A stretch of 63,985 bases of DNA, counting the filler, from an uncultured archaeon (lineage in GTDB: Archaea > Nanobdellota > Nanobdellia > Woesearchaeales > CAIVOO01): the NCBI GenBank assembly GCA_903842985.1. It is 6 parts of 6 records of this genome, joined end to end, with 100 filler letters (N's around TTAATTAATTAA, not from the genome) between each part and the next. Parts side by side here need not be neighbours in the genome. Positions count along the whole stretch, not along the records: positions 1 to 22,324 come from CAIMOB010000023.1; 5 more parts are not named here. The stretch is one strand, 5' to 3'. Below, one piece after another: positions 1-63,985 of the stretch. The stretch's first letter is position 1, and the number at the start of each line of letters is the position of its first letter. The translations under genes and the position numbers were made by a program. Below the pieces are notes generated by a model. That model had not been told where the DNA came from. It made no database searches and saw only the letters and a program-made list of their open reading frames with translations.

Positions 1-1
1 C

Positions 2-1021
2 ATAATCTATCGCGAAAGATTTCTAACTTACAAGCCGCTGATGAAGATTAACGACAAGCCAATGGTGCAGTACCCTATCGATGCATTCAACTCTTACAAA
101 CGGACTTCTGGAGAAGTTTATGTGGTGGGGCCTGAAGAGATTGGGCGAAAAGTAACTGGCTACAAAAAGCTGATTAAACAGGGAAACTCGCTTAGCGAGA
201 CAGCGTGCCTTGGCTTGGATGCAATAATTTCAGACCACAGGGATGAAGAACTTGAAGTAATTGTTTCAACATGCGACATTGTAAGGCTTACGCCAGGCGC
301 AATAAATCATTTTGAAGAATCCTGCAAAAAAATTGATGATTACACAATGATTCTGCCTTTTATTGACAAGAAATACATTAAAACAGGCGGAATTTTTGGC
401 TGGCGCCCGGGCCTTCGCTGCGAAGAAGGAAGGTTCAGGATTGCAAATGTGTCAAAATTGCGCATTAACAGAGATTTTGCAGAGATTATCAGAAAGGGTG
501 CAGCTCATTTAAGAAATGAAGGGCCTGCTGATGAAACAATGTCAAGGATAATGGAAGAAGCAGATAATATTTACCTTACAAGAAGATGGCTTAACCCAAT
601 GAATTGGTATTATCTGATAAAGTATTTCAAAGAAGATGGAAATTCCTTGGCTTTAAAATGGTGGAACAATACGCTTAGCATAACTGACCTTGAAAAAGCA
701 GGAAATCAGAATGTAAGCAAATTTGCATCAAACATTGACGCAAAAGTAAGAATAGCAACGGTAGAAAAGCCCGAATTAGCTGAAGACATTGATGCATTGG
801 CAGACTGGAGGGCGTTGAGAAAGCCGAAGTTACGGGATTATTTGAGGACTGTTGGAGAATCCACATTAATGGGCGCTTCAGGCTATGCAGCAATTTCGAA
901 TTATGACAATCTTAAGTTGTTTTTGCCTTCGCTCGCCATTTTTCTTTTGCTTGGAGAGCAGGCAAAGAAAGACACATCAATGCTCTACAGGGCAGGCAAG
1001 CTCAGTAATCCTTCAGATTAG
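2..1021 (+). CDS. Nucleotidyltransferase-like (MobA/NTP-transferase fold) protein, 5'-truncated, with C-terminal hydrophobic segment
   Basis: Frame is open from base 2. YKPLMKINDKPMVQYPIDAF resembles the K-L--I-GKPM--Y motif; also STCD and late DID motifs. Confidence 0.55.
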   Translation: MIYRERFLTYKPLMKINDKPMVQYPIDAFNSYKRTSGEVYVVGPEEIGRKVTGYKKLIKQGNSLSETACLGLDAIISDHRDEELEVIVSTCDIVRLTPGAINHFEESCKKIDDYTMILPFIDKKYIKTGGIFGWRPGLRCEEGRFRIANVSKLRINRDFAEIIRKGAAHLRNEGPADETMSRIMEEADNIYLTRRWLNPMNWYYLIKYFKEDGNSLALKWWNNTLSITDLEKAGNQNVSKFASNIDAKVRIATVEKPELAEDIDALADWRALRKPKLRDYLRTVGESTLMGASGYAAISNYDNLKLFLPSLAIFLLLGEQAKKDTSMLYRAGKLSNPSD

Positions 1022-2519
1022 ATTCAATCTTCTGCCCAACCTGCTCTTTGACATTCATTGCTGTTTTCTTGCCAATAAGCTGGGCTAATGTCAGAAGATC
1101 TGCTTTTTTAACATCCCCGATGTCTTTTATCTTTGAATTGAACATCTTCCTTGCCCTGACTCTTCCGATTCCCTTCAGCTTCAGAAGCGCAATCAGCTCT
1201 TCCTTGACGCCATGCTCAATCCTTATCCTCATCTTTATTATTTCGCTAACAAGCCTGTGGAATTTCATCAGCCCTGCAAGAACCTCTGCAGAATAAAGAA
1301 GCCAGTCAGCGCTGTCAAGCTTAGCCCTTGTTTCGCCGGGCCTTATGCCATACTTCTCAAGCAGATGCTCCTCGTCGCTTTCATTTACCCAGTCCTCAAA
1401 GAACATGGCTGTTTTGACTGAGTTGACAAAATCATAATAATCCGGCTGGAATTCAGGCGGCTCCTCGACGAGAAGCTTCGCCCTCAGCAGCTTCTCCTGC
1501 ACCAGTTCATAGTCTGCGTTTTTCACCTTGAGCAGCGGCCTTATCTCAAGCTGGTTTGTAATCAGCTGCAACAATGCAAAATCATTAAGCCCAATGTTTA
1601 TTGCCCTTGCCATGCCTAAAATAAGGTTGTTGGCAGTCAGCGGGTCTATGTAAAGTTCTGCAACCCTTTTGCCAACCAATGTCGCTTCTATCCTTTCACT
1701 GTCAATCTCGTCAGCAGAGGCAAATTCCTCGTTTTTCATCTTGATGAAGTTGAATTCAAGCAGGAGATTCAGCATCTTTATTATTATTTTATGCAGTTTT
1801 TTCATGTCGCCGAACTGGAATGCCCAGAATGTCTTTTCAAAGAAGCTGAATATCTCTTTTTTTGTGTTCACGAAATCTGTTGCAATCAGCGAAAGCAGGT
1901 ATGTCCTCAGTACAGGCTCCACTGCAAGCTTCGAGTAAATCTCCTCTGGCTCGCCGCACACATATCTGTCATAAATTGCCTTTTTCTCGCCTTTTGTCGA
2001 TGCAATGCAGATTGCCTCGCCGTAATTGTCAAAGCTCGGCCTGCCTGCCCTTCCGCTCATCTGCATGTACTCAAGCACAGGAATCCAGGATGCGCCGAAT
2101 TCGCCGTCAAACCTTTTCAAGTCCTTCAGGATTGCCCTGAATGCAGGAAGGTCAACTCCCATCGCAAGCGTCGGCGTGCACGCAATGACTTTTATAAGCC
2201 CTTTCCTGAAATTCTCCTCGATCAATTCGCGCTGTTTGTGATGCAGGCCTGCATGATGAAATGCGGTTCCTTTCCTTATGCATCTTGCCAGCCTTTCGCA
2301 CTGCTTTGTGGGCTTTGCAAGCACCTCAAGAATTTTTTCAGCCAGCTCAGCCAGCTCCTTGCTTTCATCAAGTTTTTTTGCAACTTTCTCAGCAGTCGCC
2401 TCTGCGCTTCTCTTGCTTCCTACAAATATAAACGCCTGCTTTCTAATATTAATTGTATCCAATGCAATGTCTATTGCCGGCTCCTTTGTCACGATTTTAA
2501 TTTCCTGCTTTTTTGCCAT
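1002..2519 (-). CDS. hel308: Hel308/Ski2-like helicase, C-terminal portion only (RecA2, winged-helix, ratchet, HhH); RecA1 with Walker A/DExH absent
   Basis: IFVGSKR (motif IV), AFHHAGL, TPTLAMGVDLPA, QMSGRAGRP, RIEHGVKEEL, LKGIGRVRAR. Confidence 0.85.
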   Translation of the reverse strand: MAKKQEIKIVTKEPAIDIALDTINIRKQAFIFVGSKRSAEATAEKVAKKLDESKELAELAEKILEVLAKPTKQCERLARCIRKGTAFHHAGLHHKQRELIEENFRKGLIKVIACTPTLAMGVDLPAFRAILKDLKRFDGEFGASWIPVLEYMQMSGRAGRPSFDNYGEAICIASTKGEKKAIYDRYVCGEPEEIYSKLAVEPVLRTYLLSLIATDFVNTKKEIFSFFEKTFWAFQFGDMKKLHKIIIKMLNLLLEFNFIKMKNEEFASADEIDSERIEATLVGKRVAELYIDPLTANNLILGMARAINIGLNDFALLQLITNQLEIRPLLKVKNADYELVQEKLLRAKLLVEEPPEFQPDYYDFVNSVKTAMFFEDWVNESDEEHLLEKYGIRPGETRAKLDSADWLLYSAEVLAGLMKFHRLVSEIIKMRIRIEHGVKEELIALLKLKGIGRVRARKMFNSKIKDIGDVKKADLLTLAQLIGKKTAMNVKEQVGQKIESNLKDY

Positions 2520-2573
2520 TTTTAACGAGCCTCATGCGAGTTTAAAATGCCCGCAAATTGTGATTTGCGTCAT
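2517..2573. repeat. Dispersed ~55-bp double-hairpin element, copy 1, overlapping the hel308 start codon
   Basis: CATTTTTAACGAGCCTCATGCGAGTTTAAAATGCCCGCAAATTGTGATTTGCGTCAT closely matches 45565-45620. Confidence 0.8.
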
Positions 2574-2586
2574 CTTAGAACAAAAG

Positions 2587-2659
2587 CGCCTCCGGACAGA
2601 CTCGAACTGTCGACCCCGCGGTTAACAGCCGCGTGCTCTACCTGCTAAGCTACGGAGGC
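2587..2659 (-). tRNA. tRNA-Asn(GTT), intronless, CCA not encoded
   Basis: Reverse complement GCCTCCGTAGCTTAGCAGGTAGAGCACGCGGCTGTTAACCGCGGGGTCGACAGTTCGAGTCTGTCCGGAGGCG folds as a cloverleaf with anticodon loop CTGTTAA and a G1-C72 pair. Confidence 0.97.
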
Positions 2660-2754
2660 AATGAAATACCAGTTAAGCAGGGGATTTTTAAACCTTTCTA
2701 AAAACCAAAGCTTTTTATTTATAGGCTGTTTTAGTATATAATAAGGTGACTTAG

Positions 2755-3186
2755 ATGACATTTTTAGCTGATTTAATAACAAACAAAATATTCATTGCAG
2801 GCATTCTCACTTACATAATAACGCAGTTCCTGAAATTTGTGATATACTCGATAAAAGCAAAAAGAATACTGCCTGCAACATTACTTGCATTCGGCGGAAT
2901 GCCAAGCTCGCATACCTCTGTTGTCTTTGCGCTCCTGACATCAATTTACCTGACTGAAGGCGTTTCATCGCTTTTTGTTGTGATGCTTTTCATTGCCGTT
3001 GTAATTATCCAGGACATATCTGTTGGAAGAATGCATACACAGCGGAACACACAAATAATAAACAGGCTGCTTGGTTTCATAAAATTAAAGCAAAGCCCGA
3101 TAAAGGAATTCGCAGCACATACCCCGCTTGAAATATTTATTGGCGCAGTTATTGGAATTTTAGTTGCATTGGCGGTATTCCTATGA
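2755..3186 (+). CDS. Divergent PAP2 family (DUF212) membrane protein
   Basis: GGMPSSH and HTPLEI-GA--G motifs, hydrophobic helices. Confidence 0.85.
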   Translation: MTFLADLITNKIFIAGILTYIITQFLKFVIYSIKAKRILPATLLAFGGMPSSHTSVVFALLTSIYLTEGVSSLFVVMLFIAVVIIQDISVGRMHTQRNTQIINRLLGFIKLKQSPIKEFAAHTPLEIFIGAVIGILVALAVFL

Positions 3187-3731
3187 GCATCTATCTGTTA
3201 ATTGTCCAGTGCCTTTATTTCTTCCTTCCAGCTTATCTTGCAAACGCTTCCCCTGTTTTTGGGAAGCATTTTCTGAAAGAGTTTGCCTATCCGATTGATT
3301 TAGGCAAGAAATTCAGGGGGAGGCAGATGCTGGGGAGCCACAAGACATGGAGAGGGGTTATTTTTGCAATTTTTACAGGCTCAATTATCTTTTACGCCCA
3401 GCAGATTCTTTACCAGTATTCTTTTTTCCAGAAGATAAGCCTGATTGATTATTCGCAGTCAACGGTCTGGCTCGGCTTCTTCCTTGGCTTCGGCGCCATA
3501 TTCGGCGATGCTGTAAAAAGCTTCTTCAAGAGAAGGATTGGCATCAAGGCAGGCGGAAGATGGATTCCATTTGACCAGCTTGACTATGTTGTTGGCGCAT
3601 TGCTGTTCGGAGCGCTGTTTTATGTTCCGTCGTGGCAGGCAATATCAATAATTGTTGTTTTCAGCTTTTTCCTGCACATAATGGCAAATCATTTTGCATA
3701 TTATCTTGGAATCAAGAAAGTCAGGTGGTAA
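3183..3731 (+). CDS. carS: CDP-archaeol synthase
   Basis: PAYLANASPV, PIDLGK, GSHKTWRG, GAIFGD-SFFKRR, PFDQLD motifs. Confidence 0.9.
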   Translation: MSIYLLIVQCLYFFLPAYLANASPVFGKHFLKEFAYPIDLGKKFRGRQMLGSHKTWRGVIFAIFTGSIIFYAQQILYQYSFFQKISLIDYSQSTVWLGFFLGFGAIFGDAVKSFFKRRIGIKAGGRWIPFDQLDYVVGALLFGALFYVPSWQAISIIVVFSFFLHIMANHFAYYLGIKKVRW

Positions 3732-4947
3732 TCTTGAACTGCTCAAGGGCAGTTCTGTGCAATCTATTCTGTCTCAATTTAACAATTGCCCTTGTCTCTA
3801 TCTGCCTTACTCTTTCTCTTGTAATTCCAAAATGCTTTCCAACCTCTTCCAGGGTATACTCTTTGGGGTAACCAATGCCAAATCTCATTCTGACTATTTC
3901 TTCATCCCGTACCCTGGGTAATTTTTTTAGCTCTTTTTCCACTCCTTCACTCATGTCATTCTTTTCTGCCTCAAGCGCGGGATTTTCAGCTTTTTCATCT
4001 GCAATTAAATCACCCAGCTCTGTTTCGCTGTCACTAAGCATTTCCTGCAGTGAAGAAGTATTCCTTGTTTTCATTGATAAAAATATCCTATTGACCTTTT
4101 CTTCGGTAAACTCTGCCTTTTCTGATATTTCTTTGATAGTTGGCTCCTTTCCAAGGTTTCCTCTTAGTTCATCCCTAATTTTTTCTATCCTCCTTATATC
4201 ATCATACGCATGGAGCGGTATCCTAATTTCATTGCTTTCTGAAAGCGCCCTCTTAATGGCCTGATTCACCCAATATCTTGCATATGTGACGAACTTAGCT
4301 TTTCTATATCTGAATTTTTCAGCAGCTTTCATAAGCCCGATGTTTCCTTCCTGAATCCGATCCGAAAGAGACATAGTTGTTGAATAATATTTCCTGGCAA
4401 TAGATATGGCAAACCTCAGGTTATTTACAACAAGATAATTCACTGCTTCACTAAATTCTTTTTCAGCAGCTTCATATTCTGTTTCTAAAGTCAAACTTCT
4501 TTTTTCCTTCTGATTTTTAATTGCATTCAAATGCTTCAGGTTTTTTCTTGCTCTGCTTATTCTTTTTCCAGCCTCTCTCTCTTCTTTGCGTGTTAGAATT
4601 TCATGATATGCCTGCTGCATATAAAGCGAGACTGAATCCTCGCTGTCAGAATATAATTTTTCCTTCTTTTTTGGAAATTCCAGAATTTTTGCCTCTGGCA
4701 TACCTCTTATTAGGTCAATTTCATCATCAATTGAGCCACCAAGCTGCAGAATTGCCTCGTTCAGCTGCGCAATAGCCTCAATTCCATCAAATTGCTTCTG
4801 TTTTCCCAGGTAATTGCGAAGACCTCTGTCGCCGGTTACCAGTTCAGCCAAGGTGTATTCTCTGTCAGGGTCTATATCTATGATTTTTTCCTTCAGCTTC
4901 CTTATCCGTTCCTCGTTTTTGGACCCTTCTAAATCATAAGCTTCCAT
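3721..4947 (-). CDS. rpoD: Sigma-70 family RNA polymerase sigma factor (RpoD/SigA-like, regions 1.2-4)
   Basis: DSVSLYM-LTRKEE (1.2), NLRFAISIARKY, IQEGNIGLMKAAEKF, TYARYWVNQAI (2), IRIPLH and KEPT (3), TLEEVGKHFGITRERVRQIE (4.2); GGAGG 6 nt before the ATG. Confidence 0.95.
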   Translation of the reverse strand: MEAYDLEGSKNEERIRKLKEKIIDIDPDREYTLAELVTGDRGLRNYLGKQKQFDGIEAIAQLNEAILQLGGSIDDEIDLIRGMPEAKILEFPKKKEKLYSDSEDSVSLYMQQAYHEILTRKEEREAGKRISRARKNLKHLNAIKNQKEKRSLTLETEYEAAEKEFSEAVNYLVVNNLRFAISIARKYYSTTMSLSDRIQEGNIGLMKAAEKFRYRKAKFVTYARYWVNQAIKRALSESNEIRIPLHAYDDIRRIEKIRDELRGNLGKEPTIKEISEKAEFTEEKVNRIFLSMKTRNTSSLQEMLSDSETELGDLIADEKAENPALEAEKNDMSEGVEKELKKLPRVRDEEIVRMRFGIGYPKEYTLEEVGKHFGITRERVRQIETRAIVKLRQNRLHRTALEQFKITT

Positions 4948-4961
4948 CAATAGCCTCCAAT

Positions 4962-5420
4962 CTACGCGTTAAGAGAAATCAGGAACATTATTATGCTGAA
5001 TACAAGAAACCAGTTGTAGTGCTTGAATGCCCTGAACAGTATCTCTGCTCTTTTTTTCCTGATTATTTTCTCTGCGAACAGCGTTCCTTCAGGAAGCCCG
5101 TAGATAAATGCCAGCGCAGACTGGATGAAAAACGCCTCGCTGCCCACATTGCTTGACAGAAGCACGAATCCAAGAACCAAGTACTCCATTTCAAACAGGT
5201 AAAAAAATGCCAGCATGAATACATTCAGCGCAACTAGGTAAAGGTCCACGCCAAAATAAATCATCAGCGCAACCATCATAATCAGAAGAATTGTCTTGAA
5301 CCACTTGAAATAATTTCTTCCTGCCTTGAGCTCCTCAGGCGCAATGAATGCCAGCACAACACCAGCAAAAAGCCCCAGGAAAACAACGATTAAATCAAGT
5401 ATTATTGTCAGCTCATTCAT
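4962..5420 (-). CDS. Hypothetical multi-pass membrane protein
   Basis: 152-aa hydrophobic ORF; start overlaps the stop of the dph2 fragment. Confidence 0.7.
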   Translation of the reverse strand: MNELTIILDLIVVFLGLFAGVVLAFIAPEELKAGRNYFKWFKTILLIMMVALMIYFGVDLYLVALNVFMLAFFYLFEMEYLVLGFVLLSSNVGSEAFFIQSALAFIYGLPEGTLFAEKIIRKKRAEILFRAFKHYNWFLVFSIIMFLISLNA

Positions 5421-5677
5421 TTAAGCACCTGCCTTGCCCAGGGAAACTCATTGTGCCCGAACTGCATAAGCAAGTCAGCATCAATCTTGGGGGTATCGCA
5501 GGCACCGAAGCAGCTTCCAAGATAAATCATAACATTTGCGTCTGTCTTTTCCTCTATGAAATCAGCTATTTTCTTCGCTTCAGGCTTCAGCCCGTCTGCC
5601 AATTGAATGCAGACAGTCTTTGCCTTCTGCTTCCTTATTTCATTGACTGCGTTGTCAAGCTCGAGATTGTATTCCAT
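5417..5677 (-). CDS. dph2: Diphthamide synthase Dph2, N-terminal domain only
   Basis: VCIQLADGLK, SCFGACD and DLLMQFGH match the Dph2 N-terminus; the ORF ends after ~86 aa. Confidence 0.8.
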   Translation of the reverse strand: MEYNLELDNAVNEIRKQKAKTVCIQLADGLKPEAKKIADFIEEKTDANVMIYLGSCFGACDTPKIDADLLMQFGHNEFPWARQVLK

Positions 5678-5714
5678 AGTCAAGAATGAATATCAACTAT
5701 TTAAAAATCTTTCT

Positions 5715-7277
5715 TTATTTCTTAAGTTTCTTTTTCTGCTTTTTCCTGGCTTTCTTTTTCTGTTCTTTCTTAAGAATCTCTTCCTGCTTCCTCTTATTTT
5801 CTTTGAGTCTGTAATAAATATAAACAAAGATTATTGCAAGCAAAATAGCCAATATCAACAACAGCAGATAATTCCAGCTTTGGATAATTTTCGCGGCAGT
5901 CCTCCAGGTCTTTTTCACAAGCGCCTCTTCAGTCATGTTCCCGGCAATCTCCCTGAGCTCGTAGAATTTATAGCAGGATTTTGAATACTTGGCACTTTCA
6001 AAATTAACCTTAATGTCATTCAGACCATTTCCGTCAATATCTATTTTAACAGTCTCGCCTAATTTTAAAACATAAATCCTGCCATTAATCTCAATTGTGC
6101 TTGAATTTTCAGTTAAATTCACCTGCGTTGCAGAATATTTTTTGTTATTAAGATAAAATAGGAAGTTCTGGTTTGTGCCAAGGCATGTTTCTGCCAACAG
6201 CACTTCATCCAGCCCACCTAATTTTGCAATTGCGCCTGAAACATACGACGATCTTCTCTTTTCCTCTCCAATAATCTTCTTAACCTCAGCAACGCTTGTT
6301 TTTTCAATTCCTATCCCTGGGTCGCCTGGCGTGAATGTAAGGTTTATTTCATAATTTAAAGAGGCGCCAATCAGCGTCCAATTAAAATTAATGCACCTTC
6401 TTCCTGTGAAATTCCAGTTAGCACATTTGTATAATTTTATATTTTTAATATCATTGAGGGTCAGGATTATGTCTTCATAATTTGTGATTAACGGATAAAA
6501 TACAATTACGCTGCTGTAATTGCCCACAGGGGGTGCTTCATCAAAACCCATAATGTCGCCGACATGCCCCTGATTTGCTATCCAGTGAATCAGCAGCTGC
6601 TTTATATGCTGTATATCTGGCTTAATTATTATGTCATACTTATTTCCATAATCAAAAAGTAGATCGTACACTTCATCATCTACAGCGATCAGGATTCCAT
6701 TGTAATAGACACTCAAGTTTGATGGCACAGTGCCGTTAAACGGGTTTATAATCCGCCCATAAAATCTGTATGGCGAGCTGATTTCCACTGTTTTGTTTGC
6801 ATAATCCAAATAGCGGAGAATTCCTTCGCCGATTATTGTATAACTTCCGTTTGGTGCAGTCACATTGTAATAATACACAAAAGAGCCAGTTGAATTGACA
6901 CTCACGTTTATCGGAAAACTGTTTACGATGCTTCCGGAAGCATTCATTATCTTCAATAACGCCACGCTGTTGGGATAGTAATTGTTTCCAATAATTGTCA
7001 TTATTGTATTATGTGAGTAATTACTAAATTCAGTATAGATTGAAGCGTTGTTGTAGCAGACACCTGTACTGCAGTATCCTCCATAAACACAGTCAGAATT
7101 TACAAGGCAGGCGCAGGTGTTGTTCAGGCAGTAATTTGACGTGCAATGGGTGTTGTTTACGCAGTCTCCTCCATAGAACTTTAATGTACTGTTCACATAA
7201 AGCTGGCTTGAGACATAAGCATTACAGATGCAGGCCAATGCCAGGAATATTATTAATATTTCAAGTTTTCTTCTCAT
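5715..7277 (-). CDS. Membrane-anchored cell-surface protein with Cys-rich N-terminal module
   Basis: Signal peptide, 8-Cys module, many N-x-S/T sequons, C-terminal TM and Lys-rich tail. Confidence 0.75.
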   Translation of the reverse strand: MRRKLEILIIFLALACICNAYVSSQLYVNSTLKFYGGDCVNNTHCTSNYCLNNTCACLVNSDCVYGGYCSTGVCYNNASIYTEFSNYSHNTIMTIIGNNYYPNSVALLKIMNASGSIVNSFPINVSVNSTGSFVYYYNVTAPNGSYTIIGEGILRYLDYANKTVEISSPYRFYGRIINPFNGTVPSNLSVYYNGILIAVDDEVYDLLFDYGNKYDIIIKPDIQHIKQLLIHWIANQGHVGDIMGFDEAPPVGNYSSVIVFYPLITNYEDIILTLNDIKNIKLYKCANWNFTGRRCINFNWTLIGASLNYEINLTFTPGDPGIGIEKTSVAEVKKIIGEEKRRSSYVSGAIAKLGGLDEVLLAETCLGTNQNFLFYLNNKKYSATQVNLTENSSTIEINGRIYVLKLGETVKIDIDGNGLNDIKVNFESAKYSKSCYKFYELREIAGNMTEEALVKKTWRTAAKIIQSWNYLLLLILAILLAIIFVYIYYRLKENKRKQEEILKKEQKKKARKKQKKKLKK

Positions 7278-8286
7278 GCTTCTCTCTTTGTTTCTTAATC
7301 AGGCTTTTAATTCTTTCCTTGTTAAGCGCCTTGACATGGTCATTTAACTCCTCCTGCGCCTCTGTCAAGTCTTTTACATCTTTTAATTTTTTTGCTATCA
7401 GGTCGTCTATTGTCTTTGCCTTTACCTTACTGTATGCAACCATAACCCTGTTTCTTTTCAGGAGCTTTTCAAAAATCTCGTCGCATTCCTTTGTTTTGTT
7501 GATGACTATCTTGTTCGGAATTTCATTTTTGAACTGCTCCTTAAGCACGCCAATTAAATTCTCTTTTTCCTCAAAAACATCGCATGACACTATCTTCTCC
7601 TTTGTGCAGTTCAAGATCAGGTAAACGAAGAACTTTCCGGATTTGAATGCGTCTATCTCCCACAAATCCTTTGTTCGGAGCCTGAATCTCCTGAACTCGC
7701 TGCCAAGCCAGAACGCGAGCAGGACTAATATTAAAATAGCTAGATAGTTCAGCCACTTGTTATTCTCATAGAACCTGGCGAGTGCGCCATCTGCCTTTGC
7801 CAGCTTTGCTGCAATGAAACCCTTAATCCTGTTGAATAATGTTGGCTTTTCCTTTACGTTAAGCACTATTGTCGAAGCAACCTGCTGTATTACTTCAAGG
7901 TCTCCGCCCTGCCCTAATGATGACTGCGCAACAATTTCAGTTGAGTATATTCCTTCCTTTACTCCTTTAAGATTTATTGTTATATTTATTGCTTCACAGC
8001 CATTTTCAGAGGTGCACTCGCCGCTTTTCCTTGGCTTAAGCTCAAAATAAGTTGGGCTTAATTTGGTTGCGTTAATCAGGTCTTTTCCTGCGAAGACGCT
8101 GAATTTCCTGTCAAAGTTGTCAAAGTTGTAAACACGCACCTCAAAATTCAGGATGCTGCCTATTGTGGCGTTTACGGGCTTACAGTCCATGGGTATGCAG
8201 CCAGGAGAAATAGCAGGTCCTGAAATTGCAAAGGCAGAAGCAGCCAAAATCAAAATAACAAATATAAAAGAAATATTCCTTTTCAT
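7261..8286 (-). CDS. Signal peptide + DUF916/PapD-like beta domain + TM + cytoplasmic decayed integrase-like domain
   Basis: FEVRVYN, LSPTYFELKP, GIYSTEIV and EVIQQVASTIVLNV before the TM; RRFRLRTKDLWEID, IPNKIVIN and LNKER after it. Confidence 0.6.
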   Translation of the reverse strand: MKRNISFIFVILILAASAFAISGPAISPGCIPMDCKPVNATIGSILNFEVRVYNFDNFDRKFSVFAGKDLINATKLSPTYFELKPRKSGECTSENGCEAINITINLKGVKEGIYSTEIVAQSSLGQGGDLEVIQQVASTIVLNVKEKPTLFNRIKGFIAAKLAKADGALARFYENNKWLNYLAILILVLLAFWLGSEFRRFRLRTKDLWEIDAFKSGKFFVYLILNCTKEKIVSCDVFEEKENLIGVLKEQFKNEIPNKIVINKTKECDEIFEKLLKRNRVMVAYSKVKAKTIDDLIAKKLKDVKDLTEAQEELNDHVKALNKERIKSLIKKQREKHEKKT

Positions 8287-8304
8287 TAAACCCTCTCAAT
8301 GAAC

Positions 8305-9144
8305 TTAGCTGTGAGATGCCTTGATTGTCACATTACCTTTGTACTGCTGCTGAGGTATTCCTGTTGGTACATTTATCCAGAAGTACGTGTTGACTATGCT
8401 TTTTGGGGCGTTATTTCCGCTGTATAGCATGTTTACTCCTGTCAAGGCTGTTCCAGGTGGGGCAGATGTTAGTTTGTAAGTGACATTGCTTACTCCAATC
8501 TTGTAAGCGCTGTTTGTCTGACCCACAAGCTGTAACCCGCTTATCGAATAATTATTTTTAGTATTTCCTGTATTATTTACTTTTAATGGGAATCCTGCAA
8601 TTACACCCCTGTAGCTTCCTGCAACAGCTGTTCCGTTTTCAGCTCTTCTGTTGGTAACTCCAACGCTGGAGTTTCCGAAGTCAATAGGTGTGTTCTGCAA
8701 TGCCATTGCAATGACACTGTTTACTGTGAATGTTGTTGATTTTGATTTTGTTCCATATGTATCATTTGCATAGACAGTCACGTTCCATGTCCCTCCTACT
8801 GCATCAGCAGGTATTGTGAATGTTGTATTCTGGTAAAGTTTTGAAGTAGTATTATAAATTAATTTAACTGTGCCAACAAGCCCTCCGGTTGTATTATAAT
8901 ATTTTGCCCATACTTTGCTTAAATCTCCATTAACATCAGAAACATTTGCTTTTACAGTAATAATGTCTGAAGGCACAGCCGGGTTTGGGCTTTCTGTGAC
9001 AGTTTGTATGTTAGGCAAGGTGTTTATAACATAAACAGTGGCGTAAGTTATTGACTGGTTTGCAGCACTTGCTATGGTTGAGAAATTTAAAAAGCATAGA
9101 ACACTAACAAGGATAATTGCTGTTGGTAAGATATATTTATTCAT
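8305..9144 (-). CDS. Secreted protein: Ig-like domain + C-terminal WxL/pilin-like module
   Basis: Signal peptide; C-terminus PIDFGN...FWINVPTGIPQQQYKGNVTIKA is paralogous to the end of the 1970-aa protein. Confidence 0.7.
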   Translation of the reverse strand: MNKYILPTAIILVSVLCFLNFSTIASAANQSITYATVYVINTLPNIQTVTESPNPAVPSDIITVKANVSDVNGDLSKVWAKYYNTTGGLVGTVKLIYNTTSKLYQNTTFTIPADAVGGTWNVTVYANDTYGTKSKSTTFTVNSVIAMALQNTPIDFGNSSVGVTNRRAENGTAVAGSYRGVIAGFPLKVNNTGNTKNNYSISGLQLVGQTNSAYKIGVSNVTYKLTSAPPGTALTGVNMLYSGNNAPKSIVNTYFWINVPTGIPQQQYKGNVTIKASHS

Positions 9145-9210
9145 CGATAAACACCTTTCATATTGGAAAATGCTTGTTTTTATAAACTTTTCGGTATATC
9201 AGTGTACATA

Positions 9211-12200
9211 TTAGGACTGGACAGCCAAAAATGTAACATTTCCTTTGTAATTCTGCTGGATTATCCCTGTTGGGGTGTAAAGCTTATAATAAAATGAGAC
9301 ATTCTTGTTCATCTGGAGATTGCTTTTAGCAACAACATACACTCCTGTGAGTATGTTGTCTACTGTAAATGCCTTATCAATTGCCCAATGCACTTTTGTA
9401 ACATTTATTTTGTAGCTTGATTTTGTCTGCCCCGTAAGGTTTACCCCTTTCATTTTTACGCTGATATTAACATTTCCCAAATTCTTGACCCATACAGGCC
9501 AGCCAGATGTCGAGGCATTTACTGTCTTCCCCGCAACCACAGAGCTGAAGTTGATTGGCGCATTTGTCATGCTGATTGAGATTAATGTGTTGACTGTGAA
9601 ATTCCCTTTTTTCGGCACTGCCTTGTTGCCCAGGGTATTGTTTGCATAAACAGTGTAGTTGTATTTTCCTGCTGTTGTTGACGTGTTAAATTTGTCATAA
9701 TACCACTTGTTTGTTCCGTCAGCAGTCATTGTTCGGTTTAATCCGCTTATTTCTACCCAAACCCTGCTTATAGCACCTATCTTCGTGGTGACATTTGCGG
9801 TGATATTATTCTTTTCCCCAAAATTAACAGGGTCAGGCACATCTGTGAGAGAGTTTATTTTTGGCAGCAGTATGTTTACAATTGTTGCATTTCCACTAGC
9901 CATATAATAATTTGAAAAAATATTTGAACCGTTGTCAATTGCCCTGCACCTGAAGTTAACGCCTGATTGGGGCTTCTCTTCAGAGATGTCCCAGACAAAA
10001 GACCCGCCCTTTTTATGCGTGCCAATCTCTCTCCACTCTTTCAGCGTAGCTGATGTATTGACTTCTGTTATCGTTACATTATCAGTCCAGCATTCTCCAT
10101 ATTTATTTACATTATCAACGGGAGATAAAATACATCCAACATCGAATGAACGGGTTGTATTAAATAAATTGGCGCGGTAACTGACTGCACCATGTGAATA
10201 TTCGTCTATAAAATCTGTTCCTAGCACCCCTTTTAATACTGGTCCGGTTATTACTTTGCCGCTTGTTATATTCCTGTATTTTATAGTTATATTGTCCTGC
10301 GGGTCAGCTGCATCAGCAATCCTGAGGGCATAGTTAAATGAAACTTTTACATATTTTGGGCTGTCAGTGATATTAACGGTACTATTCCATCCTCCTGAAA
10401 TTGCTGAACCTGTTTTCGAACTGTTAAGGTTAAGTTCAACATTCAGGCAGTAGCCGCCTGTGCAGTTTCCACTCAATTCCCTTTTCCCAACTGCCTGCGC
10501 AGGAGATGCAGTTCCGTACATGTCATCCTTGTAAACAAAGCCATCAGTGCCTGACTCGAATTGCGCATTAACTACTTTTTCATCGCCAATTAAAGGTGCA
10601 TAAAGCGCCTCTATATGGTAAGTGATTGTGTCATTATCTGGGTCAGTGCTTCCGCCGCAAACAAGCGCAATGGTTGTATTAAATGCCTTGTTGCAGCTTC
10701 CGCCATTGCAGGTTAAACTTGTTGGAGTGGTTGGAGGATGGTTTATTGAATTGAAATAAGATGACACAGAACTATTGACATTGCCAGTAATATCTTTTGC
10801 AATTATTTTGAAATTATAAGTCCCTAATTTTGAGGTATTTGTAAAGATGCCTTGATACAATTTTGTTGTTGTGTTAAACAATAGCTGTATTACCTGCGTG
10901 CCGTCGCCAGGAATAGTCACATTTGCCTTCACAGTGGAAATAATTCCGTTGTCAGTGACATTTGCACTTATGAGAACTGGTGATGATTGGTTGAAATTTT
11001 TTCCAGCAGGAACTAATTTAGTGACTGCCGGAGGTATGCTGTCTATCACAGTTGTGTTTGCAGAGGAATTCACCGCGTCAATCAGGCGGTGAGTTAGATC
11101 GTAATAAGTGCAGTTTGCTGTATTGTTTATTTTAGTTCGATTGGAAACTGTTTTATTTATTTGCACGCTGAAGGAAACAAAGCCATTGTTGCCTGCGTAT
11201 AAAACAGGGAAGCTCCACGCAATAATATTGCCGAGTTGAGTCCCTCCTTGCCCGATACTATGAATTATCGTTCCTTTTGGAATTTTGTCTTTAATTACCG
11301 CATTTATCACGTCTTCTGGAGAGAAGACTCTTTGCGCAAAAGTAACATCAAGGTAACCCCTATTTGCACGCAATGCAGAAATATAATACAATCCTTCTGA
11401 AGATGTTTGGATTATTCCTGGGTAGGCGTCTGAAACCTTGTTGTTTGTTACCTGCCTTATGTCCCATGTTTTTCCGTCGTTGAATGAGCTTGCTACAAAA
11501 ACCTCATTCGAAGTCCTGTTTACATTAGGCAATCCAACCTCTGAGCTGTTTAATAACCCCACCCAGCCTATGTAAATATTGCCTTGGGTATCTCTGTTGA
11601 GAGATGTTTCATAATTGTAAATGTTATTGTTTGTTACCTGTGTTTTATTTTTGTCAAGTATGCCTGGCACAAGCGGAGTTTTTGTCTTGGCAAACCATAT
11701 CTGCTGATGATCTGGATTTGCCGGAGCCCACGCAAAATAGAAAGTGCCATCTTTATACATTACATCATCATCTACATCCATGTAAGTATTGTTTGTGATT
11801 GCAATCCTGTTTGACCAAGTTCCTTTGTAGTTTGAAGCATTCCTTATGTATATTTCAGTGAAGGAAGCATTGCTCCCTTCACTAGCTTCGTATGTAGTGT
11901 AATAATTTCCTGCAGAGTCTTCTGTTATTACTGGTTCCCATTCGCTTATCGTAGGCGTTGTTGTGACTGCAGACGGCTCGCTCCAAGTTAAGCCGTCATC
12001 GCTCGAGTCAACCAGCCATACATCATTATACCCAGACAATGTTTCATGGGAATAAACTATTATAATTTTGCCTGCAGAATTAACAAAGATGTTTGGCCAC
12101 ATATCATTCTGAACTTCATCTGTTACCTTTATTGGACTGGACCAGTTCGATCCCAGATTTGTCGATCTTACCACATAAATATCATTATTACTTCCCGGAC

Positions 12201-15123
12201 TGGCATGATATGCAATGATAAACGTGCCTGCTGGTGATTCTACCATCTGGGGCGAATCTTTTGGAAAAGTGCTGTTTGTTACAAACTTAAAATCTTGGAA
12301 ATCCAGCAGGATTATTCCTCCTGTTTTATTAGTTGTGTAGTTTATAGTATAATTCAGAATACTCCCAACCTGCACTGGGTCAGGATGGTCATATTTTCTG
12401 ATGTTCATTTTTGGCTCAACAACAGAAAATGAAGTCTTTTCAGTGTTGTTGACATTGCCTGAGGTGTCATTGGCAATTATCCTAACTAAATATTTTCCTA
12501 AATATTGGGTTTTATTAAAGGTTTTTTCGTAGCGCGCAGTTATTGCATTAAAGCTAAGCCGGATTAAATTTGTGCCATTGTTTGGCTTAGTGATGTTTGC
12601 CAGCACAGTGTCAACACCAACATTGTCCTTCACTGAAACAAGTACCAGGACACTGGCGTTGATGTTATGAATTGTCCCGTTAGTTAAAAGATTGGTTACG
12701 TTTGGCGGAATTGTGTCTTTTACTTTTACTGTGAAATTCCCTTTCTTTGGCACTGCCCTGTTGTTTGAAGTGTCATTTGCGTAAACAGTGTAGTTGTATT
12801 TTCCTGCTGTTGTTGACGTGTTAAATTTGTCATAATACCATCTGTTTGTTCCGTCTGCAGTCATCGTTCTGTTTAATCCCTTTATGTCTATCCAGACCTT
12901 ACTGACAGCCTTTTTGTCTGTGACATTTGCAGTGAAATTTATTTTTGCACCGTAATCAACAGGGTCAGGCGCGTCGCTGATTGAATTTATTATTGGCGGT
13001 GTTGTGTCCTTTACTGTTATGTTAATTTTTATTGATCTTTTGTTATTCTTCGTGTCATTAACAGAAATGTTTATCCATCTTATCCCGACAGGAATCAGAG
13101 TATTGTTCTGCAGCAAACCACTTGTTTTGTTAATCTTGAAATAAGTCGTGTCATTCACCCTGTACTGGCTAATGCCGCTTGGGTCAGTTGCATTAACTTT
13201 GTAGGAATATGCAGTTGCAAATTCAATTGTCTGGTTCTTTGGCGTCTGAACCCATGTCGGAGCTCTTGTATCTCTTGTCGTCACATTTATTTTTATGCTT
13301 AATTTGTTGTCGTTTGTGTCATTCACAGAAATATTAATCCACTTCACTCCAACAGGCAATCCAGTATTGTTCTGTAACACTCCAGTTGTCTTGTCAATCT
13401 TGAAATAAGTTGTGTCATTCACCCTGTACTGGCTGATTCCAGAAGGATCAGTTGCATTCACATCGTAATAAAGCGGGCTTCCTAATTCAACTATTCTGCT
13501 TGTCGGCGTCTGAACCCATGTCGGCGGAGTCTTATCTATTGTTATTCTCAAATATCCTGCTGCTCCTGCTCCGCCATTGTAAGTACCACTAAATGTTCTT
13601 CTTGCACCTCCGCCGCCTCCGCCGTATGTGCTTCCAGGATTTCCATTGCCTGCAGTCGTTCTTCCTGCTCCTCCATTTCCGCCTAATTGCGAAGTTCCTG
13701 TTCCAGCAGTACCTCCGGTAGCATTGCCACCTGCTCCTGTTGAGCCTGCTCCTCCGCCACCGCCCCCACTAGCTGCGCCAGTTTGAGTTCCGCCATTGCC
13801 TCCCGCATACCTTACAGTTCCTTTAGAACTTGCTACCGTGCCACCTGCACCACCTGTTCCTCCAGTTTGTCCTCCGCTTCCACCTGAAGCATTAACTGTC
13901 AAGCCGTTTCCAAAGTAAGTTGGGTTTCCATTTGCGCCATTTCCTGTTCCTCCTGCAACAGATGCAGCAACCACAACTGCATAATTAGAACCAGGAGTTA
14001 CTGTCACATTTGCCCTTGCGTAAGCGCCTCCTCCCCCTCCACCAGCATAACCGTTTGTGGTCCTGCCCCCACCAGCGCCTCCTCCACCCCACGCTTCAAC
14101 CAATACTTTTGTCACGCCTGCAGGCGCAGTCCAAGTGCCGCTGGAGGTGTAGTTGACCACCAATGTAGGATCAACTATGTAGTCAAATTCAACTGTTCCG
14201 CCAACGATTTTCAGGTCAAAGGTTTTCTGACTTCCATTCAGGCCTGTCAGGAATATTTGGTATTTTTTGTCTTCAGAAATCACTCCAAAGTCAGCGATCT
14301 TGACATCGGAGTTCTTTTCATAAACCTCAACCCTTCCTGATTCGTTGCTCTTTGCGTAAATCGTAATATCATTACCATTAGTAAGAGGCATTTCAAATTT
14401 GGCTCTTAAGTAGTCTCCTTTGGGAATTAATGCATATCTGTAGTTCCTATTTTTGACCAGCCAATAAACATCTTCAACAAAATTCCTGTTTTCGTCTAAA
14501 TGTGACGCCTTGGTTATCTTAATTGTTTCAGCAAATGCGGGGTCCTCGCGCGTCAGAATAAATTCATAATCTTCTCCAGGGATTATGTCCATTACCTTTT
14601 TCCAGTCGCCGCTGCATTTTTGCAGTTCAGAATCCCAGTCCTTGCACTTGTAAAGCTCATTACCAATCGCGGTTACAGTGACAGTCGCGTTTGTGAAATC
14701 TACCCCTGTCGGGTCTATGACATAGACCTGAATCAATTCATCCATTTCCCCAACATCTTCTATCTTCAGGTTCTTTATTGTCTGGACATCAGCATTTTTG
14801 AATTCTATTTTTTTGACAGGCGTCTTCTCAGGCACAAGTTCAAGATTGTAAATTCCTGTGGGATTTTCTGTAGACATCATCTGCACGCCGTTTACCATCT
14901 GGGTTGTAGCGCTTTTGTTGCCAACTTTTTCATTCAGCCTCATTTGCGCAGGTACAACCCCTCCTCCAATGTCCTGTATCTCAATTTTCATTTCATTGAC
15001 AATTGGCTCGGCTGCTTTCAGCGATAAAGTGAATCTGAATGCCCAGAAGAACGCTAAAATAAGAATGAAGGTTATTATTAGAGGTAACAGCATTTCATCT
15101 TTGTTACCCTTATTTTTGTCCAT
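9211..15123 (-). CDS. Giant (1970 aa) surface adhesin-like protein
   Basis: N-terminal hydrophobic segment, Gly-rich block, DTxAPxW...NATDPSGI Ig/cadherin-like repeats, Asp-box (SxDxGxTW) propeller, DUF11-like domain, C-terminal WxL/pilin-like module. Confidence 0.85.
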   Translation of the reverse strand: MDKNKGNKDEMLLPLIITFILILAFFWAFRFTLSLKAAEPIVNEMKIEIQDIGGGVVPAQMRLNEKVGNKSATTQMVNGVQMMSTENPTGIYNLELVPEKTPVKKIEFKNADVQTIKNLKIEDVGEMDELIQVYVIDPTGVDFTNATVTVTAIGNELYKCKDWDSELQKCSGDWKKVMDIIPGEDYEFILTREDPAFAETIKITKASHLDENRNFVEDVYWLVKNRNYRYALIPKGDYLRAKFEMPLTNGNDITIYAKSNESGRVEVYEKNSDVKIADFGVISEDKKYQIFLTGLNGSQKTFDLKIVGGTVEFDYIVDPTLVVNYTSSGTWTAPAGVTKVLVEAWGGGGAGGGRTTNGYAGGGGGGAYARANVTVTPGSNYAVVVAASVAGGTGNGANGNPTYFGNGLTVNASGGSGGQTGGTGGAGGTVASSKGTVRYAGGNGGTQTGAASGGGGGGAGSTGAGGNATGGTAGTGTSQLGGNGGAGRTTAGNGNPGSTYGGGGGGARRTFSGTYNGGAGAAGYLRITIDKTPPTWVQTPTSRIVELGSPLYYDVNATDPSGISQYRVNDTTYFKIDKTTGVLQNNTGLPVGVKWINISVNDTNDNKLSIKINVTTRDTRAPTWVQTPKNQTIEFATAYSYKVNATDPSGISQYRVNDTTYFKINKTSGLLQNNTLIPVGIRWINISVNDTKNNKRSIKINITVKDTTPPIINSISDAPDPVDYGAKINFTANVTDKKAVSKVWIDIKGLNRTMTADGTNRWYYDKFNTSTTAGKYNYTVYANDTSNNRAVPKKGNFTVKVKDTIPPNVTNLLTNGTIHNINASVLVLVSVKDNVGVDTVLANITKPNNGTNLIRLSFNAITARYEKTFNKTQYLGKYLVRIIANDTSGNVNNTEKTSFSVVEPKMNIRKYDHPDPVQVGSILNYTINYTTNKTGGIILLDFQDFKFVTNSTFPKDSPQMVESPAGTFIIAYHASPGSNNDIYVVRSTNLGSNWSSPIKVTDEVQNDMWPNIFVNSAGKIIIVYSHETLSGYNDVWLVDSSDDGLTWSEPSAVTTTPTISEWEPVITEDSAGNYYTTYEASEGSNASFTEIYIRNASNYKGTWSNRIAITNNTYMDVDDDVMYKDGTFYFAWAPANPDHQQIWFAKTKTPLVPGILDKNKTQVTNNNIYNYETSLNRDTQGNIYIGWVGLLNSSEVGLPNVNRTSNEVFVASSFNDGKTWDIRQVTNNKVSDAYPGIIQTSSEGLYYISALRANRGYLDVTFAQRVFSPEDVINAVIKDKIPKGTIIHSIGQGGTQLGNIIAWSFPVLYAGNNGFVSFSVQINKTVSNRTKINNTANCTYYDLTHRLIDAVNSSANTTVIDSIPPAVTKLVPAGKNFNQSSPVLISANVTDNGIISTVKANVTIPGDGTQVIQLLFNTTTKLYQGIFTNTSKLGTYNFKIIAKDITGNVNSSVSSYFNSINHPPTTPTSLTCNGGSCNKAFNTTIALVCGGSTDPDNDTITYHIEALYAPLIGDEKVVNAQFESGTDGFVYKDDMYGTASPAQAVGKRELSGNCTGGYCLNVELNLNSSKTGSAISGGWNSTVNITDSPKYVKVSFNYALRIADAADPQDNITIKYRNITSGKVITGPVLKGVLGTDFIDEYSHGAVSYRANLFNTTRSFDVGCILSPVDNVNKYGECWTDNVTITEVNTSATLKEWREIGTHKKGGSFVWDISEEKPQSGVNFRCRAIDNGSNIFSNYYMASGNATIVNILLPKINSLTDVPDPVNFGEKNNITANVTTKIGAISRVWVEISGLNRTMTADGTNKWYYDKFNTSTTAGKYNYTVYANNTLGNKAVPKKGNFTVNTLISISMTNAPINFSSVVAGKTVNASTSGWPVWVKNLGNVNISVKMKGVNLTGQTKSSYKINVTKVHWAIDKAFTVDNILTGVYVVAKSNLQMNKNVSFYYKLYTPTGIIQQNYKGNVTFLAVQS

Positions 15124-15213
15124 TTAAAAACCCCCTTAAATTAGAATATACAGAAACTATTTAATATTTTTGATATTTTTATTTAAAAGTATTAATATAT
15201 GAATTATATAGAA

Positions 15214-15351
15214 TCAGCTTTTTCGCTTATCTCTCAGTCTCTTTTCCAGCACATCCTTTATATACTCCTTTATGGTGGTCTGCTTCATTGCGCAGGATAC
15301 CTTGATTTTCTTATGAAGTTCGTCTGGTATCTCTATGTTTACCCTTGTCAT
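15214..15351 (-). CDS. 45-aa ribbon-helix-helix (ParG/CopG-like) DNA-binding protein, below the ORF-track cutoff
   Basis: MTRVNIEIPDELHKKIKVSCAMKQTTIKEYIKDVLEKRLRDKRKS; GGAG upstream; starts 16 nt after the minD stop. Confidence 0.75.
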   Translation of the reverse strand: MTRVNIEIPDELHKKIKVSCAMKQTTIKEYIKDVLEKRLRDKRKS

Positions 15352-15367
15352 TTTTTAACAACTCCAT

Positions 15368-16171
15368 TCATTTCTTTGCAATTGTCCTGTTTACATCATC
15401 TTTTTTTATGTCATCAACCACGAAAAAATTCCTGATTTTGGGCCACAGCCTTGTGTCTTTGTACTGCTCGCCAATCAGGCATCCGGCAAGTTTTTTGTAT
15501 TCAACAGAAACATTCCTGCCAGGCGCGTGCATCACAGCAGGCTTTGTCAGCGAAAGCGCCTCGAGCACCATCTCATCCTCAGGGATAATGCTGACAACAG
15601 GCACATCCACTGACTGCTCAATGTCATCAAGCGTCAGTTCGTATTTTTTTCCTCTGACCCTGTTGAGCACAATTCCTGTTATCGGCGTCTTCTTCATCTT
15701 TGCAACCTTCACAGCCCTCATTGTGCAGCTCAGTGTCGGATAGTCCGGACTGCTCACAACAAGCAGTTCGTCAGCAGCAATCATTGTTGCAAGCATCTCT
15801 TCGTTCAGCGTCGGGCTGGAGTCTATCAGGATTACATCATACTTGTATCTGAGGTGGTTTATCTTTCGCTTGAGGCTGAACGGGTCTATCTTGCACTTCG
15901 GCACAAGCGAGCCGGCGATTATGTCAAACCCAAGCTCGTGCTTCTGTATTGCTTTCGGCACATCTACCTTGCTTGCAAGCACGTCGTGAAGCGTGTACTG
16001 CGGATTCACAATCCCAAGATGAATCCCAAGGTTCGGCGCTGTGAAATTCGCATCCACCACCAAAACCTTCTTTCCAAAATCATTTGCAAGCGATGCTGCA
16101 AGATTTGATACTGTTGTTGTCTTCCCTACGCCTCCCTTTATCGCGATAATTCCGATAACTCTTCCGTTCAT
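15368..16171 (-). CDS. minD: MinD/ParA family ATPase
   Basis: KGGVGKTT deviant Walker A, VVDAN, LIDSSP, GIVLNRV. Confidence 0.9.
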   Translation of the reverse strand: MNGRVIGIIAIKGGVGKTTTVSNLAASLANDFGKKVLVVDANFTAPNLGIHLGIVNPQYTLHDVLASKVDVPKAIQKHELGFDIIAGSLVPKCKIDPFSLKRKINHLRYKYDVILIDSSPTLNEEMLATMIAADELLVVSSPDYPTLSCTMRAVKVAKMKKTPITGIVLNRVRGKKYELTLDDIEQSVDVPVVSIIPEDEMVLEALSLTKPAVMHAPGRNVSVEYKKLAGCLIGEQYKDTRLWPKIRNFFVVDDIKKDDVNRTIAKK

Positions 16172-19100
16172 TTTCCATACACCTCATTTAAGCTGTTTAT
16201 CATTTTTTCTTTGATTTCATTTCTGCTTTCAGCAGATTTTTTCAGCATTATTTTTTCTTTTGGCTGCGCTTCAGCCTTCTTTTTCTCCTGCTTTTTTTTG
16301 TATTCAATATAGTTGTAGACTCTTTCCTTCATTATCTGCCTGAATTTGCTTTCTTCCTCTTCCTTCTTGTCTGGTTCAGGCAGTTTTTTCTCTTCGATTT
16401 TATGAACAGGAATATCTTCCTTCTTTTTCACGCTCGTTATTGTGTTCAACCTAATTTCTTTCTGCGGCATTTCAGAAATCAGCCTCGTTACCCTATTCTT
16501 AATCTTTTTTCCCGCCCTTTTCACAAAAGCGAAGTTGGAAGGCTTTTTGATTGTAATCACTTCCTTGCCGAATGATACTCTGTCCTTGTCGTTGAAGTAA
16601 TTCACCATCATAAATAGTGCAACCGCAATCAAAACTGCTTCAGCTATGTTTAGCAGCAGGCTGATGTTGCTGGCAATTGCGTTTTTGAATATGGTCAAGC
16701 CAGTCACAACAGGCTGAATGATAATACCAATTAAGAACAGCACAACTGCGAAAACACCAATCCATCTGTACCTCACTGCTTTTTTGATTAACTGCCCCCT
16801 CTTCTTGTGTACAACAATTTCTTTGCTAACAAATATTTTGTTTCTATTTGCAAACTGCACAAGCGACAGCAATGTTATGCTTAGCACGACAAGAATGAGA
16901 ATCGTTTCCGAGTTTTTCACTGCCAATGGAACGACTTTGCCGGCGAATACAGAAAATCCAGTAGTCATTGGCCTTATTAATAATATCACCGCCAAAACCA
17001 GCAAGCTGCCAAAGATTGCGGCTTTTGAATAGCTCTCGAGCCACTTTTTCACTTCCTTTGCCCTTATCCTCTTATGCGAATATCTGATTGCTCCAAACAC
17101 AATAAATGGGATCATGAACAGCGCCAAGATAAGGTAATACCAGATATTTTTCGGCTTTTTAACAACAGTCGGAAGTTCTTTTGTGACATTCTCCTGAGCT
17201 TTTGTAACATTAGCCACAGGAGGTATTTTTTCCTTTTGTTTTTCTTTCAGTTCATATAACTTGAAACACCATCTGTCAGTGTCTGGCCCGATTCCTTCAA
17301 TTTTTGTATCAATTACGCCATTTTCATCCAAATCAAGCGTTTTGTTCATTGCATTTTCAAATTCAATATTGTATTTACCAACAATCAAAACGCTTTTGTT
17401 TCCTTTAAAGCTTGTAAGAATTGCTTCATACTTCTTTTCATGTGAATAAAAGTAAACCTTTTGGTTTAATTTGAGACAGGTGCTGATTATAAGCGACTCT
17501 TCTTTTGATTCCAGCTTGGTTGCACCGCCTGCTCCGCCACCGCCACCAGTATGAGCAGTGCCTTCGCCACCGCCTCCGCCACCCGATGGCTGCGTTGGAG
17601 CTGACTCCTGCTTTATTGCAAATGCAGAGAATCCAGTTACTGTCGCCGTGAAGTAATCTCCTGTTTTGTTCTGCGTTGATGTCAGTGCAGCAAAGCTTGA
17701 TAGGCACCTTTGGCTTGCGAAGTCCCAGTTGCTGCACTTGTACACCTTTAGATAATTTTCATTGGTGTAACTCAGCCCGCTGTAACTTAAATAAACAACT
17801 GCGTTTGTAAATGTGTACGAATTGTTAACGGAATAAACAACAATGTACCCAGGATATGTCGTGTTCCTTTCCATTCCGAAAATCCTATTATTGTTATGGG
17901 AAAGATTAACCCCATTTAACTTAACCATGAATTTTCCAGTGAATGCATAGAACTCAATGTCATAAAGATAATTTGCGATGTCGATGTTCGTGAAGTTACC
18001 TGTACTTGAAGTGTTGTCTTTGATATTTGTTCCGGCATAATAGAATATGATTTCCGAATTGATTCCTGCGCCATTGTGGTTTATGACAGTTGCATTCAAG
18101 TAAATAACTGGCTGGATAATGAAGTATTTTACAGCGCTTGCAGTATCCCTAGCTGTGTTGTTTGCATAGAATGTTACATTGTATCTTCCTGCCAACGTAG
18201 GTGTGGCATAATTGTAAACTGCTGCATTTGCCAGGCTGATTGTCTCAGTGCTTGAATTAGGCATTAGCACAACCGCCCACACCCTATCAAGATGGGCGTC
18301 GGTTGCGTTTATGAATAAGCTGACACTGGTGCCTGTTATTGCTACAAGCGGGGTTGCGCTTGCACTTTTTATCGTCGGCGGAATATGGGTGGTTGTCTTG
18401 AAGCTATATGCGCTGCTTGTTACGCAATTCTTATACGCATCGCAGCTTGTAACCTTGTAATAATATGTCTTGTTTGCCTGCAGCCCCGTCAGCATGTAAT
18501 CATGCGCAGTTACCAATGTCGCATTCCTGTAGCGAGTCCCCAAAGAAGTTGTCAATCCGTAATTGATTGTGGAGTTGGCATTTTCATTGGTATTCCAAAT
18601 AATGATTGCAGTTGAATTTGTAATTGTTGAATTGTGCACGCTTGAAATAACTGGCGGAGTTGTGTCTCTGACATTTACATATATCCTTGAAGACCTAACA
18701 TTATTGCGGGTGTCATTGACATATATGCGTATCCAATATTTTTTTACCTGCAGCCCAGTATTGTTTTGTATGACCCCTGTTGCTGGATTCATATCAAAGT
18801 TCGTCGTGTCATTAACCCAATATTGGCTAATTCCGCTTGGGTCTGTCGCGTTTACACGATAGTGGAACGCAGCGCCCCACTCAATGGTCTGGTTCTTCGG
18901 CGTCTGAAGCCATGCCGGCGGAGTTGTGTCTAATACAGCATTCGCATTTGTTTTGAAGCTGGAACCTGCATCTGTTCTGCAGTTATTGTATGCATCACAG
19001 CTTGATACATTGTAGTAATATGTCTTGTTCGCCTGCAGCCCGGTCAATGTGAAGCTATGGCTTAATGTTAGTGTGGCATTCCTGTAAAATGTTCCCAAGC

Positions 19101-22100
19101 TTGTTGTAATTCCATAATTAATTGTCGAGTTTGCCAGTTCATTTGTTGTCCAGCTTATGACTGCTGTTGTGTTTGTAACTGTTCTGTTTGTAACGCCGGT
19201 GATTGTTGGCGGAGTTGTATCTGCAAAGACAAAAGGCGTAGTGAAGCTGTACCCTACATCTGTTTTGCAGTTGCCTGAAGCATCGCAGCTTGTGACATTG
19301 TAGTAATATGTCATGTTTGGTTCGAGACCTGTCAGCGTAATTGTATGCGAAGTGACATGTGCAGCAGATACTGTGTAGCTGCCTAACCCAGTTGTATTCC
19401 CATAATTTACAGTTGAATTTGCATTCTCATCAGTGTCCCAGATAATAATTGCAGTTGAATTTGTAACAGTTGAATTGTGCACACTTGAGATTGTTGGAGG
19501 AGTTGTATCTGGGTTTGCATTTGTCGTGAAGCTGTATCCTCCATCTGTGTTGCAGTTGCCTGAAGCATCGCAGCTTGTGACATTGTAGTAATATGTCTTG
19601 TTTGCCTGCAGCCCGGTCAATGTGAAGCTATGGCTTAATGTTAGTGTGGCATTCCTGTAAAATGTTCCCAAGCTTGTTGTAATTCCATAATTAATTGTCG
19701 AGTTTGCATTCTCGTTTGTATTCCAGCTGATGTCAGCTGTTTCGTTTGTGACTGTTCCGTTTGTCACGCTGTTGATTGTTGGAGGAGTTGTATCTGCCCC
19801 AACAGTCACACTAATTATTATTGATAATTTATTATTAGATGTATCATTAACTGAAATATTCAGCCAGTAAAACCCAGTATTCAGTCCTGTTTTGTTCTGC
19901 AGCACTCCAGTTGTCTTGTCAATCTTGAATTTTGTTGTATCATTCACCTTGTACTGACTAATCCCAGAAGAATCTGTTGCATTCACCTTGTAGTAAAGCG
20001 GGCTTCCCAAAGGTATAATTCTGCTTGTTGGCGTCAGGTTCCAAGTCGGTGGAGTCGTATCCTGAACAGTAACGTTTATTATTATGCTTAGTTTGTTGTT
20101 AGTTGTATCATTGACAGAAATATTTATCCATCTTACTCCGACAGGCAGCAAAGTATTGTTCTGCAGCACTCCAGTAATCTCATCTATTTTGAAGTATGTT
20201 GTATCATTCACATTATACTTGTCAACAGCCACATTATCTGTTGCATTCACATCATAGTAAAGCGGATAGGTAAATTCAGTAGTCCTGCTTGTTGGCGTCA
20301 GGTTCCAATTCGGTGGAGTTGTGTCAGCAGTTATCAGGACACTATCATTTATCTTCAATGTCTGAAAGCCTGATTTGCTGCAGGTAACATTCCACTTGTA
20401 CATACCGCTGCCTGCAAATGTTCTGTTCTGCTCGTAAAGTTTTGTTGTTGCATTGTAAACCATTGCTTTGCTGAAATCACTGAAATTAATTGCGCAGTTT
20501 GCTCCGGTTATCGGATTTCCATTGTTTTTTCTTGTGTAGTTTGCGAAGAACTTTACCTGCTGGTTTTTGTATTTTGTCAGCCCTGCATAAGGCATTCCAG
20601 CGTCTGTCTGGTCCCAGATCATCATCTGGGAATTTCCTTGCGTGACAAATGAGCTGAAGTGTGTTACATTGAACACTGCAGTTCCGGTAAGTGGGTCATA
20701 AGACACATTTGAGCATATTTCTGGCGGGCAGAGCGCTCCATCCATGTAAACAAGAGGTGTAGCATCCCACGTCAGGTTCCTCATAGTTATTGTTGCTGAC
20801 GAATTGAAGCTCAAATCCAGGCCGAAATTAACAGTTACATTGTTGTTCGCAAGCAGGACATTCACATTGAAGTTTGCGCCCAATGCGTTTACGCAATTAT
20901 TCCATTGTATAATGTCTGTTGCAGGATTGTCCAGCATTGCTGTACCATTGCAGACATTTGTTATGTTTGGCAGATTGTTCCAGTTTGTTGTGTTGCCTGA
21001 AAAGTAAGAATCTTTTGGAGCGCCAGATATGTTGACTATTAATTTTCTGTCTGCGCTTTGGTTAAAATTATTCGAAAAGTCATATGGCCTGCAGCTCCAG
21101 TTATAGTTTCCACTTGCGAGGTTGTGCAGGGAATATGTGCTTTTGTTTGAAGTTCCGCCTACATTGACACTGTTGTTCAATATTGTGTTTAAGTAAAGCT
21201 CTATTTTATTCAAGCCATAATTGTCTGCTGCAGAGCAGTTGAATGTCACATTTCCGTCAATATCAATGACATTGTTGACGGGACTTGTTAATGCTATTGT
21301 TGGTTTTTTTGTGTCGCTGGTTGTAACGCTCATCTCTGCGCTCAGTAGGTTGTTGTATGTGTCATTCACATAAATCATCAGCCATTTCGTGCCGAGAGGC
21401 AGCAAGATTCTGTTCTCCAATACGCCAAGGCTCCTGTCAATCTTAAAATTAGTTGTATCATTCACCCTGTACTTGCTAATTCCAGACGGGTCTGTCGCAT
21501 TCAAGTCATAGAATAACGAATCGCCCCACTCAATTGTCTTGTTTTGCGGGGCTTCTACCCACACAGGAGCCTGCGTATCCCTCACTGTTATGTTGATTCT
21601 TGTGCTCAGCACATTGTTTTTGGTGTCATTCACGTAAATCCTGAGCCATCTGATGCCCACAGGAATCAGCGTATTGTTCTGCAGCAATCCGCTTGTCTTG
21701 TTAATCTTGAAATAAGTGGTATCATTCACCCTGTACTGGCTGATGCCAGAAGCATCTGTTGCATTCACCTTGTAGGAATACGCAGTTGCAAATTCAATGG
21801 TCTGGTTCTTCGGTGTCTGCAACCATGTCGGAGCTCTTGTATCTACTGTTGTTATGTTAATCCTTGAACTTAAAATATTGTTATGAGTATCATTAACATA
21901 AATCATCAGCCATCTGGTTCCCATTGGAAGCAATGTATTATTCTCAATTACGCCTGTGATTTTATTTACGGTGAAGTATGTTGTGTCATTCACCCTATAC
22001 CTGCTGATTCCAGACAGGTCTGTTGCATTTACATCATAATAGAATTCAGTTGTGTATTCGTGCGTTAAATTCTGCGGTGTCTGAATCCATGTTGGAGCTC

Positions 22101-22323
22101 TTGTATCCCTTGTCGTCACATTAATCTTCGTGGACAAAACATTATTCTTTGTGTCGTTGACATACAGCGTCAGCCATCTGATGCCCACAGGAATCAGCGT
22201 ATTGTTCTGCAGCAATCCACTTGTTTTGTTAATCTTGAAATAAGTGGTATCATTCACCCTGTACTGGCTGATGCCAGAAGCATCTGTTGCATTCACCTTG
22301 TAGGAATACGCAGCTGCAAATTC
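16168..22323 (-). CDS. Giant (>2050 aa, 5'-truncated) surface protein with Ig/cadherin-like and FN3-like repeats and a multi-TM anchor
   Basis: Open to the contig edge. Repeated NATDxSGISxYRVNDTT units, FN3-like ISWxTNExANSTINYG units, VTHFS/VTGFS domain ends, five TM segments and a charged tail. Confidence 0.85.
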   Translation of the reverse strand, partial: EFAAAYSYKVNATDASGISQYRVNDTTYFKINKTSGLLQNNTLIPVGIRWLTLYVNDTKNNVLSTKINVTTRDTRAPTWIQTPQNLTHEYTTEFYYDVNATDLSGISRYRVNDTTYFTVNKITGVIENNTLLPMGTRWLMIYVNDTHNNILSSRINITTVDTRAPTWLQTPKNQTIEFATAYSYKVNATDASGISQYRVNDTTYFKINKTSGLLQNNTLIPVGIRWLRIYVNDTKNNVLSTRINITVRDTQAPVWVEAPQNKTIEWGDSLFYDLNATDPSGISKYRVNDTTNFKIDRSLGVLENRILLPLGTKWLMIYVNDTYNNLLSAEMSVTTSDTKKPTIALTSPVNNVIDIDGNVTFNCSAADNYGLNKIELYLNTILNNSVNVGGTSNKSTYSLHNLASGNYNWSCRPYDFSNNFNQSADRKLIVNISGAPKDSYFSGNTTNWNNLPNITNVCNGTAMLDNPATDIIQWNNCVNALGANFNVNVLLANNNVTVNFGLDLSFNSSATITMRNLTWDATPLVYMDGALCPPEICSNVSYDPLTGTAVFNVTHFSSFVTQGNSQMMIWDQTDAGMPYAGLTKYKNQQVKFFANYTRKNNGNPITGANCAINFSDFSKAMVYNATTKLYEQNRTFAGSGMYKWNVTCSKSGFQTLKINDSVLITADTTPPNWNLTPTSRTTEFTYPLYYDVNATDNVAVDKYNVNDTTYFKIDEITGVLQNNTLLPVGVRWINISVNDTTNNKLSIIINVTVQDTTPPTWNLTPTSRIIPLGSPLYYKVNATDSSGISQYKVNDTTKFKIDKTTGVLQNKTGLNTGFYWLNISVNDTSNNKLSIIISVTVGADTTPPTINSVTNGTVTNETADISWNTNENANSTINYGITTSLGTFYRNATLTLSHSFTLTGLQANKTYYYNVTSCDASGNCNTDGGYSFTTNANPDTTPPTISSVHNSTVTNSTAIIIWDTDENANSTVNYGNTTGLGSYTVSAAHVTSHTITLTGLEPNMTYYYNVTSCDASGNCKTDVGYSFTTPFVFADTTPPTITGVTNRTVTNTTAVISWTTNELANSTINYGITTSLGTFYRNATLTLSHSFTLTGLQANKTYYYNVSSCDAYNNCRTDAGSSFKTNANAVLDTTPPAWLQTPKNQTIEWGAAFHYRVNATDPSGISQYWVNDTTNFDMNPATGVIQNNTGLQVKKYWIRIYVNDTRNNVRSSRIYVNVRDTTPPVISSVHNSTITNSTAIIIWNTNENANSTINYGLTTSLGTRYRNATLVTAHDYMLTGLQANKTYYYKVTSCDAYKNCVTSSAYSFKTTTHIPPTIKSASATPLVAITGTSVSLFINATDAHLDRVWAVVLMPNSSTETISLANAAVYNYATPTLAGRYNVTFYANNTARDTASAVKYFIIQPVIYLNATVINHNGAGINSEIIFYYAGTNIKDNTSSTGNFTNIDIANYLYDIEFYAFTGKFMVKLNGVNLSHNNNRIFGMERNTTYPGYIVVYSVNNSYTFTNAVVYLSYSGLSYTNENYLKVYKCSNWDFASQRCLSSFAALTSTQNKTGDYFTATVTGFSAFAIKQESAPTQPSGGGGGGEGTAHTGGGGGAGGATKLESKEESLIISTCLKLNQKVYFYSHEKKYEAILTSFKGNKSVLIVGKYNIEFENAMNKTLDLDENGVIDTKIEGIGPDTDRWCFKLYELKEKQKEKIPPVANVTKAQENVTKELPTVVKKPKNIWYYLILALFMIPFIVFGAIRYSHKRIRAKEVKKWLESYSKAAIFGSLLVLAVILLIRPMTTGFSVFAGKVVPLAVKNSETILILVVLSITLLSLVQFANRNKIFVSKEIVVHKKRGQLIKKAVRYRWIGVFAVVLFLIGIIIQPVVTGLTIFKNAIASNISLLLNIAEAVLIAVALFMMVNYFNDKDRVSFGKEVITIKKPSNFAFVKRAGKKIKNRVTRLISEMPQKEIRLNTITSVKKKEDIPVHKIEEKKLPEPDKKEEEESKFRQIMKERVYNYIEYKKKQEKKKAEAQPKEKIMLKKSAESRNEIKEKMINSLNEVYGK
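19007..19134. repeat. Near-identical intragenic repeat (128 bp; other copy at 19580-19707)
   Basis: Direct comparison shows one mismatch. Confidence 0.9.
21644..21796. repeat. Near-identical intragenic repeat (153 bp; other copy at 22172-22324, where the contig ends)
   Basis: Three mismatches by direct comparison; a related copy lies near 13075-13270 in the other adhesin. Confidence 0.9.
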
Positions 22324-22324
22324 A

Positions 22325-22424
22325 NNNNNNNNNNNNNNNNNNNNNNNNNNNNNNNNNNNNNNNNNNNNTTAATTAATTAANNNNNNNNNNNNNNNNNNNN
22401 NNNNNNNNNNNNNNNNNNNNNNNN
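22325..22424. other. Artificial contig linker
   Basis: N-run, TTAATTAATTAA (stops in six frames), N-run. Confidence 0.99.
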
Positions 22425-25400
22425 CCAAAAGCAGTTCTTTTAAGACCTTATGATATTAACGATGGCATCACCAAATGCACACGCCCAACACCCGGCTGCA
22501 TAGCAGATGTTTCTAACTTTGATGTTTCGAGCCATTTGGTTTACAACGATAGTCTAGAACGATTTAATGCCCTAAATCTTATTTACCCTAGAGAGTATGG
22601 TAGTTCAGATGACACGGTTTTAGCTAATTTCTCTTCATTCGATGTTGCAGCACAAGGAGAATTCGCCATGGAAGGAGATTACAAATGGTGTTGGCCTGTT
22701 GCGAAAAATAAAGACGGAACAGATTCTTGCCTTCACCTGCAAAAAGCCTACAGCGTCAGCTGGGACACAAACAATACAATGTGCGAGAAAGCGCCTAAGA
22801 ATGGCGAATGGAAATTCAAGTGGCTCCAGAAAGGGAATGTAAAAGAAATTGGAACCTGCGCAGGAGACGACGCAGTTATCAACCCAGGGTTTGAGGTTCC
22901 GCAAGGCAAGTGGTTTGAGTGGGATACATCAGACTGCTCATCTTGTATAGTTGACTCAAGAGTAAGCCATACAGGAGCAAATAGCTTTGCAATATTTGCA
23001 CAATCGGATTCGATAACATCAAACAACAAATATGGTCCGGGAACTTTATCTTTTTGGGCAAAGACGAAAAACGCATATTTATTATCCCCAGTTATACCCT
23101 CCCTTAGTACAATTGGTACAAATGACTGGAAGCATTATTCTATTAAACTTACTACATCAGATAAAATCACATTCAAAGCACAAATTAACCCAGGAGGCGG
23201 CGTCTGGATAGATGATGTGCAGGTAATCAAATCAGCAGGCAACCCAAGCGACCTTGGCAATATTGAGACAGATGTTGACGACAAAAATTACATTGGTTAT
23301 TTTACTGGCACAAACTGGGACTGGCTTGATGCAGGCAAGATGGACAATCTTTTCAAGGTATACACAGCAGACGGCTCTGATATTGTCTCAAATTCTGTTG
23401 ACTGGAGCCAGTGCGGCATCAATTTTGCCTCGCCAAAGGTTGTTGACTCTACTACTTCGGTTAAGAATGTCCTGCAGTACTTCCCCGGCGGAAGCGTCCC
23501 GACTGTTGCAACAAACACAATGAGCGGACCGACAATCCCGGACATCACCTCAATGTCAGGTGCATACATACCTGCTGACAAATTTGCGGAAGGGATTGCA
23601 GTTTACAAAGTGAATGAGGCAGGCGAAATCGTGGGGAAGCCAGGCGTTATCGGCGGAGTTCCGTATGATGTCTACCCAAGTTCGCTGAACACAAATGCAT
23701 ACCTTTCAAGAAGATTCATCTGCTCCCAAAATGATAATTTTAACATGTTCACAGAATGCTGCGGCTACAATCTTGCCAACTGCATAAACGGCAAAGCAGG
23801 GGATGCAACAAGGACAAGAAGGACAGGGGATGTCTTGAGCTCAATCTGGGAATTTGTGCCGACAATGGACTCCACAAACTATGCCTTAATCTTTGGTTTC
23901 CCTTATTCTCAGACAGTTAATTACAACCTGCCCCTGAAAACAGAGTTGGCAGACAAGCCAATTTATAACTGGGCCAACTATAAATATCTGGAGTTCTACA
24001 TTGATTCTGCGTTGGTCAACTTTGATAATTACCTGCGCATAATTGTTTTAGATAAGATAATGCCTTCTGACTGCACTATTTATGACAAGGATGGTATCTT
24101 ATTGGATTGTGCTAAAAATAATATTTTATTAAATGAATTAGTCGCAGGGCACATTGTCAATCAGCCCGAAGACCAGAGATGGATGCACGTGAAAATTCCT
24201 TTAACAACAGACTTTAATGGTAGAAATGTTCAGCAAATATCATTTTATGCAGTGCAAAAAGATGTTGACAAGAGCCACGCGGTTGTGCACCCTGCACTTG
24301 GCACAGATAATAGCTTCAGGAATGTCTTTGCAATTGACAGGATTTTCCTGTCAAGCGACACCAGTCTAACACAATACTGCTCAGCATTCCCGCTTGCTCA
24401 GCCGCTTAACGACCCAAAGAATGGGTTTATGTGGATTGACGAGAGTTCTAACAAGCATTACCTAAATGATGCCGCATACATTGACGCAGGCAACCAGCCA
24501 ATAGGCAGAGTCATCTGCGACAGCACGCCTGGCTGGGGTTGGACAGGAACAATGTGCTGCGGCGTCGATGTTTTACCTAGTAATGTCGGTAAGTCATTCG
24601 TTGACACTCTCGGCGGCTGCATAAAGGGCAGACCTGTGATGAATGACACTGTCATGAATGTAACTTATGTAAGCGGAACTCTTCTACCAAAAGCAGACCT
24701 CTATTTCCTGAATGGCAAATTTTATAGTTGCGGAGAATCATCTGCAAATTTAAATTTAATCAAAACCGAGTTTGGTTTTTCAGGAAAGATAGAAGAAGCA
24801 ACAGCAACCTGGTCTACACCAAGCCCGGGCTATTGCACCCCAACCAGGCAAGGTCTTGGCTCGTATTACTGCGAAATCTCAACCCACAATTGGCAGAAAA
24901 AGGATGCCTATTCAGGGCAGAATATAAACGAGACAAAATTCACATTCCTTACTTATCCAACACCGCCATCAACTAAAGATAACACAAATTCAAAATGCTG
25001 CCCGCAGAACTGGTGCGCTCTTAACTCAGGAACATGTGTTCCTGACCAATCGAAGGAATTCGGCATGACAGGCACGGGAATGCCTTGGAATTATTCAAGG
25101 GCATTGGTAAACAGAAACTATGTTCCCCCTGTTTGCAGCGCTGACAGAAGTGTAGTGTCATGTACATCAGGAGTTCTTAGCTGTGCAGCAGGCAAAGGCA
25201 CTCCAATCTGCGACAATGGCGGAAACCCTGCCTGTGTGTCGTCAACCTCGCCGTCACTACTAGATACGCCTGTCTGCGAGAAATGGGGCAGGGGCACTGG
25301 TGCATTCACAAAATCACAATATCCTGACTTTACAGCAACAGCAAAGCGCTGTGTAAATGGGAATTGGATTGGCGTTGTTCCAAAGTCAAATCCAACATTC

Positions 25401-27929
25401 ACAGAAACTGGCTACTGCATGAACAGCACATTGTGTTACTTTAACTCTGCAAGAGGCTGCGTAGAACCAGGCTTCTATGTGGGAGACAAATACTGCGAGG
25501 GACTTGACACAAATGCCGACTCAAAGTTTGAAGACGCCAACTGGACATCAAGGACAAAGCAGATTGCATTGAGGCTTGCTGCGATTGCAGTAGGCAAAAC
25601 CTCATACACAATTTATTGTGACAGCTATGACAAGGTGTTGAACGAATACAGCTACATTCTCCCATGGGACTCAACAGCAAACATAAAGAACATACTTAAC
25701 GATGCAAACAACATCTGCGTCCTGAGATACAATGATGGCAGAGAGCATGTTGTTGTCGGGGCAAGCCTTAACACTCCAGTTAATTCAAAGCAGTCCCCGG
25801 ATAAATCATTCCTCAAGCTCTTCAACGAGTCAAAATCAGTTTTAGGAACATACATGGACTTCTGCGACAAGGCAATTGAAGTGGGGAACTCCTCAGATGT
25901 TTACAAGGGTTGCATAAATAGAAATTCAGCAGGCGGTGGGGCAAAAATCTGGTACAACAACAAGACGCAGTCAATAATCTATTCAATTGAGGGAATATCT
26001 TCAATAAGTTCAATAGCGCCGGCATCAAGCTGGTGGAGTATATTGGTTAATAACATAAAAGCAAAACTTGGCCTTTCAAGTTATCAAGATGCGCTTTCAC
26101 CATACAAGTTTATAGCAAATTTGACAGATTTCAAGAAGATTTACGTAGATGACCTCGGGTCAACCAAGCACATAACCGGGATTGTTGAGTCAGTTGGCTC
26201 AGGCGCAGGTGAAGTGATGATAATAAATTACCAAGGCATTGCAGGTAACCTGTGCACAAACCCGACAATATCTAACCTGCTGAAAGCAGATACACTTTAT
26301 GCAAATGCATGCTCTGAACTTTATTCATCAGGCGAGACATACATGACAAAAGACCCAACAATTATAATGAAATACTGGAATGAGCTGACAACAAGGACAA
26401 GGCTCTTCCAGTTTGGGGAGCTTAAATCAGTGAATCTCGGAACTGCTGGCGTGACAATTGCTCCGGCAAACACAAGCATCACAGAGCCAAAAGCAGGGGA
26501 TGACATCACAATTACTTTTGCTGACTCAACAATAGGCAGCAGGTTAAGCCAGCTTCAGTATTTCACAATTGATTATGGCGACAGCAGTGCATTGCGTTCA
26601 TCGACATCGTTCTCAGCTATTGCAACATTGCACCACATGTATGGAAAAAGAGGCACTTACATAGTCACTCTTACTGCCGTAGGCAGGATTGGGGATACTA
26701 CATATTCTGTGAGAAATTATGGTACGGTCACAATCTATGATTCGCTTCCAACAATTAGACAATTTACTTTCATACCAACAGCAGCAACCTCAAGTTCTGA
26801 CATACAATGTCAGGTGTATGCAAGCGACTATGATACAGATTCTCTTTATCCATTTTCAGTTGTTATAGAAATGAATGGCAAAACACTGAATGTGCCTTCA
26901 GGCAATTGGTATTATGGTTCTTGGTACGATAGGGGGGATACAATTAATTTCAATTGTGCAAAGTATGGGTGCGTGAAAGGGACTCTTAAATGCATAGCAA
27001 ATGTCTGCGATCCTTGGGGCTGCACAACAGAGAGCCGCAACATAACAATCACTAACTCTGCGCCAACAGCTCCGACAACAGTAAAAATAATGCCTTCTGC
27101 ACCATACACAAGCACTTTGCTGACCTGCACAGCATCAGGCTCAACAGATTATGATGGCGACTCGCTGACTTATGAATACAAATTTACAAGCGGAGCAGAC
27201 ACACTGCAGGACTGGTCTGCGCAAAACACGCTTGACTGCTCAACCACAGCTGGCTGCGACAAAGGAAAAGAAATCAAATGCAATGCAAGAGCCACTGACA
27301 GAACAGACTCAAGCCAGTCGATTTCAGCATCTGTTACAATCCAGAATTCAGCGCCCGTCATTAACTTCATAGGCGATAAATCAGTCGGTATTGGAAAACT
27401 GCTTGAATTTACAGTAACAGCTTCAGACGCAGATAATGATTTGATATATTATAGTCAAAAAGACATTCCGGCAGGCGCAAGCTTTGTTGACAATGGTGCT
27501 GGAACAGCGACATTCTCCTGGACGCCTACAACGAGCGAAACTGGAACATACACACCAACATTTACTGCAATTGATGAGGACTATGCTACAGACACTGAGC
27601 AGATAACAATAACTGCAAGCGCGCCACTTGATTCTGACGGCGACGGAATAGTGGATTCATTAGATAACTGTGTAAGTGTTTCCAATACAAACCAGCTAGA
27701 CAGCAACGGTAACGGAATAGGTGATGCCTGTGAAGCCTCACCAGCTGACTCTGACAAAGATGGAATCCCAGACGCAGCAGACAACTGCCCAACTGTTTCC
27801 AATCTTGACCAGGCAGACAGCGATGCCGATGGAATAGGAAATGCCTGTGACAACTGTAAATCCGTTGCAAATCCAGACCAGTTAGATACAGATGGCGACG
27901 GCAAAGGAGATGCCTGTGACGCATCATGA
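22425..27929 (+). CDS. Giant Cys-rich extracellular protein (5'-truncated) with CBM-like, PKD, Ig-like and thrombospondin type 3 repeats
   Basis: Open from the contig edge. INPGFE...WIDDV CBM-like domain, IDYGD...HMYGKRGTY PKD, DSDGDGIxDxxDNC repeats at the C-terminus. Confidence 0.8.
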   Translation, partial: PKAVLLRPYDINDGITKCTRPTPGCIADVSNFDVSSHLVYNDSLERFNALNLIYPREYGSSDDTVLANFSSFDVAAQGEFAMEGDYKWCWPVAKNKDGTDSCLHLQKAYSVSWDTNNTMCEKAPKNGEWKFKWLQKGNVKEIGTCAGDDAVINPGFEVPQGKWFEWDTSDCSSCIVDSRVSHTGANSFAIFAQSDSITSNNKYGPGTLSFWAKTKNAYLLSPVIPSLSTIGTNDWKHYSIKLTTSDKITFKAQINPGGGVWIDDVQVIKSAGNPSDLGNIETDVDDKNYIGYFTGTNWDWLDAGKMDNLFKVYTADGSDIVSNSVDWSQCGINFASPKVVDSTTSVKNVLQYFPGGSVPTVATNTMSGPTIPDITSMSGAYIPADKFAEGIAVYKVNEAGEIVGKPGVIGGVPYDVYPSSLNTNAYLSRRFICSQNDNFNMFTECCGYNLANCINGKAGDATRTRRTGDVLSSIWEFVPTMDSTNYALIFGFPYSQTVNYNLPLKTELADKPIYNWANYKYLEFYIDSALVNFDNYLRIIVLDKIMPSDCTIYDKDGILLDCAKNNILLNELVAGHIVNQPEDQRWMHVKIPLTTDFNGRNVQQISFYAVQKDVDKSHAVVHPALGTDNSFRNVFAIDRIFLSSDTSLTQYCSAFPLAQPLNDPKNGFMWIDESSNKHYLNDAAYIDAGNQPIGRVICDSTPGWGWTGTMCCGVDVLPSNVGKSFVDTLGGCIKGRPVMNDTVMNVTYVSGTLLPKADLYFLNGKFYSCGESSANLNLIKTEFGFSGKIEEATATWSTPSPGYCTPTRQGLGSYYCEISTHNWQKKDAYSGQNINETKFTFLTYPTPPSTKDNTNSKCCPQNWCALNSGTCVPDQSKEFGMTGTGMPWNYSRALVNRNYVPPVCSADRSVVSCTSGVLSCAAGKGTPICDNGGNPACVSSTSPSLLDTPVCEKWGRGTGAFTKSQYPDFTATAKRCVNGNWIGVVPKSNPTFTETGYCMNSTLCYFNSARGCVEPGFYVGDKYCEGLDTNADSKFEDANWTSRTKQIALRLAAIAVGKTSYTIYCDSYDKVLNEYSYILPWDSTANIKNILNDANNICVLRYNDGREHVVVGASLNTPVNSKQSPDKSFLKLFNESKSVLGTYMDFCDKAIEVGNSSDVYKGCINRNSAGGGAKIWYNNKTQSIIYSIEGISSISSIAPASSWWSILVNNIKAKLGLSSYQDALSPYKFIANLTDFKKIYVDDLGSTKHITGIVESVGSGAGEVMIINYQGIAGNLCTNPTISNLLKADTLYANACSELYSSGETYMTKDPTIIMKYWNELTTRTRLFQFGELKSVNLGTAGVTIAPANTSITEPKAGDDITITFADSTIGSRLSQLQYFTIDYGDSSALRSSTSFSAIATLHHMYGKRGTYIVTLTAVGRIGDTTYSVRNYGTVTIYDSLPTIRQFTFIPTAATSSSDIQCQVYASDYDTDSLYPFSVVIEMNGKTLNVPSGNWYYGSWYDRGDTINFNCAKYGCVKGTLKCIANVCDPWGCTTESRNITITNSAPTAPTTVKIMPSAPYTSTLLTCTASGSTDYDGDSLTYEYKFTSGADTLQDWSAQNTLDCSTTAGCDKGKEIKCNARATDRTDSSQSISASVTIQNSAPVINFIGDKSVGIGKLLEFTVTASDADNDLIYYSQKDIPAGASFVDNGAGTATFSWTPTTSETGTYTPTFTAIDEDYATDTEQITITASAPLDSDGDGIVDSLDNCVSVSNTNQLDSNGNGIGDACEASPADSDKDGIPDAADNCPTVSNLDQADSDADGIGNACDNCKSVANPDQLDTDGDGKGDACDAS

Positions 27930-28429
27930 TCAGCAGGAAATCACAAGCTAACTCAATATTTATTTACATTCTTGCTTTGGTAATTATTGCAGGGATATTC
28001 TTTCTCGGATACAAGATGATATCATCTGTCTCAAAGACAGCGTCTGATGCAGAGCTCCAGGCGTTTGTCAAGGGCTTCCAGAATGATGCAAACGGAATAA
28101 TTGCAGAGTATGACAACATAAGGACTTTTGAAAAAGCAGTTCCAATGAAATACACTTCTGTCTGCTTCGCAGACACAACGCCTGCAAGAAGAAATACAAT
28201 CATGGCAGCAGGTCCCGGAGCAGACATTAATGCGTACGCAATTATCAACGACAGCATCAGCTCAAACTCAGCAAACAACGTCTTCATCATCGATGGCCAG
28301 ATTGTGGCGTTCAAGATAAAGGGTTTAAGGCTGTCGGCACCCCCATACTACAAATGCTACCCAAACACAGGCACAGTTTCATACACCCTGCAGGGCAAGG
28401 GCGAGTACGTACTTCTGATTATATCATAA
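27926..28429 (+). CDS. Type IV pilin-like protein (class III signal peptide)
   Basis: MISRKS/QANSIFIYILALVIIAG. Confidence 0.75.
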   Translation: MISRKSQANSIFIYILALVIIAGIFFLGYKMISSVSKTASDAELQAFVKGFQNDANGIIAEYDNIRTFEKAVPMKYTSVCFADTTPARRNTIMAAGPGADINAYAIINDSISSNSANNVFIIDGQIVAFKIKGLRLSAPPYYKCYPNTGTVSYTLQGKGEYVLLIIS

Positions 28430-28464
28430 AAACATTTAAATAAACAGGAAAAAACAGCATACTT

Positions 28465-29718
28465 ATGCAAAAAAGAGGCCAGATGTCTGCAATGCACATA
28501 CTTGTCTATGCAATTGTTGCAATAGTTGCGGTTCTTATTTTCTACTTCGGCTACAGGGCTGTTTTCGGCGTGACTCAGGCAGAAAAGCAGTCGGCAATCG
28601 AGCTGCTTAAGCTCCAGCAGAAGGCAGACATCTCAAAAATATCCCTTCAGGAGAAGACAATGAGGTCTTATGCATATGCGCTTCCAAGCGACTACGATGA
28701 GTTCTGCTTTGTTGACCTGACAAAAAAGAACCAAATTCCAGCTGCAAACCTCACCAATCTCAAATCCAAGTATCCGATAATCTACAATTCAATCCAAAGC
28801 GAGACAAACTACAACGCATTCCTGATTGGAAAGGATACAATCTCGTACAATGTCGGAAGCGTAAAAATCAACTGTCCGCCTTATTATGCCTGCTTTAACA
28901 AGACAGGCGCAAGGCTGGTTTACAGGCTGAGCGGGATGAGGAGTTATGCAACGCCGTCAGACGTCTGCATAGAAGGGGTAAACCTGCCTCCATCTGTCGA
29001 AGGCATATCGCCAGATAAGAGCATAGAACTTGTTATCGGCGCAACACAGACATTCAAAGCAAATGCAACTGATCCAGAAGGTTCAGGCCTCAACATAACT
29101 TGGTCAATTGATTTCATGGAAAAGACAGTGACAAAGTTTAGCGAAAAAATATCCAGCGGGGCTATGACAACTCTTGCTAATCAGAAATTCTCAGATGTCG
29201 GGACTTATGTTGTTAGGGTCGTGGCTAAAGACGACAAGGACCAGATGGATTTATACGAATTCACTGTTAATGTTTTGGCAGTTCCAACTGCGCTGTCATT
29301 GAATTGTAATGTCGTATTAGGCCAATGCGCAGCAGACCAAATAAGTATTTTCTCGCTGTCTGACCAGACAAATGCGCACGCAGCCATCCCTCCTTTCAAT
29401 TATGATAATAAAGTGTGCTGTAAGGTTGGCACAGGCGCAGATCCAAAGATTTCAACATTCTGCAACCTCCCTGGCTCTGCAACTGTCATCTGGCTTTCAG
29501 GGTCAAGCAATGCGCACGCAGCCTCACATTCTGTTACAGGCTACAACAGCCAAGTCTGCATGAAGGCAGACAAGCAGATAACCTGCACAGCATCTCCACC
29601 AGGTAGCTGCGCAGGCGTATGCGTTGTAAAGCTTTCAGATTATGAAAACGCGCATCTGGCTTCCTGCAGCGATAACAGCGGGAATTATCCAATAAGCATC
29701 TGCTGCGGAATTGCATAG
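28465..29718 (+). CDS. Type IV pilin-like protein with Ig-like domain and triple LSxxxNAH Cys-rich domain
   Basis: MQKRG/QMSAMHILVYAIVAIV; N-terminal domain paralogous to the upstream gene. Confidence 0.75.
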   Translation: MQKRGQMSAMHILVYAIVAIVAVLIFYFGYRAVFGVTQAEKQSAIELLKLQQKADISKISLQEKTMRSYAYALPSDYDEFCFVDLTKKNQIPAANLTNLKSKYPIIYNSIQSETNYNAFLIGKDTISYNVGSVKINCPPYYACFNKTGARLVYRLSGMRSYATPSDVCIEGVNLPPSVEGISPDKSIELVIGATQTFKANATDPEGSGLNITWSIDFMEKTVTKFSEKISSGAMTTLANQKFSDVGTYVVRVVAKDDKDQMDLYEFTVNVLAVPTALSLNCNVVLGQCAADQISIFSLSDQTNAHAAIPPFNYDNKVCCKVGTGADPKISTFCNLPGSATVIWLSGSSNAHAASHSVTGYNSQVCMKADKQITCTASPPGSCAGVCVVKLSDYENAHLASCSDNSGNYPISICCGIA

Positions 29719-29754
29719 AAAACTTTATAATAAACAAACCTATTTTCTGGGATA

Positions 29755-32057
29755 ATGCAAAAGAAGGGACAGACAAAGATAATTCCGACGCTATCAGGAT
29801 TATCTCGCCTGCGCTCTAAAAGAGCGCAGATAACTGTTTTCATAATCATAGGCATAATACTAATAGCAGTATTTGGATTCATTTTCTACATCACGCAGGA
29901 GGTCAGCAAGATAAAGCTTGAGACAGAGGCGAACAGGATTATTGAGTCAGTCCTTGCGACAACTCCACTGAATTACTATGTCACCCTGTGCATCGAGGAG
30001 TCAACAAAAAAGGCATTAAATCTTGTTGGTAACCAGGGGGGTCCAACAAACCTGAGCGTCTACCCAAATCCGAATGTCTACTATGAAGGTTCTGGCATTA
30101 ATTTAGAGAGATTCTGCAAAGACCCAAACACTCAGGAACAGAAGATATGTGCAGAAATCCCTTACAATGTTTCATACACAGTTATGAAATGGAAAAAGGA
30201 TCCGTGGCTAAAAAATAGCAATTATGAGTTTGACGATAATATGTATCCGTGCAGCTCAAACATGAAAGACTCTCAGCCTTACACAATTTTTAACACATCA
30301 ATACAGCCAGCAGGAGGTGACTGCAACATAACTCCTGAAGACTGTGATCAGGTGCATTCAGTTCCGCCAATATCTTCATGGAATGTGAAGCCGGCATACT
30401 GCGGATTCAAAAATAACATAACTGCTTTTCCAGCTCTCCGCATTGTGCAGTACGGCGAATCTGATTTCACAACACCCCTCTGCAAGGAAGGGCAGTGCCT
30501 CACAGACATATTGATGATTGAGTACCCTTTCAGGACAGACAAGAATCCGCTCCGCATCTCTGCGACGAGCATAAATATTTCAACACCTGAAGGCCAAAAG
30601 AGAATTGAAAGGACAAGCGTGCAGTCGCAGATGGAGAAATCAATTGCAGAGTTCACCAACCAGTGCGTGAATTTCTCTTCAGTGGAGGCGTTCAGGACAG
30701 CGCTTACCATAACCCAGCAGAACGTTTCAGTAAACCTCACAATGGCGGACAATGGCATAGAAATCCTGGCGCAATTCCCGCTGACAATAAAGATACAGGA
30801 TTACGAGCCAGTAATCAAGGTGCTCCAGTTCAAGAGCTTTGTGCCTGTCAGGCTCAAACCAGTCTACAAGCTTGCAAGATACATTTCTGAAAGGGAAAAC
30901 ACAGACTTAAATTTCTCAATCGAAAGAGACTGGAGCTTAAATAAGTACTACAAGCCTGAATTTTATCTTGAAATATTTGAGACAGGAAAAAAGACAACAT
31001 GCGACAACCAGGGCTGCACTGCCCAGGCTGATCCAGTAACTGTGCCTGAAGGCGCAAGGATAATCAGGATAACAGACTCCAGCGCTTTTAACAACCTAAG
31101 AAACGGGCCGTTTACTTTCCAGTTTGCAATACAGAACAGGCCGCCTGCGCTTGATTACATCGGCGAAAACCCAAATCCCGTTGGCTACGACATTGTTGCC
31201 ATCGAAAACCAGACAATAACAATAAAGCCGAATGCAACAGACCCCGACGATGACAATATAACCTATGCTTATTCCGGATGGAAAGGAACTTGGAATGAGA
31301 CATTTACAGAAGGCCCCGGCTGCAGGAATGACCCGCTCAGCTGCATAAAGCGTGAACCATTGACACAAAACGAATGGCAGCATTCAGGTTTGTTTACTGC
31401 AACTAAAAGTGCAGCAAATTATACAACAAGGCATTATGACATAGGTCCGCACAATGTTACTGTCTGCGCAGTTGACGAGCACATCCTGAGCGACTGCCAG
31501 ACAATAAGGATTTTAGTGGATGATGAGTTCAAGGTTTTGGCGTTCGCAACCAACAATTATGCAGATGAGTTTGCAAAGAACGTAACTTCATTCGAGGACC
31601 CTCTTTTTCTGAATGCGCAAGTAATTGATTATTTCAGCCCAGGAAATGTGAACTATGACTGGCCAGCATATAAAATAACTCCAGGCGGGCTTGTCAAAAA
31701 AGGAACACAGGGAGGAACAATCTACTCAGGAATCAAACCAATGCCATTAGTTCCACTAGATTCGCAGGACCTAAGTTACCTAGGCAGCATTTACAATGAC
31801 ATAAGAAAAATAAATCAGTTCTTCACAGCAAAGGTAGGGAATCCACTCACAGATACAGGAGGATACATGCTGCTTGTAAATGTCGAAAAAAATCCAGGCG
31901 GCACAAAAGCACACAGTACAGTCAACATGACATTTTATCAGTGCCTTCCGCACTCAGATACAACCCCGCCAATAATGCATGACGCGCCGTTCCCATTCAA
32001 TGCAAGCGACCCGTACCAGGCAGACCACATCTGCTGCGTTGGGAATTCACCGAACAC
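29755..32057 (+). CDS. Large type IV pilin-like protein, 3'-truncated
   Basis: KRA/QITVFIIIGIILI class III signal; NRPPALD...ATDPDDD Ig-like domain. Confidence 0.75.
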
Positions 32058-32157
32058 NNNNNNNNNNNNNNNNNNNNNNNNNNNNNNNNNNNNNNNNNNN
32101 NTTAATTAATTAANNNNNNNNNNNNNNNNNNNNNNNNNNNNNNNNNNNNNNNNNNNN
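32058..32157. other. Artificial contig linker
   Basis: N-TTAATTAATTAA-N. Confidence 0.99.
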
Positions 32158-32159
32158 AT

Positions 32160-33560
32160 TTAAATTATTATTTTTTTAATTATTTCTTTTAATTCCACAG
32201 GGTTTGCAGTTCCTTTTGTCTTTCTCATAACCTGCCCGACCAAGAAATTCAAGGCTTCAAGCTTGCCTTTTTTATAATCATTAACAACAGTTGGGTTTTC
32301 TTTCACAGCTTCCTCACACAGCTTCTTTAACTCAGAAGCGCCTGCAACCATTCCAAGTTTCTCCTTTTTAACATAGTCTTTTGGCGAGAATGTCTTTACA
32401 AGCATCTTTTCCAGGATTTTCTTTGCAACCGTCTCTGTTATCTCGCCTTTCTCAACCATCACAATAAGCTCGATTATGTGCTTTTCATCAACATCAAGAT
32501 CTTCAAGCTCTTTTTTATTGTAATGCGCGATTCTTGGCAGCTCCCTTCTCAGCCATTTGGCTGCAACAAGTGGGTTTATCTCTGCTGCAAGCTTCTCAAA
32601 CAAGTCAGCAAGGATTATTTCAGCTGACAGAATCTCAGCATCTTCAGGCTTTATCTTGTGCAGCTTGACGAATCTTTTTACTTTTTCAGAAGGAAGCTCT
32701 GGCATTTCTTTTTTCGCCTTTTCAATAACTTCTTTTGTTATGTCTATTACAACAAGGTCAGGGTCAAAGATGTAGCCGTAATCCTCCTCCGTCTCCTTGC
32801 TTCTTAAGAAGAATGTCGCGCCTGTTTCAGGGTTCCAGCCCCTTGTCTCCTGCTTTATTTTTTTACCTTCCTTCACTTCTTTTTTCTGCCTTTCAATCTC
32901 ATACTTAACTGCATTTTCTATCTCCTTAAATCCCGAAACATTCTTTACTTCAATCTTTGTATTTCCCGATTCTGCCACCGAAACATTGACATCTGCCTTT
33001 ATTATGCATTTTTTGATGTCAAAGATCTTCAGGTACTTCAAAATTGTTATGAGCCTTTTCATGAAGTCGCGCGCTTCCTCTGCGCTACCTATGTCTGGCT
33101 TTGTCACAATCTCGCAGAGCGGCCTTCCGCTTCGGTTATAGTCGACAAGAACATAAGGGGATGTTTCCATGCTTCCCTTATGCACCAATGATGCAGGATC
33201 TTCTTCAAGATGCACTCTTATTATACCAATTTCTTTTTCACCAATCTTTATGCTTCCTTCCCTGCCAAGCGGAATCTCGTACTGTGTTATCTGATAATTT
33301 TTTGACATATCTGGGTAGAAATATGATTTTCTTGAGAAAATAAGTTCAGGGGATATTTTGCAGTTCAATGCAAGCGCAAGCTTCAGAGCATAGTCAATCG
33401 CCTTCTTGTTCACAACAGGCTTTGAGCCAGGATGGCCGAGGCAAACTTCGCAGGTTGCGCTGTTTGGAATCTCTGCTGTTGTGGAGCAGCCGCAGAAAAG
33501 CTTTGACTCTGTGTCAAGCTCGACATGAACCTCCATTCCTATCATCACATCCGGCTTCAT
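32160..33560 (-). CDS. gatB: Asp/Glu-tRNA amidotransferase subunit B
   Basis: IGMEVHVEL, RKSYFYPD, HLEED, DYNRSG, FLVGQVMR. Confidence 0.97.
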   Translation of the reverse strand: MKPDVMIGMEVHVELDTESKLFCGCSTTAEIPNSATCEVCLGHPGSKPVVNKKAIDYALKLALALNCKISPELIFSRKSYFYPDMSKNYQITQYEIPLGREGSIKIGEKEIGIIRVHLEEDPASLVHKGSMETSPYVLVDYNRSGRPLCEIVTKPDIGSAEEARDFMKRLITILKYLKIFDIKKCIIKADVNVSVAESGNTKIEVKNVSGFKEIENAVKYEIERQKKEVKEGKKIKQETRGWNPETGATFFLRSKETEEDYGYIFDPDLVVIDITKEVIEKAKKEMPELPSEKVKRFVKLHKIKPEDAEILSAEIILADLFEKLAAEINPLVAAKWLRRELPRIAHYNKKELEDLDVDEKHIIELIVMVEKGEITETVAKKILEKMLVKTFSPKDYVKKEKLGMVAGASELKKLCEEAVKENPTVVNDYKKGKLEALNFLVGQVMRKTKGTANPVELKEIIKKIII

Positions 33561-34936
33561 TCCAACCTCTTTCCAAGTTCAATTAAATTTTTCTCCTTTA
33601 GATGGTCTGCAATTAGCATCATGCCAACAGGCAGTTCTTTTGCAAATCCGGCATTGATTGAAAGATGCGGCAGGCCAGCAAGATTCGGACCTGCTGTCAG
33701 GATATCCATCATGTAGTTCTGCAGCGGAGTTAGTTTTTCTATTTCCTCGAACTTCGGCGGAAGAATTGGCATTGTCGGCGAGATAATGACATCATATTTC
33801 TTGAAAATCTTCTTGTATTCTTCAATTATCTTTGTCCTCACGCTTGCGGCCTTAAGGTAATAAGCGTCCCTGAAGCCAGACATCCTTGCAAATGTTCCCA
33901 AAATTATTCTTTTCTTTGCCTCTTTTCCGAAATTCTCGCTCCTTACCCTTGAAAAATACTCATTAAAGCTTCCTTCAAGCTTGTCATATGCGCCGTATCT
34001 CATCCCGCAGTATTTTGCAAGGTTTGTTGAAGCTTCTGAAGTCGCAAGCAGGTAATATGTTGCAATGCAGTACTTATTTGTCAAAGGCAGGCTGATTTCA
34101 TCATATTCAACGCAGTCAAGCTTTTTCAGCACAGTCTTTTTCACGTTTTCATCAATGTCGTTGAATCCATCCTTGATTATTGCAATCTTTTTCACAGACG
34201 GCTTTTGCATCTGTTCTTTAAGCGATGTTGAATCTTTTGAGTCATGTCCTGAGATTATATCCAGCATCAGCTCAGCATCTTCAACTGTCTTTGCAATCGA
34301 TCCTATTTTGTCAAGTGAATTGGCATAGTCAATCAGCCCATATCTTGAAACTAATCCGTATGTCGGAGTCAAGCCAGCAACTCCGCAGAATGATGCAGGG
34401 CAGGCAATTGAGCCGCCTGTTGACTGGCCCAATGAGATTTGAATGTTTTTTGCCTTCTGGGTCCAGCCAGCTGCTCCGCCAGAGCTTCCGCCGCAGGCTC
34501 TTGTTTTGTCAAACGGATTCAGAGGCCTGTTGAAGCCCAGGCCAACATTTGCTGAAAAGCTCCCAAAGCCGAATTCATCCTGTGCAGTCTTTCCAATTAT
34601 TATTGCGCCTTCATCAATTGCTTTTTGGACAGCGGTTGCATTGAACACAGGCAGGTATCCTTCAAGTATTTTTGAGCCTGCCCTTGATTCAACATCCTTT
34701 ACGCAGATGCAGTCTTTCACAGAAATAGGAACTCCAAGCAACCTTCCCTTTGCCTTGCTTAATTTTATTTTCTTGTCAAGCTCTCTCGCCTGCTTCAGCG
34801 CAAGCTCTTTTGAGATGATGTTGAAATATTTGTATTCTGAATTTACTTTTTCAGCTTCCTTCAGGATTTTTTCTGTATTTTCTTCTACAGATACATCCCC
34901 TTTTTTCACTTCATTGACAAATTCTTTTATTTTCAT
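33557..34936 (-). CDS. gatA: Asp/Glu-tRNA amidotransferase subunit A
   Basis: GVPISVKD, GGSSGG, STGGSI-PASFCG amidase signature. Confidence 0.95.
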   Translation of the reverse strand: MKIKEFVNEVKKGDVSVEENTEKILKEAEKVNSEYKYFNIISKELALKQARELDKKIKLSKAKGRLLGVPISVKDCICVKDVESRAGSKILEGYLPVFNATAVQKAIDEGAIIIGKTAQDEFGFGSFSANVGLGFNRPLNPFDKTRACGGSSGGAAGWTQKAKNIQISLGQSTGGSIACPASFCGVAGLTPTYGLVSRYGLIDYANSLDKIGSIAKTVEDAELMLDIISGHDSKDSTSLKEQMQKPSVKKIAIIKDGFNDIDENVKKTVLKKLDCVEYDEISLPLTNKYCIATYYLLATSEASTNLAKYCGMRYGAYDKLEGSFNEYFSRVRSENFGKEAKKRIILGTFARMSGFRDAYYLKAASVRTKIIEEYKKIFKKYDVIISPTMPILPPKFEEIEKLTPLQNYMMDILTAGPNLAGLPHLSINAGFAKELPVGMMLIADHLKEKNLIELGKRLE

Positions 34937-35214
34937 AAACTTATCTTGATCAGGTTTGTTACTGCTAAAATTATTATTGATACAAGGAAGAATATCACAA
35001 ACTGCGTTTTCTTAGATGAAAGGTCAACCTCTGTTTTATACTCCCAGCTTAGGGCCATGAACTGCAGAACAATCCCAGCAATTCCAACTAGGTTTAGGTA
35101 AATGTAGCCCAGTCTATTGAAAATCACAGCAAGCAGCACAAGAAGTATGCCTGATGATTCAAGAATTGTCCCCCTGTTCATGTCAAGCATTTCTCTTAGT
35201 TTTGGAATCGGCAT
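34933..35214 (-). CDS. Small three-TM membrane protein inside the gat operon
   Basis: Hydrophobic 93-aa ORF tightly packed between gatC and gatA. Confidence 0.6.
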   Translation of the reverse strand: MPIPKLREMLDMNRGTILESSGILLVLLAVIFNRLGYIYLNLVGIAGIVLQFMALSWEYKTEVDLSSKKTQFVIFFLVSIIILAVTNLIKISL

Positions 35215-35215
35215 T

Positions 35216-35500
35216 TTAGACAGCCCTCGGCCCCTTGAAATATCCGTCCTTCTTGTTCTGCGCGTTTTTCAGCGCTTCTTCCTGCGTCAATGAAGGCTTT
35301 GGCTTGTCTTCCCTTAATGCATTCTTCACTTCAACAGGCTGGAAGCTTGGTTTTGTGTTTTTTGTGTCAACTTCATCAAGCTTCGAGAAATAATCAATTA
35401 TCTCCTTGAACTGCGGGATGAACTCCCTTATTTCATTGCCACTAAGGTTAAGCCTTGCGTTTGCAGCAACCCTTTTTATCAGCGCATCGTCAACTTTCAT
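35216..35500 (-). CDS. gatC: Asp/Glu-tRNA amidotransferase subunit C
   Basis: VAANARL, LREDKP, ALKNA, GYFKGP. Confidence 0.92.
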   Translation of the reverse strand: MKVDDALIKRVAANARLNLSGNEIREFIPQFKEIIDYFSKLDEVDTKNTKPSFQPVEVKNALREDKPKPSLTQEEALKNAQNKKDGYFKGPRAV

Positions 35501-35532
35501 AGGTATTTAGAAAGCTGTTTTATTTATAAAGA

Positions 35533-36204
35533 TTATGGCATACGCCTTGTTGAGTTTGTTTTCTCAAACTCCTCAATTGCCTTAAGAATATTTTTAATGC
35601 TGCCCCTGACAACCTTGTTTGAATACTTGACAAGTTCATCTGACCTGGGATTTAATGCTATTGCAAACCCCGCTGATTTTGCCATTTTTACATCTGCTTC
35701 ATCATGCCCCACAACAATTACATCTTTCAAGTCAATGTTATGCTTCCTGCAAAGCTCCCTCAGCGCTTCTGCCTTGTTGCCGAAGCGGATTGGCCAATGC
35801 TTTATGTCCCTGCTTCCGACAATTTTGTTGTTTTTAATCAGCAATTCATTTGTGTAAATGTAATCTAGCCCTAATTCTTCCTTTGCCATTTCTGCCAGCT
35901 CCTTTGGCCCTGCCGAGATTATTGCAATTTTATATCCTTCTTTCTTCAGCTCTTTTGCAGTTTCCTTTACATCTGGCAGGTATTTTATTTTTTTAATCAA
36001 ATCAAAATAAGGTTTTGCAGGCTTCCCTTTCCACAGCCTGCCAACAACTTCGTCAACAAGCTTCTGGTAATCTGTCTTGACATACCTTTCTGTTAATTCA
36101 GCGCCCTCTTCATAAGTTCCGTATGCTTTGTGCAGTTCCAGCCAGAAATTAATGTGCTCAAAGATAACACCGTCCATGTCAAATATTATTAATTTCATTT
36201 TCAA
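35533..36204 (-). CDS. HAD-superfamily phosphatase (SerB-like)
   Basis: IFDMDGV motif I, ISAG, NKA, VGH-EADV. Confidence 0.85.
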   Translation of the reverse strand: MKMKLIIFDMDGVIFEHINFWLELHKAYGTYEEGAELTERYVKTDYQKLVDEVVGRLWKGKPAKPYFDLIKKIKYLPDVKETAKELKKEGYKIAIISAGPKELAEMAKEELGLDYIYTNELLIKNNKIVGSRDIKHWPIRFGNKAEALRELCRKHNIDLKDVIVVGHDEADVKMAKSAGFAIALNPRSDELVKYSNKVVRGSIKNILKAIEEFEKTNSTRRMP

Positions 36205-36226
36205 GCCCTTCTACAGAATTATGATT

Positions 36227-37978
36227 TTATTTTTTTCCAACATCAAACTTCATGTGCAGTTCCTTCAAAAGATTGGCATCTGGCACAGAAGGACAGCCGT
36301 CCATTGGGCATTCACCTGCCTTTGTCTTCGGGAATGCGATAACTTCCCTGATATCGTTGAAGCCGCACATCAGGGCAACCAACCTGTCGAATCCTGGTGC
36401 AACCCCGCCGTGAGGTGGAGCGCCGTACTTGAATGCCTCCATCAGGAATCCGAATTTCTCATTTGCCTCCTCTTTTGAAATGCCAATTATGCTCAGGACC
36501 TTTTCCTGTATATCTGGGCGGTGAATTCTTATTGAGCCAGAGGCAATCTCAATCCCGTTGAGCACAAGGTCGTAAAGCTGGCCTAGCACTTTCGAAGGGT
36601 CCTTGTCGAGCAGGGCAATATGCTCTGGCTTTGGCATTGTGAAGACGTGGTGCATTGGCTCCCATTTTTCCTCTTCTTCGTTCCAGCCGAACATTGGATA
36701 GTCAACAACCCAGCAGAATTTGAAATCTTTTTCATTGTAGAGCTTCAGTTCCTTGCCAAAATGATTTCTTAAAGCAGCAAGCGAGGCATTTACAACATTT
36801 GGTTTGTCAGCAACCAGGAATATTACGTCGCCGTCGCCAGCGCCTGATTTCTTCTTCAGTTCAGACTGAATGCCCGTGTTCATGTACTTGGTTACAGATG
36901 ATTCCATTTCTCCTTTCTCAATTTTTATCGAGACAAGCCCTTTTGCGCCGTACGGCTTGACAGTATTAATCAGATGGTCAAGCTCTTTTCTTGTAAATGA
37001 GCATTTTTTCACACATAATCCTTTAATCATCTCTGCTTTCTTGAAAATCTCAAACTCAGATTTTTTAAGTGTGTCAGTTACATTAAACAATTCCATTCCA
37101 AACCTTAAATCCGGCTTGTCACAGCCGTATTTTTCCATTGCTTCTTTGTAGGGAATTCTTGGGAATGGAATTTTCAAATCAACATCAATTGTTTTCTTGA
37201 AAATGTGCTTCATCAAGGCATCTGCCAATTCGTAAATGTCAAATTCATTTATGAAACTCATCTCCAAATCTATCTGCGTGAATTCAAGCTGTCTGTCAAC
37301 CCTCAAATCCTCATCTCTTAGGCAGCGCGCAAGCTGGTAATATCTGTCACAGCCGCCGACCATAAGCAGCTGCTTGTAAAGCTGCGGGCTCTGCGGCAGA
37401 GAATATGTTTTTCCAGGATTAATCCTGCTTGGAACCAAAAAATCTCTGGCGCCCTCTGGCGTGTTCCTGACCAATAATGGAGTTTCTATTTCAAGAAATC
37501 CTTTTGAATTAAGATACTCCCTTGTTGCCTGCATTGCCTTGTGTCTTATCAGCAGATGCTTCTGCATCATAGGCCTTCTCAAATCCAAGTAGCGGAATTT
37601 TAATCTTGCATCATCATTTGCAACAACTCTGTCATCAACTTCTAAGGGAGGGGTTTCTGATTTGTTAAGGATTTCAAGCTTTGAAACTGAAATTTCAACA
37701 TCGCCAGTTATCATTTTCGGGTTTTCTGTACCCTCTGGCCTCTGCCTGACAACACCTTCAATCTCAATTACGTCTTCCCTTCTCAAATTGTATGCAAGCT
37801 CGTGCGCCTGTTTCGATGTCTTTGGGTCAAAAACAATCTGCGTAAATCCGTACCGGTCCCTTAAATCAATGAAAGTCAGCCCGCCATGGTCGCGCCTTAC
37901 ATGGACCCAGCCATCTAGAACTACCTTGCTTCCAATCTCATTTTTTGTCAGTTCTCCGCAAGTGTGTGTTCTGCGCAT
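36227..37978 (-). CDS. aspS: Aspartyl-tRNA synthetase, bacterial type with GAD insert, probably non-discriminating
   Basis: MRRTHTCGEL, RRDHGG, TPEGARDFLVP, LPQSPQ, PPHGG, IREVIAFPKT. Confidence 0.96.
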   Translation of the reverse strand: MRRTHTCGELTKNEIGSKVVLDGWVHVRRDHGGLTFIDLRDRYGFTQIVFDPKTSKQAHELAYNLRREDVIEIEGVVRQRPEGTENPKMITGDVEISVSKLEILNKSETPPLEVDDRVVANDDARLKFRYLDLRRPMMQKHLLIRHKAMQATREYLNSKGFLEIETPLLVRNTPEGARDFLVPSRINPGKTYSLPQSPQLYKQLLMVGGCDRYYQLARCLRDEDLRVDRQLEFTQIDLEMSFINEFDIYELADALMKHIFKKTIDVDLKIPFPRIPYKEAMEKYGCDKPDLRFGMELFNVTDTLKKSEFEIFKKAEMIKGLCVKKCSFTRKELDHLINTVKPYGAKGLVSIKIEKGEMESSVTKYMNTGIQSELKKKSGAGDGDVIFLVADKPNVVNASLAALRNHFGKELKLYNEKDFKFCWVVDYPMFGWNEEEEKWEPMHHVFTMPKPEHIALLDKDPSKVLGQLYDLVLNGIEIASGSIRIHRPDIQEKVLSIIGISKEEANEKFGFLMEAFKYGAPPHGGVAPGFDRLVALMCGFNDIREVIAFPKTKAGECPMDGCPSVPDANLLKELHMKFDVGKK

Positions 37979-38051
37979 AACTGTTCTTTTTCTAAAGAAA
38001 TATATAAACATAATTATTTACGATATTGAAAATTATTTCTCCAATACCTAT

Positions 38052-38621
38052 TTATCTCTTCAGCTTCAGGTTCAACGCAAGCTCTTCCAGCTTTTTTAGG
38101 TCGTATTTTATCCCGTCAAACTTCTTTCTAAGAATTCCGTTCCTGAAATCAAACTTCAGGAATTCGCCGTAAATGTCAAAAACCAGGTCTTTTATTTTCA
38201 GCGCATCTTCAGCGTTCCCTTTTATTACTGAATCAATTGCTTTCCTCACAAGCTCGCCTGTCAGGTCGCAGATGCCGAGCAGATATCCTTCGGAATCAAC
38301 GTCAAGCTCCCTGTGCGTTGGTATCTTGTTATCCTTAACAAAATGATAGTACGCAAGCGCCTCAACAAACTCCTGGACAGCCATCTTATACGTTGGTGAA
38401 TAATAAAGCTCCGGATGATTTTTCGTGAGCGCCTTCAGGCTTGAAAGCTCCTTTTTTATTTCAGAAACAAGCCTGTCAACATTTTCTCCCCTATGAATGC
38501 CGTAAATTATCTGCTTTGAAAGCTTTACTACTTTTCTCGAATCCTTGATAAGCGAATCACGCTGCTCATCAAACTTTGAGATTTCATCCCTCATTTCTTC
38601 GAAATCATTTGAATTAAGCAT
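38052..38621 (-). CDS. Translin/Trax (C3PO) family protein
   Basis: QEFVEA and YLLGICDLTGELVR motifs. Confidence 0.9.
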   Translation of the reverse strand: MLNSNDFEEMRDEISKFDEQRDSLIKDSRKVVKLSKQIIYGIHRGENVDRLVSEIKKELSSLKALTKNHPELYYSPTYKMAVQEFVEALAYYHFVKDNKIPTHRELDVDSEGYLLGICDLTGELVRKAIDSVIKGNAEDALKIKDLVFDIYGEFLKFDFRNGILRKKFDGIKYDLKKLEELALNLKLKR

Positions 38622-38643
38622 ACTATATGCAAAATAAAGGTAT

Positions 38644-38673
38644 TTTATAAACTTTTACCCAAAATTTTATAAA
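38644..38673. promoter_or_regulatory. Back-to-back archaeal TATA boxes for translin and serS (probably leaderless mRNAs)
   Basis: TTTATAAA at 38644-38651 and 38666-38673, each 22 nt from the respective ATG. Confidence 0.6.
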
Positions 38674-38695
38674 CCCCGATTTGATAAGTTCAGAT

Positions 38696-39979
38696 ATGCT
38701 TGACATAAATTTTATCAGGGAAAATCCTGAATTGATTAAGGCGGACCTGAAGAAGAGGAAAGACGAAGAGAAGCTGAAATGGCTAAATGATGTTCTAAAA
38801 AAAGATGAGGAATGGAGAAAGCTAAAGACAGAATCTGACAAGCTAAGGCAGAAAAGAAACGATATTTCCCTTAAAATCAACCAGCTGAAAAAATTAGGAA
38901 AAGATGCTTCAAATGAAGTGAAGGAAGCGCAGGGAATTCCCGGAAAAATAGATGAAATTGAGAAGAATATCAAGCTTATTGAAGAAAAAATTCTTTATTA
39001 CAGGATGCGCCTGCCAAATGTTCTTCACAAGTCTGTTCCTTTTGGAAAAGATTCAGGGGATAATGTCGAAGTAAGGAAATCTGGGAAAATTCCAAAATTT
39101 AATTTTGAGCTGAAACCGCACGGCGAACTTGCAGAGGAGCTTGGCGTCGCTGATTTCAAAAGGGCGACAAAAACAGCAGGCGCTGGATTCGTTTACATAA
39201 AAGAGGGGCTGGCGATGCTTGACCTCGCGCTCCAGAGATTTGCAATCGATTTCCTAAGAAAAAAAGGATTTATCCTTGTAGAACCGCCGCTGATGCTTTC
39301 AAGAAAAGCTTACGAAGGCGTGACTTCTTTGGAGGATTTTGAAAATGTCATGTATAAAATAGATAAGGAGGACATGTACATGATTGCGACATCAGAGCAT
39401 CCGATAGGCGCGATGCACATGAATGAGATTTTTGAGGAAAAAGACCTTCCTTTGAAATACGTCGGTGTAAGCCCATGCTTTAGGAAGGAAATCGGAAGCC
39501 ACGGCGTTGACACAAGGGGATTTTTCAGGATGCACCAGTTCAATAAAGTGGAGCAGTTTGTTTTCTGCAAGCCAGAGGATTCATGGAAAATTCATGAGGA
39601 ACTGCAGAAAAATTCAGAGGAAATGTACAAGCTTCTTGGAATTCCGTACAGAGTTGTGAATATCTGCACAGGAGACATAGGTATTGTCGCTGCCAAAAAA
39701 TATGATATTGAAGCATGGTTTCCAAGGGAGAAGAAATACTGCGAAGTTGGCTCAAATTCAAACTGCACATCTTACCAGGCAGTAAGGCTTAATGTCCGCT
39801 ATCAAAAGAAGAATGGCGAGAGAGAGCATGTTCATACTTTAAACAATACGGGAATTGCAACATCAAGGGCCATGAGGGCGGTCCTGGAAAATTACCAGAA
39901 CAAGGACGGCACAGTAACTGTTCCAAAGGTTCTGCTGCCTTACATGGGCGGAATCAAGGTCATAGGAGGGAAAAAATGA
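38696..39979 (+). CDS. serS: Seryl-tRNA synthetase
   Basis: MLDINFIREN, IATSEHP, CFRKEIG, RMHQFNKVEQF, HTLNNT. Confidence 0.97.
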   Translation: MLDINFIRENPELIKADLKKRKDEEKLKWLNDVLKKDEEWRKLKTESDKLRQKRNDISLKINQLKKLGKDASNEVKEAQGIPGKIDEIEKNIKLIEEKILYYRMRLPNVLHKSVPFGKDSGDNVEVRKSGKIPKFNFELKPHGELAEELGVADFKRATKTAGAGFVYIKEGLAMLDLALQRFAIDFLRKKGFILVEPPLMLSRKAYEGVTSLEDFENVMYKIDKEDMYMIATSEHPIGAMHMNEIFEEKDLPLKYVGVSPCFRKEIGSHGVDTRGFFRMHQFNKVEQFVFCKPEDSWKIHEELQKNSEEMYKLLGIPYRVVNICTGDIGIVAAKKYDIEAWFPREKKYCEVGSNSNCTSYQAVRLNVRYQKKNGEREHVHTLNNTGIATSRAMRAVLENYQNKDGTVTVPKVLLPYMGGIKVIGGKK

Positions 39980-40311
39980 AAAGGGATGACGAAGAGGATG
40001 AGTCAAAGAAAGACAGCTTCGAGGATGAGCCAGAGGAGCACGAGGAAAGCTCTGATGAGCTTGAATTCGAGATGGAGACAGGCGAGAAAGAAGAGGATGT
40101 TTACACAGAAGAGGGAAGGGAAAAGCTTGTCGAAGGTGACGAAATAGACTCCTGGGAAGCAGGATTTTCAGAGGGGGAAACAGGAGAGGAAGCTGTTTGC
40201 GACAACTGCAAGAAGACACCAGGGAAGAATCCAATTGAGAAAATTATAAAGGGAAAGATGCGTAGGTTCTGCTCTGACAAATGCGTTGCAGAATTCGAGG
40301 CAAGGCACTAA
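39976..40311 (+). CDS. Highly acidic protein with C-terminal TRASH-like CxxC...FCSxxC metal finger
   Basis: E/D-rich N-terminus; CDNC...RFCSDKC; ATGA overlap with serS. Confidence 0.65.
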   Translation: MKRDDEEDESKKDSFEDEPEEHEESSDELEFEMETGEKEEDVYTEEGREKLVEGDEIDSWEAGFSEGETGEEAVCDNCKKTPGKNPIEKIIKGKMRRFCSDKCVAEFEARH

Positions 40312-42236
40312 ACGCCAAGCTTTCCAATATAGATTTTCTTTATATCCTTTAATTTTTTTATTCTTTCTATAAGATTTCTTATGTGATCCAAATCCTCAAC
40401 TTTTATCTTGAATGTGCACTCTGACATGTCCTTGCCAAGCATTTTCGCGTTTGCAGTATCAAGATTTGTTCCTGTCGCAGCAATTGTGTTGAGGATGTCA
40501 GCGAGCAGGCCAACCCTGTCAAGCGCCTCCACTTTCAGCTCGATAAATGCGCTGAAGTCGCTTTTCCAGTGCACCTTTACCTTTCTCTTCTGCGTGTCTT
40601 TTAATTTGGAATTACTACAGTCTGCCTTATGTATCACAACTCCTCTTATTTTATCAGCATAGCCGATAATTTCCTGTCCAGGGAGAGGGTTGCAGCATTT
40701 TGCAAGCTTTATTTTTGGATTCTTGACACCCTCAATAAGCAGTATGCCCTGCCCTCCTGAAACAGGCAGATCCTGTCTTTCTATCTTTTTTGCTCCTCTT
40801 GTGGGCAGTTTTTCCTCCTCATAAAGATACTTCTTGATTTTGCTCAGCGCTTTTGCTGTTTTCACGATTTTCATCCAGCCTACGCTCGGCTTCTGCGTCT
40901 TTGAAGTCATTATCTCAACAACATCGCCTGTCCTTAATTCATGCCTCAGGCTCACAAAAGTGCCGTTTACCTTTGCGCCGATGGAGTGGTCGCCTATGCC
41001 TGAATGTATTGAATATGCAAAATCAATCGGCGTGGAGCCCTTTGGCAGCTCTATCACGTCGCCTTTTGGCGTGAAAACATAAATCTCATCCTTGAAAAAA
41101 TCTATTTCTAGTGATTCAACAAATTCTTTTGCAGAGGCGTCCTGCTGCCAGTCCATTATCTCCTTCAGCCAGCTCAGCTTTTTGTCAAATTTCTTGTCTG
41201 TTTCAAGCCCCTTGTATTTCCAGTGGGCAGCAATCCCTTCCTCTGCCAGCTTGTCCATCTCCTCTGTCCTTACCTGTATCTCAATTATTGTTCCGCCTTC
41301 GCCTATGACAACATCGTGCAATGACTGGTACATGTTGACTTTCGGCATTGCAATGAAGTCCTTGAACCTTCTTGGAATCGGCTTCCACATGCCGTGGATG
41401 ATTCCAATTACCTTGTAGCAGTTGTCTGGCGTGTCAGTCACAACCCTTAATGCAACAACATCAAATATCTCCTCAAATGTTCTTTCCTTCCTCACCATCT
41501 TTTTGTAGATTGAGTAAATATTTTTCAGCCTTCCGACAACCTTGCAGGGTATTTTATGCTCCTTTAATGTGTCTTCAAGAAACTCCCTCAGCTTTTCTAT
41601 CTGCTCTTCCCTTGCTCTCTTGTTTTTCTTTATCTTTTCCTCAATTTCATTAAATTTTTCAGGCTCGAGATACTTGAATGCCAGGTCTTCCAGCTGGTTT
41701 TTTATCTTTTCAATTCCAAGTCTGTAGGCAATCGGTGCGTAAACATCCATGACTTCCTTTGAAATCCTCAGCTGCTTTTCCTTCGGCAGGAATTCAAGGG
41801 TTTTCATGTTGTGAAGCTTGTCCAGAAGTTTTATTATTATGACCCTGATGTCCTTTGCAGTCGCAAAAAGCATCTTCCTCAGTGATTCTGTCTGGTACTC
41901 CTCCCTGCTCTTTGACTTCAATGTTGTTATTTTTGTGACGCCGTCAACAAGCATCGCAATCTCATCGCCAAACTCGCTTTTAATCCTGTCAATTGATTCG
42001 GGCGTGTCCTCAACAACATCGTGAAGAAGCGCTGCGCAGATGGAGGCTTCGTCCATCTTGAACTCAGCAAGCGATTCTGCAACAGAGAGCGGGTGGATTA
42101 TGAATGGCTCGCCAGATGCCCTTCTTTCATTTCTGTGGGCCTTTTCAGCAACCTCATAAGCCTTCCTTATCAGCGCTTCATTTACAGAAGGGCTATACTC
42201 CTTTACTTTCTTAATCAGGTTTTCTATGGTCGGCAT
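40308..42236 (-). CDS. rel: Long bifunctional RelA/SpoT homologue (HD-SYNTH-TGS-ZFD-ACT)
   Basis: RASGEPFIIHP, LLHDVVED, DKLHNMKTL, GRLKNIYSIYKKM, RFKD, YQSLH, EIQVRT, FTPKG, AKCCNPLPG, DRVGLL. Confidence 0.96.
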   Translation of the reverse strand: MPTIENLIKKVKEYSPSVNEALIRKAYEVAEKAHRNERRASGEPFIIHPLSVAESLAEFKMDEASICAALLHDVVEDTPESIDRIKSEFGDEIAMLVDGVTKITTLKSKSREEYQTESLRKMLFATAKDIRVIIIKLLDKLHNMKTLEFLPKEKQLRISKEVMDVYAPIAYRLGIEKIKNQLEDLAFKYLEPEKFNEIEEKIKKNKRAREEQIEKLREFLEDTLKEHKIPCKVVGRLKNIYSIYKKMVRKERTFEEIFDVVALRVVTDTPDNCYKVIGIIHGMWKPIPRRFKDFIAMPKVNMYQSLHDVVIGEGGTIIEIQVRTEEMDKLAEEGIAAHWKYKGLETDKKFDKKLSWLKEIMDWQQDASAKEFVESLEIDFFKDEIYVFTPKGDVIELPKGSTPIDFAYSIHSGIGDHSIGAKVNGTFVSLRHELRTGDVVEIMTSKTQKPSVGWMKIVKTAKALSKIKKYLYEEEKLPTRGAKKIERQDLPVSGGQGILLIEGVKNPKIKLAKCCNPLPGQEIIGYADKIRGVVIHKADCSNSKLKDTQKRKVKVHWKSDFSAFIELKVEALDRVGLLADILNTIAATGTNLDTANAKMLGKDMSECTFKIKVEDLDHIRNLIERIKKLKDIKKIYIGKLGV

Positions 42237-42279
42237 GGCATTTAGTATAGGATATAAATATATAAATATTTGCTAGTTA

Positions 42280-43077
42280 GTGTCAACATTCTTCAACGAA
42301 AGGTTATTAAATTTTTCTGCCCATTATTCATGCATGGGAAACCCGCATTGGAAGATAACAAAGATTCCAGATAAATTAGTGAATCTGGCAAACATGTGCG
42401 AGCATAATCAAAGGCTGGATACATTGATGGCAGCAGCATTGACAACCAAGCAACTAAACAAAGACATTGATTCAGACCCTATTACTGAGGAATTGGGTAA
42501 AGAAGCAGATAAGGTGGAGGAGCAGTTCAATTGTGTCAAGAGCAACCCATTGAAATACGCAACAATTATAACACGGCCAGACGGGGAATACCTATATTTT
42601 GACGAAAAGGCATTCATGAATGTGATGAGGAGTCTGCCAGTTGACCTGTGGATTAATGGAAAGCCGCCATTTGAGTCGCCAATTGCAGCAAGATCTTTTG
42701 GCCAGGGAATTTATATTTGCCCATTTAAAAAAAATGCAATAGTGTCCAGTGTCAGATGCAGGTGGGACCTAGAATTTAACAAGATTGATACATTTAATGT
42801 AGAAAAGGGATGGATGCATCCGACATATGTTGGAGGCATATATTCGCTGTCGCTGGGGTATCATCCAACAAGATGTGGCACAAAAGATTACAAATTCTGG
42901 ACAACTTTCGGCGGAAATCCCCGATGGGAGAAAGAAGATAACGGCGTTAACCTTGAGATTTTGTTGGGGTATTTTGAACCTCTGGTGTCTGAGGCGTATT
43001 TTCCTGAAGATACTACACCCTCTCCAATTAATTCAGCTTCTTTATATAGGAAGAAAAACATACCCATTCTGCAATAA
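42280..43077 (+). CDS. Hypothetical protein
   Basis: Long ORF filling the rel-cdc6 gap; no recognised motif; start uncertain. Confidence 0.55.
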   Translation: MSTFFNERLLNFSAHYSCMGNPHWKITKIPDKLVNLANMCEHNQRLDTLMAAALTTKQLNKDIDSDPITEELGKEADKVEEQFNCVKSNPLKYATIITRPDGEYLYFDEKAFMNVMRSLPVDLWINGKPPFESPIAARSFGQGIYICPFKKNAIVSSVRCRWDLEFNKIDTFNVEKGWMHPTYVGGIYSLSLGYHPTRCGTKDYKFWTTFGGNPRWEKEDNGVNLEILLGYFEPLVSEAYFPEDTTPSPINSASLYRKKNIPILQ

Positions 43078-43112
43078 AAACATTTAAAAAATAGCGTTCT
43101 TTATTGTTTTCT

Positions 43113-44183
43113 ATGGGTATTTTCAGGAATATGCTTGGGGGGTCTGAATCGCTGTTTTTGAATGAATTGGCGCTGGACTACACATTTGTGCCAAAACTCA
43201 TCCCATACAGGGAGAGTCAGCAGCATTACATTGCAAGCAGGATAAAGCCTCTGCTTGAAAACAGGAACGGAAGAAATACCATAATTCATGGTCCTCCAGG
43301 TGTTGGAAAGACAGTTGCCTGCATGCACGTTCTTAAGGAGCTTGAGGAAGAGACAGATGAGGTCATACCTATTTACATAAATTGCTGGCAAAAGAACACA
43401 ACTTACAAGGTTGTGCTTGAAATCTGCAGCATTCTTGGATACAAGTTCACGCAGAACAAGAGGACAGAGGAGCTTTTTGAAGTCATCAAGAATATTCTTA
43501 ACAAGAAATCGGCTGTTTTTGTCTTTGACGAGATAGACAAGGCAGAGGAGTTTGACTTCATTTACACAATTCTTGAGGAGATTTTCAGGAAAAGCATTTT
43601 CCTGATAACAAATTACAAGACATTCATTGATGAAATTGACAACCGGATAAAATCAAGGCTTGTGCCTGAGACTCTTGAGTTCAAGCCTTACAATGAGACA
43701 GAGACAAATGGGATTCTGAAAGAGCGTGCAGGCTACGCATTTGCGCCGAATGTTCTTGAGCAGAAGGCGCTTGACATGATTTCAAAAAAGACATTTGAGA
43801 TTGGCGACATAAGAATCGGGCTTTACCTTCTGAGGGAGGCAGGGCTTTCTGCAGAGGACTCTGCATCAAAGACAATAGAGGAAAAGCACGCGAAAAAGGC
43901 AATAAACAAGCTGAGCGATTTTTCAATAAAGAAAAAGGACGAGCTTGATGAGGAGTCAAATGACATTCTTAAGATTGTGAAGGACAATTCAGGCAGAAAA
44001 ATAGGCGAGCTTTACAAGATTTACCAGGAAAAAGGCGGAAAAATGGCTTACAAATCATTTCAGCGGAAGATAGCGAAGCTCGCAGAGAACAAGTTCATAG
44101 CGTCGGAAAGAGTGACAGGCGGTTCAGAGGGAAACACAACAATAATAAAATACGGCGCTGACAAGAGATTGACTGAGTTTTAA
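43113..44183 (+). CDS. cdc6: Cdc6/Orc1 replication initiator family
   Basis: GPPGVGKT, YINC, VFDEID, FKPY, GDIR, C-terminal winged helix. Confidence 0.92.
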   Translation: MGIFRNMLGGSESLFLNELALDYTFVPKLIPYRESQQHYIASRIKPLLENRNGRNTIIHGPPGVGKTVACMHVLKELEEETDEVIPIYINCWQKNTTYKVVLEICSILGYKFTQNKRTEELFEVIKNILNKKSAVFVFDEIDKAEEFDFIYTILEEIFRKSIFLITNYKTFIDEIDNRIKSRLVPETLEFKPYNETETNGILKERAGYAFAPNVLEQKALDMISKKTFEIGDIRIGLYLLREAGLSAEDSASKTIEEKHAKKAINKLSDFSIKKKDELDEESNDILKIVKDNSGRKIGELYKIYQEKGGKMAYKSFQRKIAKLAENKFIASERVTGGSEGNTTIIKYGADKRLTEF

Positions 44184-44204
44184 ACACAATAATAGGAGTT
44201 ATAC

Positions 44205-44708
44205 TTAATTTTTCTTTGAGCCCAGATACTTTTTCCTTAAGTATGGACTAAGAAAGCGCTTTAATCTTTCCTGGTCTTTTTTATTTAATTTATCAAATGT
44301 TGTAATAACTTTTCGGCAATTTTTGCTTCCACATTTGCATTCCATCATTAATTGCTTCTTCCCTTGAGTGAGAGATTCAATATCTAAAGCAGAGTAATCT
44401 GTTGTTATTTCTTCTCCTTTTTTGATACCTTTGGAAGCAATTAATTCTCTGTCATTGATTATCCCTGCGTTTGCATCACAGGAATGATTCATATACATCC
44501 AAGGGGACTCAGGTTTAATAAATCTATATTTTTTGCCTTTTTTGCCTAGAGGTCCCCAATGTTCTGTAATCTCTTCAGGATAATCTGAAGGATTTTCTGT
44601 TTCAATAATCTCTCCTGTAATATTGAGAATATGTTCTCCTTTCTTAAAATCTTTCAAAGCAAAAATTCCCTTTCCTTTATTCTTTACTTCTTTAACTTCT
44701 ACATTCAT
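44205..44708 (-). CDS. SET-domain lysine methyltransferase with post-SET Zn site
   Basis: GKGIFA, MNHSCDAN, EEITTDY, CKCGSKNCR. Confidence 0.92.
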   Translation of the reverse strand: MNVEVKEVKNKGKGIFALKDFKKGEHILNITGEIIETENPSDYPEEITEHWGPLGKKGKKYRFIKPESPWMYMNHSCDANAGIINDRELIASKGIKKGEEITTDYSALDIESLTQGKKQLMMECKCGSKNCRKVITTFDKLNKKDQERLKRFLSPYLRKKYLGSKKN

Positions 44709-44919
44709 AAAAAAGATACATTATTTTATCTATATAATGTTTTCGGCTCGAGCTTGAAGAAATGTCAAAAATTAAGATTTATGAACCACAATTAAAATAA
44801 GGAAAATTTTCAAATTTAAAATACTTAAAAGTTCTCGCAGAATAGTTAAGAGAGACTAAAAAATACGAAATCATCATTTGGCACAGCCACGAGCCATTAT
44901 TATTGATTTTGTTACAGAT

Positions 44920-45471
44920 TTATCTTATTATTCTCGGCTTTTTCTGTGTCAAATCAATTATTGTGGACGGCTTTCCCTTGATTGCGCCGGCATCAACTGC
45001 AAAATCAACCTGCCTTTCGATTTTTTTATCCAGATTTTTTAGGTTTGTCAGGAATTTCTTGCCTGTTTCATTAACGCTTGTTGTGACAACAGGGAATCCA
45101 AGCTCTTCAACAAGCTTTGAGAATTCGTTTTTTGGGATTCTCACGCCAACTGTCTTTGTTGAAACCTCTCTTGCAATTGCGTCCTTGTTTTTTAATTTTA
45201 AAATCAGAGTGTATTTTCCAGGCAGTTTTTTCAGGTATTTCAGATGCTGCTTTTCAATAACGCAGTTGTTCTCAATCCATTTCTTTCCCGGAGCAATGAC
45301 TGAAAACGGCTTTTTGCTTTTCTTTATTCTTCTTATTCTTTTGACTGCCTTGGAGTCCATTGCATTGCATCCGATGCCGTAGATTGTGTCTGTTGGGTAG
45401 ATGAAGACAGCGCCGCATTCAATCTCAAACATTATCTCTCCTTTTTCCTCAAGTCCATTGTAAATCTTCAT
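44920..45471 (-). CDS. tsaC: Threonylcarbamoyl-AMP synthase (TsaC/YrdC type)
   Basis: YPTDTIYGIGC, LPGKYT, GVRIP, TTSVN, PSTIID. Confidence 0.9.
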   Translation of the reverse strand: MKIYNGLEEKGEIMFEIECGAVFIYPTDTIYGIGCNAMDSKAVKRIRRIKKSKKPFSVIAPGKKWIENNCVIEKQHLKYLKKLPGKYTLILKLKNKDAIAREVSTKTVGVRIPKNEFSKLVEELGFPVVTTSVNETGKKFLTNLKNLDKKIERQVDFAVDAGAIKGKPSTIIDLTQKKPRIIR

Positions 45472-45486
45472 AAAATAGAAAGAGAA

Positions 45487-45509
45487 CGGTAGCTTTTTTA
45501 AAGCTACCG
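45487..45509. terminator. Perfect 10-bp inverted repeat (terminator- or operator-like)
   Basis: CGGTAGCTTT-TTT-AAAGCTACCG. Confidence 0.45.
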
Positions 45510-45564
45510 CTGGCTTTGGGAGGCGTTTGTGCTAGCGCTTTTTGAAACACCTTAGCTTGATTCT

Positions 45565-45620
45565 CATTTTAACGAACCTCGTGAGTTAAAATGTCCGCAA
45601 ATCGTGATTTGCGTCATTTT
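45565..45620. repeat. Dispersed ~55-bp double-hairpin element, copy 2
   Basis: CATTTTAACGAACCTCGTGAGTTAAAATGTCCGCAAATCGTGATTTGCGTCATTTT; matches 2517-2573. Confidence 0.8.
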
Positions 45621-45754
45621 GCACCTGCTGTTTTCAGAGTAAGTGCTCTTGTCTGAGTGTAAAAAAGCTCGTGTATCTTGCATTGAAAACTGCCTGTGAT
45701 TTCAGGCACGCCGTACACTTCCTTTGTGATGAACCTTCTTGTTTCTGCATTCAT
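45614..45754 (-). CDS. Putative 46-aa small protein
   Basis: MNAETRRFITKEVYGVPEITGSFQCKIHELFYTQTRALTLKTAGAK; GAGGTGA Shine-Dalgarno and upstream TATTTAAA. Confidence 0.45.
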   Translation of the reverse strand: MNAETRRFITKEVYGVPEITGSFQCKIHELFYTQTRALTLKTAGAK

Positions 45755-45914
45755 TTTAATCACCTCTTTCAGAATAAACTAGGTCTGTTTGGTTTAAATA
45801 CGCCACGACAAGGGATGTCCAGTGGGAGTGTATGGATTGAGGTTAAATGGCGTTGAATTAATTATAATATGGAAAATAATCATATTTTTAAACTATATCA
45901 TCTACAGTTAACCT

Positions 45915-46517
45915 ATGAAAATCCTAGCAGCAGGAGACATACACGGGGACACAGGTCAGGCAAATAAGCTGGCTGACAGGGCAGAGAAGGAAAATGTAGA
46001 CCTAGTCATACTCTGCGGTGATTTGACATTTGCAGAGCAGAGCACAGAAGGCATTGTTGGCCCGTTTGTCAAGAAAGGCAAGAAAGTCATCCTCATACCA
46101 GGCAATCACGAGACAATTGCAACAGCTGATTTCCTTGCAGAGCTTTACGACGTCACAAACCTTCACGGCTACTCAATCAAATGCGGGGACATTGGATTGT
46201 TCGGCTGCGGAGGCGCGAATATAGGTTTGTTCCAATTGTCTGAAAGCGAAATCTTTAACGCATTGAAAAAAGGATTTGAAAACATAAAGAATTACAAAAA
46301 GAAGATAATGGTAACTCATGTTCATCCGTCAGAAACAGTCATGGAGAAATTCACGCAGTTCTTCCCAGGAAGCAAAGGAGTGAAAAAGGCAATAGACGAG
46401 TTCCAGCCAGACATCCTGCTGTGCTCGCATGTCCACGAGGCAGCTGGCATAGAGGAAAAAGTGGGCAAGACAAAAGTGATAAATGTTGGCAAGGCAGGGA
46501 AGATAATAGAAATATGA
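45915..46517 (+). CDS. Calcineurin-like metallophosphoesterase
   Basis: GDIHG, CGDL, PGNHE, THVHP, HVHE. Confidence 0.92.
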   Translation: MKILAAGDIHGDTGQANKLADRAEKENVDLVILCGDLTFAEQSTEGIVGPFVKKGKKVILIPGNHETIATADFLAELYDVTNLHGYSIKCGDIGLFGCGGANIGLFQLSESEIFNALKKGFENIKNYKKKIMVTHVHPSETVMEKFTQFFPGSKGVKKAIDEFQPDILLCSHVHEAAGIEEKVGKTKVINVGKAGKIIEI

Positions 46518-46535
46518 CCAGCCCCGGAGGGCTGG
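46518..46535 (+). terminator. GC-rich hairpin directly after the stop codon
   Basis: CCAGCCC-CGGA-GGGCTGG. Confidence 0.35.
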
Positions 46536-46745
46536 CCTTGGGCAGACATTCTAGGTGTTATTTGCGTATCACCACCTCCTTGTTTTTTTTGCTTTGGTCA
46601 ATTTCTGACAATGGCGTTTTTTTGGCGAATAATCGGACGATTCTCATACAACCTATTATGACCGCCACCAATAAATACATTATGAAAGGGAAATACCTAT
46701 CAATAGTCCATAAGATTTAAAAACTAAAAACAAGAACTAACACAT

Positions 46746-47420
46746 ATGCAAGTCAGTTTATCCATATTCGACTTTGTTACAGAGACAGTTTCAATGCTTG
46801 CCTCTTTCCTAGTTGCATTTATGGGCTACAAGGCATACAAGCTGACATCTGAAAAAAGGCACAAGTATTTTGCAATATCATTCAGTGTCATCGGCGCAAG
46901 CTTCCTCGTTCTTTTGGCTACAAACCTGGTGTTGCTTTTCCAGACAAACCTTACAAACCTGTTCAACGCCTTCAACAGGGGCTATTTTGTCTATTCACTG
47001 TTAATCACAATCGGCTACATTGTCCTGGCGATTCTTTCGCTTAACATAAACAACAAGGCAGCGCTTTTCGTTTTCCTGACAGTCATAATATCTTTCATCC
47101 TGTCCTATGATAATGCGCTTCTTTTCCACCTTATTACAACGCTTGCACTTCTTTTTGTGGTGCCAAGCTTCTTTTCAAATTACTGCAGCAAAAAAACAAC
47201 ATTGAGCTTTTTGGTCTTCATTTCATTTGTTTTCATGCTGATTGCACACGCGCTTCTCCTCTTTATCAACTACAGCAACATAATGTATAACATAAGCAAC
47301 ATAATCCAGCTGGTTGGATTTGCGATTTTATTTTATGTCATAATCAGGTGCCTACTAAATGCAAGAAAGAAGAACAAAACTGGAAATCGTAAACGATATG
47401 CTAAGGGCAATTCAGGATAA
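46746..47420 (+). CDS. ~7-TM membrane protein
   Basis: Seven hydrophobic segments. Confidence 0.7.
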   Translation: MQVSLSIFDFVTETVSMLASFLVAFMGYKAYKLTSEKRHKYFAISFSVIGASFLVLLATNLVLLFQTNLTNLFNAFNRGYFVYSLLITIGYIVLAILSLNINNKAALFVFLTVIISFILSYDNALLFHLITTLALLFVVPSFFSNYCSKKTTLSFLVFISFVFMLIAHALLLFINYSNIMYNISNIIQLVGFAILFYVIIRCLLNARKKNKTGNRKRYAKGNSG

Positions 47421-47631
47421 AGGCGGCAGAATCAAGCCGACTCACCTGCTTTACAAGTCAAATCTCTCGCATAATCGGATGAATTCCTATCTCGATTACC
47501 TAAAAAACAAGGAATTGATTGTGGAGAATACATTAAAAAACAAAAAAGTCTTCCAGCTGACTGACAAGGGCTTCTCTTTCATTGAGAACTACAAGAAAGT
47601 CAGGGAGTTCTCTGACGCATTTGGGATATAG
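47359..47631 (+). CDS. Winged helix-turn-helix transcriptional regulator
   Basis: RRTKLEIVNDML, THLLYKSNLS, YLDYL, FQLTDKG. Confidence 0.85.
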   Translation: MQERRTKLEIVNDMLRAIQDKGGRIKPTHLLYKSNLSHNRMNSYLDYLKNKELIVENTLKNKKVFQLTDKGFSFIENYKKVREFSDAFGI

Positions 47632-47666
47632 AAAAGTTAATAAATACTTATTATCTCCCAAAGCCT

Positions 47667-48014
47667 ATGGGGGACTTAAAGGAATATCAGGAGCTGTGCA
47701 GTGCAACTGCAAAGAAATTTGAAACGCCTGAAAAGGAGATTCTTACCTGGGGCCTGGGAATTGCAGGCGAAGCAGGCGATGTCGCATCATGCATAAAGAA
47801 GACATTTGCGCACGACAACGACCAGAAATCAGGTATAAGGGAGAACATTGGCGATGCATTGTGGTATGCTGCGATGATCTGCAATTTCTTCGGCTGGAAC
47901 ATGCAGGAAGTTTTGAACGAGAACATTGAGAAACTGAAAAAAAGATACCCTTCCGGCTTCACAATAGATGATGCAAAAAGAAACGGGACAATGATTGATT
48001 GGGGGAAGAAATGA
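47667..48014 (+). CDS. MazG-like nucleotide pyrophosphohydrolase
   Basis: LGIAGEAGDV, IGDALWY, NIEKLKKRYP. Confidence 0.88.
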   Translation: MGDLKEYQELCSATAKKFETPEKEILTWGLGIAGEAGDVASCIKKTFAHDNDQKSGIRENIGDALWYAAMICNFFGWNMQEVLNENIEKLKKRYPSGFTIDDAKRNGTMIDWGKK

Positions 48015-48319
48015 AAAAGCTCATGAGGGAATTTTTCGAGTTCCTGCAGGAATACAAGGTGGTTGCGCTTGCAATTGGCTTTGTGATAGGCCTTGCTTCC
48101 ACTGCCATGATAAAATCACTTGTTGACAACATAATAATGCCGCTCATAACTCCATTCATGCCCGGCGGAGCATGGAAGACAGCTGTTCTGGTGCTTGGGC
48201 CGTTCAAAATTAGCTGGGGCCCATTTCTTGGCGATCTGATAAACTTCATAATAATCGCATTCGTCGTTTTCATGATTGCGAAATTTATTCTAAGAGAAGA
48301 AAAAGTAAGCAAGAAATAA
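48011..48319 (+). CDS. mscL: Large-conductance mechanosensitive channel
   Basis: EFFEFL, VVALAIGFVIG, SLVDNIIMP, GPFL--LINFIIIAFVVF. Confidence 0.9.
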   Translation: MKKLMREFFEFLQEYKVVALAIGFVIGLASTAMIKSLVDNIIMPLITPFMPGGAWKTAVLVLGPFKISWGPFLGDLINFIIIAFVVFMIAKFILREEKVSKK

Positions 48320-49750
48320 TCAGCCCTTCATAACACCAATCGGAACTAGCCTTGCAACAAGATTCCCTATTCCTAAGCCGTTAGAAACTCTTGCAACTTC
48401 ATCTATGTCCTTGTAGACCTCAGGCGCTTCCTCTGCAACGCCTTTCCATGAATTTGATTTCAGCTCAATGCCTTTTCCTTCCAGCGAATGCTTTATCTGC
48501 TCGCCGCTGAACTGCCTCAACGCAGCCATCCTGCTCATAACCCTTCCTGCGCCGTGCGCAGTGCTTCCAAAAGAAACCTCTTCTGCTGTCTTTGTCCCAA
48601 CCATAAGATAAGATGCAGTCCCCATGCTTCCGGGGATTATCACCGGCTGCCCGACATTCCTGTAAATCTCTGGAATTTCCTCTCTTCCGGGACCGAATGA
48701 ACGCGTAGCGCCTTTTCTGTGCACGCAGACCTTTTCCTCTTTGCCGTCAATCAGATGCTTCTCAAACTTTGCAAGATTGTGGCAGACATCATAAACCTGA
48801 TTCACTCCGTCGCTTGTTCCCATAACCTTCTTTAAAACATCACGAGTCCAATGGCAAATCATTTGCCTGTTTGCAAATGCATAATTTATTGCACAGCACA
48901 TCGCGCCATAATATTCCTGCCCAAGCTCTGACTGGATAGGCGCATTGACAAGCTCGCGGTCAGGCAAATCCTTGTAGCCGTATTTGTCTTCCATTTTTTT
49001 TATGTAATCAGAAGCAACCTGATGCCCCAATCCTCTGCTTCCGCAGTGAATCATTACCGTAACCTGCCCTTCTTTCTGAATCCCGAATTTTTCAGCAATT
49101 TCTTTGTTGAAAATCTTGTCAACCTTCTGTATTTCAAGAAAATGATTTCCGCTTCCAAGAGTTCCAAGCTGGGGCATTCCCCTTGCAAGCGCAGTATTTG
49201 AGATAAAATGAGGATTTGCTACTGCCATGCATCCGTTCTCCTCTGTCCTTTCCAAATCTTCTTTTGCTCCATATCCATTGTCAAGCGCCCATTTAGAGCC
49301 TTTTGAAAGCACTTCCATTAGAACGTTTTTCGGCAGTTTTGTGATTCCGCCTTTTCCGACGCCCGCAGGAACTTCCTTGAAAATTTCGTCAAGAAGCTCT
49401 TTTCTTTTGCTAAGAATATCATTCACGCTCCAGTCTGTCCTGAGCAGCCTGACTCCGCAGTTTATGTCATAGCCAACCCCGCCGGGAGATATGATTCCAT
49501 CGTGCATGTCAAACGCTGCAACCCCGCCAATTGGGAAACCATAACCTTCGTGCGCATCAGGCATAACCAACGCATGCTTTATTATCCCTTTCAGGCAGGC
49601 TACATTTCTCAACTGCATTAGTGTCTTGTCTTCCTTTATCTTGCTAATGAGTTTTTCAGAAGCATAGACCTTTGCAGGCACAGCCATCTGCCCTTTTTTA
49701 GGCATGCTCCACATAAACTCATTTTCCTTCTTAAGCTCTATTTCTTCCAT
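48320..49750 (-). CDS. rtcB: tRNA-splicing/RNA repair ligase RtcB
   Basis: MPDAHEGYGFPIGGV, GYDINCG, GSGNHFLE, HNLAK, HRKGATR, PGSMG, HGAGR. Confidence 0.97.
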   Translation of the reverse strand: MEEIELKKENEFMWSMPKKGQMAVPAKVYASEKLISKIKEDKTLMQLRNVACLKGIIKHALVMPDAHEGYGFPIGGVAAFDMHDGIISPGGVGYDINCGVRLLRTDWSVNDILSKRKELLDEIFKEVPAGVGKGGITKLPKNVLMEVLSKGSKWALDNGYGAKEDLERTEENGCMAVANPHFISNTALARGMPQLGTLGSGNHFLEIQKVDKIFNKEIAEKFGIQKEGQVTVMIHCGSRGLGHQVASDYIKKMEDKYGYKDLPDRELVNAPIQSELGQEYYGAMCCAINYAFANRQMICHWTRDVLKKVMGTSDGVNQVYDVCHNLAKFEKHLIDGKEEKVCVHRKGATRSFGPGREEIPEIYRNVGQPVIIPGSMGTASYLMVGTKTAEEVSFGSTAHGAGRVMSRMAALRQFSGEQIKHSLEGKGIELKSNSWKGVAEEAPEVYKDIDEVARVSNGLGIGNLVARLVPIGVMKG

Positions 49751-49830
49751 AAAACTCCCTTTGGAAATGATTATTATAAACTTTTCTAAAAACGCAACAT
49801 TTATATATAGAATATAGTTAAAACCACCAT

Positions 49831-50391
49831 ATGGCAACTACGTTTAGAGGTGTTATAGAGTTTTTTAACCAGCTTGGCATGTATGATGTTATTCTGCCGT
49901 TCCTGCTTGTTTTCTCAATTGTTTTTGCAATACTTGAAAAGACAAGGGTTCTGGGTTTTGAGGACGCTGAAAAGAAGATTACAAAAAAGAACCTTAATTC
50001 AATGGTAGCTTTTGTAATCGCATTTTTGGTTATCGGCTCCACAAAATTAGTTGCAATTGTAAATGAAACAATGGCGAACATTGTTTTGCTGCTGCTTTTG
50101 GCAGTTTCTTTCCTGATGCTTGTCGGCGTCTTCCTTGGCACAGAAGAGACAAAATTCAGCTGGAAAGACCCATGGATGATATTCTTCTCATTTTTCATGT
50201 TCATCGCAATAGCTGCAATATTCCTGCATGCCATAAAGACAGACTCAGGCCAGTCGTGGCTTGATGCGATTTTCAATTATGTTTCATCAAACTGGTCAGG
50301 AAATATGATGGGCGTAATAATCCTGGCAATTATTGTTGTGGGCTTTATGTGGTTCGTGACAAAAAGTCCGAAAAAGGAGGAAAAGAAATAG
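49831..50391 (+). CDS. Multi-TM membrane protein, paralog 1 of 3
   Basis: ILPFLLVFSIVFAILEK motif. Confidence 0.75.
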   Translation: MATTFRGVIEFFNQLGMYDVILPFLLVFSIVFAILEKTRVLGFEDAEKKITKKNLNSMVAFVIAFLVIGSTKLVAIVNETMANIVLLLLLAVSFLMLVGVFLGTEETKFSWKDPWMIFFSFFMFIAIAAIFLHAIKTDSGQSWLDAIFNYVSSNWSGNMMGVIILAIIVVGFMWFVTKSPKKEEKK

Positions 50392-50401
50392 GTGATAAAA
50401 C

Positions 50402-50971
50402 ATGGTTAACTTTCAGGACGCAATTATTTATCTTGAGCAGGTCGGAGTGGCAGATGTTCTTCTGCCCTTTTTGCTAGTTTTCACGCTTGTTTTTGCAGTG
50501 ATGCAGAAAACAGAGCTGTTTGGCAAGGACAAGAAAAATATTCACGTAATAGTCGCGCTTGTGATGGGGCTTGCAGTAGTCATCCCGCATGTTACTAGAG
50601 TATATCCAGATCAGGCGGATGTCGTAAACATAATCAATAACGCGCTGCCAAACATTTCAGTAGGCATAATCGCAGTTGTTATGCTCTTGCTTTTGCTCGG
50701 CCTATGGGGCGGGACAAACTTTGCAGAAAGCAAGGCAACAGGCTGGATGATAGGTCTCGCAATGCTTTTCGTCGTCTTCGTATTTGTAAGGGCAGCAGGC
50801 TATTTGGAAAACCTGCCAAACTGGCTTTACTTCCTTGATGACCCGAGCTCGCAGGCGTTAATAGTAATTGTAATCGTATTTTTCGTGCTGATAGGCTTCA
50901 TAACAAAAGAGCCTGGCGAGAAAAAAGGAGGCCTTTTCGAAGAACTGTCGAAGTTGGCCAAGAAACCATAA
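50402..50971 (+). CDS. Multi-TM membrane protein, paralog 2 of 3
   Basis: LLPFLLVFTLVFAVMQK motif; AGGTGA SD. Confidence 0.75.
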   Translation: MVNFQDAIIYLEQVGVADVLLPFLLVFTLVFAVMQKTELFGKDKKNIHVIVALVMGLAVVIPHVTRVYPDQADVVNIINNALPNISVGIIAVVMLLLLLGLWGGTNFAESKATGWMIGLAMLFVVFVFVRAAGYLENLPNWLYFLDDPSSQALIVIVIVFFVLIGFITKEPGEKKGGLFEELSKLAKKP

Positions 50972-50989
50972 AACATATAATCATAAAAA

Positions 50990-51553
50990 ATGGCAACATT
51001 TCTTGACATAGGGCTTGTACAGAACATCTCTACTGTTTTCTCTTTTCTTTTTGTATTTGTGGTTGCCTATGCTGTCATGGAGGCGTTTAAGTTTTTTGGT
51101 GAGGGAAGGGCAGGAATCAGAGCCATACTCTCACTGTGCCTTGCTGTGATAACCCTGCTTTCGCCGAATGTCATAAAGCTAATAGACACACTGGCGCCTG
51201 CTTTTGTTGTGGTAATGATATTTCTGTTCCTGCTATTCCTTATTTACAAGATGTTTGGCGTGCAAGACGACTGGCTTTCACAGGCAGTTGTCGGAAAGGA
51301 GGGAACGGCGTTCTACTGGATACTTATACTTGCAATCATAATCTTCCTGGGTTCATTTGCATCTGTCTACGGAAGCAGCCTTTTGGCTTACACTGGTGGA
51401 GGAAATATGACATCAGTTAACGGAACAGCAACAGCATCTGTCTCTCACAATATAGGCGCAACATTCTTCCATCCGAAAGTTCTCAGTTTCTTTTTCCTGA
51501 TGCTTATAGCTGTGTTTACAATTTGGCTGTTATCAGAAGAAGCAAAACCCTGA
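50990..51553 (+). CDS. Multi-TM membrane protein, paralog 3 of 3
   Basis: VFSFLFVFVVAYAVME motif. Confidence 0.75.
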   Translation: MATFLDIGLVQNISTVFSFLFVFVVAYAVMEAFKFFGEGRAGIRAILSLCLAVITLLSPNVIKLIDTLAPAFVVVMIFLFLLFLIYKMFGVQDDWLSQAVVGKEGTAFYWILILAIIIFLGSFASVYGSSLLAYTGGGNMTSVNGTATASVSHNIGATFFHPKVLSFFFLMLIAVFTIWLLSEEAKP

Positions 51554-51555
51554 CA

Positions 51556-52140
51556 TCATTTCTTTGCAGTTGCTTTTTTCATATCCTGCGTGATTCTTGA
51601 CAATTCAGAAACATTCTCCACAAATCCTGGAAGCACTTTCTTGAAAACATCTTCCATTGCCTTCACGCTGATTCCGACATCCTTCATGCTTTTGTCGTAT
51701 TCAGAAATTTGACCGAGAACGCCTTCGTGAAGCCTGTCAAATGAGTCTTTTAAAATTAGAAGCTGCTGCTCTATCTTTGTAATTCTTTCATCTGTTTTGT
51801 CTTTCCAGCTTGCAAGCTTTTCCAGGTCCCTTAGAAGTTCCGCCCACTTTTCTTCGACAACTTTTTCTATGATTGGCTGAAGGCTTTTTGCAGAAAATGT
51901 CGGCTGCGACACAGCTTCTCCGCCTGCAGGATAATTTTCTGGATAGTATGGCTCTTCTGGCATTTTTTCACCTGATATTGGAACTCCTTCAACAGTATAC
52001 TTCATTTCAGCCTGAGCCATTGCGTCAGACACCTGCTGGACACTATAACCTTCTCTCTGCAGAGTCTGTATTACCTGATTGTTGCTCAGGCCCTGTGTTC
52101 TAAGCTTAAGCACAGCTGCTGTTGGAATACCTTCTGGCAT
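51556..52140 (-). CDS. Coiled-coil protein with N-terminal small helical domain
   Basis: GLSNNQVIQTLQREGYS, then heptad-rich region. Confidence 0.7.
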   Translation of the reverse strand: MPEGIPTAAVLKLRTQGLSNNQVIQTLQREGYSVQQVSDAMAQAEMKYTVEGVPISGEKMPEEPYYPENYPAGGEAVSQPTFSAKSLQPIIEKVVEEKWAELLRDLEKLASWKDKTDERITKIEQQLLILKDSFDRLHEGVLGQISEYDKSMKDVGISVKAMEDVFKKVLPGFVENVSELSRITQDMKKATAKK

Positions 52141-52148
52141 TTTATAGT

Positions 52149-52595
52149 TTATAAACCTTTCTCTCTTAATTTATCTTCGATTAGCGAATTAATTATTTTT
52201 TCTGCTTCGTTCCTTGTGATAAAACTTACCGGCTCCCACAGTTCCAAATATTTTTTTACAAGGTCGATATCCTCTTTCCTTGCTGCGGTTTTCAAATCGT
52301 TTATTATGAGCCTTAATTTTGTTTTTATGTCTTCAATATCTCTTTTGGATTCAAGCAGTTCTGAATTTATAACTCTAATTTCGCTGAAAATTTTCTTGTT
52401 GGTTTCGAGCACATTCTCGCTGTTAATCTTTTCCTTCTCCCTAACATTGTAAACTCTGTCTTCAAGGACCTTTACAGCCCTTTCTACGTTATTCACTTCT
52501 TTTGCCACTTCAGCAAAACCAACGCCCGGCTCCTTTGACTTTGGCACGGCAGGGGCTGGCGCAGCTCCTGACATGGATATTTCTTCTTTTGCCAT
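52149..52595 (-). CDS. Coiled-coil protein
   Basis: Heptad-rich; KKYLELWEP-F-TR C-terminal motif. Confidence 0.7.
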   Translation of the reverse strand: MAKEEISMSGAAPAPAVPKSKEPGVGFAEVAKEVNNVERAVKVLEDRVYNVREKEKINSENVLETNKKIFSEIRVINSELLESKRDIEDIKTKLRLIINDLKTAARKEDIDLVKKYLELWEPVSFITRNEAEKIINSLIEDKLREKGL

Positions 52596-52706
52596 TTTTT
52601 TAATTAAATAACACGTAATATTTATATATTCCTAAATAATCTTTTTAAATAGCTGATTAAATAAAACTTTATGTTATTATAATCAAGTAATAAAAGAGGT
52701 GTTAAC

Positions 52707-54974
52707 GTGCCCGAAGAGTATAGTATCGCTAGAGAAAGTGGAGAGGTTATTCTAAAAATAAATTATGAAAAATACCTAAAAGTCCCTTCGCTTGAAGACG
52801 ACCCAAACTGCATGTCATTAACAATAACAAAGCTTGCAGAGGCCGGCAACGCAACAAAGCTGATATTTTACCAGAAAAGAGATTATGAATATGAATTTGA
52901 CCAGGTTCAACTTCTTAATGAAATTGCATTTCTTTACAACAGACTGGTAAAGCAAAAAGATTTGTTCAGCCTTGATGCATTAAGTTTCGGCGGAGCTTTT
53001 AAAAGGGACCAGGAGCAGAGGTATGCAGACATACAAAAAATCATATTCCAGCTTCTTCCGTCTGATCCGCTTGGCTGCTACGCTGAACTTAAAAGAATGC
53101 TGAGGTCTGAGAGAATAAAACTTGAGCAGTACACAGTCGATGCAGAAATCCAGGGGCAGCAGAGATATGTCTCGTTAATTAGCTACCTTCTTTCCCTTTT
53201 GGAGAAAACAAGACTGATTACAATTGCAAAACCATATCTTTCCGGCTACGAAGTCGGCGACCGCTCTGTCTACAAAAAGATATTCAGGCCGGTAATCAAG
53301 CCGGATTTCATGTTCACTAAGCTGATGGCAACTTACCCAATTGGCGGTGAGGAAATTGGGAGTTACACTGTAAAAAACACAGAGATAACTGTATTCAAGC
53401 TTCCCGACACAATCCACACGCTTTACCACATGCTGCCGCCTGAATTCAAGCTTTCTGAAGAGAAATACGAAGTCCTCGACGCAGCGCGCAAGATAATGGC
53501 TGAGCACAAGCCCACAGCAGAGGAATTCACTCAGCCCGAAAGAATGAGGCAGGTCTTCTTCAATGTTGGAAAAGATCTGATAGAGGAGCTTGCAAAATAT
53601 AGGAATTTACAACTTACAGAGGATGAGATTATTGAATTGACCGAAATACTCATAAGGTACACTGTCGGATTCGGTCTTGTTGAAGTTCTTCTGCAGGATG
53701 AGAAAATACAGGACATAACAATAAACAGCCCGCCGGGGCAGTCGCCGATGTTCATAGTTCACGCCGACCTGGAAAACTGCAAGACAAATGCAATAATAAC
53801 AAGGTCAGAGGCAGAGTCCTGGGCTTCAAAGCTCAGAATGATTTCAAGCAGACCGCTCGACGAGGCGAATCCAATACTTGATACGGAGATAGAAATACCT
53901 GGCGCAAGGGCAAGGGTTGCTGTAATCGCACCTTCGCTCAACCCGACAGGCCTGGCGTTTGCGTTCAGAAGGCACAGAGACAAGCCATGGACGCTTCCGC
54001 TTTTCATCAAGCAGGGAATGATTAATCCGCTCGCAGCAGGGCTTCTCAGCTTTTTGGTTGACGGAAACAGAACTATGCTTGTTGCAGGAACAAGAAGCGC
54101 AGGAAAAACATCACTGCTTGCCGCTTTGATGGTTGAAGTAATGAGGACTTACAGGATGATAACAATAGAAGACACGCTTGAACTGCCGGTAAGGCCGCTC
54201 ATCAATCTTGGCTACAATATCCAGCAGATGAAGGTTGCAAGCGCAATGACAAAGGGAACAACAGAGGTTCCTGCTGACGAAGGAATCAGGACAACGCTGC
54301 GTATGGGCGATTCTGCGCTGATAGTTGGAGAGGTCAGAAGCACAGAAGCCAGGGCATTGTATGAGGCGATGAGAGTCGGCGCCTTGGCAAACGTTGTTGC
54401 AGGAACAATTCACGGCGATTCCCCCTACGGCGTTTATGACAGGGTTGTAAATGACCTTCAGGTGCCAAAGACATCTTTCAAAGCAACAGATATTATCGTC
54501 GTCGCAAATCCAATAAGGTCGGCAGACGGGCTTCACAGATCGAGGCGTGTAACTTCAATAACAGAAGTCAGGAAATTTTGGGAAGATGATCCTCTGCTTG
54601 AGCATGGATTCGTTGACCTCATGAAATATGAATCAAAAAATGACCAGCTTGAATGCTCCACAGACCTCATTAACGGTGATTCTGATATTCTGAAGTCAAT
54701 TGCAGGAAATGTCAAGGAATGGGCAGGCAACTGGGATGCTGTCTGGGATAATGTGACATTAAGGGCTGATGTTAAAAAAGCAATTGTTGACGTATCCGAT
54801 GCAATGAAGAGGCCTGAGCTTTTGGAGGCTGATTTTGTAATACTCTGCAATGACCAATTTCACCGTATTTCAGAAGAGGTAAAGGAAGAGTTCGGGTCTC
54901 TGGATTCAAAAAGAATATTCTTTGAGTTCAACGAATGGTTGAAATCAGCTGCCAAAAAATTTCAGACAAAATAA
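52707..54974 (+). CDS. Type IV pilus/type II secretion assembly ATPase (TadA/FlaI/VirB11 family)
   Basis: GTRSAGKTS, TIEDTLEL, LRMG--LIVGEVR, GTIHG; GAGGTG SD before GTG. Confidence 0.93.
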   Translation: MPEEYSIARESGEVILKINYEKYLKVPSLEDDPNCMSLTITKLAEAGNATKLIFYQKRDYEYEFDQVQLLNEIAFLYNRLVKQKDLFSLDALSFGGAFKRDQEQRYADIQKIIFQLLPSDPLGCYAELKRMLRSERIKLEQYTVDAEIQGQQRYVSLISYLLSLLEKTRLITIAKPYLSGYEVGDRSVYKKIFRPVIKPDFMFTKLMATYPIGGEEIGSYTVKNTEITVFKLPDTIHTLYHMLPPEFKLSEEKYEVLDAARKIMAEHKPTAEEFTQPERMRQVFFNVGKDLIEELAKYRNLQLTEDEIIELTEILIRYTVGFGLVEVLLQDEKIQDITINSPPGQSPMFIVHADLENCKTNAIITRSEAESWASKLRMISSRPLDEANPILDTEIEIPGARARVAVIAPSLNPTGLAFAFRRHRDKPWTLPLFIKQGMINPLAAGLLSFLVDGNRTMLVAGTRSAGKTSLLAALMVEVMRTYRMITIEDTLELPVRPLINLGYNIQQMKVASAMTKGTTEVPADEGIRTTLRMGDSALIVGEVRSTEARALYEAMRVGALANVVAGTIHGDSPYGVYDRVVNDLQVPKTSFKATDIIVVANPIRSADGLHRSRRVTSITEVRKFWEDDPLLEHGFVDLMKYESKNDQLECSTDLINGDSDILKSIAGNVKEWAGNWDAVWDNVTLRADVKKAIVDVSDAMKRPELLEADFVILCNDQFHRISEEVKEEFGSLDSKRIFFEFNEWLKSAAKKFQTK

Positions 54975-54975
54975 A

Positions 54976-55422
54976 ATGGCAATACCTGAAGAAGAGCTAA
55001 AAGAAATGGTTTCTAAGTACAAAGAGAAGTTTGAAATAGGGCTTATGGCGCCAAAGGAAATGATTGAGGCAAAGCCGATAACAACCCAAGAGTACAATGA
55101 ATTCAGGGAATCTTATTTTCCGGCACATATGTCATTCTATGAAAAACTTTGCAATATTTCAGAAAAGATACTGAAGCTAAAGCCAGACGAGAAAAGATCA
55201 AAGGAGCTTGAAGAAGATATAAAGATATGCCATCTGAACATAACGCCTACAGGCGCGGTAAGCGCCTCATATTTTATACCTGTCACCTTCATTTTCATCA
55301 CTGTTTTTCTGAGCTTCGCAATCCCTGCAATTCTTGGCAAAGAGGTTTCAACATTCTTCATGCTTTTATCAGTTGTAGCAGGGGCAGTTCTCATATTTCC
55401 TCTTTCAAAGTTTCCTGATATG
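54976..55422 (+). CDS. Probable TadC/FlaJ-like pilus platform membrane protein, 3'-truncated
   Basis: Directly follows the ATPase; two TM helices before the contig break. Confidence 0.6.
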
Positions 55423-55522
55423 NNNNNNNNNNNNNNNNNNNNNNNNNNNNNNNNNNNNNNNNNNNNTTAATTAATTAANNNNNNNNNNNNNNNNNNNNNN
55501 NNNNNNNNNNNNNNNNNNNNNN
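55423..55522. other. Artificial contig linker
   Basis: N-TTAATTAATTAA-N. Confidence 0.99.
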
Positions 55523-55706
55523 GCTTAAGCCAAAATTTTCAAATATATTCATTTGTTTTTACCTCATTTCTATATATTATTTTATGTTAGTAGCACTTCT
55601 CTAGAAAAAGCCAAATGTTCATTACTGAGCAAGCGCTCTCTCGTCACTGATTATGCTCTACAAGATATTAGACTTGGGCGGTAGTATATAAAGCTATCGG
55701 TTTTGA

Positions 55707-56099
55707 CTACTTGCTGGTTGCTATATACTCTTTGCAAAAGTCTGCAACATTCGGCGCAATAGGGTATTTTTTATAGTCTTTAATCGGCAGCCACAGGATG
55801 TCCCTGAAGTTTTCAGGCTCCATCACCCTTGGCTTCTGCCCTTTGGGGATTTGAGCAATGAATTTATGGCTCCTAAACTTTCTTCCTTCAAAATCAAAAT
55901 CATTGTATCCGAAATATTTTATTATCTTCGGGCTGCAGCCAATCTCCTCTTTTGCCTCTCTTGCTGCTGTCTCTTCAAGCTTTTCTCCTGGCTCAACTTT
56001 TCCGCCAGGAAACTCGTAATGGCTGTGGTTTCTTTTCCAGATAACCAGAAGTTTGCCTGCCTTGATAAATGCGCAGGCAGATAATTCAATTGGTTTCAT
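55707..56099 (-). CDS. NUDIX hydrolase
   Basis: FPGGKVEPGEKLEETAAREAKEEIG Nudix box. Confidence 0.93.
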   Translation of the reverse strand: MKPIELSACAFIKAGKLLVIWKRNHSHYEFPGGKVEPGEKLEETAAREAKEEIGCSPKIIKYFGYNDFDFEGRKFRSHKFIAQIPKGQKPRVMEPENFRDILWLPIKDYKKYPIAPNVADFCKEYIATSK

Positions 56100-56539
56100 T
56101 TCAGCCTTTTCTCATACCACACAAATATCTTGCCTTTTTGAAAGCGATGATTCTCCCAGAATTTTCTTGCTTTTGTATGGTGCTCCTCGACCAATGCCTG
56201 AATGTATGTTACTTTTCTTTTCTTCAGCTCCTGGCAGACTTTGTTCAAGAGATTTGTCCCGATTCCCGTACGCCTGTAATCTTCTGCAACTGCAATATTA
56301 TCAAGCATGCACCAATCCTTGTCAACTATTTTGGCGTACACAAATCCAACTACTTTTCTGGAGTCCAATGCTGTGAAAAACAGGTTGTCTCTTGGCTTCT
56401 TTATCCACTCCTTCATCTCCCTTTTTTCATGGAATCTTATTTTTCTTGAGAAATTTAGTTCTTTTATGCGCAATCCCAAGTTGTAGACATTATTTATATC
56501 AGTTAATTTCCCTCTTCTTATTGCTATGTTCGGTTCCAT
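56096..56539 (-). CDS. GNAT acetyltransferase
   Basis: IAVAEDYRRTGIGTNLL, ARKFWENHRF. Confidence 0.9.
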   Translation of the reverse strand: MEPNIAIRRGKLTDINNVYNLGLRIKELNFSRKIRFHEKREMKEWIKKPRDNLFFTALDSRKVVGFVYAKIVDKDWCMLDNIAVAEDYRRTGIGTNLLNKVCQELKKRKVTYIQALVEEHHTKARKFWENHRFQKGKIFVWYEKRLK

Positions 56540-56558
56540 AAAGAAAAAATAAAAAAAT

Positions 56559-57290
56559 TTACTTTATCTCGTAGACAACTGTTGCAGACGCAGAGATATC
56601 AACATTCTGCGGATTTATGTCTGTTGCAACCTTCATTGCGTCAGTGCTGCCTGCCATCTCTGCCCTTGCGTAAATTGGGTAAGGCATGTAGTTGTAGTCC
56701 GAAGCTGAGACTGAGACGAGCTTTCCAAGCTTTTTTCCAAGCCCTGCTGCAATTGACTCTGCCTTCATCTTCGCGTCCTTTGAAGCCTCTGCAAGCGCAG
56801 TTGCCTTGTACTCGTTGCTTTTCTCATTCGAAAGCTCAAAATTGATGTTGTTAATCAGCGCGCCTGCGTTGACTGCGCCGTCAACAATCTCGCCTGCGTT
56901 TGAAAAGTCCTTTGTTGTGACCTTCAGTGTGTTTGATGCAACATAATCAATCAGCTTCTGGCTTCCGCTGCTCCAGTCATATTCAGGATTAATGCTGTAG
57001 CTCTCTGTTTCAATGTCTTTTTTCTCAAGTCCTGTTTTTATCAATGCCGTCATTACATTGTCAGATATCCTTGCGTTCTCGTTCTTTGCATTGTCAGCAG
57101 AAACATTGTCTTTGGTCTGCACAAGCACATAGACAACAACCTGGTCCGGCGCGACCCCCTTCTGGTAGTTGCCTGATGCTGAAACAGTCTGCTCTGAAAC
57201 GCTTCCGCTCTTGAGCAGAACAATCCCTACTATTGCTCCGATTATAACAATTAAAACAACAACTATTGCGGTAATGTTTAGTTTTGTCAT
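56559..57290 (-). CDS. SIMPL (DUF541) domain protein
   Basis: N-terminal TM, VAPDQV, SINPEYDW, AKMKAESIAAGLGKKLG. Confidence 0.88.
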   Translation of the reverse strand: MTKLNITAIVVVLIVIIGAIVGIVLLKSGSVSEQTVSASGNYQKGVAPDQVVVYVLVQTKDNVSADNAKNENARISDNVMTALIKTGLEKKDIETESYSINPEYDWSSGSQKLIDYVASNTLKVTTKDFSNAGEIVDGAVNAGALINNINFELSNEKSNEYKATALAEASKDAKMKAESIAAGLGKKLGKLVSVSASDYNYMPYPIYARAEMAGSTDAMKVATDINPQNVDISASATVVYEIK

Positions 57291-57368
57291 GCAGGATAGT
57301 AAATTAATGTTATTTTTAAAGCTTTGTTTTAACTAAGGTGTGGGGCTGATAAAAATTGAGAAGATTGG

Positions 57369-57839
57369 CTATACAATATTTTTAGAGAACTCCCTGACTT
57401 TCTGCAGGTGCTTATTATCGGCAACTTCGCTTGTCTTTAGCTCAAGCGCAGCAATTGGTTTTTTTCCGCAGAGCTTTGCCATTTCCCTGAAAGCTATTTT
57501 GCTTCCGCTTCCGCCCATTGTGCAGAAGAAAGCAACGTTCTTGAATTTGTTCTGGCTGATATAGGTCCTGATTGGAGTTGAAACATTCCATGCCCAGATA
57601 GGCGTGCCGATTATTACTGTGTCATATGAAGCAGGATTCTTTCGGATTTTCCTAAGCTCTGTGAGCTTTTTCATTGTCGAATCTTTGCCTGACTTGAAGT
57701 AGCCAATTCCGCCTGACCTGTCCTTTGTGTCCAAAATCTCTTCGGAATCGCATTTCAGTATTTTAGAAATCTCCTCAGCAACTTTTTTCGTTGTTCCTGT
57801 CCTTGAATAAAATGCAACCAAACATCTCATAGTCCCCAA
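57369..57839 (-). CDS. Flavodoxin-family protein
   Basis: FYSRTGTT, IGTPIW, AFFCTMGG. Confidence 0.9.
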   Translation of the reverse strand: MGTMRCLVAFYSRTGTTKKVAEEISKILKCDSEEILDTKDRSGGIGYFKSGKDSTMKKLTELRKIRKNPASYDTVIIGTPIWAWNVSTPIRTYISQNKFKNVAFFCTMGGSGSKIAFREMAKLCGKKPIAALELKTSEVADNKHLQKVREFSKNIV

Positions 57840-57881
57840 AAAGCATAAATGCTATATAAATTTACCTGTTCGTTGGCAAAA

Positions 57882-57889
57882 TTTATAAA
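57882..57889 (+). promoter_or_regulatory. Archaeal TATA box of thrS
   Basis: AAAA-TTTATAAA ending 22 nt before the ATG. Confidence 0.55.
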
Positions 57890-57911
57890 TAAATGACAAA
57901 CTTAGGGTTAT

Positions 57912-59639
57912 ATGAAAATACTAACACTGCACTCTGATTACATAACATTCGAGCCAAAGAAAAAGGCTTTGAAGAATGCAGAGGAAGTAGAGGCGAAGCC
58001 AAAGACAGTAAAGGAATGCCTTGTTGTCCTGACTGCTGTTGAAAAAAGGGACGAGGCAAATGCAGAGGCCATCGTTAAAAGACTGGCAAAGGAAGTTTCT
58101 GACATTGCAGGTCAGGTGAAGACAGAAAATATTGTTCTCTATCCTTATGCGCATCTCAGCTCAAATCTGGCGCTGCCTGACAAGGCTGCGCAGATAATGA
58201 AGGATGCTGAGAAGGAATTAAGCAAGAAATTCAAAGTCACAAGGGCGCCGTTCGGCTGGTACAAAAGCTTTGAAGTGAAATGCAAGGGTCATCCGCTTTC
58301 TGAATTGAGCAGGGAGTTCGGCGCTGAAGGAAAAGAAGAAGCGAAAGAAGAAGAATTATCAAAAGAAGCAAGAGAAAGCCTGCTGAAAACAATGTCAAAG
58401 ACAAAGATGAGCGCTGAAAGAAGCAAGGAAGGGCTGAAAAGCAATGTCGAGCTTGGAAGAGAGCTGGATTTGTACACAGTAAATGAAATAATCGGTTCAG
58501 GCCTGCCTTTGCTTACTCCAAAGGGTGCGACAATCAGAAGGGAGCTGGAAAGATTTATTGTCGATGAAGAACTGAAGCGGGGATATGGATACACAGTCAC
58601 GCCAATCATGGCAAAAAGCGACCTTTACAAAATTTCCGGGCACTGGCAGCATTACAAGGAATTCATGTTTTCCCTGAATGTAGGCAATGAAGTATTTGCA
58701 TTGAGACCAATGACCTGCCCATTCCAGTTTGTGATTTACAAAAGCAAAATCAGAAGCTACAAGGATTTGCCGATAAGGTACGCGGAAATATCCAATTTAT
58801 TCAGAAACGAAAAGTCCGGCGAATTGATGGGCTTGACAAGGCTGAGGCAGTTTACCTTAGCTGACGCTCATATCATCTGCAGGCCAGACCAGCTTGAAGA
58901 CGAGTTTGAAAAAGTCATTGATTTGGTGAAGTATGTGATGAAAACCCTCGATATCAAGGATATCTGGTACAGATTCTCAAAATGGGACCCAAAAAATAAG
59001 GAAAAGTACATTGACAACCCAAAGGCGTGGGAAACTTCCCAAAAGTCAATGAAGAAAATTCTTGACAAGTTAAAAATGAAATATGTTGAAGCTGAAAATG
59101 AAGCTGCATTTTACGGCCCAAAGCTGGACATCCAGTACAAAAATATCTTCGGTAAGGAGGACACGCTCATTACTGTGCAGATTGACTTTGCTCTGCCTGA
59201 AAAATTTGATTTGACTTATGTCGGCGAAGACAGCAAGTCATGCAGACCAATAGTCATACACCGCTCCTCAATCGGCTGCCTCGAAAGGACGATGGCTTAT
59301 ATCCTGGAAAAAACACAGGGCAGCCTGCCGCTTTGGCTTTCTCCAGTTCAAGTGAAGGTTATCACAATTAACGACAGAAACATTCCATTTGCAAAAGATG
59401 TATTCTCCAAATTAAAGGAAAAAGGCATCAGGGCGGAATTAAATGAGGATGCTGAAACAATCAGCAAAAAAGTAAGGGACGCCCAACTTGAAAAGGCAAA
59501 TTACATTGTGACAATCGGTGACAAGGAAGTTGAAAAAAAGAAGCTTGCTGTCAGAACAAGGGCAGGCGAAGTAAAATTTGATGTTGATGTTGATGACTTT
59601 GTTAAGTCATTGATTAATGAAATTGAAAAGAGAGATTAA
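57912..59639 (+). CDS. thrS: Threonyl-tRNA synthetase (archaeal N-terminal editing domain)
   Basis: YPYAHLSS, APFGWYK, GHPLSELSR; LRPMTCP, FRNEKSG, AFYGPKLD, IHRS. Confidence 0.97.
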   Translation: MKILTLHSDYITFEPKKKALKNAEEVEAKPKTVKECLVVLTAVEKRDEANAEAIVKRLAKEVSDIAGQVKTENIVLYPYAHLSSNLALPDKAAQIMKDAEKELSKKFKVTRAPFGWYKSFEVKCKGHPLSELSREFGAEGKEEAKEEELSKEARESLLKTMSKTKMSAERSKEGLKSNVELGRELDLYTVNEIIGSGLPLLTPKGATIRRELERFIVDEELKRGYGYTVTPIMAKSDLYKISGHWQHYKEFMFSLNVGNEVFALRPMTCPFQFVIYKSKIRSYKDLPIRYAEISNLFRNEKSGELMGLTRLRQFTLADAHIICRPDQLEDEFEKVIDLVKYVMKTLDIKDIWYRFSKWDPKNKEKYIDNPKAWETSQKSMKKILDKLKMKYVEAENEAAFYGPKLDIQYKNIFGKEDTLITVQIDFALPEKFDLTYVGEDSKSCRPIVIHRSSIGCLERTMAYILEKTQGSLPLWLSPVQVKVITINDRNIPFAKDVFSKLKEKGIRAELNEDAETISKKVRDAQLEKANYIVTIGDKEVEKKKLAVRTRAGEVKFDVDVDDFVKSLINEIEKRD

Positions 59640-59786
59640 ATAATTTCTAAAAGGCCTGCGTTTGTCGGATAAGAATTAATCTATTCTTTCATATATTAAT
59701 TAGTATACAAAAACTTCTATAAGTACCACCATATAGGAACAAAAACCAAAAGATTTATATACCAGTAGTCACTACTAGGTAGTAAT

Positions 59787-59932
59787 ATGGTAAGCACACA
59801 ATATTTTGAAAATTCAAGGGAAGAGAGCAGACAGATGGAAGACTGCATGAGAGACCCGCACTTTGACATATATGGGCGCAGGAATCCTATTCAGGAAACT
59901 GGAACAGTTCAGAATTGCATTGTGATGCAGGA
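59787..59932 (+). CDS. Hypothetical protein, 3'-truncated
   Basis: ATG preceded by AAAAGATTTATATA TATA-like box; open to the contig end. Confidence 0.4.
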
Positions 59933-60032
59933 NNNNNNNNNNNNNNNNNNNNNNNNNNNNNNNNNNNNNNNNNNNNTTAATTAATTAANNNNNNNNNNNN
60001 NNNNNNNNNNNNNNNNNNNNNNNNNNNNNNNN
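59933..60032. other. Artificial contig linker
   Basis: N-TTAATTAATTAA-N. Confidence 0.99.
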
Positions 60033-61171
60033 CTCAAACGTCTATAAATTTCTATTATTGCTTCTTCTGCAGTATCCAGCTTGTCAAGCGCAAGTGTCTT
60101 GGAAAGTGATGAGCTATAATTTATTTCATCTATATAAATTGTCTTTATTTCTTTAACGCCTTCAGTATTCAGCTTAGCCAGAAGGTCTGCAGAAAGCATC
60201 TCATTTGATTCTACTATAATCTCACCAGAAGATAAATCGACAATATCTTCGGCAATGACCTTGCCGAGAATATCCTTTTCACTGCATACCATGGGTTCGA
60301 GTACTTTTCCCGAATATTTTTTAACTGTTGCTGCAGTTATTTTTTTGCCTGCCTTGATTGCAGGTTCGGCCGAACCCTTAACTTTTATATCATGCTCTGC
60401 CTTAAGTCCAACAAGGCTTTTCAAATCAATATGCTTTAGGATTTTGTCCTTGCCAAATGAGAATCTTTCCTTGAGATAATACATGCCTAGAATATCCTGG
60501 TTTGTGTATCCCAATGCTTTTAAAAGCGTTGTTGAAGTCATCTTCCTTCTGCGATCGATTCTCAGATAGAGTACACCCTTTGAATCAAAATCCAAATCTA
60601 TCCATGAACCTCTGGCAGGTATGATTCTGGCTGAAAACAGGACTTTACCACCAGTTACAGCACGTGCTGCAGTCTTATCAAAAAATATCCCGGGAGATCG
60701 ATGCAGCTGACTGACAATAACCCTTTCAGTGCCGTTAATTATAAATGTTGCTGACGGTGTCATGAGAGGTATTTCGCCGAAATAAACTTCCTGTTCCTTA
60801 ATATCTCGTATACTCTGTGTCTGTGTTTCCTCGTCTCTGTCATACACTACAAGCCTGACTTTCAGGTTAACAGGTGCCGCATATGTCAGTCCCTTCTGTA
60901 CACATTCATCAATGTCATATTTGGGTTCACCGAGTTTATATTCAACAAACTCCAGAGATGCATACTCATTAAAATCTTTTATTGGGAAAACAGATCTAAA
61001 AACACTTTCGAGACCAATATTTTTTCGCTTTTCAGGTGAGATTTCTTTCTGAAGGAATGCACTGTACGATGTCTTTGGGAGTTCAACAAGGTCAGGCATG
61101 TCAATCATGGAAAACCGCTTTGCAAAACTTTTTCGCCTAATTTCGGGATAGGAAAGAATGTCTTTCATCAT
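60033..61171 (-). CDS. rpoB: Bacterial RNA polymerase beta subunit, N-terminal part
   Basis: RKSFAK, SVFPIKD, KEQEVYFGEIPLMT, INGTERVIVSQLHRSPG, RIDRRRK. Confidence 0.97.
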
Positions 61172-61260
61172 TTACGGCTAATCCCCTTTTTCTTTATTGT
61201 ATAAGCAAAAATCCAGGACACAACCTTTATGGAAGTGTCCTTTCTATCTTTTATTATCTG

Positions 61261-61291
61261 AAACAGCGGTGAATGTGTTCACCTGCTGTTT
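61261..61291 (-). terminator. Hairpin between rplL and rpoB (attenuator/terminator-like)
   Basis: AAACAGC-GGTGAA-TGTG-TTCACC-T-GCTGTTT on the plus strand. Confidence 0.5.
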
Positions 61292-61333
61292 CCTTTAAAA
61301 TACTGACCGATTGGTCTCCTGCCGCAAATGGGC

Positions 61334-61714
61334 TTAATTTATCTCTACAACTGCGCCCTGCTCTTCGAGTTTTTTCTTGGCGTCTTCGGCTTCCTGCTTG
61401 GAAACTTTTTCTACTACCGTTTTAGGAGCACCTTCTACCAGGTCTTTGGCTTCCTTGAGTCCAAGGTTTGTAAGAGCCCTTACTACCTTAATTACCTGTA
61501 TTTTTTGTGAGCCTGCTTCTTTAAGGATTACATCGAATTGTGTCTTTTCCTCAACCGGTTCAGCCGGTCCTGATGAAGGGCCTGCTGCAAGAGCTACTGC
61601 AGGGGCTGCTGCACTTACACCAAATTTTTCTTCAAGCTCTTTAACAAAACCTGCGAGCTCTAAAACCGTCATATTTTCAATAAATTTTATTACGTCTTCG
61701 CGTGAAATACTCAT
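61334..61714 (-). CDS. rplL: Bacterial ribosomal protein L7/L12
   Basis: [35 protein letters not shown]. Confidence 0.98.
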
Positions 61715-61732
61715 TTTTTTAATCTCTCCTTA

Positions 61733-62269
61733 TTAATTTTCTTGTGCTTGAACCTGTGACTTCTTTTCTTCGATTGCCTTTAAAACATACATAATCTGAC
61801 GTACCATAGCTGCAAGAACACCAACAAAGTTAGTCGCCGGTGCATTCATGGATCCGAGCATTCTGGCAAGCAGTACTTCCTTGCTTGGCATTCCTGCAAG
61901 ATCCTTAACATCTGTTGCGGTAAGAAACTGTGATCCTAAAACACCGCCTTGAATTTCCAACTTTTCGTTTTTCTTTGAAAAATCCACAATTGCTTTTGCC
62001 AGCGCAACGGGATCAGCAAATGCTATGGCAATTGCCGTAGGCCCCTTAAGCAGCGGATTGAGCCCTGTCGCATCTGTTCCTTCTGCAGCGAGTTTAAGAA
62101 GTGTATTCTTGACAACCTGATATTTACCGCCAGCCTGCCTGATTCCACCTCTTAACTGAGTGACCTTCTCAACAGTCAGTCCTTTATAGTCTGTTACAAA
62201 AACAGCACCACTTTTGCCTAGCTCATCATGGAGCTTTTCTACCAGTTCCGATTTTTCTGTCCTATTCAA
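61733..62269 (-). CDS. rplJ: Bacterial ribosomal protein L10
   Basis: DYKGLTV, VVKNTLL, GPTAIA, PSKEVL; GAGGT SD before TTG. Confidence 0.97.
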   Translation of the reverse strand: MNRTEKSELVEKLHDELGKSGAVFVTDYKGLTVEKVTQLRGGIRQAGGKYQVVKNTLLKLAAEGTDATGLNPLLKGPTAIAIAFADPVALAKAIVDFSKKNEKLEIQGGVLGSQFLTATDVKDLAGMPSKEVLLARMLGSMNAPATNFVGVLAAMVRQIMYVLKAIEEKKSQVQAQEN

Positions 62270-62315
62270 TCGCTACCTCACCCCCTTTATTTTTTAATAT
62301 CCCGTTAAAGGATAC

Positions 62316-62415
62316 NNNNNNNNNNNNNNNNNNNNNNNNNNNNNNNNNNNNNNNNNNNNTTAATTAATTAANNNNNNNNNNNNNNNNNNNNNNNNNNNNN
62401 NNNNNNNNNNNNNNN
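62316..62415. other. Artificial contig linker
   Basis: N-TTAATTAATTAA-N. Confidence 0.99.
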
Positions 62416-62919
62416 ACGCAAGAGATGAAACCACTCCATGAACTGGGTGCAGACGAAGTAATCCCTTCTGAGTTCGAAACTTCAGTTGAAATTTTCACAA
62501 GAGTCCTTGCAAAATATTTAGTCCCAAGGGACCAGATAGAAAAGTTTGTTGCTGAAGTGAGAGCAGATGATTACGAGGTGTTCCGCAGCCTCTCAAAGAA
62601 ATCAGCTGGCCTGGGTGACTTGCGGCTAGCCAATGTGGAAGTGTGCTCTTTGCAGCTGGATGAATCCTCTGAACTTGTGGGAAAAAAATTAGCTCAGGCA
62701 GATATCCGGAATAAATACGAGATAACAATACTTGCAATCAGACGAAAAACAGAAGTCATTTCTAATCCGAGAAGCGACACCAAGCTTGCAGCAGGAGATG
62801 TTATCATTGTTCTGGGAGCGCCGGATAAGCTTGCTATCTTCACAACTGCATTGCAGGGAACACGCCAGACTACCCAATCAGCTGCAAAAACTGTTGTTGC
62901 GAGCGAAAAGCCTATATAA
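62416..62919 (+). CDS. C-terminus of a Kef-type cation/H+ antiporter (end of TrkA-N plus TrkA-C)
   Basis: LGADEVIPSEFETS, LVGKKL--DIRNKY, ILAIRR, NP---LAAGD. Confidence 0.8.
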   Translation, partial: TQEMKPLHELGADEVIPSEFETSVEIFTRVLAKYLVPRDQIEKFVAEVRADDYEVFRSLSKKSAGLGDLRLANVEVCSLQLDESSELVGKKLAQADIRNKYEITILAIRRKTEVISNPRSDTKLAAGDVIIVLGAPDKLAIFTTALQGTRQTTQSAAKTVVASEKPI

Positions 62920-62942
62920 TATAGCTGCTTACCATAGCTGTA

Positions 62943-63692
62943 ATGCTCCCCGAGATAGAGCTCAACAAAGGCACTTTACCAAAGCACATCGCATTTGCTT
63001 CTGCTGGCGCAGAACACTATGCTGATACGCGAGGTCTACTGCTGAGCCAAGCGCTTGAAAAGAATGAGTCCTTGCTTCTGGAATTAATCAATCTCCAAGC
63101 AAAACTCCAATTACCAATAACAACAATTCTCATTTCGCCGCTCACTACTGACAGCGTGGAGCGAATTACTGCATATGCAGAACATGCTCATAGTGTACTT
63201 GAAACTCTCGACGAAAGCCAGATTCTCAAAAAATTCGGCATCAAGGTTAATATTTTTGGAAAATGGTACAACCTTCCCAGCAAAACAATTGACTTAATCA
63301 AAAAGATACTGCAGGAAACCAGCGGCCATGAAGAGCTCTTTTTGAATCTCTGCATTAATTACGACGGCCAGGCAGAGTTGGTTGATGCAATTCGCATCAT
63401 CGGAAGAAAAGTTGCTGCTGGAAAACTGTACCCTGATGCAATTGACAAGGGAAATGTCAAGGAAGAGATTTATACATCGTATTTTCTGCCACCGGATATT
63501 GTAATTGCCAGTGGAACTGAAAAACAGCTAGGCGGCTTTTTATTGTGGGATTCCGCAAAAGCTCCATTCTATTTTATTGGCAAGGATTTTCCTGACTGTG
63601 ATATTTCTGACATCATAGAGGCCTTGAAATGGCTGGAAGAGCAGAAAAAACACGAACATTTAAAAAGAAACGCATCCAGCCATCACCTATGA
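62943..63692 (+). CDS. uppS: cis-prenyltransferase (UppS)-like protein with degenerate active site
   Basis: PKHIA, LNLCINYDGQAELVDA, PDIVI, FLLWDSA; DGNRR motif missing. Confidence 0.75.
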   Translation: MLPEIELNKGTLPKHIAFASAGAEHYADTRGLLLSQALEKNESLLLELINLQAKLQLPITTILISPLTTDSVERITAYAEHAHSVLETLDESQILKKFGIKVNIFGKWYNLPSKTIDLIKKILQETSGHEELFLNLCINYDGQAELVDAIRIIGRKVAAGKLYPDAIDKGNVKEEIYTSYFLPPDIVIASGTEKQLGGFLLWDSAKAPFYFIGKDFPDCDISDIIEALKWLEEQKKHEHLKRNASSHHL

Positions 63693-63934
63693 GAAAATCA
63701 GGATTTGACAAAAACCTCGACAAATGTCTTTTTTCTGAGGTCAAAGAGTGGGACACTACACGAATTACAGTCGGAGTCTTCCAGTACAATGAAGGCGAAA
63801 AGAAACTGCAGATTTCGCGGGAGAATCGAACTATGGTGGAAGGCGAATGGACTTTTGCAAAGCTTGGCCGCCTCTTTAAAGACGAAGCAGAAGCAGTTCT
63901 CCCCATGCTCGAAAAAGCTCTCAAGCATTTGTAA
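63689..63934 (+). CDS. Small PC4-like nucleic-acid-binding protein
   Basis: ITVGVFQYNEGEKKLQISRE...KLGRL--EAEAV; ATGA overlap with the upstream gene. Confidence 0.55.
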   Translation: MRKSGFDKNLDKCLFSEVKEWDTTRITVGVFQYNEGEKKLQISRENRTMVEGEWTFAKLGRLFKDEAEAVLPMLEKALKHL

Positions 63935-63985
63935 ATTCTTGGAAACATTTTTATAATACACTTGCGCTCCAGAGTAGTATGAGTG

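Follow-up and report, generated by a model that had tools for sequence, protein, structure and literature searches.

A sigma-70-like gene of bacterial RpoD-derived origin in the chromosome of a Woesearchaeales archaeon

Genes for sigma-70 factors have already been published from DPANN archaea, and the closest described system is the family fam00359 of Castelle et al. 2021. According to the available parts of that paper (PMC8204110, Table S3), the family occurs in 39% of 196 Woesearchaeota genomes, in 38% of Pacearchaeota and in 38% of Aenigmarchaeota genomes, and its table row gives 0 for both signalP and TMHMM. The same parts state that misbinning was excluded, that no anti-sigma factor was found and that the function was left open; they hold no phylogeny, selection or clamp analysis of the family. 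Archaeal sigma genes are not treated in the available parts of PMC7289017 and PMC11606122, and a search of titles and abstracts, in which subscription journals were thinly covered, returned no functional study of DPANN sigma factors. Here we describe one such gene in a window of 63,985 nucleotides (the whole stretch of DNA that was analysed, filler included) from an uncultured Woesearchaeales archaeon. Like fam00359, it is a primary-sigma-like gene (K03086) which stands beside archaeal genes in a Woesearchaeota chromosome together with genes for TBP and TFB, and three proteins from genomes of the same order fall in clusters named Candidatus Woesearchaeota. The reported prevalence of 39% in 196 Woesearchaeota genomes compares with 135 of 401 genomes of the order in our count. 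Unlike fam00359 in general, this copy falls in a small clade marked by an N-terminal domain of its own (82 aa) and by an inverted pattern of constraint. It adds no new kind of gene to those already published; what is new is the order-wide count, the test of origin, and the selection, clamp, TFE and promoter comparisons.

The sigma gene lies on a single contig, C23, which makes up positions 1-22324 of the window (22,324 bp; Table 1). As the original prediction had described, it overlaps carS tail to tail and is co-oriented behind a membrane-protein ORF and a Dph2 ORF; the overlap measures 11 bp. The membrane ORF gave zero matches in Pfam and NCBIfam, and the Dph2 ORF is likely the first gene of the sigma operon. 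A genome-wide motif count showed GAGGTG to be enriched upstream of the genes of this genome, and the TATA motif, as in the candidate promoter 5' of dph2, is enriched genome-wide as well. The encoded Dph2 consists of the N-terminal domain only, is 89% identical in a genome of the same genus (G001), and no second Dph2 match was found elsewhere in the assembly. Several further genes of the contig were recorded. A tRNA-Asn gene (2586-2659, -) lies two genes downstream of the sigma gene. The Hel308 helicase is seemingly split: its C-terminal 505 aa are encoded at 1002-2519 (-), its N-terminal half is matched by a 226-aa frame on another contig (G000 C15), and the N-terminal half alone also occurs in L036. 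A 326-aa ORF at 41-1021 (+) has an N-terminus which is nucleotidyltransferase-like by eye, with zero Pfam or NCBIfam matches. Two repeat-rich, surface-like proteins of about 2000 aa each (9211-15123 and 16168-22296, both -) have repeat units in common, and a MinD/ParA gene sits between them.

Table 1. Features of the sigma-70-like gene and its immediate surroundings, in positions of the window
Feature	Position	Strand	Basis
carS (CDP-archaeol synthase), convergent with the sigma gene	3183..3731	+	Pfam/NCBIfam
Sigma-70-family gene, 408 aa, ATG start	3721..4947	-	ORF call, Pfam, NCBIfam, AlphaFold model
Region 4 helix-turn-helix, aa 347-393, -35 recognition helix intact	3769..3909	-	Pfam, alignment
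Region 3, aa 251-324	3976..4197	-	Pfam
Region 2, aa 172-236	4240..4434	-	Pfam, alignment
Degenerate region 1.2 (aa 102-136); a short, non-conserved helical stretch follows	4540..4644	-	custom profile, model
Helical N-terminal domain private to the clade (aa 1-82), mildly acidic	4702..4947	-	sequence and model
GGAGG ribosome-binding site, 6 nt 5' of the sigma ATG	4954..4958	-	sequence
Membrane-protein ORF, 152 aa, upstream of the sigma gene	4962..5420	-	syntenic in orthologous loci
Dph2 N-terminal-domain ORF, 88 aa	5417..5683	-	Pfam, NCBIfam
BRE/TATA-like archaeal promoter candidate of the dph2-membrane-sigma unit	5698..5714	-	inferred from sequence

Is this gene really archaeal? G001 carries a 66% identical orthologue in the same gene order, and a metagenome contig (L186) has a 62% identical orthologue between the same two neighbours. 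Two database proteins whose genomic context is not known (P0002 and P0121) also fall in the clade, of which five near-full sequences were seen. Both gene borders are bridged without joints by contigs from four public runs, all of one study which is possibly the source campaign. The best hit outside the clade is only 48% identical, and codon use is within the range of the genome (adaptation index at the 18th percentile of 321 long ORFs). The gene could in principle be a misassembly or a binning contaminant: its GC3 is low (0.36, the 9th percentile of the same 321 ORFs), and bacterial contaminant sigma genes are apparently present in other assemblies of the order, namely a canonical RpoD on a 6.6-kb contig (L005, G020:C67) and a bacterial-type RpoD of 95% identity on a contig of 2 kb (L026, G394:C136), both probable contaminants. 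We give this explanation next to no weight, since it is already refuted by a synteny that holds in divergent orthologues. The gene, bacterial and RpoD-derived in origin, genuinely belongs to an archaeal chromosome and, as originally argued, does not sit on a stray contig; neither a chimeric join at its borders nor a near-identical bacterial donor was seen. A search of viral contigs found no orthologue, and all phage matches to the protein are below 60% identity.

Regions 2, 3 and 4 of sigma-70 all exceed the Pfam curated cut-offs (50.7 bits for region 2 and 51.3 for region 4), so both the sigma2 and the sigma4 domain of the superfamily are present, and TIGR02937 scores 94.3 against a cut-off of 42.9. 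The AlphaFold model (mean pLDDT 80) matches sigma chains of bacterial initiation complexes in Foldseek at E 1e-15. Region 1.2 had no Pfam match, while a custom profile scored 18.7 bits at its position, where the best of 1000 shuffles reached 11.4; it is thus present but degenerate. The original prediction had noted the TRERVRQIE helix, the retained -10 glutamine and an altered melting dyad, and this reading holds: the -35 recognition helix is kept, Q229 is the equivalent of Q437, and the position of the WW dyad reads Y225-W226. All 142 comparators have WW here, as do 86 of the 128 archaeal copies (residue counts leave out L005, L026 and L135, suspected bacterial contigs); the clade orthologues have WW, WW and RL, so YW is not fixed in the clade. 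Within region 2, seven of the eight core-contact positions are the same as in E. coli sigma-70, and the flap contacts are also kept; for this scoring we took the functional roles of the E. coli residue positions as given. The N-terminus is not a recognisable region 1.1, as had been suspected. There was no Pfam match, the hhalign probability of 0.7% lay under the shuffled maximum, and a divergent region 1.1 was not supported, the sole lead being a sub-threshold Atlas value of 0.80. Nor was an alpha-CTD supported (hhalign probability 0.1%). Sequence and fold searches of the PDB gave no confident match for this domain, whose model has a pLDDT of 64, a best Z of 6.7 to unrelated helical proteins and zero Foldseek matches.

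How does the protein compare with the sigma classes? The original description as a complete primary-type sigma-70 stands for its regions 2, 3 and 4, and for region 1.2 in degenerate form, but "primary-type" was overstated because its scores fall well short of the RpoD cut-offs (229.6 against 555 and 207.6 against 354, NCBIfam). It resembles group 1 (RpoD/SigA) in having regions 1.2, 2, 3 and 4, the fold, the -35 helix, the Q437 equivalent and most core contacts. It differs from group 1 in lacking a recognisable region 1.1, in its YW dyad, in scores below 60% of the RpoD cut-offs, in an identity of at most 48%, in having region 2 as its least conserved part, and in its cellular setting, because neither a cognate bacterial core polymerase nor an alpha-CTD was found in this 92.65% complete assembly. 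The available parts of PMC4598750 define group 2 by the architecture 1.2-2-3-4 without 1.1. Such RpoS-like factors are similar to our protein in this architecture and in being dispensable and patchy; unlike them, it is below the RpoS cut-off (TIGR02394, 171.7 against 378.7), as it is far below that of SigA, scores higher on RpoD models and has no cognate polymerase. We conclude that the protein is sigma-70-like in its fold and DNA-reading surfaces and fails strict primary (group 1) membership. A third likeness is to the fusions of region 4 with an alpha-CTD in Woesearchaeales, which are also bacterial promoter-reading modules in an archaeal context without a core; Pfam finds neither region 2 nor region 3 in these, and the alpha-CTD that they carry is absent from our protein. 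The fusions lie at L168:574-1722, L169:277-1710, L170:1465-2592, L173:1135-1698, L174:517-1707 and L179:1465-2430, several of them in an archaeal context, that in L179 among polymerase-subunit-like genes. The alpha-CTD cut-off was passed in 13 of the 401 genomes of the order, some of these being likely HhH look-alikes. An apparent co-occurrence of alpha-CTD with sigma matches (8 of 11) was set aside as circular: the fusions can match the sigma model in their own right.

The genome encodes one archaeal polymerase, TBP and TFB. Could the sigma factor be an accessory of this polymerase that takes the place of TFE on the clamp coiled coil and aids promoter opening? The archaeal clamp and the beta-prime clamp helices are homologous (35% identity over 117 aa), and the assembly, 92.65% complete, yielded no TFE; its one weak match reads by eye as an Lrp/AsnC-like protein. 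G001, however, has TFE and the sigma orthologue together, and TFE is present in 377 of the 401 genomes of the order, so replacement of TFE by sigma was rejected. Moreover, the clamp does not vary with the presence of sigma: its helices are near-invariant whether sigma is present (15 genomes) or absent (13 genomes), with sequence obtained from 28 of 30 loci, and they carry I, L and H where beta-prime has R275, E295 and A302, residues which we take to be needed for sigma binding. Co-folding of sigma residues 100-243 with the clamp region of the same genome gave 0.41 against 0.22 for one control, short of the required margin, and we weigh it neither for nor against an accessory. The promoters, like the clamp, point away from such a role. 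TATA/BRE elements were found in 228 of 542 upstream regions against 54 expected, and there was no excess of -35/-10 elements in the same regions: those with TTGACA numbered 19, the expectation being 11.7 (z 2.2; 15 for the reverse strand), those with TATAAT 54 (expected 60.8) and those with the bipartite motif 3 (expected 2.1). An accessory role therefore appears very unlikely. A clamp which is the same with or without sigma, the retention of TFE and promoters of the TATA/BRE type likewise make it unlikely that the archaeal polymerase uses the factor as a holoenzyme.

Three DNA sequences of the clade gave a dN/dS of 0.32 (95% 0.25-0.39) at a dS of about 0.7, compared with 0.12 for carS and 0.12 for the membrane gene, and the reading frame is intact in all five clade sequences. 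Judged from these alignments, the gene is maintained by purifying selection, but without the constraints of a working bacterial sigma factor. By region, dN/dS was 0.17 for the N-terminus, 0.45 (95% 0.26-0.74) for region 2, 0.26 for region 3 and 0.20 for region 4, so in the clade region 2 appears most relaxed and the private N-terminal domain most constrained. All 6 clade pairs show region 2 as less conserved than region 3, and none of the 1703 comparator pairs does so; the comparator pairs were taken at 60-70% identity, and pairs are not independent. The relaxed selection that would have counted against the original prediction was thus seen in part, mainly in region 2, within a gene that overall is under purifying selection. 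Might the gene then be a weakly selected relic of horizontal transfer, slowly eroding and capable at most of non-specific nucleic-acid binding? It has a dN of 0.23, about 4-5 times the 0.05 of its neighbours, region 2 and its dyad have drifted as described, only one of five other-genus genomes of the same taxonomic family has a sigma match, which is not an orthologue, and some copies in the order are split or broken (L020). Against this stand the overall dN/dS with its intact frames, the value for the N-terminal domain, and the persistence of homologues even in class members with genomes of some 0.5 Mb. We regard the relic as distinctly unlikely.

The family is widespread. With the RpoD C-terminal model, 135 of the 401 genomes of the order match at E 1e-5 or better and only 3 are above the model cut-off; these tallies, like the order-wide counts for the alpha-CTD, SLT domains and TFE, include genomes marked unpublished (7 of the 135 positives), which were kept out of the alignments and trees together with their four loci. 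At least two matches are listed for 58 of the 135 positive genomes; this counts matches rather than gene copies, and some are confined to region 4. In the class, 54 of 251 genomes match, 38 of the 54 being from other orders. A requirement for near-full cover of regions 2-4 kept 129 of 145 sigma ORFs and, after the removal of three suspected contaminants, left 126 copies from 91 genomes. Complete frames (n=115) range from 261 to 984 aa, with N-termini that are mostly unrelated, some keeping region 1.1 or carrying extra HTH domains. Tandem arrays were seen with four sigma genes in G045 and three in G179 (loci L134, L004 (G045:C3) and L089 (G179:C6)), and loci including L070, L091, L029 and L020 show further variants: additional region-4 repeats in one copy, MarR-like or HTH_3 domains joined to others, and one split copy. 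A 282-aa homologue of 39% identity (L187:1316-2164) lies on a short metagenome contig among unannotated neighbours.

In the tree, copies from the same host family often group together and terminal branches are long (median 0.88 vs 0.30). One copy, L030 from a 249-kb contig, is placed with starred support inside a clade where the proteins with names come from Pirellulaceae, Kiritimatiellia and Calescamantes. A phylogeny against bacterial homologues had been proposed with the original prediction; in ours, a single origin was rejected with p-AU 0.002 (24 archaeal and 36 comparator rows, picked after the first tree had been seen), and the value became borderline, 0.051, without L030, L027 and five longer-branched rows and with fewer comparators. 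Most comparators are unnamed, and a bacterial name was found in the cluster for 6 of the 10 looked up. These results support at least two acquisitions by the family, and further ones are plausible.

Such a history raises another question. Is the protein an effector which is delivered into a bacterial partner, where it would use region 2.2 to bind the host core and compete with the sigma of the host or redirect it? The seven retained core-contact residues would suit this role, and a family which is patchy, multi-copy, long-branched and repeatedly captured has a pattern that may be typical of host-interaction genes. The available parts of Castelle et al. (PMC8204110) suggest that some Woesearchaeota may be episymbionts of bacteria, and a 3581-aa protein of Candidatus Omnitrophota, a small-celled lineage, contains four sigma-70 core-like stretches (P0228). 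The genome also encodes three lytic-transglycosylase (SLT) domains (G000:C40:8026-8379, C39:111-515 and C4:23170-23484), one of which ends a 665-aa membrane-anchored protein. The SLT domain is present in 209 of the 401 genomes of the order, yet its presence is independent of that of sigma (71/135 vs 138/266, p 0.92), and we discarded this link. Furthermore, the protein has no export signal, no delivery route was seen, the gene sits among housekeeping genes, and region 2 has a dN/dS below 1, so that positive selection is not demonstrated; a bacterial host for Woesearchaeota is itself only suggested in the available parts of PMC8204110 and PMC11606122. We consider delivery as an effector unlikely for this gene, and the broader proposal, that Woesearchaeota repeatedly take rpoD from bacteria and turn the gene products into cross-domain effectors which hijack or jam the RNA polymerase of a bacterial host, doubtful. 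Of the three functions originally offered, an accessory to the polymerase is disfavoured by the clamp, the promoters and TFE, whereas a regulator and an effector are both still candidates.

We favour, at a probability of roughly 0.45, an exapted, polymerase-independent DNA-binding regulator acting inside the archaeon. In this reading the bacterial RpoD-derived sigma-70, which is fixed in an archaeal operon and kept by purifying selection, would be expressed from the putative TATA promoter 5' of dph2. A look-up of RNA data listed none for the locus, which tells nothing about its expression. In the available parts of the literature, DNA binding by free sigma is masked by region 1.1 (PMC4598750), and free B. 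subtilis sigma-A binds -10 DNA specifically with low selectivity (PMC3035472). Without a recognisable region 1.1, the DNA-binding surfaces of our protein would be unmasked; it may bind DNA via the region-4 helix-turn-helix with the help of region 2, and the private N-terminal domain may supply dimerisation or a partner contact. Consistent with such a regulator, only 1 of 129 family members has a signal- or membrane-like segment, and the -35 helix is the best-kept functional surface across the 126 sigma proteins of the order, with a mean identity to E. coli of 0.87 compared with 0.64 for core binding, 0.65 for melting and 0.67 for the flap contacts. The comparators reach 1.00, 0.91, 0.88 and 0.91 for the -35 helix, core-binding, melting and flap surfaces, and as best matches to the query their conservation is inflated. 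The relaxed region 2, the unchanged clamp and the constrained new N-terminal domain fit the same reading, as do the extra HTH domains on some sigma proteins of the order and the other promoter-reading modules that the lineage keeps without a core (6 sigma4 and alpha-CTD fusions among the 11 alpha-CTD proteins examined). Other results speak against a regulator. The 542 upstream regions of the genome hold no clear target signal, and no recurring neighbour, partner gene or regulon emerged among 375 neighbouring ORFs. The kept core and flap contacts also count against it, because a pure DNA binder would not need them. Finally, region 4.2 is only 59-79% identical within the clade, and the dN of region 4 equals the level of region 2 (0.29 vs 0.28), dS being also high in region 4.

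Roughly one in three Woesearchaeales genomes retains a factor whose polymerase it lacks. The comparative results narrow the options, with a polymerase that shows no adaptation to sigma, a TFE that is not replaced and at least two origins of the family. If the effector outcome were true, it would also point to bacterial hosts for Woesearchaeota, and if these proteins do act as cross-domain effectors, the sigma genes would be both weapons and records of host identity.
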